Shown: piece by piece, positions 1 through 64,000 of the stretch | How the letters are laid out: each line of letters opens with the position of its first letter | Numbering within the stretch: position 1 is the stretch's first letter | Sequence record: MZ444140.1 | Direction: 5' to 3' (one strand) | DNA length: 64,000 bases | Translations under genes and position numbers: made by a program | The notes under the pieces: model-generated | Seen by the model: the letters and a program-made list of their open reading frames with translations, nothing else | Databases searched by the model: none | Told to the model about the DNA's origin: nothing

Positions 1-1431
1 TGACCATGATCCAGTTGATTTCTGAACACGTACACGGAAACCATATGCCTTAGTAGTATTACCACGATCAGCTACGTAAAGACCAGTAACCTCTAGTTCT
101 TTAGTAGGTGCAACAGTACCACTACTTTCTTTCAGTGCACCAAAGTCAGCAATTTCGTATGCTACTATATTTTCATCAGTAACAACTTTAATTGCAACAA
201 GGTCATCTTCTTTAAGTTCTGTTTGACCTAACGGATAACCGCCAGTAAATACAGCACTGGTAATATTAGCGGGAGTATCGGCTAATACCTTAGTAGTGAA
301 TTTAGCCCCATCGGCGTGTTCTACAACAATATCAGCATAACCTTCAGTAGTAGGTGCACCAAGATCAATATCGGCGGTAGCAATCCACATAGGTGGATTA
401 ACGCCAGGAGTTACAACTGCATCTACGTTATTGATTTTAACACTAGGTACATAACTAGAATGTCCAGTTATTGCATCAACGATAACCCGAACATTACTAG
501 TAGTCGATAGGCATGACTGTACGCTGTGTCCATCAGGGGTACGCACAATACTACCTACGTTCTGACTGGGATCAGTTGCTTGTACATCTTTGACGAATAC
601 ACCGCCACTAATACCTTCGTTTTTAGGAAGGTTCTTAAGATCAACAATTGTTTCATCAACGCCTTCAACAATACGGATATTGCCGTCATTCTTGAATGCA
701 ATGTAATCAGTTAAACTACCAATCTGGAATTCACCATTGTCATAAATACGAATTTCAGACTCAGGTAATTCGGGTAATGCACCTTGCGTAGTGGGTGCAG
801 AGGCGTTCTTTAGATAAGAATAACCTTCTGCCTCCATACGACCTTGTTCCATCATACGCTGAGGTACTTTATCACCAGCAGTTAAGTCGTCTTGATTTAG
901 ACGCTTATCAAACAGGAAAGCAAAGTTATGGAAAGCAGCGTTGGATGATAATCCACCATTCTTACCAGTTACACGCAGTACATCTTTAACTGTATAGCCT
1001 TGTTGATTTAAGAGTGTCTGGAGTAGTTCAGCAGTCATGGTTGCATGCAGTGATGTTAACCATTCCTGTTCAGTACCTTGGAAACCATTTTCCACAGCTA
1101 CTTCATATGCACTCTTACCAGCATCACCTTTAAGGGATGCTATAAACTCTTCTTCAGTACCAACGAAGCCTAGATCGACTGCGATTTGATAAGAAGATTT
1201 ACCTTTAAGCGAATCAAGCCATTCGGTTTCAGTTCCCTGGAAACCATTTTTAACGGCAATCTCGTACGCACTAAGACCGGGTGCCCCAGTCTGTAGTTTT
1301 GACAGCAGAAACTTATAGTTATCGACTTGACCAGCTGCATCGGTATGAATTAATTCAATATACTCGCTATCGTTAAGAGTAGCTAGATCCGGCAGTTGAC
1401 TGATCTTGCCTTTGTCTGTAGCATTTGCCAT
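1..1431 (-). CDS. Virion fibre protein, 5' part (phiKZ gp145 equivalent); runs off the left edge and is missing from the ORF track
   Basis: Manual translation from ATG at 1431 is open to position 1 (477 codons): MANATDKGKISQLPDLATLNDSEYIELI..., three SAYEIAV-NGF-GTE-EWL-SL repeats, beta-rich end (..YGFRVRVQKSTGSWS). Lies next to the endolysin. Confidence 0.85.
   Translation of the reverse strand, partial: MANATDKGKISQLPDLATLNDSEYIELIHTDAAGQVDNYKFLLSKLQTGAPGLSAYEIAVKNGFQGTETEWLDSLKGKSSYQIAVDLGFVGTEEEFIASLKGDAGKSAYEVAVENGFQGTEQEWLTSLHATMTAELLQTLLNQQGYTVKDVLRVTGKNGGLSSNAAFHNFAFLFDKRLNQDDLTAGDKVPQRMMEQGRMEAEGYSYLKNASAPTTQGALPELPESEIRIYDNGEFQIGSLTDYIAFKNDGNIRIVEGVDETIVDLKNLPKNEGISGGVFVKDVQATDPSQNVGSIVRTPDGHSVQSCLSTTSNVRVIVDAITGHSSYVPSVKINNVDAVVTPGVNPPMWIATADIDLGAPTTEGYADIVVEHADGAKFTTKVLADTPANITSAVFTGGYPLGQTELKEDDLVAIKVVTDENIVAYEIADFGALKESSGTVAPTKELEVTGLYVADRGNTTKAYGFRVRVQKSTGSWS
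1048..1278 (-). repeat. Three tandem ~25-aa fibre repeats
   Basis: GLSAYEIAVKNGFQGTETEWLDSLKG / KSSYQIAVDLGFVGTEEEFIASLKG / KSAYEVAVENGFQGTEQEWLTSL. Confidence 0.9.
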
Positions 1432-1533
1432 TTTTATTTCCTTGCTGTATAAGAAACACTAACATGTTAGTCTTTCGAAGAAGACTCATACAGTAATGTA
1501 CTATTGCTAATGAGTAATATTTTAACAACATAA

Positions 1534-1553
1534 GAGAGTCCCGAAGGACTCTC
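1534..1553 (-). terminator. Intrinsic terminator after the endolysin
   Basis: Minus strand GAGAGTCC-TTCG-GGACTCTC followed by TTATGTTGTT. Confidence 0.8.
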
Positions 1554-1636
1554 AAAAAGTTACATTGACACAAGATGTGGTTTATCATGAGGGGAAGTTT
1601 CACATGATACCATAGACTCCATTCTATTGCTACATC

Positions 1637-2458
<822 letters not shown>

Positions 2459-2480
2459 TTAGGTTCATTGAGGGTATTAC

Positions 2481-3014
2481 TTAACTTTCTAGATAACGGA
2501 TAGTCCCATTTTCTAGATAACGTGCTGCGCCATTCTCTAATAGCCGGATAGTATCCGATGTATCATCAATACGTTGAATTAGTATATTACATTCACCATA
2601 GTAAGCATAACTACTCGACATAGCTACTATCGTGTATGGAACAACATCCGTAGTTGCATTGATTGGTGTTGTATCAAATGAAACATCATCTGGTCCAAGC
2701 TTCCAACCCCGTGAACGGTTGATTTCTTCAGCAATTGCTTTAGGTGTTAAAGTACCAACTATCTTAAGGATAGATCCTTCACCAATAGCTCGTGGATCAG
2801 CAAAATCTAACCGACGGTAAGTTAACATGTACTTAATGTCAGTAGTAATGTCGATCATTTCAATAAATGTACGTCCAGGCTCAATCGTGGTTGGACTAAA
2901 AAACATATCTTCAAATGTAACTGTTTCTGGTTTGAAGTTTATTTTTAAATCATCCCGCGCAAGTTTTACTAGCGCGTCCCTCGATGCCATGTCATACGGA
3001 AAGATATCCTGCAT
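2481..3014 (-). CDS. Virion/tail-associated protein (gp143 equivalent) with C-terminal RxLENG repeats
   Basis: 177 aa; YRRLDF motif shared with the gp126/127-like ORFs; ends IRLLENGAARYLENGTIRYLES. Confidence 0.75.
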   Translation of the reverse strand: MQDIFPYDMASRDALVKLARDDLKINFKPETVTFEDMFFSPTTIEPGRTFIEMIDITTDIKYMLTYRRLDFADPRAIGEGSILKIVGTLTPKAIAEEINRSRGWKLGPDDVSFDTTPINATTDVVPYTIVAMSSSYAYYGECNILIQRIDDTSDTIRLLENGAARYLENGTIRYLES

Positions 3015-3061
3015 GTCAAACCTCTATAGTGGTAAAATGTTTAATCCACATAGCATTATAA

Positions 3062-3086
3062 AGCCTTCCTCTTCAAGAGGAAGGCT
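3062..3086 (-). terminator. Intrinsic terminator hairpin
   Basis: AGCCTTCCTC-TTCAA-GAGGAAGGCT perfect 10-bp stem with AT-rich flanks. Confidence 0.8.
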
Positions 3087-3096
3087 ATTATAGTTT

Positions 3097-3492
3097 TTAT
3101 TGCATAAGCATCTTTATTAATTCAAAGGTACCTTGCACAATAGTCTTTAACACATTGGCACTTTCTTCTGACATAGGTGCACCAGATAAAACCACCATAG
3201 TAGATACTGATGCCCCAATAAGAGTAACACCACCAGCTAATACTAATACCGCATTACGGTAAGAATCTTTAGCCTTCACTTCAGCAATTTCCCGGCTGAG
3301 AATTTTATATTGAAGATCTGAATCGGTAATAGCATAAATTCGACTAAGTACTTCTTCACCAGTTATACTTAGATTTATACGTTGTTCCTTTTCCAATACA
3401 CTATTTAAATAGGTACGTATCTTCTTTCCATAGTCTTTAGAAGAAGATAAAGGATTACCATCGATCTCAATCAGAACGTCCTCTAGGGTCAT
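3097..3492 (-). CDS. Membrane protein, holin candidate (gp142 equivalent)
   Basis: Start moved to ATG 3492 (GGAG RBS); hydrophobic helix AVLVLAGGVTLIGASVSTMVVLSG then an amphipathic C-terminus; lies between spanins and endolysin. The holin role is inference. Confidence 0.55.
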   Translation of the reverse strand: MTLEDVLIEIDGNPLSSSKDYGKKIRTYLNSVLEKEQRINLSITGEEVLSRIYAITDSDLQYKILSREIAEVKAKDSYRNAVLVLAGGVTLIGASVSTMVVLSGAPMSEESANVLKTIVQGTFELIKMLMQ

Positions 3493-3829
3493 GACTATTC
3501 TCCAAATTACGTTGACGTTCGTTCCATTCACGCAATTTGTCTACTTGGATATTACATAGTCCAAGTGCATCAGTTTGTAAAAGCCAATGTTCGGTCATAA
3601 GTAAGAAACGTGCTTCATTCTCATCAGTAACCCCAACAGCTTTATATCTATCTAATGCATTGATGATCTCATTAGCTGTAGGTGGGGCTTCTACATCACA
3701 AGGGAGAAGCAAACTACTTGGGATTGCAACTGGTATTTTCACGGGAGGCGGCACAGTAGTGCTCGTACATCCGTTTAGCAATAACATTAATAGACTTATT
3801 AATGCTATCTTTTTTTGTGTCAGTTTCAT
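3467..3829 (-). CDS. o-spanin (Rz1-like outer-membrane lipoprotein)
   Basis: From ATG 3829: MKLTQKKIALISLLMLLLNG-C lipobox, Pro-rich linker (VPPPVKIPVAIPSSLLLPC), helical C-terminus with Cys (LGLCNIQVDKLREW); overlaps the 3' end of the i-spanin. Confidence 0.8.
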   Translation of the reverse strand: MKLTQKKIALISLLMLLLNGCTSTTVPPPVKIPVAIPSSLLLPCDVEAPPTANEIINALDRYKAVGVTDENEARFLLMTEHWLLQTDALGLCNIQVDKLREWNERQRNLENSHDPRGRSD

Positions 3830-4220
3830 GTTTAATCTCAGTAGTGGTACTTTCCCCATTAGTTGTTTTAGCTTTAACCTCAGGCCATACAGGGGGAGTA
3901 TATCCACGACCTGATAAACTAATGTACTCATCAATCACCTCAGTGCGTGATTGCGCCTGCTCTTTTTGTATCTCTTTCTTTTTAGTAATTAGTTCAGCTT
4001 GAATTTTATCGGAGATACGGTCTGATTCAATCCTAACCTTTTCTGCCGCTTCATAAGATTTAATTTTTCCAATTAAATCTGTAGAGCGAACAAGTTCCGT
4101 CTCATAACTATTTTTGTAATATATGATACCAATTAAGGCACCTATCAGAATAACTAATAGTAACCATATATGCAATGGCACACTACCAATTATTTTTCGT
4201 ATACCTGCTAATAGGAACAT
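3714..4220 (-). CDS. i-spanin (Rz-like) (gp141 equivalent)
   Basis: N-terminal TM (IWLLLVILIGALIGIIYY), coiled-coil periplasmic region, two C-terminal Cys; partly overlapped by the lipoprotein gene. Confidence 0.75.
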   Translation of the reverse strand: MFLLAGIRKIIGSVPLHIWLLLVILIGALIGIIYYKNSYETELVRSTDLIGKIKSYEAAEKVRIESDRISDKIQAELITKKKEIQKEQAQSRTEVIDEYISLSGRGYTPPVWPEVKAKTTNGESTTTEIKHETDTKKDSINKSINVIAKRMYEHYCAASRENTSCNPK

Positions 4221-4235
4221 TGTTGCCTCGAATTG

Positions 4236-4799
4236 TTAAACAATCCTAGTAAGGTAGTAGTAAGCTATCGCACAAGCATCCATAGAGTGATCATCTAGAC
4301 TATCTATGTCGATGTTCCATGTGATATCAGTACGAGAGCGCATTGCTTCTTTAACATCGTCTTTAGTAGTACCCTTTACTTTTTTCATACCAGCATTGAT
4401 CTTAACTGTGGTCGGATCAATCATGTATAAAGGTATAAATCTATCATACTCGTATAATGCTCTATGTACATAGGTTACACATTCTACAAGTACAGCGAAG
4501 CTTTGGGCAAACTTACCAAGATAGTTAGATTCTACAATCACTGCATGTGGCTTTTCTGTATGCAGTATATTTAGTACCACATCACTCATTTGCTGCATTC
4601 TAGTGAATCTACTACCATGAACCTCGGAAATGGCAGCATATGCCGGATTTGTATCTTTAAGGTGGCAAGTAAATGCATTACGTACCACCTTATTACTTCC
4701 ATCCAACTTATCTTCCAGAATAGCTATGCCGAGGTTTTGTGAACCAGGGTCTAATGCTAGTACCCGAAATGGCTCATCACTCGCTGGAAGCTTAAGCAT
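4236..4799 (-). CDS. ruvC: RuvC-like Holliday junction resolvase (gp140 equivalent)
   Basis: RVLALDPGSQNLG, VIVES and DDHSMDACAIA acidic catalytic motifs of the RuvC family. Confidence 0.88.
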   Translation of the reverse strand: MLKLPASDEPFRVLALDPGSQNLGIAILEDKLDGSNKVVRNAFTCHLKDTNPAYAAISEVHGSRFTRMQQMSDVVLNILHTEKPHAVIVESNYLGKFAQSFAVLVECVTYVHRALYEYDRFIPLYMIDPTTVKINAGMKKVKGTTKDDVKEAMRSRTDITWNIDIDSLDDHSMDACAIAYYYLTRIV

Positions 4800-4801
4800 A
4801 T

Positions 4802-5728
<927 letters not shown>

Positions 5729-5764
5729 TTAGTACACTGTACTATTGAGTAAATTTGTAAGAGT

Positions 5765-5784
5765 TCCCCTCCATGTGGAGGGGA
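5765..5784 (-). terminator. Hairpin terminator ending the fibre operon
   Basis: TCCCCTCC-ATGT-GGAGGGGA. Confidence 0.7.
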
Positions 5785-5793
5785 TTTATGCTG

Positions 5794-6282
5794 TTAAGCA
5801 AATTTTTCAGGAGCACCACGTACCATTACACAGATCCATGATTGTCCATTATGGGAACGTTTTACTTCATGTAATTGGGATAGATGAAATACTAATCCTT
5901 CACCTTTTCCAATTAATAGTTCTTCGCCATCTAAAATGAACTTAGCATCAGGTCCAATATTCCAAGCAAGAATAGTACCGGACTCGGGTTTATCTACCCA
6001 ATAATTCATCTCATCTAGAAATCCATCTATTTTGGGGAAATCTAAAAACCATACTTGTAATGCTTTGTTAAATAGTTCTTCGCCTAAAATTGGTTTAATT
6101 TCTTTACGCTGTTTAGCAGTCCAATTAAACCATTTTGAAGTATTATAAACACTACATGCTTTAAGGCCATTAGTGCCAACTCGCATACGGTGGCCATATG
6201 AGTCTCTAAATGAAACTTCACCTTTAAGCTTTGTTAATGTTTTTAGTTCTGTCTTAGATAGAGTCTTAAGTTTAATTGCCAT
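5794..6282 (-). CDS. Cupin/double-stranded beta-helix protein, degenerate 2OG-Fe(II) oxygenase-like (gp138 equivalent)
   Basis: C-terminal GEGLVFHLSQLHEVKR..SWICVMVR parallels the upstream ORF (GRATIFPIRSEPHEV..KRYVLIY); no HxD. Confidence 0.5.
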   Translation of the reverse strand: MAIKLKTLSKTELKTLTKLKGEVSFRDSYGHRMRVGTNGLKACSVYNTSKWFNWTAKQRKEIKPILGEELFNKALQVWFLDFPKIDGFLDEMNYWVDKPESGTILAWNIGPDAKFILDGEELLIGKGEGLVFHLSQLHEVKRSHNGQSWICVMVRGAPEKFA

Positions 6283-6290
6283 GTTGTACC

Positions 6291-6773
6291 CTACTCGTAG
6301 AGATATATAAGGACGTATCTTTTATTTTTAACTGGAGGGACCTCATGTGGCTCTGAACGGATTGGAAAAATAGTAGCCCTACCTGGTACATCCTGATAAA
6401 ACTCACCATTGATCGTTATACCATCGCCATTGTCATTTAATGCAATAACCATGTTGTAACGATAAACAGCTTGGTCGATGTGCTCAGGCATACCTGTACC
6501 AATTTCATATCGATTGATTAGTACTTCGCCTAACCAAGCACCTTCTACCTTAGGTGCAATATGAAATAGTAATTCCCGTAATTCTACTGGCATTTGGTTA
6601 TGACCTAAAAACCAATAATCACATTCAGTGATACCTTTGGTTGGGATACTATTAATTTTTTTCCGATTAAACCACCAGGAATCTTCCAGTGTATCCAGAT
6701 AAGATACAAGGTCAGCTGCAAATTCAGCTGAAAACACGTCCTTGGTCGATCTTTCGTGGGCCGATAAGCTCAT
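6291..6773 (-). CDS. 2OG-Fe(II) dioxygenase-family protein (gp137 equivalent)
   Basis: HxD (EHID), distal His (PHEV) and 2OG-binding Arg (KRYVL); start moved to ATG 6773 (AGGTGG upstream). Confidence 0.75.
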   Translation of the reverse strand: MSLSAHERSTKDVFSAEFAADLVSYLDTLEDSWWFNRKKINSIPTKGITECDYWFLGHNQMPVELRELLFHIAPKVEGAWLGEVLINRYEIGTGMPEHIDQAVYRYNMVIALNDNGDGITINGEFYQDVPGRATIFPIRSEPHEVPPVKNKRYVLIYLYE

Positions 6774-7326
6774 GCAGGCCACCTGCATATCGATGTGCTT
6801 TCTCAGCGTCGAGATCTTCCCTGGATTTATAGATAACGTCTGGGCTCTCAATTAGGGCCTCCTTATGCGCACGATTAGTTCGTTTAACAAGATCAATATA
6901 ATCAAGCATTTCTTCTAGTTCATCTAACTCTTGACCATATTTTTCAGCTAGCTTTTTAATTGCACGTGCAAGGATATTGATTTGCTCAGTCACTGGATAG
7001 CGTTCAGTAATTTTGTAAGCTACTTTACTATTTAAGTGATCTTCAGTAATCACTTGTGGTGCTTCTTCTTTAGGAACAATCTTCCAATCAGAAAGTGTAG
7101 GTTGTTTACCAGGTGTATTACTTACGACCACATCATAAGTACCCATTTCTGCTTCAACAAAAATAGTGTGCTCACGTGACTTAGCATCAAATGCATCTAA
7201 AGGTAGATAACCCACGCTTTGTAGGAATACCTCAGATGTACGGTTAAACATTAATAGTACTTTTACTTTATCTTCAGTAGGTGCAGTAGCTAAAGATAGT
7301 TCTTGGAGTGATAACGGATTGTTCAT
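6724..7326 (-). CDS. Tail-fibre-associated, chaperone-like protein (gp136 equivalent)
   Basis: Start 7326 coupled to the upstream stop (TAATG); KITERYPVTEQINIL resembles YP-x-EQ motifs of small fibre-associated phage proteins. Confidence 0.5.
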   Translation of the reverse strand: MNNPLSLQELSLATAPTEDKVKVLLMFNRTSEVFLQSVGYLPLDAFDAKSREHTIFVEAEMGTYDVVVSNTPGKQPTLSDWKIVPKEEAPQVITEDHLNSKVAYKITERYPVTEQINILARAIKKLAEKYGQELDELEEMLDYIDLVKRTNRAHKEALIESPDVIYKSREDLDAEKAHRYAGGLHELIGPRKIDQGRVFS

Positions 7327-8717
7327 TATACAAGTGCTCCAGCTCGAATCATCCAACGCCATGTACCATTATTTCTAATTGCTACATATTGCTGGTAATA
7401 ATAGGCTTCAAAGGGGGTATTGGTTCTAACACCTACAACAGCGTAAGTGCCTTCAGGATATTTGGTATTATCGGTAAACATCGTATTTAACGTGTTTAAT
7501 GCTTCTGCTTCACTATTTACCTGGCCTAAGGTAATAGCTTTAATCTTATCTTTGTTCCACTCTTTAAAAGCTTCAACCCAGTCTTGCCAAGTACCATCGC
7601 TTGCGAGATAATATCTTTCAGGATCATTTAATATTGATGCATTACCTTTACCTAATGCACCCCATTTAAATACACCGCTAGTTACCTCTTCAGCTGGAAT
7701 ATCTTTTCGAACATCATTCCAGAAATTCTGATATACCTTACCTGTTCCAGCAACTGGATAACCCTGACTATTGGTAGTAGCACCAATAGTAGTTGCATTA
7801 GCTGCTTGTTCATTGATACCTAACAATGGAGATATTTTAGAATCCATTACTGGTTTGGTATATGATCCAACTTGGTCAGCTGTGACAACATGTGGGTTAT
7901 TAAAGTTTTTAATATGTGATGCAAGTTTAGCCAATGTATCAATATTAAGAATACGATAAATACCACCAATTGGCATGTATTTATTATTTATATTTCTATT
8001 AACTGACTCAGCTTCAGTAGCAAAACCCCAGTTAGATATCTTATCAAGCGGTGGAATTAACTTGAACCGATCATCGGCATGTGGATTATTATAATCAGTT
8101 AAGTGTGCTGTAACCCGATCTCTATAATCATCTACAGCAGTTTTTGCATCAGCAAGATAAACTTTATAATAATCATCAGCAGCATTATCCATAGCACTTC
8201 TACCGACCCGATAAGCATGTGCTATTCGGTTTAATTCGGTTACCATTGTATCTGTGCCATAAATCTGCCAATATTCATGGCCATGAGGTGCAGGTGGATA
8301 TGCATCGGGTTTACCAATAATATCATCCCAGGTGAAACTTAATTCATCTAATTCAAGTTTATCAAAAACAGCTTTAAGTTCTAATGCTGAAATACTAAAG
8401 AAACCACCAACTGCTCTATATGTAACTTGGACATTAGGACTAACTTTAGGATCAGTTACTACAACAATACCCATTACTTCTAAACCAGTCATTTCAGATA
8501 ACTGTGAATAAAGGTAGGTTGTTTTATATTGATCTTTGTTTAAAGATAAACCAGTCTTCTTATCACGTAGATTAAAGTCCTTTGTATAGAAACCACCATG
8601 TGTACACATCAGTACACGGTGTGTTTTATTAGCAACTTGAATGAGTGTGTGTTCCTCATCTACAATGTAATTAGAAGCCAATTTAGCTTTTAGATCTAAT
8701 GGTAAAAAAGTAATCAT
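7326..8717 (-). CDS. Tail fibre paralog (gp135 equivalent)
   Basis: Start 8717 (TAATG coupling); LPLD N-terminus, HxxDxxNPH repeats; paralog of the gp131/133/134-like ORFs. Confidence 0.8.
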   Translation of the reverse strand: MITFLPLDLKAKLASNYIVDEEHTLIQVANKTHRVLMCTHGGFYTKDFNLRDKKTGLSLNKDQYKTTYLYSQLSEMTGLEVMGIVVVTDPKVSPNVQVTYRAVGGFFSISALELKAVFDKLELDELSFTWDDIIGKPDAYPPAPHGHEYWQIYGTDTMVTELNRIAHAYRVGRSAMDNAADDYYKVYLADAKTAVDDYRDRVTAHLTDYNNPHADDRFKLIPPLDKISNWGFATEAESVNRNINNKYMPIGGIYRILNIDTLAKLASHIKNFNNPHVVTADQVGSYTKPVMDSKISPLLGINEQAANATTIGATTNSQGYPVAGTGKVYQNFWNDVRKDIPAEEVTSGVFKWGALGKGNASILNDPERYYLASDGTWQDWVEAFKEWNKDKIKAITLGQVNSEAEALNTLNTMFTDNTKYPEGTYAVVGVRTNTPFEAYYYQQYVAIRNNGTWRWMIRAGALV

Positions 8718-10090
8718 TATGCCGGTTCCCCTATATTGGTCCACGTTGATCCCACTTTACGTAAGAATAAAGTATTCCTATAGGAAGTAGCTGTTGTACC
8801 ATTACCATGCCCAATAACGAACTCTTGCTCGTAATGGCAGATAGCTAGTGAACCAGGCCACCATTGGTCAGGATCTGAGAAGTATGTGTTATGGAAAGCA
8901 ATTGCTTCTTGGATAGACTTGAAGTTAGTATTGTTCCAGTGAACCATCGTCCCTGTTTTCTGGAAGCGATTGAATATAAATCCAAAGTGTGTCCATTGGC
9001 CATTAGGCATTAATGTCCAATCACGACCTGGCCAAGTCGCTGAGTTACCGATCCGGCCAGGTGCTAGCCGACCAGTCGTCAATACACTTAAAGGCATTTT
9101 AGCACGTACCGTTTCACCCATGCTATAAACATCTTGACCAAATAATAGTTTAGATGTATTAGCTGTTTTACCTTTATCTAATTTTTGATTTAGTAAAATA
9201 TTAGCTTGGGTAACAGTATATGTATTTAGTTGTTCAGCTGTTACCCTGTGTGGGTTAGTGGTAATATCGTTAACGTGGGCTAAATACTGTACTGTATAAT
9301 TGGTATCAACAGATAACTTCATTGACCATGGCGTAGCATAGACATTCATGATAGCGCCATTTGGTTGTTTGGCTTGTGTTTCAGTTGCAATACCAGCGTT
9401 ATAAACATTACCTAATGCCACCTGCCCTTTACGTGTTTGGTGTGGGTTGGTGGTGGTATCATTGATGTGTGTAGTAAGCCGTGCTTCAATTGTATTCAGA
9501 TCAGCTTCTATTAGACTTAATTGATATTTAAACTCATCTAAAATGGAGTCATATGAGTCAGATGAGCTTTTCTTTAATAAGTCAGTTATTTCTTTTAACT
9601 TAACAACTCTAGGTGTAAAACCATAAAGTTCCCAATAGGCATGCATATGTCCATTAGGTTTGAATTGGTCAGGAATATCTAAGATATTAGACCAATGTGG
9701 TTTACGGGTATTATTTAAAAGAGCATTAGCATGTTCAGAAATGGAAGGCGCAAGGTTACAGTATATACCACCGCACATCTGAGCATCAATGTAAATATCC
9801 TCGTGGACATCTTGTTTTGTAATGACAATTACTGAACAAGCTTCAAGTCCAGTCTTCTCGATTACCTCCGGATTAATACCAGTGCACTGATAATCCATCT
9901 CTGGATTTAACTCATTTTGCCTACCATCTCTGATAACCATTCCTTTAGTATAAAAGTAACCCTTATCCATCACGATGATGCGATAGGGGAATCCTTTCTG
10001 TTTTGCTAGTGAATGGTATTCACCCTTTGTTCGGTTACTATAACTCTCTCCAGTTTCATCAAATGGAAGAGGTAAAAGTAATGGATTCAT
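8717..10090 (-). CDS. Tail fibre paralog (gp134 equivalent)
   Basis: LPFDETG N-domain, HINDTTTNPH and HVNDITTNPHRVT repeats. Confidence 0.8.
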   Translation of the reverse strand: MNPLLLPLPFDETGESYSNRTKGEYHSLAKQKGFPYRIIVMDKGYFYTKGMVIRDGRQNELNPEMDYQCTGINPEVIEKTGLEACSVIVITKQDVHEDIYIDAQMCGGIYCNLAPSISEHANALLNNTRKPHWSNILDIPDQFKPNGHMHAYWELYGFTPRVVKLKEITDLLKKSSSDSYDSILDEFKYQLSLIEADLNTIEARLTTHINDTTTNPHQTRKGQVALGNVYNAGIATETQAKQPNGAIMNVYATPWSMKLSVDTNYTVQYLAHVNDITTNPHRVTAEQLNTYTVTQANILLNQKLDKGKTANTSKLLFGQDVYSMGETVRAKMPLSVLTTGRLAPGRIGNSATWPGRDWTLMPNGQWTHFGFIFNRFQKTGTMVHWNNTNFKSIQEAIAFHNTYFSDPDQWWPGSLAICHYEQEFVIGHGNGTTATSYRNTLFLRKVGSTWTNIGEPA

Positions 10091-10101
10091 CTAAACTATC
10101 C

Positions 10102-11490
10102 TTATGGAATTACCCAGCCACCTTGTGAACGGAAACACACGTAGTTAGGAGTATAATCAACGAAAATCAATCCGTTACCAGCTGCCTGGATTTTCTGTTC
10201 TTTAATAGTAAAGAATACAGTAGATCCAATAGGCCATGTATCTAGATTAGTAAAGTTAGTTCTACAGAAATCTAATGCTGCCTGCACGGATGGTTGTAAT
10301 CCTAGTGCATAAAACTTTAACTTAACCGGAAATGAATACTCTGTGGCTAATTGATCAAAATGTGTAAATATACCATTCCCACGGAGCGGTGCTTTCCATT
10401 GCCCCATTGTACCAGAACCAATCCGATTTATATTGATGACATTACTCTGGCCATCACCAGCTGTAAAGTTCACATCGGTATCAAAGTTCTTGCGCATCCA
10501 CCAAATAAGATCGCTATAACCCATTAAAGTAGCAGTAGGTTGCCCTTTAGGTTTATAATAAACCATATTGGTATTAGCCACCGTATCAGTCTTTAAATAC
10601 TTACCAGTGACCCGTGTATCGAAATCACTTTTCAAATATGACTGTACATGTGTATTTTTGACTTTATGTGGATTATCTCGACGAGCTATGTGAGCATTGA
10701 GTGGTTTTATAGCTATTTCATCTAATACACCATATGCTAATTGTGGTGTCAGATAATGCGCATTAGATTGACCTAGCTGAGCAATGGCTGGAGTAGCCAA
10801 TGGGAAGTTATTAACTAAACCTAGTTCTACATTAGTTGGAGTGATCTTGTGCGGATTGGCTTTATCTTGAATATGTTTTTCTAGCCTATCATTAAATTTC
10901 TTTAAGAATTCATCATAGATCTCTTTAACTTTACTACGATATTCATCTTCACCATTTGTATCGCCAGCCATGAGTGCTTGTGTTATCCACTCCATCTCAT
11001 TATTGTAAGGCTGATATGTATCAAGATGCCATCGTTCACCAACTAACTCACCATCTTTCCAGTATGGTTCATTACCAGTGTAGTCAAGGTCTTTTGGCTT
11101 TGGTTTACCATTTGTTTTCCACCAGTTAATATAATCATCAATAACTGTGAAACTAAAAGCTAGGTCACCACCAACCATGTGAGCTGAAGTATACACTATT
11201 GGTGTACTAGGTGTTTTTAAGAAAACAATTGCTGAGCATATTTCTTGACCAACATATGCACTAGCATCTTTATGATAATAAGTAACAATGTAATCGATAT
11301 CTTTAACTAAACGATTATATTTACCATCATAAACTTCTAACCCTTTTGTATAGAATCCACCATGATATAATTTGATGATTCTATAGTCGAACCCTTGATA
11401 CTGAACTAGAGTATGTGGTTCACTACCAATGAAACAATCTGGATTTGTACCTAATGGATCAAATGGTAATTGTAAAATAGGATTATACAT
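10102..11490 (-). CDS. Tail fibre paralog (gp133 equivalent)
   Basis: LPFDPLGTNP N-domain, HIQDKANPH and HIARRDNPH repeats. Confidence 0.8.
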   Translation of the reverse strand: MYNPILQLPFDPLGTNPDCFIGSEPHTLVQYQGFDYRIIKLYHGGFYTKGLEVYDGKYNRLVKDIDYIVTYYHKDASAYVGQEICSAIVFLKTPSTPIVYTSAHMVGGDLAFSFTVIDDYINWWKTNGKPKPKDLDYTGNEPYWKDGELVGERWHLDTYQPYNNEMEWITQALMAGDTNGEDEYRSKVKEIYDEFLKKFNDRLEKHIQDKANPHKITPTNVELGLVNNFPLATPAIAQLGQSNAHYLTPQLAYGVLDEIAIKPLNAHIARRDNPHKVKNTHVQSYLKSDFDTRVTGKYLKTDTVANTNMVYYKPKGQPTATLMGYSDLIWWMRKNFDTDVNFTAGDGQSNVININRIGSGTMGQWKAPLRGNGIFTHFDQLATEYSFPVKLKFYALGLQPSVQAALDFCRTNFTNLDTWPIGSTVFFTIKEQKIQAAGNGLIFVDYTPNYVCFRSQGGWVIP

Positions 11491-11519
11491 AAGAAATACC
11501 TTTTAACTGAAACAGCAAA

Positions 11520-11548
11520 AAGAGACACAGCCAAAAGCTGTGTCTCTT
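11520..11548 (-). terminator. Intrinsic terminator
   Basis: 12-bp stem AAGAGACACAGC-CAAAA-GCTGTGTCTCTT with a T-tract on the minus strand. Confidence 0.85.
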
Positions 11549-11564
11549 ATGCCGGGTCAGATGT

Positions 11565-11897
11565 TTATAGACGGTCTGCTGCGTCATTAAATAATTTCGC
11601 AAGTGGACCGTATATGTGCACTCGATTATAATCATCTGTCCGTTTAGGAGTCATGTACGTAGTGTTATTGAAACCTTCTTGTGCACGCTTCTTAGTAGCT
11701 GGACGATAGTTAGCCACATTACCAAGACCAATATCAGATGGTTGCAGATTATGCGGGTTACCTCTAGCTGCAATATGCCCATTGATCCTATTGATAACGG
11801 CTATGAATTTATTAAGGACCGCCTTAGTAAATAAGCCTTGATTACTAATAGAAGCATTTATTTGAGCATCCATCTCTTGACGTGTAACTTCTGCCAT
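11565..11897 (-). CDS. Small fibre-repeat protein (gp132 equivalent)
   Basis: 110 aa holding one HIAARGNPH..DIGLGNVANY module, as found in gp131. Confidence 0.75.
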   Translation of the reverse strand: MAEVTRQEMDAQINASISNQGLFTKAVLNKFIAVINRINGHIAARGNPHNLQPSDIGLGNVANYRPATKKRAQEGFNNTTYMTPKRTDDYNRVHIYGPLAKLFNDAADRL

Positions 11898-11909
11898 TTT
11901 TAAATCCTC

Positions 11910-14225
11910 TTATGGACCAGTGGGTGGAGTTGGTTCAATATGTTTCACACGTGTACCCCTGCCATTCCATAATAAGGAGTTATCAGGTGAATCTCCCCAA
12001 AACATGACTTGATTCAAAGTATTTACTGTCACAGTGAAATTATGCCCTGCTGCCAATTGAATATACGGTCCAGCATGATCATCCACGTCACATTGTCCAT
12101 TATCGTTATTTCCGAAGAAAGCGATTTGGCCATCACCATACATCACAGTGTAATGTGTATATAATCCTGATACACCACCAATTGGGTTACTATATACATT
12201 AGCAGTTACATCGTTACCACGTCCATCGAACCATAATGGCGAGATAACCGTAAAGGATGTATCATTACCATTGCGGATGATTTCCATGACATGTACTTTA
12301 CTAGATTCAGATGTGTAATCTTCAGAGGCAACTAATGGGTCTATTGAATGTATGATGATGTGGGTGCAACCAATTGACATTGAATCAATAACATGATTCA
12401 ATGGTTTAATTGTGTTGTTAACAAAATCATTAAAAGCACTAACGAAGCTTGGGATACCATAAGCTGTATATACATAGTCAGCACTGCTAGCTGGACCTAT
12501 GTTTACAACAACTGTCATTTCACCAGGATAGGTATCTTCAGTATTGGTAAATAAAGCCCATGGTTTATTAGCAGCAGGTACTAATAGTTCAGATGTACCA
12601 CCTTTAACACAGCGATAAAGATCTTGGTGCTCAAAGATAGCTGATTCACCTGTTGAACTAAAGATAAACTTACCTGTTAACATATACAGAGATGTTTTAT
12701 TTGCCCAGATACTTGAAGGGATATTCCCATCTATAGGTGCAGTCCATTCTACTGGAATTGGTATCATCTCATCGACTTTAGTTTCATCGATACATGCTGA
12801 CTTGGCTACACCATTTTCTACCCAATACTGACCATATCGGTGAGATACCCAAGATTCCTGAGCATAGCCTAAGCGCTCTGGCATAACTACATAAGGGTTA
12901 GCTGGCGATTTAGGATGAACTATATGGTCATCTCTGACAATTGTACAATCCCACCAACTATTAAATCCAGCATAAGCATGGAAACCTGCCGTGACACCTT
13001 GAATTAATTCCATTCGGTCATATTCACTGGTATCATCTACAATAACTGGCAATGTATCTATCTTTAATTGTGCATCATCCCAGTTAGCGTTATAGCCGGC
13101 TGCCATCCTTTCAATATCACCGAATGATGGGAATTCATCTTTCCATTGCTCAGGTGTTAATCCACCAAAGGTAGAAGCATCGCCACCACCTAGTCCTGCC
13201 AGTAGTTGATCAACTTGTGTTTTAGTATATGCATTAACCTGGTCGGCAGTTACAACGTGTGGGTTATTTTCATTACTAATATGTTGATTAAGTTTCTCTT
13301 CTAGCTCATTAATTCTAGAAGCATCGCCAATCCGACTATAGAGAATAGATGCAGTATAAGGTGTTAATAATACCGAATCATTAGTTACATCTACCGCAGT
13401 GGTTGGTGTTGCAGCTGGATAGTTAGGAACATTACCTAAATTAATATCAGCAGCTGTTAGATCGTGTACGTTACCCCTAGCCGCTATGTGAGCATTAAGC
13501 GGATTTACGGCAAACTTATTAACTAATGCTAATGTACCACGTGGGTTCGTAAATAGATCATTACGATTAGCATCTAAATGCTGTTGATCAGTTGCCATCG
13601 CATAGTTTGGAACTAGTGCTAAGCCAACTTGTGCTTTAGTTACCCTGTGTGGGTTGTTATAATCACGAATATGTTGGTCAGTTGTACCGGCAGCCGCAGC
13701 ACGGATAGCTTCTATAATACCTTCGATACCTTCAAGAATCTCTTTACTACCTACTAATGAATCAATAGGTTGATTGTGTTCTAAAGGTGGGAAAGAAGCA
13801 GGTAATGGACCAATTGCACCCCATGACCGAATCAAGGGGTTATACTGTTTGCGTGCAAGCTCAGCCAGGATCTGTTGATTACTAAATCCCCATTGCCCAC
13901 CTATTGTACGATAATCCATACCAATCATAGCGTTTATCGAACGCTTCATGATACGTATAGATCCAGCGATAGGTCTACCTATCGATTCCATAGCTTCAAT
14001 AAACCAATGCCCAATAAGGTAATCAACACCTTCTACATAAGTCTGATTGGTCAGTGGGTTAAATAGTCGTAATGAATCTACAAAGAAAGGTGCAGCAAAT
14101 GGTATAATGAAATAATAATCATCACCATCTGGTACCTGGAGAGTTTGGCGCTCACCTTTAATAAAGTTCTGGGGATTTGTTCCATTGGGGTCGAATGGAT
14201 ATAACCCAGTTTCACCGTGGGCCAT
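11910..14225 (-). CDS. gp131: Tail fibre/baseplate-periphery protein with C-terminal beta-propeller (phiKZ gp131 ortholog)
   Basis: 771 aa; YPFDPNGTNP N-domain, three NPH-type repeats, RCC1-like blades (GDGQIAFFGNNDNGQC, LAAGHNFTV). Confidence 0.85.
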   Translation of the reverse strand: MAHGETGLYPFDPNGTNPQNFIKGERQTLQVPDGDDYYFIIPFAAPFFVDSLRLFNPLTNQTYVEGVDYLIGHWFIEAMESIGRPIAGSIRIMKRSINAMIGMDYRTIGGQWGFSNQQILAELARKQYNPLIRSWGAIGPLPASFPPLEHNQPIDSLVGSKEILEGIEGIIEAIRAAAAGTTDQHIRDYNNPHRVTKAQVGLALVPNYAMATDQQHLDANRNDLFTNPRGTLALVNKFAVNPLNAHIAARGNVHDLTAADINLGNVPNYPAATPTTAVDVTNDSVLLTPYTASILYSRIGDASRINELEEKLNQHISNENNPHVVTADQVNAYTKTQVDQLLAGLGGGDASTFGGLTPEQWKDEFPSFGDIERMAAGYNANWDDAQLKIDTLPVIVDDTSEYDRMELIQGVTAGFHAYAGFNSWWDCTIVRDDHIVHPKSPANPYVVMPERLGYAQESWVSHRYGQYWVENGVAKSACIDETKVDEMIPIPVEWTAPIDGNIPSSIWANKTSLYMLTGKFIFSSTGESAIFEHQDLYRCVKGGTSELLVPAANKPWALFTNTEDTYPGEMTVVVNIGPASSADYVYTAYGIPSFVSAFNDFVNNTIKPLNHVIDSMSIGCTHIIIHSIDPLVASEDYTSESSKVHVMEIIRNGNDTSFTVISPLWFDGRGNDVTANVYSNPIGGVSGLYTHYTVMYGDGQIAFFGNNDNGQCDVDDHAGPYIQLAAGHNFTVTVNTLNQVMFWGDSPDNSLLWNGRGTRVKHIEPTPPTGP

Positions 14226-14322
14226 GGTTGCCCTCCTTTAATAAAACGCTATTGCGCAATTTGTTAGCGTAATGATGTGAAATTCACATAGGATTGTCCA
14301 ATCATTCCATGGAGACTAATAG

Positions 14323-15606
<1,284 letters not shown>

Positions 15607-15614
15607 CGTCATAA

Positions 15615-15635
15615 GCCCTCCCATTACGGGAGGGC
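15615..15635. terminator. Bidirectional terminator between convergent genes
   Basis: CATAA-GCCCTCCC-ATTAC-GGGAGGGC-ATTATG. Confidence 0.85.
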
Positions 15636-15652
15636 ATTATGTTGTTTAGAAA

Positions 15653-18346
<2,694 letters not shown>

Positions 18347-18366
18347 CTAAATTTTAAAGTGAGTAA

Positions 18367-20547
<2,181 letters not shown>

Positions 20548-20554
20548 GGAGCGA

Positions 20555-21430
<876 letters not shown>

Positions 21431-21438
21431 GGTGTGTA

Positions 21439-21882
21439 ATGGCTGATACAAGAGCTGAATTAGTAGCTGCTTGGAATGTGGCTAATAAACCTAAAGATAA
21501 TAATGGTAAGCCTAGGGATTTAACTGTTGATGATGTTGAATTTATAGGGACTGATACATTCTTAGCAACTGGTACAAATGCCAAAACAACAATGAGAGCG
21601 AAGACCAGTTCACTTTATTTTAAAGGTGAGACAGTTATTTACTTTAATAGACGCTCTTTACCAGAGTACTGTCTTGGTATAAAAGTACCGGGTAAACCAA
21701 CTGACTATACTGATAATTTAGAAGTAGCTGAAAAATTAAGAGATGTTTACGGTATTCCATTTATTATAGATGAGATACAACCGCAACCTATTACTGGGAA
21801 TACGGTTACGATACATCCATACTTTAATAACTTGTCGTGGATACCAACAATACCAGTAACTCTTGAATTTGAAAGTAGTTAA
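21439..21882 (+). CDS. Virion/tail-associated protein (gp126 equivalent)
   Basis: 147 aa; GAGGTG RBS; YFNRRSL motif weakly paralogous to gp127/gp143. Confidence 0.6.
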   Translation: MADTRAELVAAWNVANKPKDNNGKPRDLTVDDVEFIGTDTFLATGTNAKTTMRAKTSSLYFKGETVIYFNRRSLPEYCLGIKVPGKPTDYTDNLEVAEKLRDVYGIPFIIDEIQPQPITGNTVTIHPYFNNLSWIPTIPVTLEFESS

Positions 21883-21905
21883 ATAAAAAAAAAATAAAGA
21901 CATAG

Positions 21906-21927
21906 CCCCTCTCCATGCGGAGAGGGG
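21906..21927. terminator. Bidirectional terminator
   Basis: CCCCTCTCC-ATGC-GGAGAGGGG between convergent genes. Confidence 0.85.
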
Positions 21928-21947
21928 TTTATGCCATTACTTAATTA

Positions 21948-22580
21948 TTACCATTCAACCTTAAATTCACCGCATTTAAATGACAGTTTATTAGATCGAT
22001 GATCTCGCCCAAACCAACATCCTTCCTTGGTAACTGCATCTGCGATTTGTGGTTTAACCATATTGTTTTTGTATGATTCACGAAGTGCAGTATATAGGGC
22101 TTTATGACATGTTTCGAAGAATACCTTATTAATAGGATTCTTATCATTAACTCGTGCTAGTGAATGTTTATCAAGAAGAGTGTGCATTCCAATTGAATAC
22201 TTCTGGATAGTTTCTAGATCTTTCTTAAGCGCCCAGATACCATAAGTTACTTTTAGAGAAGTATTAGCTTTGGTTGATGGAATAAATGCTGATGGGTCAT
22301 CAATCATTGGTGCTAATTGCTCAGTGGAATATGGATTATAAGAAAGATATTGTTGGCCATCCCAAATATACATATCCATTGTATCTTGAACGACATATAG
22401 AACTAGAACTTTACCATTTGCCGGTAGATCACATTTTGTATTTACTTCTACAGTGTCATTAAAATCTGGTTTATAGTTACTATAACTATTCATCAATACC
22501 ACATCATCGAATAGTCCTGCCATATTCACCGTATTTTTGTTTAGTAATTCTTTAAAGAATTTATTCATTTTAGCTAGCAT
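21948..22580 (-). CDS. Hypothetical protein (gp125 equivalent)
   Basis: 210-aa ORF with GGAG RBS. Confidence 0.7.
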   Translation of the reverse strand: MLAKMNKFFKELLNKNTVNMAGLFDDVVLMNSYSNYKPDFNDTVEVNTKCDLPANGKVLVLYVVQDTMDMYIWDGQQYLSYNPYSTEQLAPMIDDPSAFIPSTKANTSLKVTYGIWALKKDLETIQKYSIGMHTLLDKHSLARVNDKNPINKVFFETCHKALYTALRESYKNNMVKPQIADAVTKEGCWFGRDHRSNKLSFKCGEFKVEW

Positions 22581-22632
22581 TGTATTACTCCTTTTTTACA
22601 ATATTTGATTAAACTATACATTACTCATAAAT

Positions 22633-22654
22633 AAGCCCCTCCGAAGAGGGGCTT
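22633..22654 (-). terminator. Intrinsic terminator
   Basis: AAGCCCCTC-CGAA-GAGGGGCTT (UUCG loop on the minus strand). Confidence 0.8.
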
Positions 22655-22660
22655 TCATGC

Positions 22661-24826
22661 TTATTTGATAAGCTTAAGTAGAACAGCATTATCAACAAGA
22701 GCGCCACGAATAACTTGTAGATAAGATCCATCAGCAGTGATAATGTACATTTTGTGGGTACGTGCATCATCTGAATCTTTAGAGCTATTTAGACGCTTTG
22801 CCATTCCCATGATTACTTGAGTAATCTTAGGTTCAGTAAGTTTACTGATAAGCACTGCTTTCTCGGTATAAATATTTAGGCAGGATAGTTCCTCAAGGCG
22901 CCAGCCAGTTTGGAAACGCACTGATAGATCTAGAATAGAATTACCTTCTTCTGGATCAATATTAACACACATACTCCGTCCAACAATAAACGGAATACTA
23001 GCGGTAAATTTATCAGCTACTGACTTACCCTTCTTACCGATCAGATATGCGATAAGGTCACCGATATCTTCACAGAAGTCATCAATGGTTACCTTCTGAC
23101 TCATTGAATCAGCCAGGAACTCATTAACTGCACTGGTGAGCCTTTCAACTAGGAACCGATAGTAGCGTTGAGCCAGCTTACCATCTAGCATTAGTTGCTT
23201 AAGGCGCTTTGCAATTAGATGCGGATCGGGTTCTTTTCGAATATCCTCGATCTCATACATGACTTCAGTTGAAGCATCAAATGGATGGGATGATGCTGCG
23301 CGATACTCATGTGCTGGAACTACATCATCTTCGCTTAGCTCAAGTGCTTCACGAACTGCATTGAGTGCACCAGCTTCTGCTTCAAGATTATTTGCACAAG
23401 CAATATAACCTTCTAGGATAACTGGATCATGTTCACGATTATTAGTTAACCCAGCATCATTTGGTGAAAACTCTTCGGCTACTTCTTTAACCGGTTTGGC
23501 ATCACCCATAATGGTAGATAGCTTATAACTGGTTGCAGTACGCGCACCACCACCACGATGTGCTTGACGACGGAGATCATCTTGAAGCTCATGCTTTAGA
23601 TAATCCATTTCCATGTGATTCTCCCACTTACGATATACTTCATGTACAGTGTTATCAGGCCATTTAGCAAGGAAGCGACAATATACTGCCGGATCCATTA
23701 GGATGCTGTATGGATTAGCTGAACTAGCAGTACGTACCCAATCAGGTTTATCTGCAACTAGATGAGCAGGTCGGATTTCAATGCCACCTGGATTATAGAT
23801 AACATCCATCGGACGATCTTTATTAATTACAAATCCATTGGGTACATAATAGTTCGGATCGAATACGAGTTCTTTCACATCTTGAGGGATGGGTAGATCC
23901 GTATTATCATTAGTTACAGTATTTGCATTTTGTTGTAGTTCAGGTAGAATCATTACATCACCTCCACCAGGGATTGTATCATAACTACTATTTGGAGATA
24001 CTTCAACAGTGGCACCCCAAGAGTCTTTAGGTTGCATGACTGGTTTGTTTTCCAGGAAAGGAGAAGAACCAGGTACGTCATATGCAGCATTTGCAATTGA
24101 TGGACCAGTGTCATGATTAGTTGTTGGTGTATATGCCCCTGGAATGTTCAGCTGCGGATTAGCCATGGTAGCCGGTTGACCATAGGTCTGTTGGATACCT
24201 GCGTTAATTGGAGGTAGTTGTGAACTCATGCCAGGACGACCCATTGCTGCACCCATCCCAGGGAAACTTCCAGGCTGTACACCAGGTTGTTGATATCCAC
24301 CCTGCATCATGGTGTTACCACCCATACGCATCTTTTGGATATCTGATTCAATCTGCCCGATTACACCAAGTGCCTGTTGGATATTCGGCATTAGATGTTG
24401 AACTAGACTTTGTAGCTGCGGGAAAGTTTGAGCACATTTACCAACAAAACCAGACCATACTAGAGATGCAGCTTGCTGCATTGCCTGCTGTGGGTTATTC
24501 ACCATTTGACGATGAATAAATAGAAACTCTAGAAAGTCAATAACTTTCTGAGCCCACTGCTGATAATAGTTATTCTGAAAACCATTACTAGATAGCAGAT
24601 TATACGCAAATGCATGAAGCTGGGTGGTAGTAGCAGCATTTTGAGCATTCAGCCGGAACAGCCCAATTACACCATTGAAATATGGTTGTAGTTGAGGATG
24701 TTGTTGATGTGGTGATAACTGTAGCGGTAGGCTAAACAGATAATTCCCATTAGGTAGGTTAGGATCGAAAGTACTGGTATCTACACTCTCAAAATCGACA
24801 GGTAGATTGTACTGTGCATAGTTCAT
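22661..24826 (-). CDS. Hypothetical protein with a Q/G/P/M-rich low-complexity region (gp124 equivalent)
   Basis: 721 aa directly downstream of the nvRNAP subunit. Confidence 0.75.
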   Translation of the reverse strand: MNYAQYNLPVDFESVDTSTFDPNLPNGNYLFSLPLQLSPHQQHPQLQPYFNGVIGLFRLNAQNAATTTQLHAFAYNLLSSNGFQNNYYQQWAQKVIDFLEFLFIHRQMVNNPQQAMQQAASLVWSGFVGKCAQTFPQLQSLVQHLMPNIQQALGVIGQIESDIQKMRMGGNTMMQGGYQQPGVQPGSFPGMGAAMGRPGMSSQLPPINAGIQQTYGQPATMANPQLNIPGAYTPTTNHDTGPSIANAAYDVPGSSPFLENKPVMQPKDSWGATVEVSPNSSYDTIPGGGDVMILPELQQNANTVTNDNTDLPIPQDVKELVFDPNYYVPNGFVINKDRPMDVIYNPGGIEIRPAHLVADKPDWVRTASSANPYSILMDPAVYCRFLAKWPDNTVHEVYRKWENHMEMDYLKHELQDDLRRQAHRGGGARTATSYKLSTIMGDAKPVKEVAEEFSPNDAGLTNNREHDPVILEGYIACANNLEAEAGALNAVREALELSEDDVVPAHEYRAASSHPFDASTEVMYEIEDIRKEPDPHLIAKRLKQLMLDGKLAQRYYRFLVERLTSAVNEFLADSMSQKVTIDDFCEDIGDLIAYLIGKKGKSVADKFTASIPFIVGRSMCVNIDPEEGNSILDLSVRFQTGWRLEELSCLNIYTEKAVLISKLTEPKITQVIMGMAKRLNSSKDSDDARTHKMYIITADGSYLQVIRGALVDNAVLLKLIK

Positions 24827-24861
24827 GTGAATAATACCTATTAAGTAGTTAAAGATTTAAT

Positions 24862-26493
24862 TTATTTTGCACGGAACATTAATTGAGCGTTGTCAATTAT
24901 TTCACGCACTTCTTCACGACGTTCAACTAGTCCAGTTGGACCCACTTTGGTATACATATTAAGCCTACCTCGACCATCCGGGTTGTTCTTAGGTTGGTTT
25001 TTATATTGACCTACCTCAGCAATAGATGCGTGAATAATCCTAGATGAGTCATTGATTAGAGACTTATTATGAGCCTTAGCTGTTTTAGCGCGATCCTGTG
25101 TAACTAGGATAGATGTCCCTTTAATCAACATACTGGAGTTTGGATTACTCATTGTATCGAGTTCACCATGATCCACTGTTAATCGTTTAATAGCTGTCTG
25201 TAGTTTAAAGGAACGTTTTAAACCTTCATTTAGCTCTTGCACAGTCCATTCACGATCACGCCTAGACTGGAACATATAGCCAAACATACTTACAGCATAG
25301 TTAAACTCTGACATCAGGTAATGTAGTACTGTTAACCTTTTACCATACATACTAGTTTCATCAATATCGGTAGCATAAAGATGATGAGCCAAACTAGTCA
25401 TGATCTCGTAAAGAAGTTCCCAAATAGTACTTACATTGACACCAACTGTTTTAAGTTCTTCAATAGTCATTTCGTCTAGTGAATTACAGAAACTGTGTAG
25501 GTGTGAATCAATGTTTTCCTCTACTTTACCTTGGTGCTCAAAATCACCAAACACCATGTGACCTAGGATAACACGCCATAAGTTGGTACTATCTACATAT
25601 TCAGGTCGAGTAAACCGCATTGGAAATGCATCGACCACATACCAGAAACCAGCGATAAGTCGTGTGGCAAAAATAGATTCTTGATGACGAGGTATAACAA
25701 GAACCATTTCACCGGTGGGATGTTTGCCTTTTAATGTTGCACTGGAATAAATATTCCACTTTTCACGTGGATATTCTTCTTCAGGAAAATCAGACAGCAG
25801 TCCACACTTAACATCTACATTAGCCCATTGTTTGAAAGTTTGAGTTACTCCAAACTGACAGAAGAAATAATGAGCTAAACATGACTCAATATGTGGTCGA
25901 TTATCCAGATCTCGTTTAGTACGCTTAGCCATTTCATTGTGAATCTGTGACCAGATCACATACATGATTTTACGCTGACCATTGCACATGTAATGGTGGT
26001 CAGTTTGTTTAAAGGTTAGCTTAGTACGACGAAACGGGATGAAGATGCTATCATTAAGTACAGAGAACCCAACATCAGTTAATACTGGTGAACCGATATA
26101 TTTCGCACCATTGATAGTTACCATATTGCCTCTCTTAAAAGCTGGTAACAACATTGGACGAGGATAAAGCATTTCCCCTTTATAACTAAACATTAGGTCA
26201 ATCATGTACATGTCAGTTGGAGCAATATTGGCAATACGCTTAGCATTATATTCCCGAGTAATCTCTTCAAAATGCTTAAGCGGTGTACATGCACGATTGC
26301 CTTCATATTTGAAGCCATCGGGAAATAGAACTGAACTGATATCAAATAAAGAATCAATATAACGCCTGGTCATATTAACACCAGTATTTGGATCACGAGT
26401 CATGGTGTGTTCGACTGTGATACCATTTGCTAGTGTTGGATTCATGCAAGGCGTATTTTCACGAATCTTTTCAATTAGAAATGGATCCGGCAT
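24862..26493 (-). CDS. gp123: Non-virion RNA polymerase beta subunit, N-terminal part (phiKZ gp123 ortholog)
   Basis: 543 aa; INGAKYI, GKRLTVL and IIHASIAEV...PDGRGRLN align with RpoB N-terminal regions (INGTERV, GNRRLR, DVHPSHYGR); gene order matches. Confidence 0.85.
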   Translation of the reverse strand: MPDPFLIEKIRENTPCMNPTLANGITVEHTMTRDPNTGVNMTRRYIDSLFDISSVLFPDGFKYEGNRACTPLKHFEEITREYNAKRIANIAPTDMYMIDLMFSYKGEMLYPRPMLLPAFKRGNMVTINGAKYIGSPVLTDVGFSVLNDSIFIPFRRTKLTFKQTDHHYMCNGQRKIMYVIWSQIHNEMAKRTKRDLDNRPHIESCLAHYFFCQFGVTQTFKQWANVDVKCGLLSDFPEEEYPREKWNIYSSATLKGKHPTGEMVLVIPRHQESIFATRLIAGFWYVVDAFPMRFTRPEYVDSTNLWRVILGHMVFGDFEHQGKVEENIDSHLHSFCNSLDEMTIEELKTVGVNVSTIWELLYEIMTSLAHHLYATDIDETSMYGKRLTVLHYLMSEFNYAVSMFGYMFQSRRDREWTVQELNEGLKRSFKLQTAIKRLTVDHGELDTMSNPNSSMLIKGTSILVTQDRAKTAKAHNKSLINDSSRIIHASIAEVGQYKNQPKNNPDGRGRLNMYTKVGPTGLVERREEVREIIDNAQLMFRAK

Positions 26494-26502
26494 TATAAAC
26501 TC

Positions 26503-27585
26503 CTAAACTTTTGGCAAAATTAAATCCATCAGTGAACCTACAATTTTAATGGATGATACTAGATCAGAGGCAATGGAGTTTAGATCACCCCATTTTAGAC
26601 CATGAATCAATACAACATCTTTTGGTTTGAATTCTTTATCAAACGTACCAGCTGCTTTTTCCTGGGCTTCCCTTTCCTTAATATCAGCTGCTGTTAAGAG
26701 TGCAGTCTTAAGACGTTCAATAACTTTCTTATCTTTAATTCCAACCATTGCAGCAGCTTCTTCATGTGTTCTAAAGAAACCATTTTCATGGAACTGTTCA
26801 GGAGGTATTACATATCTCTTTTCGCCATTATGACTAATACATCCATGTTTACCACGGATATTAACAATAAGACCAGGATCTAATGATGGATTGTAGATTG
26901 ACTCAATGGCCATAATTCTGCCAGCCATTACATAAAACAATTTATCTGGTTTATTGATGTCAGTATTATACGTTAAAGAATATGTTTCATTCCATACTTG
27001 ATTAGAAAGTGCTTCTTCTTCTGGACTAAGTCCGCTGTAACCAGGAGGACTAATATTTCTATTTGGATAAAATTCAAAATACTGACTATACTCAGTTTTA
27101 AATACTTGGATACCTAAACTCTGAATCCAACCACCATGATACTGATCTACTAGTTTTGATAAGTCAATTGAATACCAAATAGTAATCTCAGATAACTGGT
27201 TATTAAACTGATCGAATGTCTGTCGACTAAATGACTGAATATATTCTAACATTTCCTCAGGTGTAAAACCTGGAATAGATTTAGCCATAACTTCATAGTT
27301 AAAACTATCATCACCACTCCATCGGTAAATGACCTTAACTACCAGTCTATTAGACATTACATACTTACGGGATGTCCCAATATTGATAGCGTGACCAGAC
27401 GAATCAACTACAGTAATACGATGAAATGATTCATTCCGATACTCAACAAAACGTGAGACAGGGAGATTCCAATTAGCGTATGGATCACCCTTAGTGTATG
27501 CAGTTCCCGATTTCTTATCATACGGGTGATCGATAGTAGGCTTAACTGATACTTGAGTAAGCCCCGCAATTTTTAGTGTTACCAT
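26503..27585 (-). CDS. Hypothetical protein (gp122 equivalent)
   Basis: 360-aa intact ORF. Confidence 0.7.
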   Translation of the reverse strand: MVTLKIAGLTQVSVKPTIDHPYDKKSGTAYTKGDPYANWNLPVSRFVEYRNESFHRITVVDSSGHAINIGTSRKYVMSNRLVVKVIYRWSGDDSFNYEVMAKSIPGFTPEEMLEYIQSFSRQTFDQFNNQLSEITIWYSIDLSKLVDQYHGGWIQSLGIQVFKTEYSQYFEFYPNRNISPPGYSGLSPEEEALSNQVWNETYSLTYNTDINKPDKLFYVMAGRIMAIESIYNPSLDPGLIVNIRGKHGCISHNGEKRYVIPPEQFHENGFFRTHEEAAAMVGIKDKKVIERLKTALLTAADIKEREAQEKAAGTFDKEFKPKDVVLIHGLKWGDLNSIASDLVSSIKIVGSLMDLILPKV

Positions 27586-27994
27586 TGAAATCTACCTTAA
27601 TCACAACGGCCTCCAAATCTACAATGTTGGGGAGCCTCTTTTTAGTTTGATGTACGGACCTTCCCTTAAAGGATTCACTCTTTTCCTTATTACTTGACTT
27701 CTGCCATTTATGCGGGTCACTCGAACAATATAACTTTTCGGTGGCCCGCTTAAACTGTTTTTCTTGAGGGATCTCCTCAGTGTTTTTCTTGGCATAATCT
27801 GTAATAAAGTCCTCTAGCCCTTTGGGCATAAAGGCATCCTGAACAGGATGGAATTCTTCAAAGAAAGTATTAATGTATTTATCATCATCTACGGTAGACA
27901 TCTTATTATCTACCATGGTATTTTTTTCTATAAGAGATACCCTCAGGGCATCCTGCCATCTTTCGATGACTTCTGGAAATAATTGAACGTTCAT
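27542..27994 (-). CDS. Hypothetical early protein (gp121 equivalent)
   Basis: 150 aa; first gene after the early promoter at 28038. Confidence 0.65.
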   Translation of the reverse strand: MNVQLFPEVIERWQDALRVSLIEKNTMVDNKMSTVDDDKYINTFFEEFHPVQDAFMPKGLEDFITDYAKKNTEEIPQEKQFKRATEKLYCSSDPHKWQKSSNKEKSESFKGRSVHQTKKRLPNIVDLEAVVIKVDFNGNTKNCGAYSSIS

Positions 27995-28037
27995 TTGGAT
28001 TAACCTATTTTTAAATTAGAAGATCATGATCATTACT

Positions 28038-28054
28038 GTAATATAGATCTTAAA
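28038..28054 (-). promoter_or_regulatory. Early (virion RNAP) promoter
   Basis: TTTAA-GATC-TATATTAC, matching the phiKZ early consensus (TATATTAC with upstream TTTaA); upstream of the nvRNAP-subunit operon. Confidence 0.8.
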
Positions 28055-28080
28055 CTTTTTTTAATGTAATACAACATAAA

Positions 28081-28100
28081 GCCCTCCCCGAAGGGAGGGC
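28081..28100 (-). terminator. MCP transcript terminator
   Basis: GCCCTCCC-TTCG-GGGAGGGC followed by TTTATGTTG on the minus strand. Confidence 0.85.
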
Positions 28101-28112
28101 CTATGTCTGTTA

Positions 28113-28190
28113 CTATTCTAACTTCCGGGCATTACCGTCTTCCAAATAACGGATAGTCCCATTTTCTAGATAACGGTAACCCTTTCCAGC
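28113..28190 (-). other. In-frame 25-codon extension after the MCP TGA stop (putative readthrough segment)
   Basis: TGA GCT GGA AAG GGT TAC CGT TAT CTA GAA AAT GGG ACT ATC CGT TAT TTG GAA GAC GGT AAT GCC CGG AAG TTA GAA TAG TAA = AGKGYRYLENGTIRYLEDGNARKLE; same motif as the gp143 C-terminus. Confidence 0.7.
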
Positions 28191-30434
28191 TCACGGCTTA
28201 AGATCAGCAAGCTTACCGTTGAACTGAGTTTCACCCATGACTTTCTGGAAGCCAGTGATCTTGAACTCTAGCGCGAACGGAATGTTGTTGACGTGTAGGT
28301 TGAACGGAATGGCCGCGATTTCGCGAGTAACCTGGTGACCACCACGAGTGATCGGTAGGTCAGCGATAACAGTAGATACGTAGAAGAACTGACCCCAGGA
28401 GAGGATGTCGTTTTCTTGTTGTACTGCGCGGGTCGGAATTACAACTAGCTTACCATCAAATAGCTGGTTGTTGGTGGAAACGATATCGTACTTGAGATAA
28501 GCACCTAGAGTACGGTCGTCACCTTTAGTCATTAGATAGTTAGCAATCTCTTTGTCGGAGCAGAAGAGATACATCGGAGTTTCATCCTGGTTACCGGAGA
28601 TAACACGGAAGGCAGCTTCAATGTTGGAATCACGGTGAGCCGGGAATAGCTCAGCTTTAACACAGTTTAGGATCGCAGCGCAAACGTCGTCCCAACGATC
28701 TTTAGACTTGATGGTGTCGATGACTTTCTCAAGATCTAGTTCTTTGTAACGATAGGTCGGACGCATTACAGCGGATAGTGCACCTTCGATGATACCAAAC
28801 TTCGGACGGTTGTAACCATTGTGTACAACTTCACGTAGTTGAGCAAGGTAGTTAAGCATGCGCTTAACAGCGTTGTTGCTGTTACGGATGTTGGTGTTAA
28901 CAGTTAGAGCTTTAACAACCTCACCCGGACCTTCATCGGTCATGGTGTCCATCGGTAGAGTTACAGGAGCGTGCATCGGGATCGGATGACGGAACTGTAG
29001 CGCACGGGTCTGTAGTAGGTGACCACGCTGACGACGGTTAGTGTTGGTGAAGCGAGTGTCTAGTTCGAAACCGATAACCGCTAGGTCAGTTAGCTGATCT
29101 AGAATAGCTTTAACAGCCGGGTCAGCATTATCCATTACCTGACCATCTTCGTTTAGAACTTTATCGACGTAAGTGTCGGTAGCACCAAACTTAGAATCGC
29201 CTTTGGATAGGCTGATTGTACCACCAAAACCAACGCTTAGACGTAGGCTTAGTTTAGCGGTCTTAAGATCATTGATAACACCGTCAGCTGAACCATCGAT
29301 GAAAGTGGTATCGCCACTAACAACTAGATCGTCGCTATCGAAACGGATAACAGCGTTCCGGGTATCACCAACTAGATCGGGCTGGAACACAGCGCGAGGT
29401 AGACGGTCAACCTTGAACTTAACAACTTTACCACCGAGTAGAACGAATAGGTTCTTTAGACGACCAGCCGGATCAATGGTGTCAGAAACTTCAAGCATGC
29501 CACGCTGGATGAGTAGGTTAGCATTGGAGTTACCCATTAGATCAAGACGTACGTTCGCTTTTAGCGGAGCAGTAGTGATAGTTAGGTTCTGCTCGTTCTT
29601 GATGGTGTACGGAGGAACAAGAGCCGGGTCTACGAAGAAATCAGCATTGGAGCCAGCCGGATCTAGGGCAGGAATTAGCGCAATGCTTTCGTCGTCGAGG
29701 ATGGAAGGATCACGATAGGCTTCTACCATGTTCACTTCTTCATTATCCATCTTAACGCCGGATACTTCGTGGTAAACGTCTTTCATTACAGCGATGTAAG
29801 GAAGAACCTGAACAACACCACCTTCAATCGGGTTGATAACGGTGGTCGGATAAATACGCTCAGCGAATTCATCTTGACGGCTAGCAGCTAGGTTATAACC
29901 AATAGTTACAACACGGAAATCACGCTGTGACTTCTCGTTATAGTTCTCTAGGCCAACACCATTTTCGAATACTTGAATGCCACCAGCAGGGCCATTGAAC
30001 TGATGCTGTACAACCTTAACATGATCTTCATTAGAAGCTTTAGCTTTGGTAATACCACGTAGTGCACGGATATATTTAGTTTCATCAGCACAGGCGATAG
30101 CAGCCATGGTAGCAGCAGTGATTTGGTTCTCACGGACACGTTCTTCACGAGCACGTACTTGAGGATCACTGGAACTTACTCGTTCGAAACCATAGTCGTT
30201 AACGAGCATTTGCATTTTGTTATAAATTGCAGCGGCATCTTGAATGTCGGTAGCTTGCACGGTACCGAAGTTTTCATGTGAAATGCTGCTAATAAGGGAA
30301 CGACCTTGACTAACAACGCTGTCATTTAGACCAATTTCACTTTCTAGGCGGCCAATGAAATCTTCCATTGAGAAGACTTCGTAATTCTTTTCGCCTTTGT
30401 GTTTAAACAGTTCTCTTAGGGCATGTACGCTCAT
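28191..30434 (-). CDS. gp120: Major capsid protein (phiKZ gp120 ortholog)
   Basis: 747 aa; strong codon bias; prohead-protease-type site VGLE|NYNE; length and position match phiKZ gp120. Confidence 0.93.
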   Translation of the reverse strand: MSVHALRELFKHKGEKNYEVFSMEDFIGRLESEIGLNDSVVSQGRSLISSISHENFGTVQATDIQDAAAIYNKMQMLVNDYGFERVSSSDPQVRAREERVRENQITAATMAAIACADETKYIRALRGITKAKASNEDHVKVVQHQFNGPAGGIQVFENGVGLENYNEKSQRDFRVVTIGYNLAASRQDEFAERIYPTTVINPIEGGVVQVLPYIAVMKDVYHEVSGVKMDNEEVNMVEAYRDPSILDDESIALIPALDPAGSNADFFVDPALVPPYTIKNEQNLTITTAPLKANVRLDLMGNSNANLLIQRGMLEVSDTIDPAGRLKNLFVLLGGKVVKFKVDRLPRAVFQPDLVGDTRNAVIRFDSDDLVVSGDTTFIDGSADGVINDLKTAKLSLRLSVGFGGTISLSKGDSKFGATDTYVDKVLNEDGQVMDNADPAVKAILDQLTDLAVIGFELDTRFTNTNRRQRGHLLQTRALQFRHPIPMHAPVTLPMDTMTDEGPGEVVKALTVNTNIRNSNNAVKRMLNYLAQLREVVHNGYNRPKFGIIEGALSAVMRPTYRYKELDLEKVIDTIKSKDRWDDVCAAILNCVKAELFPAHRDSNIEAAFRVISGNQDETPMYLFCSDKEIANYLMTKGDDRTLGAYLKYDIVSTNNQLFDGKLVVIPTRAVQQENDILSWGQFFYVSTVIADLPITRGGHQVTREIAAIPFNLHVNNIPFALEFKITGFQKVMGETQFNGKLADLKP

Positions 30435-30506
30435 TTTTTATTCCTACGTAGGATGAGTTTTTGGTTTAAAAATTTGGGTCTACTAAGCATCTTTTCCGGA
30501 ATCAAC

Positions 30507-31040
30507 CTAGCAGCTCTCCAAATAATAGGTAAAAATTTGTGTTGACGCCACGGATTCACGTGGGCGGGTGTTCAACATTTCATTTATCATACTATCAAAG
30601 AAAGTATGGTTAAGTTGAATTGAGACACGTCTAGGATCGCTACTTGCAATGTGCGCACTCTGCTGCACCGCAACCCACAGATTCTCATCTACAGGATATA
30701 GGTAATAATCGTACACTAAATTACGGTTACCTGCATCCCTAAGTTCATTAGTCGCTAGGCGGCTCTCTAAACGATTGTGTAAATCCTTCATCTTAAATTG
30801 GTCAGGACCGTCTATTTCACCTAGCTCAGCAACTTTGATTATCGGGCTTACTGCTAACTTAATATCTAGTTTTTCTGGTAATAGAAAGGGGAAAGCAGTT
30901 AAAGCCTGATGTATCTCCGCAAGATCATTTACGGAGGTTTCGGAAACTATATAGTTGGTGTCTAACAATTTGTTAAATTGTACACCTGCTGTTTTATATG
31001 ATTCAAAAACAGCTTTTGGCATAACCAGAACTTGGGTCAT
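30507..31040 (-). CDS. Minor head protein (gp119 equivalent)
   Basis: 177 aa directly upstream of the MCP. Confidence 0.65.
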   Translation of the reverse strand: MTQVLVMPKAVFESYKTAGVQFNKLLDTNYIVSETSVNDLAEIHQALTAFPFLLPEKLDIKLAVSPIIKVAELGEIDGPDQFKMKDLHNRLESRLATNELRDAGNRNLVYDYYLYPVDENLWVAVQQSAHIASSDPRRVSIQLNHTFFDSMINEMLNTRPRESVASTQIFTYYLESC

Positions 31041-31086
31041 TGTGAAAGTACCTATATTGTAACTTTAGGCTTTTGGGAACTGTCTA

Positions 31087-31090
31087 CATA
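31087..31090 (-). promoter_or_regulatory. Late (nvRNAP) promoter TATG, probably the P119L equivalent
   Basis: TATG on the minus strand ~47 nt upstream of the gp119 start; phiKZ late promoters are a TATG overlapping the TSS. The motif is short, so position is the main evidence. Confidence 0.55.
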
Positions 31091-31179
31091 GCAATATAGC
31101 AAATACATTCACTAAAATTACTAGCTATCTAAATGATACACTGTACATCTCTTAATTTCACAATTGGAAATCTATAAAA

Positions 31180-32727
31180 ATGTCAAGTCCAAAACAATTA
31201 CTCGTTTCATGTATCACTCTATTATGTTTAGAAAATCGAGAAGATTCTCCTGTGGAACCATCCAATGAATTGGTTACCGAGATTCTTGATACTCTAAATG
31301 ATAAGGGTGGTACATTAGATGTAGATCATGGTCGACAAACATTTTTAGATCTTCGTAATCTACTAGTGGATCTAAATAAGAAACAGAAAGCATATTTCCC
31401 AGCTACCCAACAGGTATTACAATCACTACAAGTATGTTGTCGTGAAGAAAGTTATCTATACGATGCTGTTAAAAATGCGGTAGAAGAAGAATTTCCAAAT
31501 GGCATGGCATTAGCCATGCGTGTAACTTCATATCGTCGTGATCTAAATAGCTACTTAGCTGATGAGAAGGTAAAAGCTATTGTAAAAGAATGTTCATCAA
31601 AAATTCTTTTCAATAGAGGCTCTGCTGATATTCCGGCAATCATTAATGAAATGGCAACCAGAGCTGACCCATATATTCGCGCGCGTGCTGAAGAGAAACA
31701 CCCAGCTGAAATGGGTGCACTTGATTTTGGTAATTTAGATTCTATTGAAGGCTTCTTTGAGGAAGCTAAAACTATTCTTTCCCCAAATGGTGCTTTCCGT
31801 ACTGGATGGAAAGGTTTTAACAGGATGCTTGGTGATCTGGGTGCATTAAAACGTGGTGAATTTATTATCGGTGGTGGCCTACAACATCAATATAAATCTG
31901 GCGTTTCTATGAGTCTATTTTGCCATGTGTGTCTATTTAATAAACCATACATGCGTGATATCAATAAGAAACCATTAGTAATGTTTATTACTCTTGAGAA
32001 TGAGATTCCGGATAACCTTATTTTCATTTATGAGTATATTTACGAAAATGAAACAGGTATCAAGGTAGATCGTAGTTCTATTAGTAAAGCTGAAGCAGCT
32101 GAATATGTATCAGCTCGTCTCCGTGAAAATGGTTTTGAACCAGTAATGTATCGTTTTGACCCAACTGAATTTACGATTGCTGGTTTAGTTAACTACCTAG
32201 ATACATATCAAGCACGTGGTTATGAACTACAATATCTCTGCGTAGATTATCTAAACATGTTGCCTAAAACTGGATTAGTGACCAGTGTAGCAGGTGATGA
32301 CGTTCGTCTCCTATTTAGGCGAATGCGTAACTATACTGCACCACGTGGTATCACATTCTTTAGTCCGCATCAGTTAAGTTCTCAGGCATTAGAACTAATC
32401 AGGGATAATATCCCACCAGAAGACTTTGTTAAACAAGTTGCTAACAAAGGTTACTATGACGGTTGTCGCCGACTTGGACAAGAACCTGATCTGGAATTCT
32501 TCTTCCACATTGTTAAAGTAAGTGGTAAGTATTATCTAACTGTACAACGTGGTAAACACCGTAACGTTGTAAGTGATAGTAAGCATCACTATTTTGTTAT
32601 GCCGTTTGATCCAGACCGTATCGGTGGCATTAGATGGGATATCGATAAAGAAGAAAACAATTACATGGATTTCGTACCAAGTCTTAGTAATATGCAAGCA
32701 ACTGGTGGAGATGACTGGGGATATTAA
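31180..32727 (+). CDS. dnaB: DnaB-like replicative helicase (phiKZ gp118 ortholog)
   Basis: FRTGWKGFNRMLG, LKRGEFII, Walker B LCVDYL, SPHQLS and RGKHR motifs of SF4 helicases. Confidence 0.9.
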   Translation: MSSPKQLLVSCITLLCLENREDSPVEPSNELVTEILDTLNDKGGTLDVDHGRQTFLDLRNLLVDLNKKQKAYFPATQQVLQSLQVCCREESYLYDAVKNAVEEEFPNGMALAMRVTSYRRDLNSYLADEKVKAIVKECSSKILFNRGSADIPAIINEMATRADPYIRARAEEKHPAEMGALDFGNLDSIEGFFEEAKTILSPNGAFRTGWKGFNRMLGDLGALKRGEFIIGGGLQHQYKSGVSMSLFCHVCLFNKPYMRDINKKPLVMFITLENEIPDNLIFIYEYIYENETGIKVDRSSISKAEAAEYVSARLRENGFEPVMYRFDPTEFTIAGLVNYLDTYQARGYELQYLCVDYLNMLPKTGLVTSVAGDDVRLLFRRMRNYTAPRGITFFSPHQLSSQALELIRDNIPPEDFVKQVANKGYYDGCRRLGQEPDLEFFFHIVKVSGKYYLTVQRGKHRNVVSDSKHHYFVMPFDPDRIGGIRWDIDKEENNYMDFVPSLSNMQATGGDDWGY

Positions 32728-32736
32728 CAACATAAA

Positions 32737-32756
32737 GCTCTCCCTTCGGGGAGAGC
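32737..32756 (+). terminator. Hairpin after the helicase
   Basis: GCTCTCCC-TTCG-GGGAGAGC; weak U-tract. Confidence 0.65.
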
Positions 32757-32781
32757 ACTATAATTTTAATAGGTAATCTAA

Positions 32782-33150
32782 ATGAGTGCAATTGATAATT
32801 TAGTAAATACTTTAAGAAAAAATATTAGTGAATGTAGAAAGTTTAATCGACCCCTATTTGCACGTGTATATGCCGCATCACAAAATTACGATAAAATCCG
32901 TTATGCTGTGGCAGAAGAAGCCCATTATTTTAAATATGGTAAATATGCAGAAGGTAATAACCTCAATATCGATGAACTTATCAGTGATCTATATCTGTAC
33001 TACACTATCTATGTCGATGTGATCCGTAAACCTTTACCTGATCCTAATGGGGATTTCATCAGTATTGTAAATCAAGATCATTACACGCATATATACTGGG
33101 ATTTAGATCGGTGTGAATCTATTCCAGATGATGTAAAGGAGTTAATGTAA
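32782..33150 (+). CDS. Hypothetical protein
   Basis: 122 aa; AGGT RBS. Confidence 0.7.
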   Translation: MSAIDNLVNTLRKNISECRKFNRPLFARVYAASQNYDKIRYAVAEEAHYFKYGKYAEGNNLNIDELISDLYLYYTIYVDVIRKPLPDPNGDFISIVNQDHYTHIYWDLDRCESIPDDVKELM

Positions 33151-33151
33151 T

Positions 33152-33388
33152 ATGTACTATGGTAATGTTTATATTATCTTTATTGGTGGTTTATTAATAT
33201 TTATCCTAGGATTGGTATTTGGAGGAATACTGGGAGAAGAGAACAATAACGTATATAAACTCAAATCCCAACAATTTGAATACTGCGTTAAAAATAAACA
33301 ATCAAAAAATAATGACAGTGAAAATATCCAAGTTATTAAAGTATGCGCAGAGTCTATTGTACTCCTATATCCGACTAATGAAAAATAA
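33152..33388 (+). CDS. Small membrane protein
   Basis: 78 aa; N-terminal TM VYIIFIGGLLIFILGLVFGGIL. Confidence 0.65.
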   Translation: MYYGNVYIIFIGGLLIFILGLVFGGILGEENNNVYKLKSQQFEYCVKNKQSKNNDSENIQVIKVCAESIVLLYPTNEK

Positions 33389-33395
33389 AGCATTT

Positions 33396-33415
33396 AAGCC
33401 CTCATAGGAGGGCTT
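33396..33415 (+). terminator. Intrinsic terminator
   Basis: AAGCCCTC-ATAG-GAGGGCTT followed by TTATG. Confidence 0.8.
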
Positions 33416-33420
33416 TTATG

Positions 33421-34000
33421 TCGTATGGCTAATATGCTAGTGAATAACGAATAAAATCGATTATAGAGCAAATTAGAAGGTATTAAAGGCATAAAGAAAG
33501 TCTATCTCTAGACTTATTATTTTTAATTAAAAAAAAATATAATCTATACTGTGTCTCCTTTTAGGGAGACAGTATGTATTAGCTAACGCTATTAGAATAA
33601 TGCTAATATTGTTTATTATTAGAATAAGGATATACCTTCGGTATAGTTTATTATGAAATAAAAGCCCCTACGGGGCGATCCGATTCCTCAGTTCCACATT
33701 AGGTAAGATTCATGAGTAATATTTGATTACCAGTATTACTCAATGATACTGGTAATAATATACTAGATTATTAACAATATGTATTGATCATTCTGATTAA
33801 GTCAAATTAGTTAATAAACAAATCAATTATCAACGAGTGATAACGGGTATTGATTACTAGCTAAAGAGATTAATTAGGATATCTACATGAGGAGTCGCTA
33901 CCCCATGTATTCTGGAGTTTCTCTTTAGCGGGAGACTTAACTCCACTTGGGAGCCGCTTTAGCGGGCGGCTCTCACTTAAACAAAAAAAGAATTCAGATA
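33421..34000. other. ~580 bp non-coding, hairpin-dense region (ncRNA or origin candidate)
   Basis: No ORF in the track; flanked by terminators of convergent genes; at least 8 inverted repeats; very AT-rich left half. Confidence 0.6.
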
Positions 34001-34003
34001 AGT

Positions 34004-34023
34004 CCCTCTCCTTTAGGAGAGGG
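34004..34023 (-). terminator. Intrinsic terminator
   Basis: CCCTCTCC-TTTA-GGAGAGGG. Confidence 0.75.
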
Positions 34024-34031
34024 GTTGTTTA

Positions 34032-34337
34032 TCATAGGCTTCTCCTTTCGGTTACATAGAACTTCTTCTGATCCATGTCAGTGTATGTTACTATGAAATT
34101 GTCGAAGGGGTTGATGGATACGGCTAAACCTGCGTTGTTGACGTATCCTATTGTAGGGCCAGCCCAATAACCAATGAAGTTACCTCTACGATCTCGACAT
34201 TGGATAACATTATCGGCTTGCGTTTTCGCAACCGACATGCTATGGGTTGATCCATCGGGTCTCTTGAAAAAGAAACCTACTTCCTGCATTCTGTGCAGGT
34301 CAGGGCTAACATTGTTAGCGGTAACTGGAATTAACAT
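34032..34337 (-). CDS. Hypothetical protein
   Basis: 101 aa; AGAGG RBS. Confidence 0.7.
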   Translation of the reverse strand: MLIPVTANNVSPDLHRMQEVGFFFKRPDGSTHSMSVAKTQADNVIQCRDRRGNFIGYWAGPTIGYVNNAGLAVSINPFDNFIVTYTDMDQKKFYVTERRSL

Positions 34338-34405
34338 GATTGTTCCTCTTGTTAATCCAAGCCCACTTGGGCGAAAATGTTGAGTATTTTTTACTCAACG
34401 GCATA

Positions 34406-34433
34406 TAGCCCTACTGCTGTAACAGTAGGGCTA
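34406..34433. terminator. Hairpin (terminator or regulatory)
   Basis: TAGCCCTACTG-CTGTAA-CAGTAGGGCTA 11-bp stem. Confidence 0.55.
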
Positions 34434-34468
34434 ATTCTTTTATTCTTAAAAGTTTAACTGAATAAATG

Positions 34469-34488
34469 CCCTCTCCCGAAGGAGAGGG
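34469..34488 (-). terminator. Intrinsic terminator
   Basis: CCCTCTCC-CGAA-GGAGAGGG (UUCG loop on the minus strand). Confidence 0.75.
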
Positions 34489-34502
34489 ATTATGTCGTTA
34501 AT

Positions 34503-34778
34503 TTATTTAACCAGCGATGTTTCCCTAACACGAGAGATGCATAAATAATTACTGTAATCGCTGGGGTCGTACTCATCATACCCTAGACAACTTGTATGAA
34601 TATATTCAGTACTGATATTAATCATATCAAGAGTAATACCATCACCCCATTTCTTAGTTGCCATCTCGATAATATCGGCGATAGTATTGGCTACATAACA
34701 ATCACCCAAGATATAAAAGGTATCTTCGGTATCATCCGGACGAAAATGACGAATACCATTCTGTGTATATTCACCCAT
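34503..34778 (-). CDS. Hypothetical protein
   Basis: 91 aa; GAGG RBS. Confidence 0.7.
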   Translation of the reverse strand: MGEYTQNGIRHFRPDDTEDTFYILGDCYVANTIADIIEMATKKWGDGITLDMINISTEYIHTSCLGYDEYDPSDYSNYLCISRVRETSLVK

Positions 34779-34779
34779 G

Positions 34780-34923
34780 TTAATTATCCTCTTTTCCTTC
34801 TTGAGTATGATGAGTGGGCTCTACCCAGTAAAAATCAATAAACAGATCAACTGGTTTACAGCCAACCATCTCGCTGTCATCGGCCCATTTACTTTCATCT
34901 ACGATAATTTCTTCATTAGTCAT
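34780..34923 (-). CDS. Small acidic protein (47 aa), not in the ORF track
   Basis: AAGGAG RBS; MTNEEIIVDESKWADDSEMVGCKPVDLFIDFYWVEPTHHTQEGKEDN; fills the operon gap. Confidence 0.65.
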   Translation of the reverse strand: MTNEEIIVDESKWADDSEMVGCKPVDLFIDFYWVEPTHHTQEGKEDN

Positions 34924-34962
34924 TTGTATTTCTCCTTATTTACTATAGTAAATATTGTTTAG

Positions 34963-35175
34963 TTACATAGTCCAATTAGTGGCTTCATCAACCATATCAG
35001 CTGCTTCTTTATCAGAAGCATTCCAGAGTTTATCAGCCCATTCTTTATCCATTTCATTTTGGATATTTTCAAGACGCATGTAATTATGCCATGCCTGACC
35101 CAGTCGAAGATTCTTATTATTTTTGTAATAAATTCCAAACTCACCACGAACTGATGCAGGAATTGAAATAGTCAC
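34963..35175 (-). CDS. Hypothetical protein
   Basis: 70 aa; GTG start with AAGGAG RBS; coupled to the upstream stop. Confidence 0.65.
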   Translation of the reverse strand: MTISIPASVRGEFGIYYKNNKNLRLGQAWHNYMRLENIQNEMDKEWADKLWNASDKEAADMVDEATNWTM

Positions 35176-35333
35176 TTTATAATCTCCTTAGTTACTATCT
35201 GACGTGCTTCTTTATAAGAAATATTCGGATTATCATTGATGTATTTAAGAACTTTCTGATGTATAATGTTCTCTCGCTCAGTTAGTTCTTTTACTACTCT
35301 TTTAAAATAACCTGGTGATCGTTTCATAGTCAT
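35172..35333 (-). CDS. Small basic protein (53 aa), not in the ORF track
   Basis: MTMKRSPGYFKRVVKELTERENIIHQKVLKYINDNPNISYKEARQIVTKEIIK; ATGA and GTGA overlaps with both neighbours. Confidence 0.7.
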   Translation of the reverse strand: MTMKRSPGYFKRVVKELTERENIIHQKVLKYINDNPNISYKEARQIVTKEIIK

Positions 35334-35557
35334 GGTTCTTCGATTAACAAGTTATTTGCCTCGAAAAAGAATGGGGCTGACCAGCTATAATCTGGTTCAT
35401 TTACCAGTTTTACACTGTTCTTGGTTTTGATAATCTTGCGATCATACCGCCAGTTTTGTGGTCCATGTTTAGGAATAGTGTAGTATTCACCATCGGGTAG
35501 ATTAGTGGCTTTTTCCCATCCGAGTTCTTTAATACTAAACTTTTTATCAGTTGTCAT
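35330..35557 (-). CDS. Hypothetical protein, paralog of 35913..36176
   Basis: Start moved to 35557 (AAGGA RBS); NLPDGEYYTIPKHGP..DRK. Confidence 0.65.
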   Translation of the reverse strand: MTTDKKFSIKELGWEKATNLPDGEYYTIPKHGPQNWRYDRKIIKTKNSVKLVNEPDYSWSAPFFFEANNLLIEEP

Positions 35558-35620
35558 TTTCTTTATTTCCTTGCTGTCATGAAACCACCCGGTGGCCGTA
35601 TCAAGCTGCGGACCCATGGT

Positions 35621-35905
35621 TTATACTGCACGTGGGATCACTGATATCTCAAGAGTCAGATCAGCCGCGTCCAGTAGGTTTACCAGGGCGTCCAGAGAGA
35701 ACTTGTCAATCTTACCTTTGAGAAGATCATTCAATCTCGGTTGCGTAACATGTAGGCGAGCAGCAGCGTCTTTTTGCGGAAGATCCCAGCCCTTTATAGT
35801 ACGGGTGAGAGCCCGCATGAGTTGGGAACGGATACGTAGGTTTTCAGTTTCTTTTGTCGAGTCAACTAGTGTATCCCAGACACCGGGAGTGCATTCGTTT
35901 GCCAT
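35621..35905 (-). CDS. XRE-family HTH protein, HigA-antitoxin-like
   Basis: LRIRSQLMRAL..QKDAAARLHVTQPRLNDLLKGKIDKFSLDALVNLL is typical of HTH_37/HigA-like proteins; visibly GC-richer than its flanks. Confidence 0.85.
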   Translation of the reverse strand: MANECTPGVWDTLVDSTKETENLRIRSQLMRALTRTIKGWDLPQKDAAARLHVTQPRLNDLLKGKIDKFSLDALVNLLDAADLTLEISVIPRAV

Positions 35906-35912
35906 TTATTTA

Positions 35913-36176
35913 TTACCTCTTGAGGTAAATGCTCGGATAATAAACTACATTATATTTAAAGAAATCACTTACCTTGAATTTTATGTTCGGTGCAGTGATT
36001 AGATAACAATAATCACCATCAACCATAACGCGTCGATCATGGCTATATACCCTAGGACCATGTAACGGAGAAGTTACATAAATCCCATTGGGAAGATTCC
36101 GTAAATCGTCTTTATTCAGAAACTTACCATTAGGATTTATAGTTAATGGATAACAACCAGGATTAAGTTTATGCAT
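35913..36176 (-). CDS. Hypothetical protein, paralog of 35330..35557
   Basis: NLPNGIYVTSPLHGP..DRR; GAGGTG RBS. Confidence 0.7.
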   Translation of the reverse strand: MHKLNPGCYPLTINPNGKFLNKDDLRNLPNGIYVTSPLHGPRVYSHDRRVMVDGDYCYLITAPNIKFKVSDFFKYNVVYYPSIYLKR

Positions 36177-36192
36177 ATTTCACCTCTTTTAT

Positions 36193-36217
36193 AAACCACC
36201 CTTATATAGGGTGGTTT
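36193..36217. terminator. Terminator hairpin
   Basis: AAACCACCCT-TATAT-AGGGTGGTTT. Confidence 0.75.
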
Positions 36218-36221
36218 TTTT

Positions 36222-36497
36222 CTATTGACCAATATACGTGCTGGTGTATAATTCAATGGTTGGTTTATGAATGGTCAGATTATATTTCTTAGCTAAATCA
36301 TCAATATCCCTGGAACAATCAATGAATTTGCCAGTCTCTCGGTAGCGCATCACCCATGAACCCCGAAATGGTGCATCATCTAATGGATTAATACCATATT
36401 CACGACATACCACAATTGCTTCATGTCGTGGAGTAGCACCAGTAGTGACAAAGTGATTTTCATAAACTGGGATCATTGATACATCTTTATTGCTCAT
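36222..36497 (-). CDS. Hypothetical protein, paralog of 37491..37742
   Basis: Start moved to 36497 (GAGG RBS); REYGINP..RGSWV.R..TG.FID. Confidence 0.7.
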   Translation of the reverse strand: MSNKDVSMIPVYENHFVTTGATPRHEAIVVCREYGINPLDDAPFRGSWVMRYRETGKFIDCSRDIDDLAKKYNLTIHKPTIELYTSTYIGQ

Positions 36498-36538
36498 AAT
36501 AACCTCTCTAAAATTACCTGAAGGGATATGCATGATAT

Positions 36539-37036
36539 TTATTTTTGTTTTTGACTGATCATGGAGGCATTGGTGAAGTAATATAACGCATGTTTCCAAT
36601 CTTGAGGGTCATATGTGCACTTATGAGCAACCACATAATCACCATCAATTTTTTTGAACAAGTTTACCATGATCACCTCATCCATATCAGTCCCGTTATG
36701 CACAGTTTGATAATTCAGTCTCACCAACATGTCATCTACATTGGTTTTCAACTGGAGACCATCTTTGAAGAAATCACGAACACCATCCATGATTTGTTCA
36801 TTGCGAGACAGGATGTTTTCAGAGATCTGTTCGAACATACCCCTTGCACCGATCAAACGTAATTGATCGTAATTGGGTTCACCCATGCAGATGGCCTCAT
36901 CATCACGATTACACATCTTCTCCAGCAGAACGATAGGGTTATAATCCCAAGCAACCCCACCAGTTACAACAGAGGTCAAATAGCCATAGAGACTGAGTTC
37001 ACTGTCACGCTCATTTGCAGGAATCATGCGGTTCAT
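36539..37036 (-). CDS. Hypothetical protein
   Basis: Start moved to 37036 (GAGG RBS); 165 aa. Confidence 0.7.
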   Translation of the reverse strand: MNRMIPANERDSELSLYGYLTSVVTGGVAWDYNPIVLLEKMCNRDDEAICMGEPNYDQLRLIGARGMFEQISENILSRNEQIMDGVRDFFKDGLQLKTNVDDMLVRLNYQTVHNGTDMDEVIMVNLFKKIDGDYVVAHKCTYDPQDWKHALYYFTNASMISQKQK

Positions 37037-37071
37037 AATTAACGATCCTCGTATTGGTGTTGCAGCATAGC

Positions 37072-37455
37072 TCAGCAAGTCTCTTGAGCTTTCTCAAAAC
37101 TAGCCATCGAGCGGGTGCGCGCACGCTGTAGAATAGACAAGCCGTATTTTTTGAACTTCTTCTTGTGGATGAAACCAAGGCGTTCGTAGATGAAGTCTTT
37201 ACGGTCGGCGCGAGGTTTACCATCAGCTACGATACCACGGTCGAAAAGAGCCCAGAACAGAGCGCTTTCATCATGCAGGTAGTTGGCCATTTCCTGAGGC
37301 CACTGAACTGCGCATAGAGCAACGATTTGTTCAAGTAAACCACTATCTGAGATAGCATAGTACTCACGACCCTGAACATAGTTCATTTTGTCGAAGTTGC
37401 ACATAGCCAGTCTGCCAGTACCCTGGTTGATTTTCTTTTGAATGTGTTCGTTCAT
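37072..37455 (-). CDS. Hypothetical protein
   Basis: 127 aa; AGGT RBS; GC-richer codons. Confidence 0.7.
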   Translation of the reverse strand: MNEHIQKKINQGTGRLAMCNFDKMNYVQGREYYAISDSGLLEQIVALCAVQWPQEMANYLHDESALFWALFDRGIVADGKPRADRKDFIYERLGFIHKKKFKKYGLSILQRARTRSMASFEKAQETC

Positions 37456-37490
37456 GGTTTGACCTATTTTCAGATTTGGATTAATTATAG

Positions 37491-37742
37491 CTAGACGAAG
37501 GTATTGCGTTCGAATTGGATGGAATTACGTTCAACAATATCGTTGAGGTATTTATCATTGTCGATAAATTCCCCAGTGAGCATGTTACGCAGAACCCAGT
37601 TCCCCCGAAGTGGTATACCGCTGTTAGGGTTGATCCCGTATTCACGCATCAAAATCCGACGATTGTGGTCAACACCTGGCTCCATGTAAGATTCACTGAT
37701 AAAACATTCCACCATGTTGATAACTTCTTTAGATTCGCTCAT
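37491..37742 (-). CDS. Hypothetical protein, paralog of 36222..36497
   Basis: REYGINP..RGNWVLR..TGEFID. Confidence 0.7.
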   Translation of the reverse strand: MSESKEVINMVECFISESYMEPGVDHNRRILMREYGINPNSGIPLRGNWVLRNMLTGEFIDNDKYLNDIVERNSIQFERNTFV

Positions 37743-37813
37743 TGACTTATTCCTTCTTTTGCAGGTATTATGTAATACGATAATGGATTATGGCTTTAAC
37801 CATCAGATCCTTT

Positions 37814-38236
37814 TCACGCAGTTGGTTTGAATGGATTTGCACTACGACTACGTTTTTGATATGAAATTAGTGCACCCCATACATTATCGGCTGATACATA
37901 TTCAGGCATAGCTTTTTCATCATTGTAACTGACACGGTATGCCTTAGCCACACCTGTGCTATCTACAATGTGAACTTTTTCAATGACAAATGCTTTTCCA
38001 GAAGGCCCAGGGATATGTAATCCTCTTTTAAAAAGTTCTTCAAGAATGCGTTCTAATGCAATTTTAGCATTAGAGTAATCATTATCAAGTGACTTAATAC
38101 CACCTTTAATTTTATTATCTAGGTCACTGAGTGCCTTTTTAAAAACACTAACATCATGATCAAAACATTCGAGAGTGTGATCGAAGTTTTGCATGAGCGC
38201 TATTAGTAGACCATTAGGAAATACTACTTTTGACAT
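37814..38236 (-). CDS. Hypothetical protein
   Basis: 140 aa; AGGTG RBS. Confidence 0.7.
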   Translation of the reverse strand: MSKVVFPNGLLIALMQNFDHTLECFDHDVSVFKKALSDLDNKIKGGIKSLDNDYSNAKIALERILEELFKRGLHIPGPSGKAFVIEKVHIVDSTGVAKAYRVSYNDEKAMPEYVSADNVWGALISYQKRSRSANPFKPTA

Positions 38237-38246
38237 ATATCACCTA

Positions 38247-38603
38247 TTAGTAAACAGTTGGGAACGTTTGTAGGAACCAATCATTAATACGTGTATTAAC
38301 ACTAGCCCCGTGTTCAGGCGCTACTTTAAAACCAGCGACGATGTCCTGTAACTCTTCAGTGAGTTTGTTGTGTACTTTACCTTCACAATCGATAAAGTCT
38401 TCTGCGGTTGGCATAACCTCAGCGCGAATAACAGAGGCACGCTTAGAAAGCATTGTAAGAATTTCATTAGACACTGAAGCAGCATTACGCAACTTATTGA
38501 TTTTTACATCAATAACAGTTTTATGATAGATTTTACCAACTGCACACATTGTAACTGAACCAACAAAAATACCAAGACAGAGTGATACTTTATCAATATT
38601 CAT
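38247..38603 (-). CDS. Small protein with N-terminal hydrophobic anchor
   Basis: LCLGIFVGSVTMCAVG followed by a basic stretch. Confidence 0.65.
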   Translation of the reverse strand: MNIDKVSLCLGIFVGSVTMCAVGKIYHKTVIDVKINKLRNAASVSNEILTMLSKRASVIRAEVMPTAEDFIDCEGKVHNKLTEELQDIVAGFKVAPEHGASVNTRINDWFLQTFPTVY

Positions 38604-38664
38604 TTTGTATACCTATTTACGTTTATTGAAGTGATTAAAAAATAATACGATGTAGAAAATAAAA

Positions 38665-38682
38665 GGGAGTCCGAAGACTCCC
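38665..38682 (-). terminator. Intrinsic terminator
   Basis: GGGAGTC-TTCG-GACTCCC followed by TTTTATTTT on the minus strand. Confidence 0.85.
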
Positions 38683-38690
38683 ATTATCAG

Positions 38691-39131
38691 TTACACATCT
38701 GACACATCATCGAACAGATCAAGTTGTTTCCGATTACGTCGTTCTTCTTCTTCGATACGACGATTCTCTTCTTCAATCTCTTTCTGCCGTTTGACAAGCC
38801 TCCTGTGCAGACTCATTTGCCATGCAGTATCATAACGGCATCGCACTGATTCAATATATTTAAGCCCTACTTCATTAATGCTCTCAAGAAGATCCAGTGA
38901 CACAAGTGTCTCCTTGGATGCATTAATGCTAGCCTTAAGATAATGGGCCATTGCTGTTGCTGGATGGAACGGTAGTTTATCGACATCCATGGTCTTTTGA
39001 TAAGCTTTCAGTTTATGGATAATAATTCGTCCATAATAGAATTCATAGAGTTTTTCTCTAGAATCCCAAGCAAGCTTACCGAGTACGGCTCCACTTACCA
39101 TCCCTAATGTAAGAGATAGCTTAGAGTTCAT
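38691..39131 (-). CDS. Protein with N-terminal hydrophobic anchor and charged C-terminal coil
   Basis: Start moved to 39131 (MNSKLSLTLGMVSGAVLGKLAW). Confidence 0.65.
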   Translation of the reverse strand: MNSKLSLTLGMVSGAVLGKLAWDSREKLYEFYYGRIIIHKLKAYQKTMDVDKLPFHPATAMAHYLKASINASKETLVSLDLLESINEVGLKYIESVRCRYDTAWQMSLHRRLVKRQKEIEEENRRIEEEERRNRKQLDLFDDVSDV

Positions 39132-39438
39132 TGTTAATTGCATCCTTAATCCAGTTACGGATTTTTGATTTAATTCGATGTTTATCACTGATGGTGTTAA
39201 ACATATCCAATCCATCATTAATAACGTATATAAGCTCTACTTCAATAAAGTCCGTCATTACTTCCACGGTGGTATTATCTGAATTAGATTTGATATAATC
39301 GGAATAGTCCTTTACTTTTTCACGGATATTCTTTTCTAATTTAATCTCATTATAAACAGTCACACTGACTTCGAACACATAGATGGTACCAGCCAGCATG
39401 AGACCAGTTTTTACAACATTACCGATAATGGAAAGCAT
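39121..39438 (-). CDS. Small protein with N-terminal hydrophobic anchor
   Basis: 105 aa; TGLMLAGTIYVFEVSVTVY. Confidence 0.65.
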   Translation of the reverse strand: MLSIIGNVVKTGLMLAGTIYVFEVSVTVYNEIKLEKNIREKVKDYSDYIKSNSDNTTVEVMTDFIEVELIYVINDGLDMFNTISDKHRIKSKIRNWIKDAINNEL

Positions 39439-39483
39439 GATAATATCCTATTAGTTAATGAATGTAGATTTATTTTGATTATA

Positions 39484-39645
39484 TTAAAACTTGATATTTA
39501 GAACACGTTTAGCTATTATAATACCAACATATACTCCTAGTGCTATCTCCGCATATTTGGTGATGACGTTTTTAATCTTCTTATGTTTAGGTGCCTCGGG
39601 CACATCCGCGATAAGTTTTTGAAGTTTAACTTTATCAATATTCAT
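39484..39645 (-). CDS. Small membrane protein (53 aa)
   Basis: Start moved to 39645 (AAGGA RBS); C-terminal TM IALGVYVGIIIA. Confidence 0.6.
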   Translation of the reverse strand: MNIDKVKLQKLIADVPEAPKHKKIKNVITKYAEIALGVYVGIIIAKRVLNIKF

Positions 39646-39727
39646 TTGTATTTTCCTTTTTACGATTAATTGAAGGTTTAACAAACTCATTCAAATATAA
39701 TTTTATTATCGTAATTATATTTGAATG

Positions 39728-39744
39728 GGGCCTCAGTGAGGCCC
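39728..39744 (-). terminator. Hairpin terminator
   Basis: GGGCCTC-AGT-GAGGCCC. Confidence 0.55.
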
Positions 39745-39753
39745 TATCCATTT

Positions 39754-40092
39754 TTACATCTTACGAACTGTATCGAATACTTGATTCGTATAGTCATCGC
39801 CATAAATGATCGACAGCTTATTACGAATTACATCCAGTCGATGTTTTTCAATATTGCTCTCAGCAACAGCACTATCCATTGTCTCAGTCATTGCAGCATT
39901 GACGAACATCATGAACTCATCTGATTCACCATACTCTTTTGAAATACTTTTAAACTGATCCCTGAAACCCATGAGTTTGTCAAAGTTGGCTTTAGTCTCT
40001 TTAGCCTTCTTGTAGATAACATACCCAGTTCCAGCCAGTGATGCAGTGGCCAGAAGAAAAGATACACCTTTTGCAATCGTATTGAATTTCAT
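39754..40092 (-). CDS. Small protein with N-terminal TM anchor
   Basis: GVSFLLATASLAGTGYVIY followed by KKAKE. Confidence 0.7.
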   Translation of the reverse strand: MKFNTIAKGVSFLLATASLAGTGYVIYKKAKETKANFDKLMGFRDQFKSISKEYGESDEFMMFVNAAMTETMDSAVAESNIEKHRLDVIRNKLSIIYGDDYTNQVFDTVRKM

Positions 40093-40126
40093 AATAAATA
40101 TTCCTATTTACTAATATTAAAACTAT

Positions 40127-40573
40127 TTAATAGTTTCTGAAATGTTCACAAGTCGTTACTTCTTTCAGTCGTTTGATGATGTAATCTCGACTTTTATTGA
40201 ATTGAAGTTTCTTTGCGTCATCCAGTTCATCCCATTGTGTAATTCTGGCCAGTTCAGGAACATTGTCATATTTTGCTTTGTTAAGTTTTTTAATCATGTC
40301 CCATACATAGCAACCTTCGATAAACCACAAAAGACTCGTGTATGTATCCTTGTCAATTAAATTTACTCCATAAAGACTAAGGTCAACCTTGGCTTCTTCT
40401 GCCATTTTAATGGTTTTCTTATAATTATCAAATACATTGTGGAGGTTATGCTCTTCGCCACTGCTATCACAGTTTTCAATAGCTTTCATCAACTCCGGAA
40501 ATGTATCACTATAGAACTTGATCAATTTACGAGTAATCGCCTCTTGCACTTTCTGCTTTTTAGTCTTTGCCAT
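40127..40573 (-). CDS. Hypothetical early protein
   Basis: 148 aa; AGGTGG RBS; first gene after the early promoter at 40632. Confidence 0.7.
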   Translation of the reverse strand: MAKTKKQKVQEAITRKLIKFYSDTFPELMKAIENCDSSGEEHNLHNVFDNYKKTIKMAEEAKVDLSLYGVNLIDKDTYTSLLWFIEGCYVWDMIKKLNKAKYDNVPELARITQWDELDDAKKLQFNKSRDYIIKRLKEVTTCEHFRNY

Positions 40574-40631
40574 TTTATTTCCACCTATTTACATTAAGTT
40601 GTATGATAATGTTTACAGTATTGTCACAAAT

Positions 40632-40648
40632 GTAATATACTGTTTAAA
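40632..40648 (-). promoter_or_regulatory. Early (virion RNAP) promoter
   Basis: TTTAAACAGTATATTAC. Confidence 0.85.
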
Positions 40649-40671
40649 ATGGTTTGAATATACGACATAAA

Positions 40672-40691
40672 GCCTTCCCCTGAGGGAAGGC
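40672..40691 (-). terminator. Intrinsic terminator
   Basis: GCCTTCCC-CTGA-GGGAAGGC; TTTATG follows on the minus strand. Confidence 0.8.
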
Positions 40692-40696
40692 CAATG

Positions 40697-41185
40697 TTAA
40701 ACCGATGAATCTATCCACGGTGGATAAACAACCACAATCTGGTTAGGCATGTGATTAGACCAATCTTCAATGATAGTTCTAACATCAGAGAAATCTAATC
40801 CACCATTAGCACACCCTAGAGGTGGTATGATAATTTTCCAATCTGGATGAATACAGTCTTCTTCATTTTCCGCAGAATCCGATACGTTCTCCATCATCCA
40901 CTCTAGACCACGTTCAATGAAACTAATTTGAGATGGGTTCCGCCAGTTATCCTTAGTAGGAAACATCATGAAACGTTTACCATCGGATGCTTTGTAAATA
41001 ACCGGATTACCAATAGTAATAATTCTCTTTTTGCAATCGTGTTTGTATCTTTCAAAAAGTTCAGGATACTTTTCTTTAAACGATTTGGCTAAACCAGCGC
41101 CCATGACGCCAACAACATTAACAGTGATTAGATAAAGATCACCAGGTACATTGAATATATCTTTACCTATAATAAATTCAGCCAT
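40697..41185 (-). CDS. Macrodomain ADP-ribosylhydrolase, DarG/TARG1-like (gp104 equivalent)
   Basis: GKDIF, TVNVVGVMGAGLAKSFKEKYPE, FPTKDNWRNPS and IPPLGCANGGL motifs. Confidence 0.9.
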   Translation of the reverse strand: MAEFIIGKDIFNVPGDLYLITVNVVGVMGAGLAKSFKEKYPELFERYKHDCKKRIITIGNPVIYKASDGKRFMMFPTKDNWRNPSQISFIERGLEWMMENVSDSAENEEDCIHPDWKIIIPPLGCANGGLDFSDVRTIIEDWSNHMPNQIVVVYPPWIDSSV

Positions 41186-41265
41186 GATAATGGCTCCTTC
41201 TACAAGAGTACTAATGAGAAGATCAAAACATAGACCTTCTCATTAGATTGGGTGCATTTCCAGGC

Positions 41266-41658
41266 TTATTGGATTTCTGGATTAGCGTTGTAGAAGCCAA
41301 TATAAGCCTTATTAAATTTCAAGTAATAATTATACTCTGAAGGCTCACCAGTTATTTCCCTAAATACCTTAGCAGTTATAACTTCGAACTTAGAACGCCG
41401 TAGCATTGGGAATAATTTCTTACTGCGCGATAGCTCACACAATCTAATCGAGATAGCTTGATCTTTAAATAAACCTGATTTAGTAAAGAAAGCACCTTCA
41501 TGAAGCCATTGAATTACTTCATTGAAGTCTGCGCGCCATTTCTTATGCTCATTTAAAGTTTTACCATTTATAAGATACCATAAAGCTCTAACTTTAGATC
41601 CAATAGTAAAAATACCTATTACCATTACTGCTAGACATATAGCAATTATAAATGACAT
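41266..41658 (-). CDS. Membrane-anchored early protein
   Basis: Start moved to 41658 (GGAGG RBS); MSFIIAICLAVMVIGIFTIG TM. Confidence 0.7.
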   Translation of the reverse strand: MSFIIAICLAVMVIGIFTIGSKVRALWYLINGKTLNEHKKWRADFNEVIQWLHEGAFFTKSGLFKDQAISIRLCELSRSKKLFPMLRRSKFEVITAKVFREITGEPSEYNYYLKFNKAYIGFYNANPEIQ

Positions 41659-41666
41659 ATGTCCTC

Positions 41667-41792
41667 CTAAATACCATTGAAGATTAAAGTTCCTATTAGT
41701 GAGAGAATGAATAACACGACCACATGATGAAGTTTTATCCATGTTTCAGGTACTACCGGTTGTTTAGGTTTATTTAAAGGGATGTTTTCCAT
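41667..41792 (-). CDS. Small membrane protein (41 aa), not in the ORF track
   Basis: GGAG RBS; MENIPLNKPKQPVVPETWIKLHHVVVLFILSLIGTLIFNGI; its stop overlaps the next RBS. Confidence 0.7.
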   Translation of the reverse strand: MENIPLNKPKQPVVPETWIKLHHVVVLFILSLIGTLIFNGI

Positions 41793-41819
41793 GTATATAC
41801 TCCACATTAGTTCATATGT

Positions 41820-41836
41820 GTAATATACTGTTTAAG
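41820..41836 (-). promoter_or_regulatory. Early (virion RNAP) promoter
   Basis: CTTAAACAGTATATTAC; 16 of 17 nt identical to the 40632 copy. Confidence 0.85.
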
Positions 41837-42254
41837 ATCTTTCAAATACACCTTTCCAATTAGTAGGTCTTGGATAGGACCTAGGTAGTGATTCAGAATG
41901 TATAATGAATCCCTCGATATCCCCTTCTTTTGTTTTAACAGCAACTATATCTTTGATAATACCTTTTATTTGTAATAAGCTATTCATAATCTCACGATAG
42001 AGTTGATCAAATCTATTTGCAATGATATTAGGATTTATTGGATAACCACAAATTGATTTATAGAAACTACACATTACATCATTGTATCTATCTGGAACAC
42101 ATGTCCAAAAGAAATTATGTCGTTCTTTAATATAAAGAATGATCAAGTAGTTAAGATCATCTTCATCTTTTGCGGTATAATTAAAGTATTGTTTTAATTC
42201 AGAAAAGAATTGTTGTGACCACCTCACATCAACTCGTATAAATAGTTGTTCCAT
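41832..42254 (-). CDS. Hypothetical protein (gp102 equivalent)
   Basis: Start moved to ATG 42254 (AGGTG RBS). Confidence 0.65.
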   Translation of the reverse strand: MEQLFIRVDVRWSQQFFSELKQYFNYTAKDEDDLNYLIILYIKERHNFFWTCVPDRYNDVMCSFYKSICGYPINPNIIANRFDQLYREIMNSLLQIKGIIKDIVAVKTKEGDIEGFIIHSESLPRSYPRPTNWKGVFERS

Positions 42255-42270
42255 AATACACCTAAATAAA

Positions 42271-44244
<1,974 letters not shown>

Positions 44245-44248
44245 GGTA

Positions 44249-47304
<3,056 letters not shown>

Positions 47305-47339
47305 TTAAGATCATAAGATCATGGTCTAACAGCATAAAA

Positions 47340-47358
47340 GGGAGCCATGAAGGCTCCC
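47340..47358 (-). terminator. Intrinsic terminator
   Basis: GGGAGCC-TTCAT-GGCTCCC followed by TTTTATG on the minus strand. Confidence 0.8.
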
Positions 47359-47369
47359 CGTTATGTTTG

Positions 47370-49820
47370 TTACTTAATGGCACGATTCACAGCAGTGTTA
47401 ATTGCATTGGTAAGAGCTACAATGTAATCAACTAGAACGGTGTGGTTTTCAGCCGATTGGCCAACAACTTCCCATACTGCACTAGCTAGTTGCCGGACTT
47501 TCTTTTTACCGGCTTTACTATCCATGCTAGCCACTTTAGAGATATCACGGTTAGCTTGGTCAAGACGACGTACACCGCGGTTACCGCTAACTTTTAGAGA
47601 GGCATTACCAAGACCAATTAGAACTTTAGAAAGTTTCATTAGTTCAGTAACGTCCTTACGGCTAACTTTAGCAGTAGCAGTACCGGTAGCACCCCATTCA
47701 CCAGTTGGAAGTGCAATAGCAGCTAATCGTTCAATATCTTTACTAGTGCGACCAGTTACATCACGGCCAGACTTCTCGAAGGTAAAACTACCTTCTAGTT
47801 TTCCACTGATAAATGAACTCTCAGGATATTTCTTAACAGGTACTTCTAATTTAGTTGCTTCTTCTAGAGCCTTATCAATAGCTTCTTCACTATCAGCTTC
47901 AATAGCAGTTGATAGGTGACCAACTAAACGTTCGATGTATTCACCATCGATTTTGAAGCATTTGTTAATAATATCGCTAATACGACGAACTTCTCCAGCA
48001 ACACCGCGTACTAGATTATCATCACCTTTTAGAATACCATTAATTTTGATTTCTTTATTTTCAAAATTATCAGTATCTTTAAGCTTAACTAGAAGTTGGT
48101 CAGCTTTAGTATTAGCTGCGGCTAGTTCTTTTTGGTTAGCTTTAACATGGATGGATGCATTTGCACCTTCAGCAATGTTGTCGATAATATTTCGAACAAA
48201 CTTACCAATAGTGCTATTAAATGATTCTAGCGAAGTAACCATCGCCTTATAGTAATCTTCTAGATTACCATAACCATAATCTTCCATTGCTGGAACACCA
48301 GGTGAATAGACATCAAAGGCGTTATGCAGGCGTTCTAAACAGCTATTAGCATGTACGATGAACTGAGGACTATATTGCTTATGTTCTAGGCCATAATGTA
48401 GAATCTCAAGCATGGATTCATTTGATGCCTGCTCTTCAAGTAATTGACCAATGGTTTTCTTACCATCTTCAATGTCATCTTCAAGCTTATCGGCTTCTTC
48501 AACTGCCTCATCAGCAGTCTCGTCAGCTTCTTCAACATCATCTTCAGTTACTTCTACGTCAACATCCGGGATGTCAATTTCACCTTCAGCTAACTTTTCT
48601 TCGATGTCATCTTCTGAAACGTCATCATCTGTTTCTGCAACAATTGTTTCACTGTCGTCTTCAACAGCACCTTCTTCAATTGTTGGTTCGGAAATAGTAG
48701 ATGCCGTTTCGGTTTCAGCAACTGTTTCTTCAGTTTCAGCTTCATTGATTAATACATCAGTAGAATCACTGTCATCATTAGTTAATTCTTCTTCAGCTTC
48801 ATCCCGAACTTCTTCCAATTCGCTTAAGCCTTCTTCAGCTACTTCTGCTGTTTCGGCAGCTTCTTCTACAATTGGATCAGTTACAGCTACTTCTTCATCA
48901 ACTGCTACGATTTCATCTGGTTCAGCTTCAGCAGGAACACTTTCAGATTCCGCCTCTACTACTTCAGCTACTTCACTATCAGTTGTATCCGGCGTATCTT
49001 CTACGGTTTCAACAACTTCTGTTTCAGCATCAGCTACAGCTGGTTCAGTAATATCGACTTCTTCAGTTTCAGTAATCTCTACATCAGGTGATTCATTGGA
49101 ACTTTCATCAGCAGTTGTCTGTTCAGCACCGGCTTCTTCCGGTGTCACATCATCATCGATACCAGGAACTGCTTCACTTACAACTTCACCAGCATCTAAC
49201 ACTTCATCTGGTAGTGTATCCATGGTAGATGACACGGGTTCATCACCAGTTGGGAGTTCTTCAGACAGTGGTGCAGGAGGCGGAGTTTCGTCACCAAGTG
49301 GGGTTTCTTCAGTGGGAGTTAATTCCACTGCTGTTTCACCAGGTGCTTCTGCAACAGGCACTAGTTCAGTATCATCAGCCGCATCTTGTGCAGCTTCAAT
49401 AATTTCAGTGGTTGAATCTAAAACCTCTTTACCACCTTCAGAAATTGTACCGATTTCTTCAGCGATTTCAGCTTCAGCAACTTTAACTGCTTCTTCGCCT
49501 TCTTCGACACTAGTGGTAGCTAGCGGTTCAGGAATACTTTCCTCAACAACAGTTTCTTCTGGTACAACTTCTTCAACAATTACTGCTGACTTATCAGCAG
49601 CATGTGCTGTTTCTTCATGTTCTTCAGCAGAGATAATATCAGTATCTGTTTTAACAGTTTCATTCTCAATAGTTGCAGATGCATCATTATCTTTCTTTAA
49701 ATCTTGAACTAGTTCATGATCATCTTTAACAGATGTCTCGACTTTGGATACATCCTGTTCCACAGCCGTACCATCTTGGTTCTCAAGGCTGGCTACATAT
49801 TTGTGAATATTTACCATCAT
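47370..49820 (-). CDS. Inner head (inner body) protein with very long acidic propeptide (gp97 equivalent)
   Basis: 816 aa; E/D/T/V/A-rich N-terminal half; SLE, AME and SLE protease-type sites; C-terminal domain paralogous to the gp93-95-like ORFs. Confidence 0.8.
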   Translation of the reverse strand: MMVNIHKYVASLENQDGTAVEQDVSKVETSVKDDHELVQDLKKDNDASATIENETVKTDTDIISAEEHEETAHAADKSAVIVEEVVPEETVVEESIPEPLATTSVEEGEEAVKVAEAEIAEEIGTISEGGKEVLDSTTEIIEAAQDAADDTELVPVAEAPGETAVELTPTEETPLGDETPPPAPLSEELPTGDEPVSSTMDTLPDEVLDAGEVVSEAVPGIDDDVTPEEAGAEQTTADESSNESPDVEITETEEVDITEPAVADAETEVVETVEDTPDTTDSEVAEVVEAESESVPAEAEPDEIVAVDEEVAVTDPIVEEAAETAEVAEEGLSELEEVRDEAEEELTNDDSDSTDVLINEAETEETVAETETASTISEPTIEEGAVEDDSETIVAETDDDVSEDDIEEKLAEGEIDIPDVDVEVTEDDVEEADETADEAVEEADKLEDDIEDGKKTIGQLLEEQASNESMLEILHYGLEHKQYSPQFIVHANSCLERLHNAFDVYSPGVPAMEDYGYGNLEDYYKAMVTSLESFNSTIGKFVRNIIDNIAEGANASIHVKANQKELAAANTKADQLLVKLKDTDNFENKEIKINGILKGDDNLVRGVAGEVRRISDIINKCFKIDGEYIERLVGHLSTAIEADSEEAIDKALEEATKLEVPVKKYPESSFISGKLEGSFTFEKSGRDVTGRTSKDIERLAAIALPTGEWGATGTATAKVSRKDVTELMKLSKVLIGLGNASLKVSGNRGVRRLDQANRDISKVASMDSKAGKKKVRQLASAVWEVVGQSAENHTVLVDYIVALTNAINTAVNRAIK
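48450..49700 (-). repeat. Acidic low-complexity coding region (propeptide)
   Basis: Degenerate E/D/T/A/V/P repeats. Confidence 0.8.
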
Positions 49821-49919
49821 GTTAATATACCTTCTGTACAGAGTTTATGAGTTATGCTATTCGTCTTAGTCATAACTCCAAGCGACGAACGTTAACATTC
49901 AAAATATTGCGCTGGAATC

Positions 49920-51035
49920 TTACTTTAGATTTTCATCGCATACATTGAGTATGGCAGTCAAATTACGACATGTTAATTTAAATAGGTCGTGATAAGGAAT
50001 AGCCAACCAATCAACATATGTTTCTACCAATGAAACAAGTTCTTGTATTTCTCTATCAGGTCGCCCTTCATTACGAGCACGTGTTAGTTCATCTCTAAAC
50101 CTGATTAATGCACCTTTAAGAGTCCTTAACCGTTCATTTCGACGAGTACGCATTGATGCAGCATTTGCACGATTGATCTTATCAACTACCTTAACAACTC
50201 GATCAATAATACTTTCAGTAACTTGATGGTTGAAATGTTCAAATTCTATTTCGACTGGTAGTGGTCTAGGGGTTTCTTCAGATGGAACTAACCGTGAAGA
50301 AATATCCCTACACTGATCATAAGCACTTGCATTCTTATCGGGATTATAGTTAATTACAATTTGATGATTACCTAGCAAATGCAATGATACAAATCGATTA
50401 CCTTGATCGCGATAAACAGATGGTGTGGTTATTTTAGTTGGGGCACTATTTAATAGTAGTTCTGCTAAAGCATCTGGACTAGCATTTGGATTCATATACG
50501 AAGGTATGATATTAGCTGGCCTTAGAATCACATTGTCTAATCCATTGATATACCCATCAACTACTGTCTCCAATACGCGTAAGTGAGATAACAAATTAGC
50601 ACTATTGGTAATAGGTTTATATCTAACACTTAAGTTCTGAATACGAGTTGTAATTAGAAATGTAGGATTCTTATTTTTACGAGTTCTAGCACGACTGTTA
50701 ACTCGTAAGTTTTCTGCTCGAATTGCAACATATTCAGCAGTAGCTGCTAGCACTACTCCACTATCCATCAGTTTCTCAATAGTGGTAACAAATAGTTTTA
50801 TAACTCGATCAATAACATGTTTAATAGTATCACTAATATCTTCAGTAGATACAACATCCTCTAATTCTTTGATAACCCCTTGGATCTGATTATAATCTTC
50901 CATACCGCCTAATAGATCCATCACTCGCCTAGCTAACGCTTCATCGCCTGATAATAAATCTGCAAGTCTTTTAGGTTCATCAAGATCAATAATCATTTCA
51001 TCTGGAGTATCTTTATAAATATCAATTAATTCCAT
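49920..51035 (-). CDS. Head protein (gp96 equivalent)
   Basis: 371 aa; GME|DYN and STE|DIS sites followed by a helix like those in gp93-95. Confidence 0.7.
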   Translation of the reverse strand: MELIDIYKDTPDEMIIDLDEPKRLADLLSGDEALARRVMDLLGGMEDYNQIQGVIKELEDVVSTEDISDTIKHVIDRVIKLFVTTIEKLMDSGVVLAATAEYVAIRAENLRVNSRARTRKNKNPTFLITTRIQNLSVRYKPITNSANLLSHLRVLETVVDGYINGLDNVILRPANIIPSYMNPNASPDALAELLLNSAPTKITTPSVYRDQGNRFVSLHLLGNHQIVINYNPDKNASAYDQCRDISSRLVPSEETPRPLPVEIEFEHFNHQVTESIIDRVVKVVDKINRANAASMRTRRNERLRTLKGALIRFRDELTRARNEGRPDREIQELVSLVETYVDWLAIPYHDLFKLTCRNLTAILNVCDENLK

Positions 51036-51053
51036 TGCTAACTCCTAACATAA

Positions 51054-51077
51054 GACGGGACTCTTCCGAGCCCCGTC
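51054..51077 (-). terminator. Intrinsic terminator
   Basis: GACGGGGCTC-GGAA-GAGTCCCGTC followed by TTATGTT on the minus strand. Confidence 0.75.
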
Positions 51078-51096
51078 GATATGTCGTCACTTATCA

Positions 51097-52740
51097 TTAT
51101 TCTGCTTGGAATTTAGTGTTAATTACACTATTATAAAGTCCAGTTGCAGTATTTGCGTAACGCATTGCTTCACGAATAATGGAGTCATGTTTAGGTGCAC
51201 TATCTGTAATAATAGATGCTACCTTACGTGATACTTCTTCGATCTGTTCTTTAGAAACATCGTCGATTTTATCACTCTCTAGTTTCCGTGAAAGTTGATC
51301 AACATCATCTTCAAGTTGCTTAATGGCTTTAACAATGTTCCGTCCGCCAGTGATAACATTAGCTGCATCATCAACCAGATTACGTAGAGCTACCGCTTCT
51401 TTCTTAGCTTGACTCTTATCAAAGTTCTTTAAAGTCACTTCAGTGCCAGGTTCTGCGGCTGTCTCATCATCCGTTAGATATACTTGAGTAGCAGTCGTAG
51501 TTACAAGCTTATTACCCGGTAAAGTGTTAGATGTACTAGCGTAGTGTTTGAGAGGTCCATCTTGAAGTTTGTCCATCTTCTCAACTAGTTCACTAGCATC
51601 ATTACGCTCTGGATCCCAAGCTTTAAGCACAGTACCAATATTCGTTAGGTAGGTGGCATAGTCTTTTGCATATACAGATGCCATCCATTTAACGATAGGG
51701 CCATATCCAACGTTAGCTGAAGGCTGAATGAATTTACCATTAGCAAATACGGGTCCACCATTTTTAACAGGAACCGTTAATTCACTGGGTATATTTTCAA
51801 ACTTAGCATTTTGGATAGCTAAAATGAGTTCATCAACTTTTACACTCACACGCGGTACACTATTCTTAAGACTATCCCATACGTGGCTAATAATTTCACG
51901 TAGTTTAGCAATAGCTTTCTTGATATAAGCAAGCGCCTTACGACTTAACTCTTTAATATCCTCAGTTGAAATCTTAACTGGATATAAATGACTTTTACCA
52001 CCAGTCGTATAGTTTTCTAATGAGCTAGTTAAAGTATTATCACCAAGTACATGACGATGTGGTAAGAGTGCAGAATGAATAAATGCAGCTGTACTTTGAC
52101 TGATACCATTAATACCAGCTTGTCGAACAAGAGCTTTAATCGACTCTAGGGCATATGCGGTATTTAGACCTTGATTAATATCTTGCACTGCTGTAGTAAC
52201 TACTTGTGCATTACCAATGTCCATGAAATCAGTAGGTTTATCCATATCCACTGCAACAGCGATCTGTGGCACCACGCCATTATGCGCTAGTGGAATAGAA
52301 CTATCTTTGGCAGCCTGATCAGCGATTTGCTGAGTTACTGTTTCACCACCTTGTGGTTCCTCTCCTTCGGCACCTGCTGGAATAACTGTTTCAACAGCAA
52401 TATTAGGTTGTTCAGGAATAGGGGGTACTTCTGTTACTACATCTGTTTCAACTACGGTAACTGGTACAGCTGGTTGTTCAACTAGAGTAGCAGCTGGAGT
52501 CTCAACAATAACGCCATTATTAGGAGTATTAACAATAGTGGTATCTGCATCCACTGGTGCAGTTGGTGTTACACCAACATTATTGTCAGTCACATCTTGA
52601 ATAGTATTTTCAGGTACAGCGTCTTCAGAAATACAATCGCCACTAGTCATGGCTGCTACTTTATCAACTGCTGTTTCAGGAATAGGTACCTCAGTATAGT
52701 CTTCTAGACTATCTAGATACTCATTGAGTTTAAATGTCAT
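51097..52740 (-). CDS. Inner head protein (gp95 equivalent)
   Basis: SLE, ALE, SLE and STE sites; AGINGISQSTAAFIH motif shared with gp93/94. Confidence 0.8.
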   Translation of the reverse strand: MTFKLNEYLDSLEDYTEVPIPETAVDKVAAMTSGDCISEDAVPENTIQDVTDNNVGVTPTAPVDADTTIVNTPNNGVIVETPAATLVEQPAVPVTVVETDVVTEVPPIPEQPNIAVETVIPAGAEGEEPQGGETVTQQIADQAAKDSSIPLAHNGVVPQIAVAVDMDKPTDFMDIGNAQVVTTAVQDINQGLNTAYALESIKALVRQAGINGISQSTAAFIHSALLPHRHVLGDNTLTSSLENYTTGGKSHLYPVKISTEDIKELSRKALAYIKKAIAKLREIISHVWDSLKNSVPRVSVKVDELILAIQNAKFENIPSELTVPVKNGGPVFANGKFIQPSANVGYGPIVKWMASVYAKDYATYLTNIGTVLKAWDPERNDASELVEKMDKLQDGPLKHYASTSNTLPGNKLVTTTATQVYLTDDETAAEPGTEVTLKNFDKSQAKKEAVALRNLVDDAANVITGGRNIVKAIKQLEDDVDQLSRKLESDKIDDVSKEQIEEVSRKVASIITDSAPKHDSIIREAMRYANTATGLYNSVINTKFQAE

Positions 52741-52827
52741 GTTATTTCCTCAAGGAATTTCTTTGCGCGCGTTTAACAATAAACCATAGAATTAGGTACT
52801 TAGATAAAAATGAACACTTAGATATAT

Positions 52828-54345
52828 TTATTGGCCATATCTTTCTAATTCCATATTACAAACAGCATTTCGTTGCTTTGCAATACGTAATAGGTAACTA
52901 ATTAGTGTTGCGTATTCTGGTGACATATCGGTAATAAAGCCATTAACTAAAGATATAATCTCATTTGCATCATCACGAGCACCTTTCCAAATAGCTTTAG
53001 ACCTACGTAGCTCCATGTCCTCAATGCCCTGTGCAACCTTCTTCAGTTGTTCAAGGACATCTTTTTCAGCTTTAAATAGATCACCTAAACGACGAATAGC
53101 TTCTTTATTAACTTCTAATGTTTTACGCACTTCAACAGGCGGCCTTGGCTCGATCGTGATTGTATCTGGACCATCACCATGTTTATCTTCACCAAGTCGT
53201 GGAGCATATTTATCTTTCTGGAATATAAGTTTACTATTACCAGGTAGAGAAGTATCTTTTACTTTATCTAACTGATTAGCTTCACCAATAAATTCAAAAG
53301 CCTCTTTAAACTTATCTAGTTCATTATCTTCTAAGTCGTAGTCTTTAATTAATTTAACTACTTTATCAATGTTTGATCTAGCTATATTTGGCCATTCTTT
53401 AGCTAGAAATTGACTAACTTTTGTTTCATTAGTTAAATCGTCTAAAACAAATTCATCACCAATGAATAACATTTTAGGATTGTCAATTTTAATTGACATA
53501 TCAAAATCAGGTGTTACCCTTTCATTTGATACAGTTGGCTTATTGATTAAACTTTTCGCTTTTTCAATTAACTCATCAGTTTTATCTTCAACTGATTTGA
53601 TTCCAGTTAGTACACGCTGTGCCGCTACTTTAGCTTGTTCAATAACATGGACTATTAAAGCAAGTATCTTTTTACCTATACTTTCAATACGTTCTTTTAT
53701 TTCTTCTTGAGAAATATTTACAAAACGCATAGCGCTGCTAGGGGTTGCATTAAAATCTTCAATACTAATCTTTTCAAAGCCGATAAGCTTATCAATTGAT
53801 TCTAATGTAACGTGCATAAAAGCAGCTGATTGTTTAGTAATACCTCTATCACCAGCGGTATTTAATAAATCTATAAAACATTCTAAACTAGTACGCGCAT
53901 GCAGTAATTGATTTAGCTGATATGTCATGTTTTGAGATGGAGGTGTATCATACGCAAAGATATTTAAATGATCATCATCACTATCTAAATCTTTACCATC
54001 CACTGGTGTAGGTCTATTATCAGGACTTTCTCGGGTATCATGGGGTGATGCTGGATATTCTTCTGATGCGACGTATGTTTTACCAAATGAATCAACTTCA
54101 GTAACTAAACCACGATCTGATTTCCAATGGATATTAGGTTTATGTGCTTCTTCAACATCTAACCCATTATTAGTTGCTTTTACATCATTTGGTAATTCAT
54201 CAATTAATTTGGCAGCTTCTTCTGGTTCTTTAGATAATTGCTTGTCGTCTGTAGCAGCGTGCTTTAGTTTGGCTTTCGCGACTTTTTCTTTTACTTCGAC
54301 AACACCATAACCTTCTAAACTATCAAGTAACTTATTTAAGTTCAT
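52828..54345 (-). CDS. Inner head protein (gp94 equivalent)
   Basis: AGDRGITKQSAAFMH motif; SLE and SIE sites. Confidence 0.8.
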   Translation of the reverse strand: MNLNKLLDSLEGYGVVEVKEKVAKAKLKHAATDDKQLSKEPEEAAKLIDELPNDVKATNNGLDVEEAHKPNIHWKSDRGLVTEVDSFGKTYVASEEYPASPHDTRESPDNRPTPVDGKDLDSDDDHLNIFAYDTPPSQNMTYQLNQLLHARTSLECFIDLLNTAGDRGITKQSAAFMHVTLESIDKLIGFEKISIEDFNATPSSAMRFVNISQEEIKERIESIGKKILALIVHVIEQAKVAAQRVLTGIKSVEDKTDELIEKAKSLINKPTVSNERVTPDFDMSIKIDNPKMLFIGDEFVLDDLTNETKVSQFLAKEWPNIARSNIDKVVKLIKDYDLEDNELDKFKEAFEFIGEANQLDKVKDTSLPGNSKLIFQKDKYAPRLGEDKHGDGPDTITIEPRPPVEVRKTLEVNKEAIRRLGDLFKAEKDVLEQLKKVAQGIEDMELRRSKAIWKGARDDANEIISLVNGFITDMSPEYATLISYLLRIAKQRNAVCNMELERYGQ

Positions 54346-54382
54346 TTACAATTCCTCAAGAATACTTAATTACATAGCATAA

Positions 54383-54404
54383 GAGGAACCCCGAAGGGTT
54401 CCTC
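54383..54404 (-). terminator. Intrinsic terminator
   Basis: GAGGAACCC-TTCG-GGGTTCCTC followed by TTATG on the minus strand. Confidence 0.85.
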
Positions 54405-54414
54405 ATTATGTTTG

Positions 54415-55722
54415 TTACTTCTCATCATTCTCAGGTGCTTTAGAAGTTTCTTTGCCGTACGCAGCTAATTCATGTTTAACAATAAATGTATACTGCGCAG
54501 CGATGCATTTAGCAATATAGTTAACTAGTGCACTATTATCAATACCACCAATATTCAGTGCATCACGCGCTGTTTCTTTTGACATGCCTGCTTCGTCAGG
54601 ATTCCAATCAGCTAGGGCCTTTTCAAGATTCTCAGCAATCTTGTAATCAATCTTATTAAAGTCCTGTAGTTTAATAACAAGACCTTTAAGAATATTAAGA
54701 TGTGCTAAGATTTTACTCGGTGCACGGACATCAACTTCAACTTCATGTAGATCCGTTTCCCCATCACCCTCAACAACTTCCCACTTATTCACACCCGACT
54801 TAGAAGAAGTAACTTCTAACTTAACATTACCAGGAGCTTTCTCAACGGCTTTATTAATATCTTCAGCCATCTTAGCTTGTAAATCACTGGTGACTTGATC
54901 AATATCAATAGACTTGTCACCTTTGAGATAACGTACTCCAAGTTCGCCATATTTCCTAAGAGCAGATACATACTGAGTTGAGAATACAGTCATGAAGTCT
55001 GCAATAGTCTTCGGATTATTTGCAATAAAGCCACTACTAGATACCATATACTCAGAAGGAGTGAACTTAATCTCTTCTTTCTTTAGATCACCGGCTTTGA
55101 GTGATTTAATAGCATCAATAGTTTTAGTAATACGCATATCGAGTGCAATCAGCTTAGGATTAAAATCTTTAATCTTCTGCTTTATCATTGCAACAATTTT
55201 CTTGATAATCTCTAAAGCTTTCTTACCTGCTTCTTTTAGTTTCTCTTTGAGATCCTCAAGAGAGATAACAGCTGCTTTCTGAATAGCGCTGCGTGGAGAA
55301 GCATCGTAATTCTCAAGCGCGGCAGTGAGTCCAGATTTTTCAATACCTAGGATACGATCGATTGATTCCATGCCAACATGCATGAAGGCAGCTGCTTGTC
55401 GAGAGATACCATCTTCACCAGCTTGAAGTAAAAGACCTTGGAACTTTTCAAGTGCTTCTTTAGCATCTTCAATTAGCCCTAATTCATCTTCAGCTTGAAC
55501 AATAGTTACTTCAGTATCTAATGCAGTTGGTTGAATAGCATCATCTGCATCAAGAACTTCTTCTACGGGATTATTTTCAATCTGATCTACTTCTGCTAAA
55601 ACGGATGATACATCAGCAGAAGTTTTATTTTCAACGACTAATTCAACATCACCATGAATCGTAGTGCCTTGATCTTCAATTGATTCAAGTGATAGTTTGT
55701 CTAGCATTTTAAGTAGAGACAT
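54415..55722 (-). CDS. Inner head protein (gp93 equivalent)
   Basis: AGEDGISRQAAAFMH motif; SLE, ALE, GME, ALE and SLE sites. Confidence 0.8.
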   Translation of the reverse strand: MSLLKMLDKLSLESIEDQGTTIHGDVELVVENKTSADVSSVLAEVDQIENNPVEEVLDADDAIQPTALDTEVTIVQAEDELGLIEDAKEALEKFQGLLLQAGEDGISRQAAAFMHVGMESIDRILGIEKSGLTAALENYDASPRSAIQKAAVISLEDLKEKLKEAGKKALEIIKKIVAMIKQKIKDFNPKLIALDMRITKTIDAIKSLKAGDLKKEEIKFTPSEYMVSSSGFIANNPKTIADFMTVFSTQYVSALRKYGELGVRYLKGDKSIDIDQVTSDLQAKMAEDINKAVEKAPGNVKLEVTSSKSGVNKWEVVEGDGETDLHEVEVDVRAPSKILAHLNILKGLVIKLQDFNKIDYKIAENLEKALADWNPDEAGMSKETARDALNIGGIDNSALVNYIAKCIAAQYTFIVKHELAAYGKETSKAPENDEK

Positions 55723-55727
55723 GTTAA

Positions 55728-57050
55728 TTACCTTACCTGGGAGGGATTATTTACTTGTTCTTGCGTAGGTCTTTGAATTGGACGCTGGTAAGCTTTTAAT
55801 TCTAACTCGGTCACGAATACTAGTCGACCCATTACTCTGACTAAACCAGCAAGAGCATTACTAAAATCTGTTACAACGCGACTTACATTATTGATCATTA
55901 ATGTAATTGAATTAATGATATTTGAGATAGCAGGGATGCCATCAGGTGCATCAGGATCTTGAACTTTTGCTTGACGATTTCGCATATTAGATTGTTGTGC
56001 CCGAATCCTACCAGCTTGTTGACGATTAGTCTCGGCTAACTGCATTAACCTACCAAATTCAAAATCTAGTTTAGTTGCATAATCTTTTCTAGCATCTATA
56101 CGTTTAGCCATTTCGCTTAATAATACTAACCGTCTTCCAATTGAACTCGTATCATTAACCTTAAAGGTATTGTTACCTTCAGGTGCATCCTTCATAGTAG
56201 GAATAGTATAAAACTTAAAGGCAAAATCACGGACAGTATTTACTAAAAAATCCCAATCCCTGATCTCTTCAGTCTGTGTTTCAGTTGGCCCTGCGCCAAA
56301 TAAAGTCTTATTACCTTGAACTGGCATACTACGATAAACTGTAGAACTTACTCTAAATCTATCATCTTTCTTAATAGGTACTGCACCCTTCATCCAGTTC
56401 TTAACATTAAACTTACTAAAGTCTTGTGCAGCTCTATCAGTCCATTTTTCATCAAATGATAATTTCCTAAGGATATCCGCTACAGATTGGATATACAAGA
56501 GTAGGGATTTATCATAGAAAGCTATCAAGTTGTTAACTTGCATGAGTATCGGATCAACTGTAGTCGGTTCGAATTTACCATCAATACTAAATCGTTTAGT
56601 ATTTTTAAATTTTAATTCTTGCTTAAATGGCTCATGCTTAATATTTTCAGCTCTTTCTAAAAGCATGTTTATTCGTTCAAGAGTACGTTGATTACCTTGT
56701 GTAATAACACGTGCATACTCTTTTAACTCATCTCGATGCTTTGCTTGGGATTTTTTCATTTCATCCCAGGTATTTCGTGCTGTCTTAGATAGGTCTTCTA
56801 ATGACACATTCTCAGTTTTTAGAATGTGTTCACTAACAACATCTTGGTTATCTGCATATTTTTGAAATAAGCCATCGGTATAGGTTTTAACTAAAATGTC
56901 TTTTTCAGTGCATTCTAATCTACTTTGAATATCTTCAATTGATGGCAATAATTCTTTTAGATATCCATCGCATGTAGCGATCATATCGACGGGGCTGTCC
57001 CCGTCGATTGATTCAAGTAAGACCGAATGACTAAGTGAATTATTAGTCAT
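55728..57050 (-). CDS. Head protein (gp92 equivalent)
   Basis: 440 aa; SIE and SLE sites in the N-terminus. Confidence 0.7.
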   Translation of the reverse strand: MTNNSLSHSVLLESIDGDSPVDMIATCDGYLKELLPSIEDIQSRLECTEKDILVKTYTDGLFQKYADNQDVVSEHILKTENVSLEDLSKTARNTWDEMKKSQAKHRDELKEYARVITQGNQRTLERINMLLERAENIKHEPFKQELKFKNTKRFSIDGKFEPTTVDPILMQVNNLIAFYDKSLLLYIQSVADILRKLSFDEKWTDRAAQDFSKFNVKNWMKGAVPIKKDDRFRVSSTVYRSMPVQGNKTLFGAGPTETQTEEIRDWDFLVNTVRDFAFKFYTIPTMKDAPEGNNTFKVNDTSSIGRRLVLLSEMAKRIDARKDYATKLDFEFGRLMQLAETNRQQAGRIRAQQSNMRNRQAKVQDPDAPDGIPAISNIINSITLMINNVSRVVTDFSNALAGLVRVMGRLVFVTELELKAYQRPIQRPTQEQVNNPSQVR

Positions 57051-57059
57051 AGATAGTCC

Positions 57060-57590
57060 TCAGTCCTTATCTATTACTTCTACAGATCCAAATAGTAGAT
57101 GTAGGGTATACATTAGATCATTCATACCGTTTTTGTGTTTAACCCAATTCTGGATCATTGAAACAGTATCTAGATCTAATTTTAACTCATTAAAGAGAGT
57201 AGCAATTTCAGCGCGCGGTTCAATGAGTTGTGCACCAGCATCTGGTTCAGTAGCTAGTAACATTGGCCATTGGGTAATTGAAATACGTCGATGACCCGTA
57301 GCAATGTATCGAACAGTATCTAATAGGAATTGATAATTATAACTATCAATATTACTATTATTGTCCTGTAGAATAAACCAATTATAGTTTCCGCTAAAAA
57401 GACGAATAGCACAAGCTAGAACTTTCTTATGGAATTCCCAATATGCAGTTTGTGCAGGAAAGTTGGTAAAGATAAGATATAGTTCTTCAACTTGAGGATC
57501 ACCGGGACGAGCAGTGAACCGTGAAATGGCCTGTTGTTGACCACCTGAGTAATTACGACCAAATGGGCGTACAGCATTAGTTGCTGGCAT
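57060..57590 (-). CDS. Minor head protein (gp91 equivalent)
   Basis: Start probably 57590 (GGAGGG RBS); alternative coupled start at 57605. Confidence 0.65.
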   Translation of the reverse strand: MPATNAVRPFGRNYSGGQQQAISRFTARPGDPQVEELYLIFTNFPAQTAYWEFHKKVLACAIRLFSGNYNWFILQDNNSNIDSYNYQFLLDTVRYIATGHRRISITQWPMLLATEPDAGAQLIEPRAEIATLFNELKLDLDTVSMIQNWVKHKNGMNDLMYTLHLLFGSVEVIDKD

Positions 57591-57604
57591 ATCAATGCCC
57601 TCCA

Positions 57605-58534
57605 TTAGTGACCAAGAGATAGTAGATCACGATGGTTAGCAAAGAACTCAGATGCGCGATCTTGGATCATACCTAGGCGATAGTTATAATCAGAGATACG
57701 AATTTCATACTCTTTAATAAGCTTCTGTAGGCGTGCATCCACTTTACCATTACTTTGCATTTCCCGCATTTCTTGTAAACGTAGTTGAAGTGCAAGGAAT
57801 TCTTGCTCAGCTTCTTTAAAACGTTCAACCTGATACTCAGCTAAGAACTTGCCAAATAGCACGAACGGGTTCTGACGAGGTGAGAAGCCATCCATGTTAA
57901 GTGGATCACGTTGAGCTATAGAGAGAGCACTCACAGCTACATCATAAGTACCTTCATTGACTTCAGCACTAGATGCACGACTTAAGCGTTGTTTCAGTTC
58001 ATTAGTCTTAAGACTCATTGCTGGATACAGAGTAATGAATTGCGCCATATTAGTGTATAGCCATTCTTTCTCAGCACGAGATGATTTTAATTCTGTAGCC
58101 TTACCTAATTTCATTGCTTCTTGTGCAATTAGATTTAGTAGTAGTTTACGGCCATAACGAATATAGAAACTAAGACCATCAACAAAACGTAACATGTTTG
58201 CACGGTCAAAGGTTAGATTAGAGTTAGTAAACTGAATAGCAAATAAACGCCGGATTTCGCTTTCGATCATATCAAAGCTACCACGAATATTTGAAAGAGT
58301 ATCCAGTACTAGTTTAATCGGTTCAGTATTAAAACTAATCGCTCGCCGTAGTTCAGTAGATAACCGCATACCTAAATCTGATTTAAGTTGCATATTACCA
58401 AATACTTCACCTACATCGTCAATAATTGGTGCGAGAGTTGCATCATATTCTTCACGTAATGAACGGATTTGATTTAATAGTTCACGACGTTCAGTAACTG
58501 GTGCGAGTTCACGTACATAATCAATAATTCTCAT
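57605..58534 (-). CDS. Inner head protein (gp90 equivalent)
   Basis: ~309 aa helical protein; AAGGA RBS; gene order matches phiKZ. Confidence 0.7.
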   Translation of the reverse strand: MRIIDYVRELAPVTERRELLNQIRSLREEYDATLAPIIDDVGEVFGNMQLKSDLGMRLSTELRRAISFNTEPIKLVLDTLSNIRGSFDMIESEIRRLFAIQFTNSNLTFDRANMLRFVDGLSFYIRYGRKLLLNLIAQEAMKLGKATELKSSRAEKEWLYTNMAQFITLYPAMSLKTNELKQRLSRASSAEVNEGTYDVAVSALSIAQRDPLNMDGFSPRQNPFVLFGKFLAEYQVERFKEAEQEFLALQLRLQEMREMQSNGKVDARLQKLIKEYEIRISDYNYRLGMIQDRASEFFANHRDLLSLGH

Positions 58535-58544
58535 CACTCAGTCC

Positions 58545-59708
58545 TTAAATATTGGTAGACATGGTTTTATTCATCATTTTAAAGATCTCAGTGATATCCG
58601 GACCTTTATTCTTTTCAGCCATTTTAATTTCATCAAGTCGGTGAGATGTAGATAGATCAACCCCACGATGATAAATAGTTACTCGCTCATAACGGTCATC
58701 AATAACAACAAGCATCATTAGATAGCTATTGTCAAAGATCTTTTGCCGAGTGGCGAAATCATCAATACGACCATAAAGAGAATTAGAAGCAGCTTTAAGA
58801 GTTGAAGTTGATACAATCGCGATATTTGATGCATCTGCTAATGAAACCGTACCACTGCGAACTGATTGTTTCCAGTTGTTACGGCGGCGATCGGTGATTT
58901 GTTTATAAACACCTGATTTATCATTCATTAGAATGCGATAATGTTCATCGATCATATCTTGACCTAGAACGAAGTCACGCCAGAATTTAATTTGACCAGT
59001 TTTTACTAGAAATAGGCGATGTAGCCAAGTATCTCGTCCACCAGCACTAAAGATGTGCGCAATAATCTGAGGACTAACAGCGGCTGGAATTAAACGGATC
59101 ATAACAGGAATTTTAGCTTTCTGCTTTCCTGATTTAACATCAACGTTAACCAGCTTACCAACGGCAAGGTTTTCAACTTCATAAATCTTTTGTGTATCAC
59201 CACTAGAAATACTTTGTGCACTTGTACTTTCGTCATTCGCTTCCATTGAAGCTACCCAACGCTCATGTGAGTGTTCAGCGACGATATTTGGTAAATGCAC
59301 AGGCTTCTCAAAAGACTCTAATGAAGGAAGACCATCAGAATACTCTTCGGCAGAGAATACACTAGTGCGAGTTACACCTGTACGGTTAGGATTAATAGTA
59401 TCGAATACTTTTAAAGTATCAATCTTATCCACACCTAGAAGCATATTAACAGCTTGTAGATAATAACCAGTAAAAGACGATGAAACAAATTTCATAACGT
59501 CTTTCATGTAAGGTTGATCAACTAAGGTTTGGTCTACGATGACCAATGGTTCAACACGAGTTGGACGTGCTAGATCGGTTAGAGAAGAAATCTCTACACC
59601 ATTTTTAGTGGCTTGTAGGACAGTCTGCATTAGACCACGTACACCTTGATCAGCAGCAACAGTCATCAGAGCAGAACTTACTGCTCCGGCGATTACAGGT
59701 AATGGCAT
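58545..59708 (-). CDS. Inner head protein (gp89 equivalent)
   Basis: 387 aa; internal SLE|SFE and SME|AND protease-type sites. Confidence 0.72.
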   Translation of the reverse strand: MPLPVIAGAVSSALMTVAADQGVRGLMQTVLQATKNGVEISSLTDLARPTRVEPLVIVDQTLVDQPYMKDVMKFVSSSFTGYYLQAVNMLLGVDKIDTLKVFDTINPNRTGVTRTSVFSAEEYSDGLPSLESFEKPVHLPNIVAEHSHERWVASMEANDESTSAQSISSGDTQKIYEVENLAVGKLVNVDVKSGKQKAKIPVMIRLIPAAVSPQIIAHIFSAGGRDTWLHRLFLVKTGQIKFWRDFVLGQDMIDEHYRILMNDKSGVYKQITDRRRNNWKQSVRSGTVSLADASNIAIVSTSTLKAASNSLYGRIDDFATRQKIFDNSYLMMLVVIDDRYERVTIYHRGVDLSTSHRLDEIKMAEKNKGPDITEIFKMMNKTMSTNI

Positions 59709-59744
59709 TTTTCTCTTCCTATATGGGTTTGCAGAGAGTTATAA

Positions 59745-63716
<3,972 letters not shown>

Positions 63717-63724
63717 GGTCATAA

Positions 63725-63744
63725 GCCCTCCCCTAGGGGAGGGC
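63725..63744. terminator. Bidirectional terminator
   Basis: CATAA-GCCCTCCCC-TA-GGGGAGGGC-ATTATG between convergent genes. Confidence 0.85.
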
Positions 63745-63757
63745 ATTATGTTGTATT

Positions 63758-64000
63758 TTACATTGCATAACCACGTTTAAAGTCATCGATGACTTTATCA
63801 AATCGACGCTGCCATTCGCGAATAGCATCATTGAAGCCATGGATCTTATAATCTTCACTAACTACTTGTGCACACTTACCATAATAGTTAAGTACGCAAC
63901 TAGCTGCTAGATATTGTGCTTGAGAATATTCAAACATCGTATCAGTAATACGACGCATACCTTCAAGGGAAGTGTTGATTAATTGAACAGACTCACCAAT
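63758..64000 (-). CDS. 3' end of a larger head protein (gp86 equivalent), truncated by the window edge
   Basis: The frame is open to 64000 (IGESVQLINTSLEGMRRITD...), so the 66-aa track ORF is only the C-terminus. Confidence 0.75.
   Translation of the reverse strand: MGESVQLINTSLEGMRRITDTMFEYSQAQYLAASCVLNYYGKCAQVVSEDYKIHGFNDAIREWQRRFDKVIDDFKRGYAM

Follow-up and report, generated by a model that had tools for sequence, protein, structure and literature searches.

A conserved in-frame extension behind the major capsid gene of phiKZ-type phages and its likeness to the gp143 C-terminal tail

The major capsid gene (gp120) of a phiKZ-type jumbo phage is followed, behind its UGA stop codon, by a short conserved stretch in the capsid frame whose product would resemble the C-terminal tail of gp143, a small protein encoded beside the endolysin. 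We consider selected read-through of this UGA, which would extend the capsid protein by a mimic of the gp143/gp23-family tail, to be the best explanation, and we give it a probability of roughly 0.6. A minority of capsid subunits would then probably carry a docking tag. PhiKZ serves as the model for nucleus-forming jumbo phages and is a candidate for therapy. Structures of the capsid and of the entire virion are available; the conserved stretch is nevertheless unannotated in the sequence records we compared and unmentioned in the literature we searched. If translated, it would be an additional example of stop-codon read-through, in this instance for the major capsid protein of a large dsDNA phage, and it would define a portable peptide-domain pair made up of a DUF7941 tail and an N-terminal domain. 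It would also provide numerous sites on the capsid where the roughly 2500 DUF7941 copies that are unplaced in each Goslar virion could be anchored, and it would connect a product of the capsid gene with a lysis-tuning protein.

We analyzed 64,000 nucleotides of record MZ444140.1 (hereafter the window), which come from a phiKZ-type Pseudomonas aeruginosa jumbo phage and run in reverse orientation to the phiKZ reference. The features discussed are listed in Table 1. The extension is closed by TAG TAA at 28110-28115; other phiKZ-type records read GAG TAA there, a harmless length polymorphism that adds one Glu. TGA ends 7 of the 45 long ORFs (16%) in this AT-rich window. Behind the other TGA-ended ORFs, the frame runs on for two or three codons or, in one case, into the next gene. 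Two minus-strand ORFs (57060-57605, ending in TGA, and 26503-27585, ending in TAG) have the next gene in the same frame, which is probably mere adjacency. The 25-residue peptide of the window matched no Pfam family, even at an E value of 10, and lacks an Ig-like domain.

Table 1. Positions in the window of the features discussed in the text.
Feature	Position	Strand	Remarks
gp144, endolysin, 260 aa	1637..2419	-	downstream neighbor of gp143; endolysin/transglycosylase in matching records
gp143, short DUF7941/phrog_2935 protein, 177 aa	2481..3014	-	globular N-terminal part and C-terminal tail; directly upstream of the endolysin gene
gp143 C-terminal tail, last 22 residues	2484..2549	-	R-x-L-E-N-G-x-x twice, then R-x-L-E-x and stop
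30-nt repeat, copy A	2493..2522		indicated gene-conversion patch in gp143
gp127, full-length DUF7941 paralogue	20558..21430	+	Pfam DUF7941 96.9 bits; PDB 9xqd chain PHIKZ127; baseplate periphery
gp126, DUF7941 paralogue, N-terminal domain only	21439..21882	+	Pfam DUF7941 38.9 bits; phrog_2935 E 2.5e-35; candidate tag-binding module
Terminator hairpin	28079..28102	-	just 3' of the extension stop codons
Post-stop extension, 25 codons, capsid frame	28116..28190	-	Gly-rich linker and three R-x-L-E-type units
30-nt repeat, copy B	28146..28175		post-stop capsid site; probable conversion donor
gp120, major capsid protein, 747 aa	28191..30434	-	TGA stop at 28191-28193

The repeat unit of the extension occurs at one other locus. 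A six-frame scan of the window found R-x-L-E-[ND]-G only in the gp143 tail and in the post-stop capsid stretch, and the same two loci alone emerged when a whole phiKZ-type genome was scanned in pieces. Searches with tblastn likewise returned two matching places per phiKZ-type record. Among the 182 stop-to-stop segments of the window, an unbiased scan ranked gp143 as the best match to the capsid extension, with a score of 63 against 33 for the next segment and a median of 18. A preliminary description of this DNA had placed the repeat in the 3' tail of the capsid protein. The codons are indeed in the capsid frame, but they lie outside the capsid ORF, beyond its TGA. The same description had assigned a tag to a tail-associated protein and to a minority of capsid subunits. 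What stands of this is a protein-level module common to gp143 and the post-stop extension, which only a minority of subunits could acquire; the label "tail-associated" for gp143 is not supported.

The extension is conserved among relatives. A capsid-pattern scan of IMG/VR gave 29 loci. With the window and Viktualia counted in, 21 loci carry an extension, and these yield 20 non-redundant extension sequences (the window, PhiPA3, Viktualia and 17 further IMG/VR contigs). In all 20, TGA is followed by 24-30 capsid-frame codons of the same architecture; the capsid proteins of the relatives are 56-69% identical to that of the window, and their last residues differ. The first Arg, Glu and Gly of the repeat are each present in 20/20 sequences, the second Arg and Glu in 19/20 and the second Gly in 20/20. 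A tblastn search with the 25 residues recovered the stretch, in frame and behind the stop, from PhiPA3, PA1C-type phages and Viktualia; from Phabio and Noxifer it recovered the gp143-homologue tails. The preliminary description had proposed a search of related jumbo phages for such repeats, and this search uncovered both post-stop and C-terminal tags. Eight more distant contigs in our first survey have a capsid gene that ends in TAA and lacks the extension. Where there is an extension, the terminator comes after it and not after the first stop. We observed a GC-rich hairpin followed by CTTTATG within 5-25 nt of every extension (in the window and in loci L005-L031). Its stems have changed yet remain paired among relatives, which points to a conserved phiKZ-type terminator. 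In Viktualia (L005, PV037725), an annotated 32-aa CDS at 2978-3076 spans the capsid stop in a different frame; this CDS looks spurious because the relatives conserve the capsid frame.

We assigned gp143 to the DUF7941 family. Its C-terminal end agrees with the one given in the preliminary description, as confirmed by translating the ORF. The protein matched phrog_2935 over the whole profile (E 2e-45). Its score against Pfam DUF7941 (PF25613) was 18.3 bits, below the cut-off of 27, and its Phabio and Noxifer homologues scored 28.8 and 37; precomputed PF25613 assignments exist for many gp143 homologues. An AF2 model (pLDDT 87) comprises a globular part, residues 1-149, and a tail with a pLDDT of 69-79 in which beta bridges flank each Arg. 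When this model was searched with Foldseek, the top match was the N-terminal domain of phiKZ gp127 (9xqd_0, E 2.3e-6, TM 0.59/0.68), and the next match had an E value of 0.065. When the gp143 family profile was run against solved structures, weak matches to a phage "triplex" protein and to gp127 came back, and otherwise only chance matches to a human kinase. The three repeat units form the C-terminal end of 53/53 gp143 homologues (34-98% identity), and 5 of the 14 invariant columns of the family fall in the tail. The endolysin neighborhood of gp143 recurs in Phabio, Noxifer and Goslar. The DUF7941 N-terminal module itself is very widespread: a search at E <= 0.001 gave 1553 cluster representatives. 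Some proteins carry it in tandem, as many as 23 matched stretches being present in one of them, and it also stands at the N-terminus of proteins longer than 1000 aa. P0112, one of the matches, has 2709 aa.

Published work describes gp143 as a cytoplasmic, non-essential lysis regulator that acts through the N-terminus of the holin (PMC12894885). It alters the time of holin triggering and can block a truncated holin, and AlphaFold 3 puts its first globular domain on the holin N-terminus (PMC12894885). Several gp143 homologues are labeled "virion structural protein" in their source records. In the text of the phiKZ structural atlas, gp143 is absent, and gp127 is the only DUF7941 paralogue placed. 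A role of gp143 as a tail or tail-fiber protein is thus not supported; the "tail fiber" labels in some matching records belong to a neighboring gene or are unverified.

Goslar provides an independent replicate of the pairing. Its capsid gene, too, is closed by TGA; 28 codons in the same frame come next, and then a stop and a terminator. The encoded peptide is unrelated to the phiKZ extension. We searched 50 kb in six frames for the 7-residue core of the Goslar extension and found one other site, the C-terminal tail of gp23. This protein is a phrog_2935 homologue of gp143 and adjoins the endolysin. It also ranked first among 237 segments compared with the Goslar extension, scoring 55 against 40 for the next, and no part of the gp23 family is better conserved than this tail, in members as low as 44% identity. 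With the Goslar extension as the query, tblastn returned its own capsid site only. Because the motif is unrelated and the pairing of extension and tail is the same, the capsid extension and the short DUF7941 tail appear to have changed together, with complete replacement of the motif between the two genera.

These findings suggest how the extension might act. A ribosome would occasionally pass the capsid UGA, by read-through that is programmed or at least selected. Most gp120 would stop at residue 747, and a minority would gain a flexible Gly-rich linker and three R-x-L-E-[DN]-G-type units. The tagged subunits could then serve as anchor points for gp143-type DUF7941 modules or as competitors for them. 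We derive this role from two points: the tag has the architecture of the gp143 tail, and the DUF7941 proteins of Goslar are predicted by AlphaFold 3 to polymerize head to tail, each protomer docking its tail or linker on its neighbor's N-terminal domain (bioRxiv 10.64898/2026.04.21.720040). Filaments of gp22 formed in vitro were seen by electron microscopy in the same study. By this analogy, we infer that the DUF7941 N-terminal domain is the likeliest partner of the tag. The preliminary description had named the N-termini of gp145 and gp146 as possible partners, for which our analysis offers no support; the DUF7941 domain is the better candidate.

The extension would be exposed on the capsid. 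In the published phiKZ capsid, the C-terminal arm of gp120 (728-747) is modeled to its last residue, and at the pentons this arm reaches the junction of two external gp244 molecules. In addition, C-terminal GFP fusions of the Goslar capsid protein localize as capsids do in infected cells. The arm-gp244 contact and the behavior of these fusions both argue for exposure. A capsid has 1615-1620 copies of its major protein, so that tens of them would bear a tag if read-through reached one or a few per cent. The Goslar virion contains about 2140 copies of gp23 and about 580 of gp22, neither of which has been placed in the model (bioRxiv 10.64898/2026.04.21.720040). We tentatively entertain the idea, which we hold to be possible rather than likely, that sparse tagged subunits, in a number set by read-through, seed or anchor an abundant DUF7941 "fiber cloud" on the capsid, beyond the six baseplate sites. 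Through the action of gp143 on the holin, this peptide-domain contact could also let the timing of lysis respond to how much capsid has been assembled.

The tag might instead be translated and bind a different common partner, such as the holin gp142 through its cytoplasmic domain, the capsid lattice itself or, as an adhesin, a structure on the host surface. The effect of gp143 on holin triggering and the modeled contact between its first globular domain and the holin N-terminus would fit a holin partner, which, if true, would link capsid supply to lysis timing. That published contact also counts against docking as we propose it, since the known partner of the gp143 N-terminal part is the holin and not a tail peptide (PMC12894885). 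Moreover, gp143-type tails persist in genomes without a capsid extension, and the copy number of gp23 (about 2140) is near that of the capsid protein (1615). Against a different partner, the published holin contact is made by the globular part of gp143 and not by its tail, the tail or linker of Goslar gp22/gp23 is predicted to dock on the next N-terminal domain, and no ordered extra peptide has been reported on the outer capsid surface. We therefore judge a different partner to be unlikely, while taking it seriously. Suggestions that the tag is a degron or a prohead-protease site found no supporting match.

Returning to read-through, we asked how the extension could be expressed. The codon in front of it is TGA in each of the 20 R-x-x-E-[DN]-G-type loci, as it is in Goslar and in the 12 loci that form a third motif class, described below. 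A or G follows the stop in 21/21 loci, and the final codon of the capsid gene specifies Pro, Ala, Gly or Val. The extension frame contains no start codon, and the first post-stop codons are never starts; those starts that overlap the stop lead into another frame, which is not conserved. A suppressor tRNA was found neither in the window nor in a whole phiKZ-type genome, whose five tRNAs are those for Leu, Pro, Met, Asp and Thr. At E <= 1, Rfam returned only chance-level matches to unrelated families. The sole shared RNA feature is a hairpin of 5 bp that lies 17-20 nt past the UGA and has a covariation term of -0.41. Given the lack of a start codon, a suppressor tRNA, an Rfam family and any structure beyond this hairpin, occasional UGA read-through would be the simplest route. 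Two observations count against it. We found no strong RNA structure of the kind that stimulates read-through, and TAA precedes a motif-bearing extension in three exceptional relatives (L064, L065 and L070). TAA is generally a tighter stop than TGA. In L064 and L065, the extension behind TAA (2977-3024) has 16 codons and carries a V-x-D-L-x-G-F motif.

Expression by another route, namely a suppressor tRNA, selenocysteine insertion or re-initiation to give a separate small peptide, could account for the three relatives with TAA and could give a role to the small hairpin after the UGA. The absence of a suppressor tRNA from both window and genome speaks against the first of these. The hairpin has five pairs with almost no covariation, and together with the lack of an Rfam match this weakens any RNA-directed route; selenocysteine insertion in particular found no support, with neither an Rfam SECIS match nor a conserved hairpin adjoining the stop. 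The post-stop codons, none of which is a start, and the unconserved frame opened by the stop-overlapping starts disfavor re-initiation. Taken together, these results make a route other than UGA read-through improbable.

The codon-level record indicates whether the stretch is translated at all. Within the extension, the mean pairwise differences at codon positions 1, 2 and 3 are 0.38, 0.35 and 0.49. Differences between codon pairs were synonymous in 1237 cases and non-synonymous in 2316, so that one third are synonymous; in a control, the unaligned stretch beyond the second stop, the counts were 230 and 4273 (5% synonymous). The extension is also better conserved than the last 25 capsid codons when the two are compared ungapped from the stop. 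Within the window, the three units use differing Leu and Arg codons. In two metagenomic relatives (L058 and L070), the frame beyond the stop encodes an Ig-like domain that passes the Pfam threshold for Big_2. In L058, which is the same contig as L022, an in-frame capsid extension of 203 codons at 3346-3954 includes the Big_2 domain. The 95-codon extension of L070 (2986-3270), which stands behind TAA, contains Big_2 and ends in three R-x-x-E-D-G-type units. The excess of changes at the third position, the synonymous share, the column shares and the Big_2 domains are those of a downstream zero-frame ORF under purifying selection. By these measures, the 25 codons after the capsid TGA behave as real coding sequence.

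The stretch could in principle be untranslated, either as an RNA or DNA element of the 3' UTR or as a relic of a longer ancestral capsid protein, with its likeness to gp143 produced by recombination alone. None of the matched records annotates the extension, the published gp120 models end at residue 747, which counts against an extended form, and recombination between the two loci does happen (see below). Against this, peptide, frame, length and stop codon are all kept from genus to genus even though the DNA has diverged, with most variation at third codon positions. The Big_2 domains at the same place in relatives, the recurrence of the same pairing in Goslar with an unrelated motif, and the lack of a conserved RNA structure likewise run against it. 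We regard this explanation as highly improbable and retain a translated, selected extension as our reading.

The two loci of the window are also related at the DNA level. The preliminary description had reported an exact identity of 30 nt that encodes the same peptide at both places, and had proposed recent copying or gene conversion between them. Our analysis bears out both points. The 30-mer has exactly two copies in the 64-kb window, both of which encode R-Y-L-E-N-G-T-I-R-Y on the minus strand; there are no near copies at up to 3 mismatches in the window, and the chance expectation from 100 shuffles is 0. At the capsid site, the 30-mer is present in 47/47 phiKZ-type records, so that the tract is fixed there. 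In gp143 it is polymorphic among close relatives, occurring in 9/47 records and missing from the phiKZ reference. The alternative gp143 allele has 4 base differences clustered in 2 adjacent codons, and otherwise has 17 + 9 bases in common with the capsid site. The clustering of these differences and the contrast between 47/47 and 9/47 records indicate a short conversion patch, with the capsid extension as donor and gp143 as recipient, in the sub-lineage of the window. The conversion is a recent, local event that is secondary to an ancient shared module: the identity of the DNA is a local episode, whereas both tags are ancient and conserved across genera. An assembly artifact or a chance repeat peculiar to this isolate is a negligible prospect, as no copies are expected by chance and independent records hold the repeat at the capsid site (47) and in gp143 (9).

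Motif classes differ among phages, and their distribution is uneven. The third extension class consists of TGA and then 18 codons with a V-x-D-L-x-G-F core, found in 12 IMG/VR contigs and Burkholderia phage FLC9. Similar tails occur on short metagenomic DUF7941 proteins. A tblastn search with the 20-aa third-class extension returned its own capsid site only, and no motif partner was found in the 76 kb around the FLC9 capsid gene. In FLC9, two short DUF7941 proteins and the extension agree by a loose L-x-G-[FL]-x-Y pattern, which was unranked and non-significant in an unbiased scan. These two short genes stand in tandem with a long DUF7941 gene (L142, 888-2927), far from the capsid gene, whereas the counterparts in phiKZ, Phabio, Noxifer and Goslar lie beside the endolysin. 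Within the R-x-x-E-D-G clade, tag and tail from the same genome were no more alike than those from different genomes (15 pairs, permutation p = 0.91). Six contigs keep a gp143-type tail and have no capsid extension, which argues that the tail has a function of its own. We rejected the possibility that the extension is universal among chimalliviruses: SPN3US (in which the capsid gene ends TAA TAA), Xoo-sp14, Deimos-Minion and many IMG/VR contigs have no recognizable extension. As far as these genomes indicate, the capsid extension is thus widespread but patchy.

We compared the proposed extension with known recoded capsid genes. In phage Qbeta, the UGA that closes the coat gene is leaky: a few per cent of ribosomes add a C-terminal extension, which gives protein A1. 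The likeness lies in a minority of capsid subunits that bear an extra exposed module. Qbeta is a small ssRNA phage whose extension is a large folded domain, whereas here a 280-kb dsDNA jumbo phage has a predicted extension of 25 residues. Unlike A1, this extension would copy the tail of another virion or lysis protein. Frameshift-extended capsid proteins are known from T7 (10B), T3, Lactobacillus phage A2 and the Listeria phages A118, A500 and PSA (PMC5009743). These phages likewise recode the 3' end of the capsid gene and make two products, the minor one C-terminally extended. Several of them add an Ig-like domain, as do L070 and L058; the addition in the window is a short repeat peptide. The T7-type cases depend on a -1 or +1 frameshift, whereas the present extension lies in the zero frame behind a stop. 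The literature we searched holds no mention of an extension or of read-through for phiKZ or phage capsid genes, and it contains no phiKZ ribosome-profiling study.

A second comparison concerns the chimallivirus filament proteins of the DUF7941 family (PF25613, phrog_2935), which include Goslar gp22 and gp23 and phiKZ gp126 and gp127. Membership in this family extends to gp143. Its tail takes the place of the "disordered linker" of Goslar gp23, and in both protein families conservation is strongest in the tail. The Goslar preprint mentions no capsid-gene extension or stop recoding and assumes anchoring at the six baseplate sites. A capsid-borne copy of the DUF7941 tail is new here.

Finally, gp143 has been discussed beside the antiholins RI and RIII of T4 and LydB of P1 (PMC12894885), which it resembles in changing the time of holin triggering and in its ability to block a truncated holin. 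None of our searches found a sequence relation of gp143 to T4 RI, T4 RIII or P1 LydB. To our knowledge, no antiholin has a C-terminal module in common with a capsid-gene extension. Between the gp143 stop and the endolysin start (2420-2480), we observed a hairpin, AACCCAG ... CTGGGTT, which may mark a transcript boundary inside the lysis cassette.

Follow-up and report, generated by a model that had tools for sequence, protein, structure and literature searches.

The window analysed here, a 64,000-nt stretch of sequence record MZ444140.1, derives from a phage of the phiKZ species and carries on its minus strand the gene of the major capsid protein, behind whose stop codon the reading frame stays open almost as far as the transcription terminator. 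The 3' end of this gene comprises the following features:

28194..30434, minus strand: major capsid protein gene, phiKZ gp120 homologue, 747 codons (open-reading-frame list; full-length match to Pfam PF25620 PhiKZ_MCP, E 5e-228, profile positions 1-635/635 aligned)
28191..28193, minus strand: UGA at which the capsid ORF stops, proposed to be leaky, in the context CCG UGA G (read from the sequence)
28116..28190, minus strand: candidate in-frame extension of 25 codons with three Arg-x-x-Glu-(Asp/Asn)-Gly octads (read from the sequence)
28110..28115, minus strand: tandem stops TAG TAA terminating the extension (read from the sequence)
28079..28102, minus strand: intrinsic terminator hairpin of the capsid transcript (from the sequence; directly 3' of the tail in all relatives)

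The encoded protein has the same length as gp120 in PDB 8y6v and matches it across all 747 residues; the published phiKZ capsid model likewise ends at residue 747. The original prediction described a capsid TGA followed by 25 open in-frame codons with three R-x-L-E units, closed by a TAG TAA pair, and a terminator roughly 90 nt past the TGA, and every one of these elements is present on the minus strand: the stop pair lies at 28115..28110, the hairpin at 28102..28079, and the distance from the TGA to the terminator is 89 nt. The tail was also said to lack an ATG of its own, and in the window it contains no in-frame ATG or GTG. The predominance of TAA among the late gene stops, noted as background to the unusual TGA, holds as well, the stops of the 58 putative genes of the window being TAA in 43, TGA in 9 and TAG in 6. 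As evidence from a single genome the tail is nevertheless weak, because at least 25 open codons follow the stop in 14 of these 58 genes, mostly by running into the next gene; its significance comes from relatives.

In 25 diverged capsid sequences of the phiKZ family, the gene stops at TGA and its frame then stays open over a tail of 24-30 codons, in a set covering phiPA3, PS119XW, Phabio, 201phi2-1, RVTF4, Psa21, Viktualia, Noxifer and 16 metagenomic lineages; identity at the capsid C-terminus falls to about 60% among tail-bearing relatives, whose tails carry the three Arg-x-x-Glu-(Asp/Asn)-Gly octads. Across the tail alignment, frame 0 contains no stop in 547 codons, whereas the other two frames contain 33 and 25, with 1-3 stops in nearly every sequence. 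Insertions and deletions in the relatives comprise whole codons without exception, and no frameshift occurs. Synonymous sites are about 50-65% diverged among tail-bearing lineages; the invariant Gly columns are written with three to four synonymous codons, and one Arg column with both CGN and AGR. The columns of the motif show a pS of 0.66 and a pN of 0.11, while outside the motif pN/pS is about 1, i.e., about neutral. Judged by these substitution patterns, the extension evolves as a protein, its frame being kept and its motif residues conserved.

A peptide encoded here might in principle be made separately, by its own initiation or by termination-reinitiation, and stay unfused to the capsid protein. 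Purine-rich, Shine-Dalgarno-like bases do lie 3' of the UGA in many lineages, and two annotators call small ORFs at the locus. However, an in-frame ATG or TTG appears in only a few lineages and at differing columns, no in-frame ATG, GTG or TTG is conserved, the ORF annotated in Viktualia sits in a different frame, and the tail always keeps the frame of the capsid gene, for which an independent ORF would have no need. We regard a separate peptide as exceedingly unlikely, and an independent small ORF was rejected for want of a conserved start codon. Ribosomal frameshifting of the T7 10B type was rejected as well, the extension lying in frame 0 and the shifted frames being closed. None of 120 capsid homologues joins the tail to the capsid protein by a sense codon.

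The identity of the stop codon is closely linked to the presence of the tail. Among the 26 tail-bearing sequences, the capsid stop is TGA in 25 and TAA in one (lineage L060); in the tail-less lineages it is TAA in all six, with the terminator immediately 3'. With kinship between lineages ignored, the association of tail and TGA gives a Fisher p of 8e-6. Two controls behave differently: the stop of the neighbouring gene over the same lineages is TAG in 7, TAA in 6 and TGA in 3, and the codon that closes the tail likewise varies among relatives (TAA/TAG/TGA), a phiKZ-species genome (L007) having GAG TAA at this place. The capsid stop is held while the neighbouring and closing stops drift. The UGA is followed by A or G in the first 20 aligned sequences and by C in Noxifer. 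A TAA or TAG stop in relatives, or stops and frameshifts within their tails, had been named in advance as evidence against readthrough; what the comparison returned is TGA in 25 of 26, intact tails and substitutions of the coding type, with TAA in 6 of 6 when the tail is missing, a pattern that supports reading the capsid TGA as a site of readthrough.

The RNA behind the stop is predicted to be structured:

28125..28189, minus strand: predicted mRNA hairpin starting 4-12 nt 3' of the UGA (minimum free energy -29.6 kcal/mol, z -4.6)

In each of the 18 relatives tested, the post-UGA segment folds better than shuffled sequences, with z from -1.4 to -4.6, and an outer 5-bp stem is conserved. The RNAalifold consensus of the tail RNA comprises only 8 pairs with weak covariation, and the predicted structures differ between sub-clades. 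The hairpin is possibly a stimulator of readthrough or a by-product of the octad repeat. The stable folding and the outer stem, along with several third positions beside Arg codons that are always C, would also suit an untranslated 3'-UTR hairpin acting in mRNA stability, processing or termination, with the peptide as a side effect. Such an element seems quite improbable, since its structure varies by sub-clade, shows compensatory change in just 2 of the 8 consensus pairs and belongs to no Rfam family; it would, moreover, leave unexplained a frame 0 without stops against 58 in the other frames, indels of whole codons, synonymous turnover at invariant Gly and Arg columns, and the occurrence of the same peptide at the end of the gp143 family. 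The position of the hairpin, about 4-12 nt past the UGA, resembles the placement of bacterial SECIS elements, and it is UGA specifically, not another stop, that is conserved; both points would fit a dedicated decoding of the codon, by hairpin-directed selenocysteine insertion or by a phage UGA suppressor tRNA, in which case the extended form may be abundant. The hairpins, however, have no conserved apical loop and are unlike one another between phages of one host genus, the post-UGA segment gives no Rfam match above noise, no tRNA gene lies within the 64-kb window, and the solved capsid is built with a 747-residue chain, so that decoding of this kind appears quite unlikely.

The peptide encoded by the tail has a counterpart elsewhere in the window, at the end of a gene located just upstream of the endolysin:

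2481..3014, minus strand: gp143, 177 aa, small DUF7941 protein just upstream of the endolysin (phrog_2935, E 2e-45)
2484..2564, minus strand: last 27 residues of gp143, in which the octad of the capsid tail occurs three times (sequence; family alignment)
28140..28175, minus strand: stretch of 36 nt in the capsid tail, 34/36 identical to gp143 bases 2487..2522 (base comparison)

A match between the tail and the C-terminus of gp143 was part of the original prediction and is borne out: the 177-aa ORF (3014..2481) finishes in the same motif, with 12 codons in common. This is the best non-self match of the tail in the window (E 2e-4), where the octad motif is absent elsewhere, the paralogues gp126 and gp127 included. 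The Arg and Glu of the octad are invariant in all three octads of 22 members of the gp143 family. Both mismatches in the 36-nt stretch are synonymous, a pattern suggestive of gene conversion within the phiKZ lineage; most lineages have tail DNA unlike that of gp143. Within the phiKZ clade, the capsid tail is not closer to the gp143 tail of its own phage than to that of another (permutation p 0.87, 10 genome pairs). According to these alignments, the module found in the capsid tail is one that the whole gp143/DUF7941 family carries at its C-terminus, a relation that the original prediction had missed.

The 34 bases out of 36 that the phiKZ tail has in common with gp143 show that copying occurs, the tail has been lost in six lineages, and distant chimalliviruses bear constitutive extensions at the same position. 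Taken together, these points could describe a non-functional remnant, either a truncated ancestral extension or a copy of gp143, that is not now under selection. This is highly improbable, as 26 lineages retain the open frame, whole-codon indels and motif residues despite 50-65% synonymous divergence, the tail DNA is dissimilar to gp143 DNA in most of them, and the capsid stop remains TGA despite the drift of neighbouring stops; lineages without the tail, moreover, have lost all of it and stop at TAA.

Against the DUF7941 profile PF25613, gp143 itself scores 18.3 bits, under the cut-off of 27; many of its homologues carry a precomputed PF25613 match, and gp143 is counted as a member of the family together with phiKZ gp126 and gp127 and Goslar gp22/gp23 (preprint 10.64898/2026.04.21.720040). 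The AF2 model of gp143 (pLDDT 87) has a sole significant match in the PDB, chain 0 of 9xqd from the outer peripheral baseplate of phiKZ (E 1e-6, TM 0.59/0.68), and its predicted N-terminal globular fold is like that of this solved baseplate DUF7941 protein; the octad-bearing C-terminal part is modelled less confidently (pLDDT about 70). In DUF7941 proteins, the linker/tail is predicted to dock onto the N-terminal domain of another protomer, according to a head-to-tail model based on AlphaFold predictions and negative-stain filaments (10.64898/2026.04.21.720040). The same work places DUF7941 proteins at the baseplate, not in the capsid (10.64898/2026.04.21.720040). The capsid protein is without the DUF7941 globular domain and would carry the tail peptide only. 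The literature assigns gp143 both to the virion and to holin regulation, and transposon sequencing found it dispensable. With gp143 dispensable and also a reported holin regulator, any partner proposed for the capsid tail is tentative.

The arrangement is found again in the distant phage Goslar, whose capsid gene ends in TGA followed by 28 open codons. Within the 32-kb stretch holding both genes, the best non-self match of this tail is the C-terminus of gp23 (E 0.003, 7 consecutive identical residues), a small DUF7941 protein adjoining the endolysin and the counterpart of gp143. In each phage group, the capsid tail and the small DUF7941 protein have a C-terminal peptide in common, made of octads in the Pseudomonas phages and of a different sequence in Goslar. 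As far as sequences can tell, the combination of a TGA and a DUF7941-like tail recurs independently in Goslar, which had likewise gone unnoticed in the original prediction. Neither the Goslar capsid tail nor gp23 is matched by a profile that combines four other DUF7941 linkers of Goslar, and a general linker consensus is therefore unsupported. The capsid tail of FLC9 bears a loose, not significant resemblance to the small DUF7941 protein of that phage, and the relatives of Goslar in IMG/VR are near-identical sequences only. Goslar DUF7941 proteins are present in over 2,000 copies per virion.

Constitutive C-terminal extensions of the capsid protein occur in Ea35-70, RSL2, RTH11, LAh10, Proteus phage 10, SA002, SPN3US and CR5. 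They resemble the phiKZ tail in adding 14-30 residues past the point where the capsid ORF of phiKZ, Goslar and FLC9 ends, and some of them have a short Leu-x-Gly-Leu/Phe...Pro pattern, as do the gated tails of Goslar and FLC9. Unlike the phiKZ tail, they follow no intervening stop and are thus borne by every subunit, and they are mostly of low complexity and without octads. Extensions at this very position indicate that a peptide is tolerated there.

Comparison of the relatives establishes that the UGA, the open frame and the peptide are conserved, that tail and UGA are linked, and that the motif is common to the tail and gp143. These observations are probably best explained by selected readthrough of the UGA, which would produce a minor capsid subunit with a C-terminal tag, a docking peptide being its most likely role. 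Most ribosomes would stop at the UGA and release the standard 747-residue subunit, while a minority would decode it, most simply via a near-cognate host tRNA, and add 25 codons before ending at TAG TAA, so that the extended subunit would carry a tag of three Arg-x-x-Glu-Asp/Asn-Gly octads. The C-terminal arm of the capsid protein lies at the centre of each hexamer and touches the outer decoration protein gp244 at pentamers (PMC11297242), and from the hexamer centre the tag would project from the capsomers. The assignment of a docking role follows from two points, namely that the tag would be a copy of the gp143 C-terminal peptide and that DUF7941 tails are predicted to dock; a fixed share of the capsid subunits would then be tied, through the tag, to DUF7941 proteins or to another partner of the gp143 tail. 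Translation of the tail, its efficiency, its incorporation into the capsid and the docking role are what we infer from this comparison.

It is tempting to go further and suppose that a few per cent of subunits display the tail as a mimic of the peptide with which the small DUF7941 protein docks or, alternatively, that the tail titrates the partner of gp143, with the UGA as a valve, but this more specific scheme is tentative and somewhat doubtful. Through a displayed mimic, of the gp143 tail in phiKZ and of gp23 in Goslar, the head would offer sites at which DUF7941 proteins or filaments could attach. Titration, which comes into consideration because gp143 also modulates holin, would couple capsid production to the timing of lysis. 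The UGA would act in either case as a stoichiometry valve, kept across genera and swapped for TAA only upon loss of the tail.

The closest known parallel to the proposed readthrough isoform is the coat gene of phage Qbeta, whose terminal UGA is read through at low frequency to give a minor extended coat subunit, A1, in the capsid. In both phages a UGA stands at the end of the coat gene and a minor subunit is C-terminally extended, or in phiKZ is proposed to be. Qbeta, however, is a small ssRNA phage whose extension is a large domain, whereas phiKZ is a jumbo phage with 280 kb of dsDNA and a T=27 capsid, and its candidate extension spans just 25 residues and duplicates the tail of another phage protein. 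Capsid isoforms made by frameshifting are described for T7 (10A/10B), T3, Lactobacillus phage A2 and Listeria phages A118/A500/PSA (PMC5009743). There, as proposed for phiKZ, recoding at the 3' end of the capsid gene yields two products in a set ratio, one of them with a C-terminal extension, but the T7-type isoforms arise at slippery sites by a -1 or +1 shift of frame and the phiKZ extension lies in the zero frame behind a stop.

Literature searches on readthrough in phiKZ or jumbo phages returned nothing relevant, and no published description of an extended capsid isoform was found. Cryo-EM structures exist for both the capsid and the entire virion of phiKZ, the reference nucleus-forming jumbo phage, and all models and annotations of this phage finish the capsid protein at residue 747; if the proposed isoform is real, the capsid contains a component invisible to icosahedral averaging and to standard proteomic databases. 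Conserved readthrough of a capsid stop codon would also be, as far as searched, a first for tailed dsDNA phages, whose known recoded capsid genes rely on frameshifting. The tail provides a lead on two questions, the attachment site of the abundant DUF7941 proteins and the binding partner of the gp143 C-terminal peptide. For annotation, it is a warning that a TGA followed by an open frame ahead of a terminator may mark hidden C-terminal isoforms.

The window belongs to a phage of the phiKZ species, being 100% identical over the region to a record of Pseudomonas phage PA7 and 99.4% identical to phiKZ. The 3' end of its major capsid gene comprises the following elements:

30434..28194, minus strand: major capsid gene, 747 codons (Pfam PhiKZ_MCP, E 5e-228; PDB 8y6v, gp120)
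28193..28191, minus strand: capsid-gene stop, TGA
28190..28116, minus strand: open in-frame tail of 25 codons
28115..28110, minus strand: tandem TAG TAA closing the tail
28102..28079, minus strand: intrinsic terminator 3' of the tail

The tail contains three R-x-L-E units and neither an in-frame ATG nor an in-frame GTG, and the possibility that it is a separate small peptide appears extremely improbable. The arrangement and coordinates described in the original prediction, the lack of an ATG in the tail and its resemblance to the C-terminus of gp143, which outscores every other non-self match within the window (E 2e-4), were all confirmed. Putative genes of the window end in TAA (43), TGA (9) or TAG (6), and since open runs of 25 codons after stops are not rare, the window's tail taken alone is weak evidence. 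In one genome of the phiKZ species (L007, PA7, JX233784), the first closing stop, TAG, is replaced by GAG, which lengthens the tail by one codon, up to the TAA.

Forty-seven close relatives are all at least 99% identical and thus carry little information. Diverged capsid 3' ends were taken from the named phages phiPA3, PS119XW, Phabio, 201phi2-1, RVTF4 and Psa21, from 13 IMG/VR lineages, from Viktualia and from 11 lineages reached via capsid homologues. In 25 sequences, including that of Noxifer, where identity in the C-terminal region of the capsid protein falls to ~60%, the capsid gene stops at TGA, followed by 24-30 in-frame open codons with a terminator directly after. The tail is absent from six lineages within this capsid family, all six of which stop at TAA with the terminator right after; some of them are less distant from phiKZ than Noxifer, an indication of repeated tail loss. 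The sole exception is L060, a locus on the metagenomic contig SRR28494101_187731, where a motif-bearing 25-codon tail stands behind TAA (after base 2644), which could mean either that G mutated to A recently or that UAA is read through here. Cross-tabulated, sequences with the tail have 25 TGA and 1 TAA, and those without it 0 TGA and 6 TAA (Fisher p = 8e-6, uncorrected for shared ancestry). As controls, the next downstream gene in the same lineages ends in TAG (7), TAA (6) or TGA (3), and the stop closing the tail differs among relatives, with all three stop codons in use. None of 120 capsid homologues has the tail fused to the capsid protein through a sense codon. The original prediction had named TAA or TAG at the capsid stop of relatives, or stops and frameshifts within their tails, as signs against readthrough; with 25 TGA, one TAA and a stop-free frame 0, the outcome speaks in its favor. 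In Viktualia, an annotated 32-codon "hypothetical protein" (L034, 1478..1576) lies across the capsid stop in a frame different from that of the tail and probably arose as an artefact of gene calling, triggered by the gap left without annotation. Several capsid protein homologues (P0096-P0100) are named "virulence-associated protein VapD" by JGI, which looks like an annotation error.

In the tail alignment, frame 0 contains no stops in 547 codons, frame +1 contains 33 and frame +2 contains 25, and length differences among relatives amount to whole codons only; that the tail is a decaying remnant seems very improbable. The aligned peptides form three octads, units of the form Arg-x-x-Glu-(Asp/Asn)-Gly, with Arg, Glu and Gly each present in 20/20 sequences in the first and in 19/20, 19/20 and 20/20, respectively, in the second. 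Three or four different codons occur at the invariant Gly columns, and one Arg column uses CGG, CGT, AGG and AGA. For the ten motif columns, pS and pN are 0.66 and 0.11, respectively, the remaining columns being approximately neutral (ratio 1.0); as the motif columns were chosen by conservation, the low pN is partly circular, and the informative quantity is the high synonymous divergence at these columns, which shows that it is the protein rather than the nucleotide sequence that is constrained.

Such constraint counts against the tail being an untranslated RNA element, an improbable alternative even though segments after the UGA fold better than shuffles in 18/18 relatives tested, Goslar and FLC9 included (z -1.4 to -4.6). 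In the window, the 90 nt 3' of the UGA are predicted to form a long hairpin (-29.6 kcal/mol, z -4.6); predicted hairpin shapes vary by sub-clade, and their consensus comprises eight pairs, two with compensatory change. It should be noted that the repeat itself generates complementarity, between Arg CGN and Asp-Gly GAC-GGN. The modelled hairpin may possibly act as a stimulatory structure. Special decoding of the UGA is likewise quite unlikely, as the window holds no tRNA gene and the post-UGA segment matches no Rfam family. A ATCTATATTAC-like motif located ~30-60 nt 3' of the capsid terminator and upstream of the gp121 homologue (window 28038..28048, minus strand, and the same place in relatives' loci L001-L024) is kept in nearly all relatives and is probably a phage promoter element.

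Comparison with relatives supports the interpretation of the arrangement as readthrough, translation of the tail being still putative, and we consider it likely that selected readthrough of the UGA would give rise to a minor capsid subunit carrying a C-terminal tag. In Qbeta, the mechanism is readthrough. Capsid isoforms of tailed phages are known from frameshifting (PMC5009743), whereas readthrough is proposed here. No description of such a capsid tail was found in the literature on readthrough in phiKZ, jumbo phages and phage capsid genes, and the Goslar preprint (10.64898/2026.04.21.720040) as well as both papers on structure are silent on readthrough and on any stop-codon issue. In the phiKZ capsid structure at 3.5 Å, a six-helix bundle made of C-terminal arms (residues 728-747) surrounds a ~9 Å pore at each hexamer centre, whereas the arm in pentamers extends to gp244, an outer decoration protein (PMC11297242). 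With the arm at the capsomer centre, a 25-residue addition would begin at the capsomer axis, and the gp244 contact, taken by itself, suggests that the tag might emerge on the outside of the capsid. Present on a few per cent of subunits, it would be hidden by icosahedral averaging. A docking role for the tag is conceivable, if doubtful.

Elsewhere in the window, the octad motif occurs only at the C-terminus of a 177-residue ORF (3014..2481), gp143, directly upstream of endolysin gp144. The complete lysis cassette (1637..4220, minus strand) agrees with that described in PMC12894885:

1637..2419, minus strand: endolysin gp144
2481..3014, minus strand: gp143
3097..3531, minus strand: single-TM holin candidate
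3467..3934, minus strand: embedded lipoprotein ORF with lipobox
3714..4220, minus strand: i-spanin-like ORF

The capsid tail and the gp143 C-terminus have 12 codons in common, with 34/36 bases identical and both differences synonymous (28140..28175 vs 2487..2522, minus strand). Other lineages lack such DNA identity, so that a recent gene conversion within the phiKZ lineage seems to lie behind it; across the phiKZ clade, capsid tails resemble the gp143 tail of the same phage no more than those of other phages (p 0.87). Across 22 aligned gp143 homologues, Arg and Glu are invariant in all three octads. The protein belongs to phrog_2935, annotated as "virion structural protein", and the record of its 201phi2-1 homologue states that mass spectrometry detected that protein in virions. 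In the AlphaFold2 model of gp143, residues 1-150 are globular and confident and the tail is less so; the single significant PDB match is 9xqd_0, a chain of 150 residues from the outer peripheral baseplate of phiKZ (E 1e-6), in agreement with the preprint placing gp143, gp126 and gp127 in DUF7941, whose members are reported to form filaments (10.64898/2026.04.21.720040). The genes for gp127 and gp126 (20558..21882, plus strand) were found by a gp143-family profile (E 4e-5 and 1e-3), and both proteins lack octads. Elsewhere, gp143 is reported as a holin-specific lysis regulator, and it is dispensable by transposon sequencing.

The arrangement recurs independently among distant chimalliviruses. 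In the E. coli phage Goslar (L025, 1186..1272), whose capsid C-terminal region is ~31% identical, the capsid stop TGA is followed by 28 open in-frame codons up to the terminator, and two further Goslar-like genomes (L042, L043) show the same arrangement. Octads are absent from the Goslar tail. Within a 32-kb stretch containing both genes, the non-self sequence that it matches best is the gp23 C-terminus (E 0.003 for a database of genome scale; next match E 9.9), with 18 aligned residues, seven of them consecutive and identical. A small DUF7941 protein adjoining the Goslar endolysin, gp23 outnumbers every other unplaced virion protein, at ~2,140 copies (10.64898/2026.04.21.720040). The capsid tail is thus paired with the gp143 tail in phiKZ and with its counterpart, the gp23 tail, in Goslar, so the pairing is seen in two groups that are far apart and whose peptide sequences are unrelated. 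The Goslar capsid tail was not detected by a profile built on the linkers of four other DUF7941 proteins from Goslar. In Burkholderia phage FLC9 (L029, 1195..1251), the capsid TGA is followed by 18 open in-frame codons and a terminator, and similarity of this tail to the phage's small DUF7941 protein is not significant. In eight other chimalliviruses (L026, L027, L028, L030, L046-L049), the capsid gene ends in TAA after a constitutive 14-30-residue extension at the same position, often rich in Thr, Gly and Asp; the extensions of Proteus phage 10, SA002, RTH11 and Ea35-70 have a short Leu-x-Gly-Leu...Pro pattern, resembling the gated tails of Goslar and FLC9.

Follow-up and report, generated by a model that had tools for sequence, protein, structure and literature searches.

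The major capsid protein gene (MCP, gp120) of phiKZ-type phages ends in UGA, and behind this codon lie an in-frame tail and an RNA stem-loop. By its pattern of conservation the tail is very probably translated through read-through of the UGA, and by the same comparative measure the outer stem of the stem-loop is a conserved RNA structure under nucleotide-level selection, at the canonical distance from the stop codon. The best reading of the hairpin is that of a putative read-through stimulator, to which we give an even chance.

The capsid of phiKZ, the model for nucleus-forming jumbo phages, is known at near-atomic resolution. The stretch of DNA analysed (the window) comprises 64,000 nucleotides of record MZ444140.1. 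Over the 801 bp tested (27900-28700) it is 99.4% identical to phiKZ and 100% identical to Pseudomonas phage PA7 (MZ444140), and the phiKZ counterpart of the tested 3' part lies inside PHIKZ120, annotated as major head protein. Its last codons read AAG CCG UGA on the mRNA strand (Table 1). TGA is a minority stop among the long open reading frames of the window (TAA 42, TGA 8, TAG 6). The phiKZ reference has GAG in place of the UAG that ends the tail, and its tail is one codon longer.

Table 1. Features at the end of the capsid gene and the related tail of gp143 (window coordinates)
Feature	Position	Strand	Basis
Major capsid protein gene gp120	28191..30434	(-)	747 codons and UGA stop; ORF list, translation
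Putatively leaky stop codon UGA, context CCG-UGA-GCU	28191..28193	(-)	TGA invariant in 20/20 tailed relatives
8-nt spacer GCUGGAAA between UGA and hairpin	28183..28190	(-)	No indel in alignment columns 4-11, 20/20
56-nt stem-loop	28127..28182	(-)	MFE -24.7 kcal/mol, z -5.39
Outer stem, 5' arm (GGG ... CCGU)	28173..28182	(-)	Third-codon columns 12 and 21 fixed while amino acid changes
Outer stem, 3' arm (ACGG ... CCC)	28127..28138	(-)	Columns 63 and 72 fixed C
25-codon in-frame putative read-through tail (AGKGY RYLENGTI RYLEDGNA RKLE)	28116..28190	(-)	Frame open in 20/20
Tandem stops UAG UAA closing the tail	28110..28115	(-)	Sequence
Predicted intrinsic terminator of capsid mRNA (GC stem, UUCG loop, U-rich tail)	28073..28101	(-)	Predicted fold
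Paralogous tag copy, gp143 C-terminus (ORF 2481-3014)	2481..2555	(-)	94% nucleotide identity over 36 nt, against 28140-28175

A conserved open frame behind the capsid stop codon

MCP 3' ends gathered from GenBank phages and IMG/VR contigs gave 20 distinct sequences whose MCPs are at least 70% identical over the C-terminal 200 residues. They include phiKZ, PhiPA3, PS119XW, Phabio, 201phi2-1, RVTF4, Psa21 and metagenomic relatives, and represent the genera Phikzvirus, Miltoncavirus, Pawinskivirus, Phabiovirus, Serwervirus and Tepukevirus. The capsid stop is TGA in all 20 and is followed in each by 25 to 30 in-frame sense codons. Frame 0 contains no stop in any of them, whereas frame +1 has one to three stops in every sequence and frame +2 has stops in 17. 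The encoded peptide keeps the module R-x-x-E-(D/N)-G-x-x-R-Y-x-E-(D/S)-G-...-R-x-L-E, built of R-x-L-E-D-G repeats. Variation is greatest at third codon positions (in the tail the three positions have entropies of 0.83, 0.75 and 1.08), and all alignment gaps in the tail are multiples of three. A leaky-type stop followed by a conserved in-frame coding extension, the arrangement of the class described by Firth et al. (2011), was found in 20 of 20 sequences. The distant chimalliviruses RAY, RSL2, RTH11, FBKp24 and pVp-JHP1101 have a TAA stop and no tail, as do three metagenomic contigs at 66% identity.

The immediate context of the stop is of a kind with known leaky coat genes. The hexanucleotides here, UGAGCU and UGAACU, agree with those given as leaky for coat genes of the Fiersviridae, UGAGCR in FI and UGAACU in Qbeta (PMC13517186). 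The coding-type conservation of the in-frame tail, together with the conserved UGA, in 20 relatives makes it very likely that read-through is real. This supports the proposal of the preliminary description that the UGA is recoded.

Two other places with an open frame behind TGA were seen. The MCP gene of the Escherichia phage Goslar ends in TGA followed by 28 open codons of an unrelated acidic peptide (L047:1086-1175), an opening expected by chance in about one case in four. In the window, a 181-residue ORF at 57060-57605 (-) ends in TGA-G, and the next gene, whose ATG lies four codons on, uses the same frame. The first 75 nt after the stop of the ORF fold to -29.6 kcal/mol and are as stable as in the capsid gene case. 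The two are probably merely adjacent genes.

The hairpin fold and the peptide repeat

The preliminary description placed, on the mRNA, an 8-nt spacer and a long stem-loop behind the UGA and had folded the latter by eye. All three elements are present on the minus strand, and RNAfold returns the identical architecture for 28182-28127, namely an outer stem interrupted by a 2-nt bulge, then a middle helix of 6 bp and an apical helix of 5 bp, capped by the 6-nt loop GACUAU. The same hairpin is retained when it is folded within 191 nt of context. Its energy of -24.7 kcal/mol compares with -11.1 ± 2.5 kcal/mol for dinucleotide shuffles, and none of 200 shuffles was as stable (z -5.39). An H-type pseudoknot of the MuLV type, pairing the apical loop with the tandem stops, was considered and rejected, the 5-nt match in the window being lost in the phiKZ reference and absent in seven of ten relatives.

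The shuffle z-score overstates selection for structure, as the hairpin sequence is a tandem 24-nt coding repeat (RYLENGTI/RYLEDGNA) and its recodings fold almost equally well. Within the repeat, Arg CGU (with a C before it) is complementary to the GAC-GG of Asp-Gly, so a sequence coding for this peptide tends to fold on itself. Synonymous recodings, in which the same peptide was written with codons drawn from each phage's own MCP codon usage, were almost as stable as the native sequence (z -0.82 in the window, mean z -0.26 over 20 relatives). Consequently the shuffle z-score and the inner helices carry little weight. Comparison of MFE with synonymous recodings gave no signal as a test of selection, and helix- and site-specific tests were used in its place.

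The peptide repeat accounts, as a by-product, for most of the overall stability of the hairpin and above all for the inner helices. The phiKZ gp143 gene also contains the inner hairpin. Among relatives of the window sequence the middle helix shows partial conservation only, and RNAalifold on all 20 sequences retains just the 5-bp core and an apical GG/CC, with a small covariation term. The inner helices drawn in the preliminary description are thus recovered by prediction, but they are largely inherent in the peptide repeat and only partly conserved.

Selection on the outer stem

The outer stem behaves differently from the inner helices of the repeat. In each of the 20 sequences 8 nt separate the UGA from the GGG with which the stem begins, although the spacer itself differs in sequence between clades; in the window the stem-loop that starts there is stable (-24.7 kcal/mol). 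Such a spacing typifies the known read-through stimulators (PMC3159437, PMC13517186).

Within the tail, third-codon positions vary least at columns 12, 21, 63 and 72. All four pair with an invariant G or C in the two core helices, which are GGG/CCC (columns 12-14 with 71-73, window 28180-28182 with 28127-28129) and CCGUN/NACGG (columns 21-25 with 61-65, window 28172-28176 with 28135-28139). Column 12 is G in all 20 sequences and column 21 is C in 19. Bases competent for pairing were observed at columns 12, 21 and 63 in 20, 19 and 19 of the 20 sequences, against 7.4, 9.1 and 13.0 expected from codon usage, and rare codons such as CTC and GTC occupy stem positions. The third base is fixed despite turnover of the amino acid at codons 10-12 (K/P/E), 19-21 (Y/L/F/G/V/S/I) and 70-72 (A/T/P/S/V), the last of which is invariably xCC or xTC with a free first base. 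As a baseline, among the last 258 codon columns of the MCP, one of the 42 columns with at least three amino acids was equally fixed, and none of the 19 with at least four. The tail has three columns that combine a fixed third base with a changing amino acid, and every one is in the stem. Synonymous-site conservation in the stem arms, as in the Firth 2011 class, was therefore found here.

Pairing itself points the same way. The mean pair probability of the consensus helices is 0.63 and 0.47 in native sequences, compared with 0.27 and 0.05 in recoded ones. In alignments of the relatives 75 to 84% of hairpin cells are paired, against 35 to 57% in slid controls; for the outer stem across all 20 sequences the figure is 83.8%, with seven compensatory pairs (27 cells). 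In the phiKZ/PhiPA3/PS119XW/Phabio/201phi2-1 branch, represented by ten sequences, pairing in the outer stem reaches 90.7%, compared with 42 to 59% in slid controls. Five pairs in this branch show compensatory changes (columns 17-20 with 66-69, and 24 with 62; 14 cells), and the covariation score was matched by none of 500 shuffles. The tails of gp143, which encode the same peptide, serve as an internal negative control and do not keep the helix-forming codons.

The Psa21 branch is less uniform in its fold. The long hairpin is the predicted structure in only about half of its sequences, and an alternative of two hairpins, which uses the same invariant GGG and begins 6 nt after the UGA, is equally compatible with the alignment (95.6% of cells paired versus 93.5%). 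The sequences of this branch are too uniform for covariation to separate the two folds. The expectation that the stem would prove conserved and covarying in relatives was thus borne out for the outer stem of the phiKZ branch, whereas in the Psa21 branch another fold does equally well.

A second, small hairpin (CCGC/GCGG) is formed by the last tail codons, CGC CGx CTA GAG CGG, in PS119XW and the 201phi2-1 branch (L012, L014, L018, L020 and L022). It ends at the second stop codon, and the window does not have it.

The main rival to a stimulatory hairpin is that read-through is real but set by the context of the stop codon alone, as in Qbeta, the hairpin being a side effect of encoding R-x-L-E-D-G. 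We regard this as rather unlikely, though it accounts for much of what is seen: synonymous recodings match the native stability, the Arg and Asp-Gly codons are inherently complementary and give the inner hairpin again in phiKZ gp143, the fold is not uniform within the Psa21 branch, and the UGA is followed by G or A and preceded by Pro, Ala or Gly, in hexanucleotides that match the leaky ones of Qbeta and FI (PMC13517186). Moreover, a stimulator may not be needed, since the UGA of Qbeta is read through at about 3-5% (PMC13517186) with no described structure. What stop context leaves unexplained are the third bases fixed amid amino-acid change, the rare codons at stem positions, the compensatory pairs, and the large excess of consensus-helix probability over recodings. 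Nor does it explain why gp143 tails do not keep the outer-stem helices.

Transcript ends and the downstream region

Contigs that cover the capsid gene in four RNA libraries continue past the UGA and across the hairpin, with no base change at the stop codon. Contigs of two runs end at 28073, just past the terminator, with the adapter abutting in one. No contig of the four libraries ends at the 3' edge of the hairpin, although these are assembled contigs, from which rare 3' ends could escape. The sequence directly 3' of the hairpin has no U-run. A role for the hairpin as an intrinsic terminator or processing site was rejected on these two grounds, the missing U-tract and the missing contig end.

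The outer stem might instead be selected for another task, such as protection of the mRNA 3' end, binding of a phage or host protein, or pausing of ribosomes for termination or quality control. Constraint at the nucleotide level is what such a task would produce, and the late mRNA concerned is highly expressed and carries the stem in its 3' region, shortly before the terminator. This explanation is nevertheless improbable: none of the 20 sequences departs from the 8-nt distance to the UGA, the read-through frame encloses the stem, the element is missing wherever the UGA and tail are missing, and the RNA contigs, which in two runs stop at the terminator (28073), stop in none of the four libraries at the 3' edge of the hairpin.

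Several features of the surrounding transcription units were also noted. About 25-35 nt past the capsid terminator, at 28031-28047 (-), is the motif TCTATATTAC, which also occurs in all six GenBank relatives read at this place, and RNA contigs of the downstream gene, gp121, start at about 28031-28036. Both observations are consistent with a conserved phage promoter immediately after the terminator. Similar intrinsic terminators lie at 28069-28106, 32725-32762, 40660-40697 and 63713-63750 and form a family with a GC stem, a 4-nt loop and common flanking bases (ACAACATAAAGCC...).

A tag shared with gp143

A near-identical DNA copy of the tail (94% over 36 nt) is present at 2487-2546, where it encodes the C-terminus of a 177-residue ORF. 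This ORF (2481-3014) is PHIKZ143, annotated as a virion structural protein (phrog_2935). Since the phiKZ genome holds only two copies, at the ends of the MCP and of gp143, the tail is not a dispersed repeat, and a genome-wide repeat element was ruled out by this count. The same type of peptide module forms the C-terminus of gp143 in ten homologues. A Pfam search with the 25-residue tail gave no match, and a PHROGs search gave a weak match to the tail of the gp143 family and nothing else.

AlphaFold2 gave a model of gp143 of mediocre quality (pLDDT 69), in which the tail has low confidence, and the only fold match of the model is to a chain from the outer peripheral region of the phiKZ baseplate. 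A sequence search of the PDB did not find gp143 in any solved structure.

The gp143 tail of the window (2481-2555) reads ENG-T-I (GGG ACT ATC), identical to the MCP tail (28140-28175), while the gp143 tails of the phiKZ reference and of another PA7 record read ENG-Q-I (GGT CAA ATC). From these codons this looks like a recent exchange between the tag copies, resembling gene conversion from the capsid tail into gp143. Such an exchange suggests that the two tags are interchangeable.

The exchange with gp143 in the phiKZ lineage would also fit an untranslated tail, a decaying remnant or a silent copy of the gp143 tail, the hairpin then being a feature of the 3' UTR that is structural or due to chance; in keeping with this, the published gp120 structures are modelled only to residue 747 (PMC11297242). 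We hold an untranslated tail to be highly improbable. Divergence across genera would erase a remnant, yet all 20 diverged genomes have an open frame and an invariant TGA, indels come only in multiples of three, and the peptide motif is kept while third positions vary.

Decoding of the UGA and proposed mechanism

That the hairpin is a bacterial SECIS and the UGA a selenocysteine codon, an analogy also drawn in the preliminary description, is almost certainly wrong: the apical loop does lie about 32 nt past the UGA and begins with G in the window, and the host, Pseudomonas aeruginosa, possesses Sec machinery, but the loops of four relatives differ (GACUAU, CAACGU, UACUAC and CACUCG), the 201phi2-1 branch has no apical helix (its second Arg is AGA or AGG), it is the base of the stem that is conserved and not the SelB-binding top, and an Rfam search that included SECIS and leader families returned nothing near threshold.

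Read-through driven by a phage suppressor tRNA was likewise rejected, as none of the tRNAs listed for phiKZ, PhiPA3, 201phi2-1, Psa21 and Phabio, all of them included, has the anticodon UCA. Psa21 encodes its own tRNA-Trp (CCA; L077:1498-1573), a near-cognate decoder of UGA, which phiKZ, PhiPA3, 201phi2-1 and Phabio do not.

On this proposal the major capsid gene of phiKZ-type phages would end in a site of programmed UGA read-through. Most ribosomes would stop at the UGA and release the 747-residue capsid protein. A minority would decode the UGA with a near-cognate host tRNA, most likely tRNA-Trp, and read on through 25 codons to UAG UAA, adding a C-terminal R-x-L-E-D-G tag that mimics the tail of gp143. 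With UGA in the A site, about 11-12 nt downstream fill the mRNA channel (PMC13517186), so a stem that starts at the ninth nucleotide after the UGA would meet the mRNA entrance and helicase region of the ribosome. There it may slow RF2-dependent termination or favour accommodation of near-cognate tRNA-Trp, and in this way enlarge the share of extended gp120.

The likely position of the tag follows from the known capsid. In the centre of every hexamer the C-terminal arms of gp120 (residues 728-747) come together as a six-helix bundle, and in pentons the arm reaches the outer protein gp244; the published model ends at residue 747 (PMC11297242). As the arm lies at the centre of the capsomer, an added tail would probably be displayed there. 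With 1620 subunits per capsid, read-through at a Qbeta-like 3-5% would give tens of tagged subunits per virion.

More tentatively, and with the odds somewhat against it, the putative stem-loop stimulator of phiKZ-type phages may supply a minority of capsid subunits with a docking tag of the gp143 type at capsomer centres. A partner associated with the tail or baseplate would be recruited or mimicked by this tag, and full infectivity would depend on the tag as it does on A1 in Qbeta. Searches of the literature returned no experiment, proteomic peptide or cryo-EM density for the capsid tail, and full-text searches returned no report of gp120 read-through, of an extended second form of the MCP or of this hairpin.

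Comparison with known systems

Both elements of the proposal are already known in kind, as read-through assisted by a 3' structure and as extended coat proteins of the Qbeta type. The setting would be new, with a 56-nt element inside a 25-codon tag, acting on bacterial ribosomes in a dsDNA jumbo phage. Literature searches found no proven hairpin stimulator of read-through on bacterial ribosomes other than for selenocysteine, and we know of none. If the hairpin stimulates, it would be the first natural 3' RNA structure of which we are aware to promote stop-codon read-through on bacterial ribosomes outside selenocysteine insertion, and a bacterial counterpart of the read-through stimulators of alphaviruses and tobraviruses. 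The capsid would then contain a hidden minor species carrying a tag in common with the virion protein gp143. This would bear on capsid decoration, on assembly and on phage engineering, as the C-terminus would tolerate display. For annotation, a capsid gene that ends in TGA and has a conserved open tail can be offered as a rule for recognizing such cases.

The closest structural parallels are the 3' stem-loops that stimulate UGA read-through in alphaviruses, in tobra-, peclu-, furo- and coltiviruses and in Drosophila kelch (Firth et al. 2011, PMC3159437). Like the phiKZ hairpin, these combine a UGA, a spacer of about 8 nt and a long imperfect stem, with synonymous-site conservation and compensatory substitutions inside the read-through frame. 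They act on eukaryotic ribosomes with eRF1, and their stems enclose 100-270 nt, whereas the phiKZ element belongs to a dsDNA phage of bacteria (RF2), has only 56 nt within a 25-codon tail and is a putative stimulator. The pseudoknot at the gag-pol UAG of MuLV shares the 8-nt spacer, which sets the structure at the mRNA entrance of the ribosome (PMC3159437), but is of the H-type, while the phiKZ hairpin has no conserved pairing between loop and downstream sequence. Bacterial SECIS elements are also hairpins directly 3' of an in-frame UGA in a bacterial system. They depend on a conserved apical loop and bulge (for SelB), in contrast to the variable apex and conserved base found here.

Among phage structural genes, T7 gene 10A/10B and other cases of recoding in capsid and tail genes likewise give a fixed minority of a structural protein an alternative C-terminus (PMC5009743), and 3' hairpins of the dnaX type are proven stimulators of frameshifting on bacterial ribosomes (reviewed in PMC5009743). 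Events of the T7 type are frameshifts at slippery sites, whereas the phiKZ tail is in frame and would be reached by read-through of a stop codon. In this respect the nearest relative is A1 of Qbeta, where a major coat gene with a leaky UGA in the same hexanucleotide context (UGAACU or UGAGCR) yields a minor, C-terminally extended subunit. Qbeta is an ssRNA phage with an extension of about 200 residues and no described 3' stimulatory structure; phiKZ-type phages are 280-kb dsDNA jumbo phages with a 25-residue tag and a conserved hairpin.

Follow-up and report, generated by a model that had tools for sequence, protein, structure and literature searches.

The gene-free stretch behind the phiKZ helicase operon holds a published leader-derived RNA and a mostly silent, AT-rich spacer

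The hairpin-rich, gene-free stretch of a 64,000-nucleotide DNA sequence (record MZ444140.1; hereafter the window, with positions counted from its first letter) separates the DnaB-like helicase operon of the jumbo phage phiKZ from its p40/p39 transcription unit. Its right half, 33781-33978, is the already published phiKZ ncRNA '5'UTR_p40' (TU089) and therefore no new entity. Taken together, published coordinates, public RNA data and predicted folding make it probable that a phage promoter here drives a leader of four stem-loops with a partial stop at 33978 and a 715-nt read-through transcript, the left half being an AT-rich, mostly silent spacer. The features on which this reading draws are collected in Table 1.

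Results

Genomic context of the spacer

The window is a Phikzvirus genome: phiKZ, fnug and PA7 share 99.9-100% identity with it over the gene-free stretch, and a blastn search with 33300-34100 returned 47 full-length matches at 97-100% identity, all of them to phiKZ-type Pseudomonas phages (100% in fnug, PA7 and KEN51; 99.9% in the phiKZ reference). The + strand of the window is the minus strand of phiKZ; subtracting a window coordinate from 148703 gives the phiKZ coordinate for positions right of 33529, where a poly-A run differs by 1 nt, and 148702 takes the place of 148703 for positions left of it, and genome-wide comparisons were based on the phiKZ reference record. According to the phiKZ reference annotation, the left neighbour is PHIKZ117.3 (p41; 33152-33388, +), which closes the operon after the DnaB-like helicase (p43) and p42, while the right neighbour is PHIKZ117.2 (p40; 34075-34170, +), followed by p39 (34174-34383, +).

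Some observations concern the flanking genes themselves. The small membrane-protein-like gene PHIKZ117.3 looks dispensable when the relatives are compared, because a ~196-nt deletion in phage U1B (33167-33362) removes it, and OMKO1, SL2, fMGyn-Pae01 and phi9_PA9 lack the first 70 nt of the 33300-34100 query. The helicase ORF has been given two starts, ATG 31180 (515 aa, many relatives' annotations) and 31252 (491 aa, phiKZ RefSeq); the extra N-terminal codons of the 31180 start are conserved in PS119XW-type phages, where the tblastn alignment begins at residue 1. Within the major head protein gene, a 58-nt segment (29810-29867) is 98% identical to PS119XW, compared with ~64% gene-wide.

An earlier note on this DNA, made from the letters of the sequence, had singled out the stretch as the only large gene-free region, with an AT-rich left half and many inverted repeats, and this description proved accurate. 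A six-frame scan of the 64 kb for ORFs of at least 50 aa gave 33408-34031 (624 nt) as the largest gene-free stretch, the runner-up measuring 315-383 nt. The GC content of 33421-33780 is 28.6%, against 37.6% for the window, a value among the lowest 0.4-2% of windows genome-wide that is equalled or undercut at ~30 other phiKZ loci. All of the inverted repeats are present (33498-33515, 33546-33575, 33664-33676, 33713-33756, 33821-33855, 33884-33909, 33914-33944 and 33948-33975), two of which (33821-33855 and 33914-33944) are helices of the minimum-energy fold, and the 10-bp long-range pair 33860-69/33920-29 is exact. Measured against dinucleotide shuffles, the fold z-scores were -5.6 (+) and -4.4 (-) for 33781-33980, and -3.0 (+) and -4.7 (-) for 33423-33780. 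When 2,554 windows of 200 nt were scanned, 33851-34050 (+) ranked 8th for folding, and each of the + strand windows in 33351-34100 lay within approximately the top 11%.

Table 1. Coordinates of features in and around the gene-free stretch (window positions)
Feature	Position	Strand	Basis or remark
Helicase-operon terminator after PHIKZ117.3/p41	33398-33422	+	GC hairpin then TTTTATG, 'hairpin + TTAT' motif; adapter-joined RNA 3' ends at 33422
AT-rich spacer, 28.6% GC	33423-33780	none	No published start or end site
7-bp palindrome AAGTCTA-TCTC-TAGACTT	33498-33515	none	Read from sequence
Hairpin, terminator-like on - strand (then T-run)	33546-33575	none	No transcript end mapped there
Two tandem copies of ~30-nt unit (TATTAGAATAA...GTTTATTAT)	33590-33654	none	Repeat search
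Conserved element	33607-33715 (core 33611-33669, 58 nt, 90% identity)	none	Pawinskivirus match, same genomic position
GC hairpin GCCCC-GTA-GGGGC then TTTTATTT, terminator-like	33664-33676	-	Sequence
Quasi-palindrome, 20-nt arms, 9-nt loop	33717-33765	none	Overlaps -64 to -16 of the ncRNA promoter
Promoter P060	33761-33781	+	TACT 33761-33764 (~-20) after A-rich run; TATG 33778-33781, G = +1
ncRNA '5'UTR_p40' (TU089), four stem-loops	33781-33978	+	Grad-seq, Northern, published coordinates, fold, RNA coverage
Read-through transcript TU088, 715 nt, covers p40 and p39	33781-34496	+	Published tables, RNA contigs
ncRNA stem 1, long imperfect hairpin	33786-33883	+	Predicted fold
ncRNA stem 2	33884-33909	+	Predicted fold
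ncRNA stem 3	33913-33945	+	Predicted fold
ncRNA stem 4, 12-bp GC-rich hairpin	33948-33975	+	RNA ends 3 nt past stem 4
13-codon mini-ORF MRSRYPMYSGVSL	33887-33928	+	AGGA 8 nt upstream; within stems 2 and 3
Terminator-like hairpin CCCTCTCC-TTTA-GGAGAGGG	34004-34031	none	+ strand then GTTGTTTAT; - strand then ACTTAT...T7
Two-way terminator hairpin, meeting point of both transcription directions	34469-34496		+ end 34496 (T051), - end 34464 (T052)

The right half is the published ncRNA

Using Grad-seq of phiKZ-infected PAO1, Gerovac et al. (mBio 2021, PMC8545117) described a ~180-nt ncRNA that forms the first part of the p40 5' UTR; a Northern blot bore this out and also showed a longer, mRNA-like species, and in the gradient the ncRNA sedimented unlike phage mRNAs, in RNA polymerase-associated and 30S fractions. 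The sequence of the Northern probe JVO-18831, once reverse-complemented, equals window 33820-33848, which places the RNA on the + strand. The ONT-cappable-seq supplement of Putzeys et al. (bioRxiv 10.1101/2023.10.13.562163; PMC10914365) lists the P060 TSS at 114922(-) as a 'middle promoter', found also in Wicke et al. 2021, and an end site T053 at 114725(-) with a blank type field, not classed as intrinsic. From these tables come TU089 (197 nt, no gene) and TU088 (715 nt, to T051 at 114207, spanning p40 and p39), and Table S7 of the same study carries the entry '5'UTR-derived, PHIKZ_p40, 197 nt, Northern blots, Grad-seq' with an MFE of -65.10.

Conversion of the published positions gives window 33781 (the G of TATG 33778-81) for 114922, 33978 for 114725 and 34496 for 114207, and the start at 33781 was also obtained independently of the published table, from the T(-3)ATG(+1) rule. 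The window RNA and TU089 are the same in genome, strand, start, end and fold energy, with the Northern probe lying inside, so that the right half shows no difference from the published ncRNA, whereas the left half is not discussed by Gerovac et al. 2021 or Putzeys et al. 2024. The main object has accordingly been in print since 2021 and was refined in 2024. The 'structured ncRNA' that the earlier note had offered as one reading of the whole region holds for the right ~200 nt on the + strand (33781-33978), where it is both published and seen in public RNA runs.

P060 has the make-up of a promoter of the phiKZ non-virion RNA polymerase, with the T(-3)ATG(+1) consensus that overlaps the start site of phiKZ promoters (PMC7598289, PMC7618050) and TACT ~20 nt upstream after an A-rich run; the phiKZ middle-promoter motif has been described separately (PMC8244752).

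Public RNA data agree with one promoter and two RNA ends. Contigs assembled from these runs carry no strand, which was taken from the Northern probe and the published tables. A 2018 run yielded a contig from 33786 to beyond 34500 with nothing at 33402-33785, and a 2021 run a contig of 33797-34474, while a 2024 run contained adapter-joined ends at 33422 and 34496. Nanopore cDNA depth was 0 at 33464-33750, rose to 34-39 thousand at 33792-33914, fell stepwise across 33915-34037 and stayed at 3-4 thousand beyond 34038; by this measure the short RNA is ~10 times as abundant as the read-through to 34496 (short:long RNA ~10:1).

Fold and conservation of the ncRNA

The minimum free energy of 33781-33980 (+) was -65.1 kcal/mol, equal to the published value, and the + strand of this segment folds more stably than the - strand by ~10 kcal/mol. 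Stems 3 and 4 of the predicted fold carry the identical tip CUU-UAGC-GGG. The sequence is nearly invariant across the 47 Phikzvirus genomes. For covariation, which the earlier note had proposed as a check on structure, the relatives are too alike (97-100% identical) to put the fold to a real test: the 197-nt ncRNA has seven variable sites, one a U-G to C-G change in stem 1 and the others unpaired or mildly disruptive. A search of the whole window against Rfam gave no match at the gathering score and, at E up to 10, chance-level matches alone, with no 6S RNA among them; ARAGORN found no tRNA or tmRNA in the window.

The long-range helix 33860-69/33920-29 is a near-isoenergetic alternative to the minimum-energy fold (+2.5 kcal/mol) that leaves stem 4 intact. 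A terminator/antiterminator switch was considered and rejected, since the long-range helix spares stem 4 and pairing of 33860-66 with stem 4 costs ~20 kcal/mol.

Terminators and transcript ends around the spacer

Intrinsic terminators of the phiKZ type consist of a GC hairpin followed by TTAT (Putzeys et al., PMC10914365). The hairpins at 33398-33422 and 34469-34496 have this form together with mapped RNA ends, and that at 34004-34031 matches the motif. Stem 4 of the ncRNA is followed by CUUAAAC, which is neither TTAT nor a U-run. The stretch had been described as insulated, with terminators on both sides, and this was borne out on the left, where the + strand hairpin 33398-33415 is a real terminator with RNA 3' ends at 33422. 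On the right it needs correction: the hairpin 34004-34023 lies inside the + strand transcript, in the leader of the + strand unit and not at the end of a leftward gene, and the two directions of transcription meet farther on, at 34464/34496. The hairpin 34004-34031 is homologous to the one that closes the PS119XW spacer, and RNA depth in a public run drops further across it, while the published end-site table calls no site there. When other copies of the region were sought in the phiKZ genome, the terminator hairpin alone recurred.

Farther to the right, no 200-nt windows in the 64 kb fold more strongly, on either strand, than those of 34251-34550 (z ~-4.7); this segment is a two-way terminator cluster (34406-34433 and 34469-34488) where the p40/p39 unit meets the PHIKZ116 operon. 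The published tables place two gene-less transcripts nearby, the 249-nt TU087 from a late promoter inside p39 (window 34247, +) and the 76-nt TU086 at the PHIKZ116 end (window 34540, -).

The left half and a conserved element

Three of the four public runs examined showed no RNA coverage over the left half, and the published tables hold no start or end site in it. It is contained in RNA contigs of two 2024 studies, contigs that carry neither strand nor depth and whose simplest reading is read-through past 33422; the left half is thus mostly, not strictly, silent. An early promoter was also sought in it and rejected, since the early motif from the published tables, AAACAGTATATTAC, is matched only in part and the 2018 run shows no RNA there.

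Part of the left half is shared with another genus. By blastn, eight Pawinskivirus records (PA1C, PS119XW, BRkr and others) matched 33611-33669 at 90% identity and nothing else in the query. In PS119XW the matching sequence occupies the equivalent position, within a spacer of 417 nt that follows the helicase operon. For comparison, the helicase DNA is 63% identical between this phage and PS119XW, and no 58-nt helicase window exceeds 81%. Within the element, the hairpin TATACC-TTC-GGTATA is changed to AATACC/GGTATT in PS119XW, a compensatory T-A to A-T replacement; altogether the left-half element has two compensatory pairs between the two genera, both of which date from one and the same lineage split. 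There is one copy of the element, and it contains no conserved ORF. PS119XW has the same two-copy repeat layout, the unit TATTAGAATAA being found nowhere else in the phiKZ genome by genome counts, and it keeps the position of the GC hairpin 33664-33676 with a different stem sequence.

The element was not found in the Psa21, Noxifer and Phabio genomes, and scans of IMG/VR (with two patterns) and of metagenome contigs gave one match, to a PA7-type genome. No discussion of it was found in the published work searched. The ncRNA module (~33716-33980) is missing in PS119XW, which, on the alignment of the two spacers, would make the module an insertion or deletion relative to the shared spacer.

Two palindrome loops vary by inversion. 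The loop of the quasi-palindrome (33737-33745) reads TACTCAATG in some relatives, while FBPa36, 30-1, PA02 and Wadjak 2 carry CATTGAGTA, which is exactly its reverse complement, and the loop of the terminator hairpin (34013-34014) changes from TTTA to TAAA in 124.01 and Wadjak 2. Such inversions are the pattern to be expected if palindromes fold back on themselves in DNA.

Discussion

A promoter of the phage RNA polymerase starts the + strand transcript at 33781, and the first 197 nt of this transcript fold into the four predicted stem-loops. Approximately nine in ten molecules end at 33978, just past the fourth hairpin, and give the abundant, stable ncRNA, whereas about one in ten pass a second hairpin (34004-34023) and reach the terminator at 34496, yielding the 715-nt RNA with p40 and p39. 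We propose that the structured leader in this way carries its own partial stop, which would hold down expression of the downstream unit and set free a stable RNA. The 3' end at 33978 could arise from polymerase-specific early termination, or the RNA could be cut in the A-rich linker, stem 4 then protecting it from exonucleases; processing is as likely as termination, because T053 is not classed as intrinsic and the sequence after stem 4 is that of neither a TTAT-type nor a U-run terminator. As phiKZ transcription takes place inside a protein 'nucleus', away from ribosomes, ribosome-coupled attenuation is implausible, and the stop would have to come from the structure of the RNA or from a factor inside the nucleus. 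A 2026 review speaks of no more than 'potential roles' for the ncRNA. Furthermore, the name 'leader of p40' may be a misnomer as judged from the downstream reading frames, since neither p40 nor p39 has a Shine-Dalgarno sequence and the codon usage of both is poor.

Other readings of the right half assign the RNA a different main purpose. It may be chiefly a trans-acting regulator or a protein sponge, the early stop existing in order to make it and the duplicated hairpin tips binding protein. The tenfold excess over read-through, the sedimentation apart from phage mRNAs (PMC8545117), the duplication of the tip motif and the near-invariance of the sequence in the 47 genomes all fit such a role; but the RNA has no known target or partner, the rest of the phiKZ genome shows no enrichment of the tip motif, no Rfam family, 6S RNA included, matches even at E up to 10, and Pawinskivirus lacks the whole module, which would make it dispensable in that lineage, so that we regard a mainly trans-acting role as possible but rather doubtful. 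It is far less credible, indeed extremely unlikely, that the ncRNA is a small mRNA for the 13-aa peptide of Table 1: although AGGA precedes the ATG by 8 nt and the RNA partly co-sediments with 30S subunits (PMC8545117), the start codon is buried in stem 2 of the predicted fold and codon 9 varies non-synonymously between near-identical relatives. The coding strand to the right of the spacer also bears on the matter, as the long + strand RNA would be antisense to a 101-aa - strand ORF (34337-34032, the former gene 117) if that ORF is real and p40 and p39 are shadow ORFs. In favour of the ORF are a good ribosome-binding site (AAGAGGA, 6 nt upstream of its ATG), a hairpin and T-run directly after its stop codon, a PHROG family and a call in at least 9 of the 12 relatives' annotations examined; its codon-usage score is 0.03, compared with -0.13 for p40/p39, and the homologous hairpin of PS119XW lies at the end of a - strand gene. 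Against this, in the ONT-cappable-seq map the - strand RNAs stop at 34464 and the longest read extends to 34401, so that + strand transcripts alone are mapped over the 101-aa ORF, which has no start site; the phiKZ reference annotation has PHIKZ117.1 and 117.2 on the other strand and no gene 117; and the ORF has no homologues outside the genus, nor does its protein resemble that of the PS119XW gene in the corresponding place. The third codon positions of the two frames coincide, which makes substitution pattern and codon usage indecisive between the 101-aa ORF and p40/p39: substitutions are 50% synonymous in both, and the codon-score gap is 2 sd below the normal sense-antisense gap. We consider an antisense RNA to a genuine - strand gene unlikely, and retain the partially stopped leader of the p40/p39 unit as the reading of the right half.

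For the left half, the earlier note had raised a replication origin, a single-strand initiation site or a genome-organising element, none of which gained positive support. An origin or initiation site in ~33423-33780, with the repeats and hairpins serving a phage initiator or primase, would suit the adjoining DnaB-like helicase operon, the low GC content, the two tandem ~30-nt repeats unique in the genome and the hairpins, which are denser than chance on both strands; the loop inversion of the 33717-65 palindrome is consistent with a DNA hairpin forming during replication, the 58-nt core is closer to its Pawinskivirus counterpart than the helicase gene is, and no origin of phiKZ is described in the literature searched. 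On the other hand, the cumulative GC skew over 280 kb climbs steadily, without an extremum or turn at 114.7-115.3 kb, though skew in phages mostly follows transcription. In Psa21, Noxifer and Phabio the order of the capsid and helicase genes is preserved, yet spacer and element are both missing, the helicase operon being followed by ~50-nt gaps in Psa21 and Noxifer and by co-directional genes in Phabio. The low GC content recurs at the ~30 other loci mentioned above, the repeat is present in two copies alone where iteron origins have several, and no initiator gene is recognisable nearby, the neighbouring small proteins being without recognisable function. An origin here is consequently very improbable in our judgement. 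Much the same low expectation applies to the conserved element 33607-33715 taken by itself as a cis-acting sequence, be it a replication start of nucleus-forming P. aeruginosa jumbo phages or a genome-organising binding site. The AT-rich, mostly silent spacer remains our preferred description of the left half.

Because phiKZ-type phages are candidates for therapy and serve as models of the phage nucleus, the identification of an origin or of a regulatory RNA would be of use, although neither is shown here. The questions that the region raises are what the 197-nt RNA does, how a phage polymerase comes to stop early in a ribosome-free compartment, and why two genera have kept a 58-nt non-coding block more alike than the adjacent replicative helicase gene.

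Iteron-type origins combine several (usually three or more) direct repeats with an unwinding element and an initiator gene beside them, whereas the left half has two copies of an 11-16-nt repeat and no recognisable initiator among its neighbours. At oriF and oriG of phage T4, the RNA of a middle promoter primes replication at an adjacent unwinding element. The phiKZ spacer likewise has a middle-type promoter beside AT-rich DNA and close to replication genes; here, however, transcription from the promoter leaves out the AT-rich DNA, which lies upstream, and the transcript is free, abundant and folded. Compared with the intrinsic terminators of phiKZ, the hairpin that ends the ncRNA (33948-33975) has CTTAA in place of TTAT and is not classed as intrinsic. 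A further likeness is to small RNAs derived from 5' UTRs by early termination, as in attenuator and riboswitch leaders, which share with this RNA a single promoter, an abundant short structured product with a strong hairpin at its 3' end and a minor full-length mRNA; the phiKZ leader differs from them in having no evident ligand-binding or alternative terminator/antiterminator fold and no U-run, and in a setting that makes coupling to ribosomes implausible.
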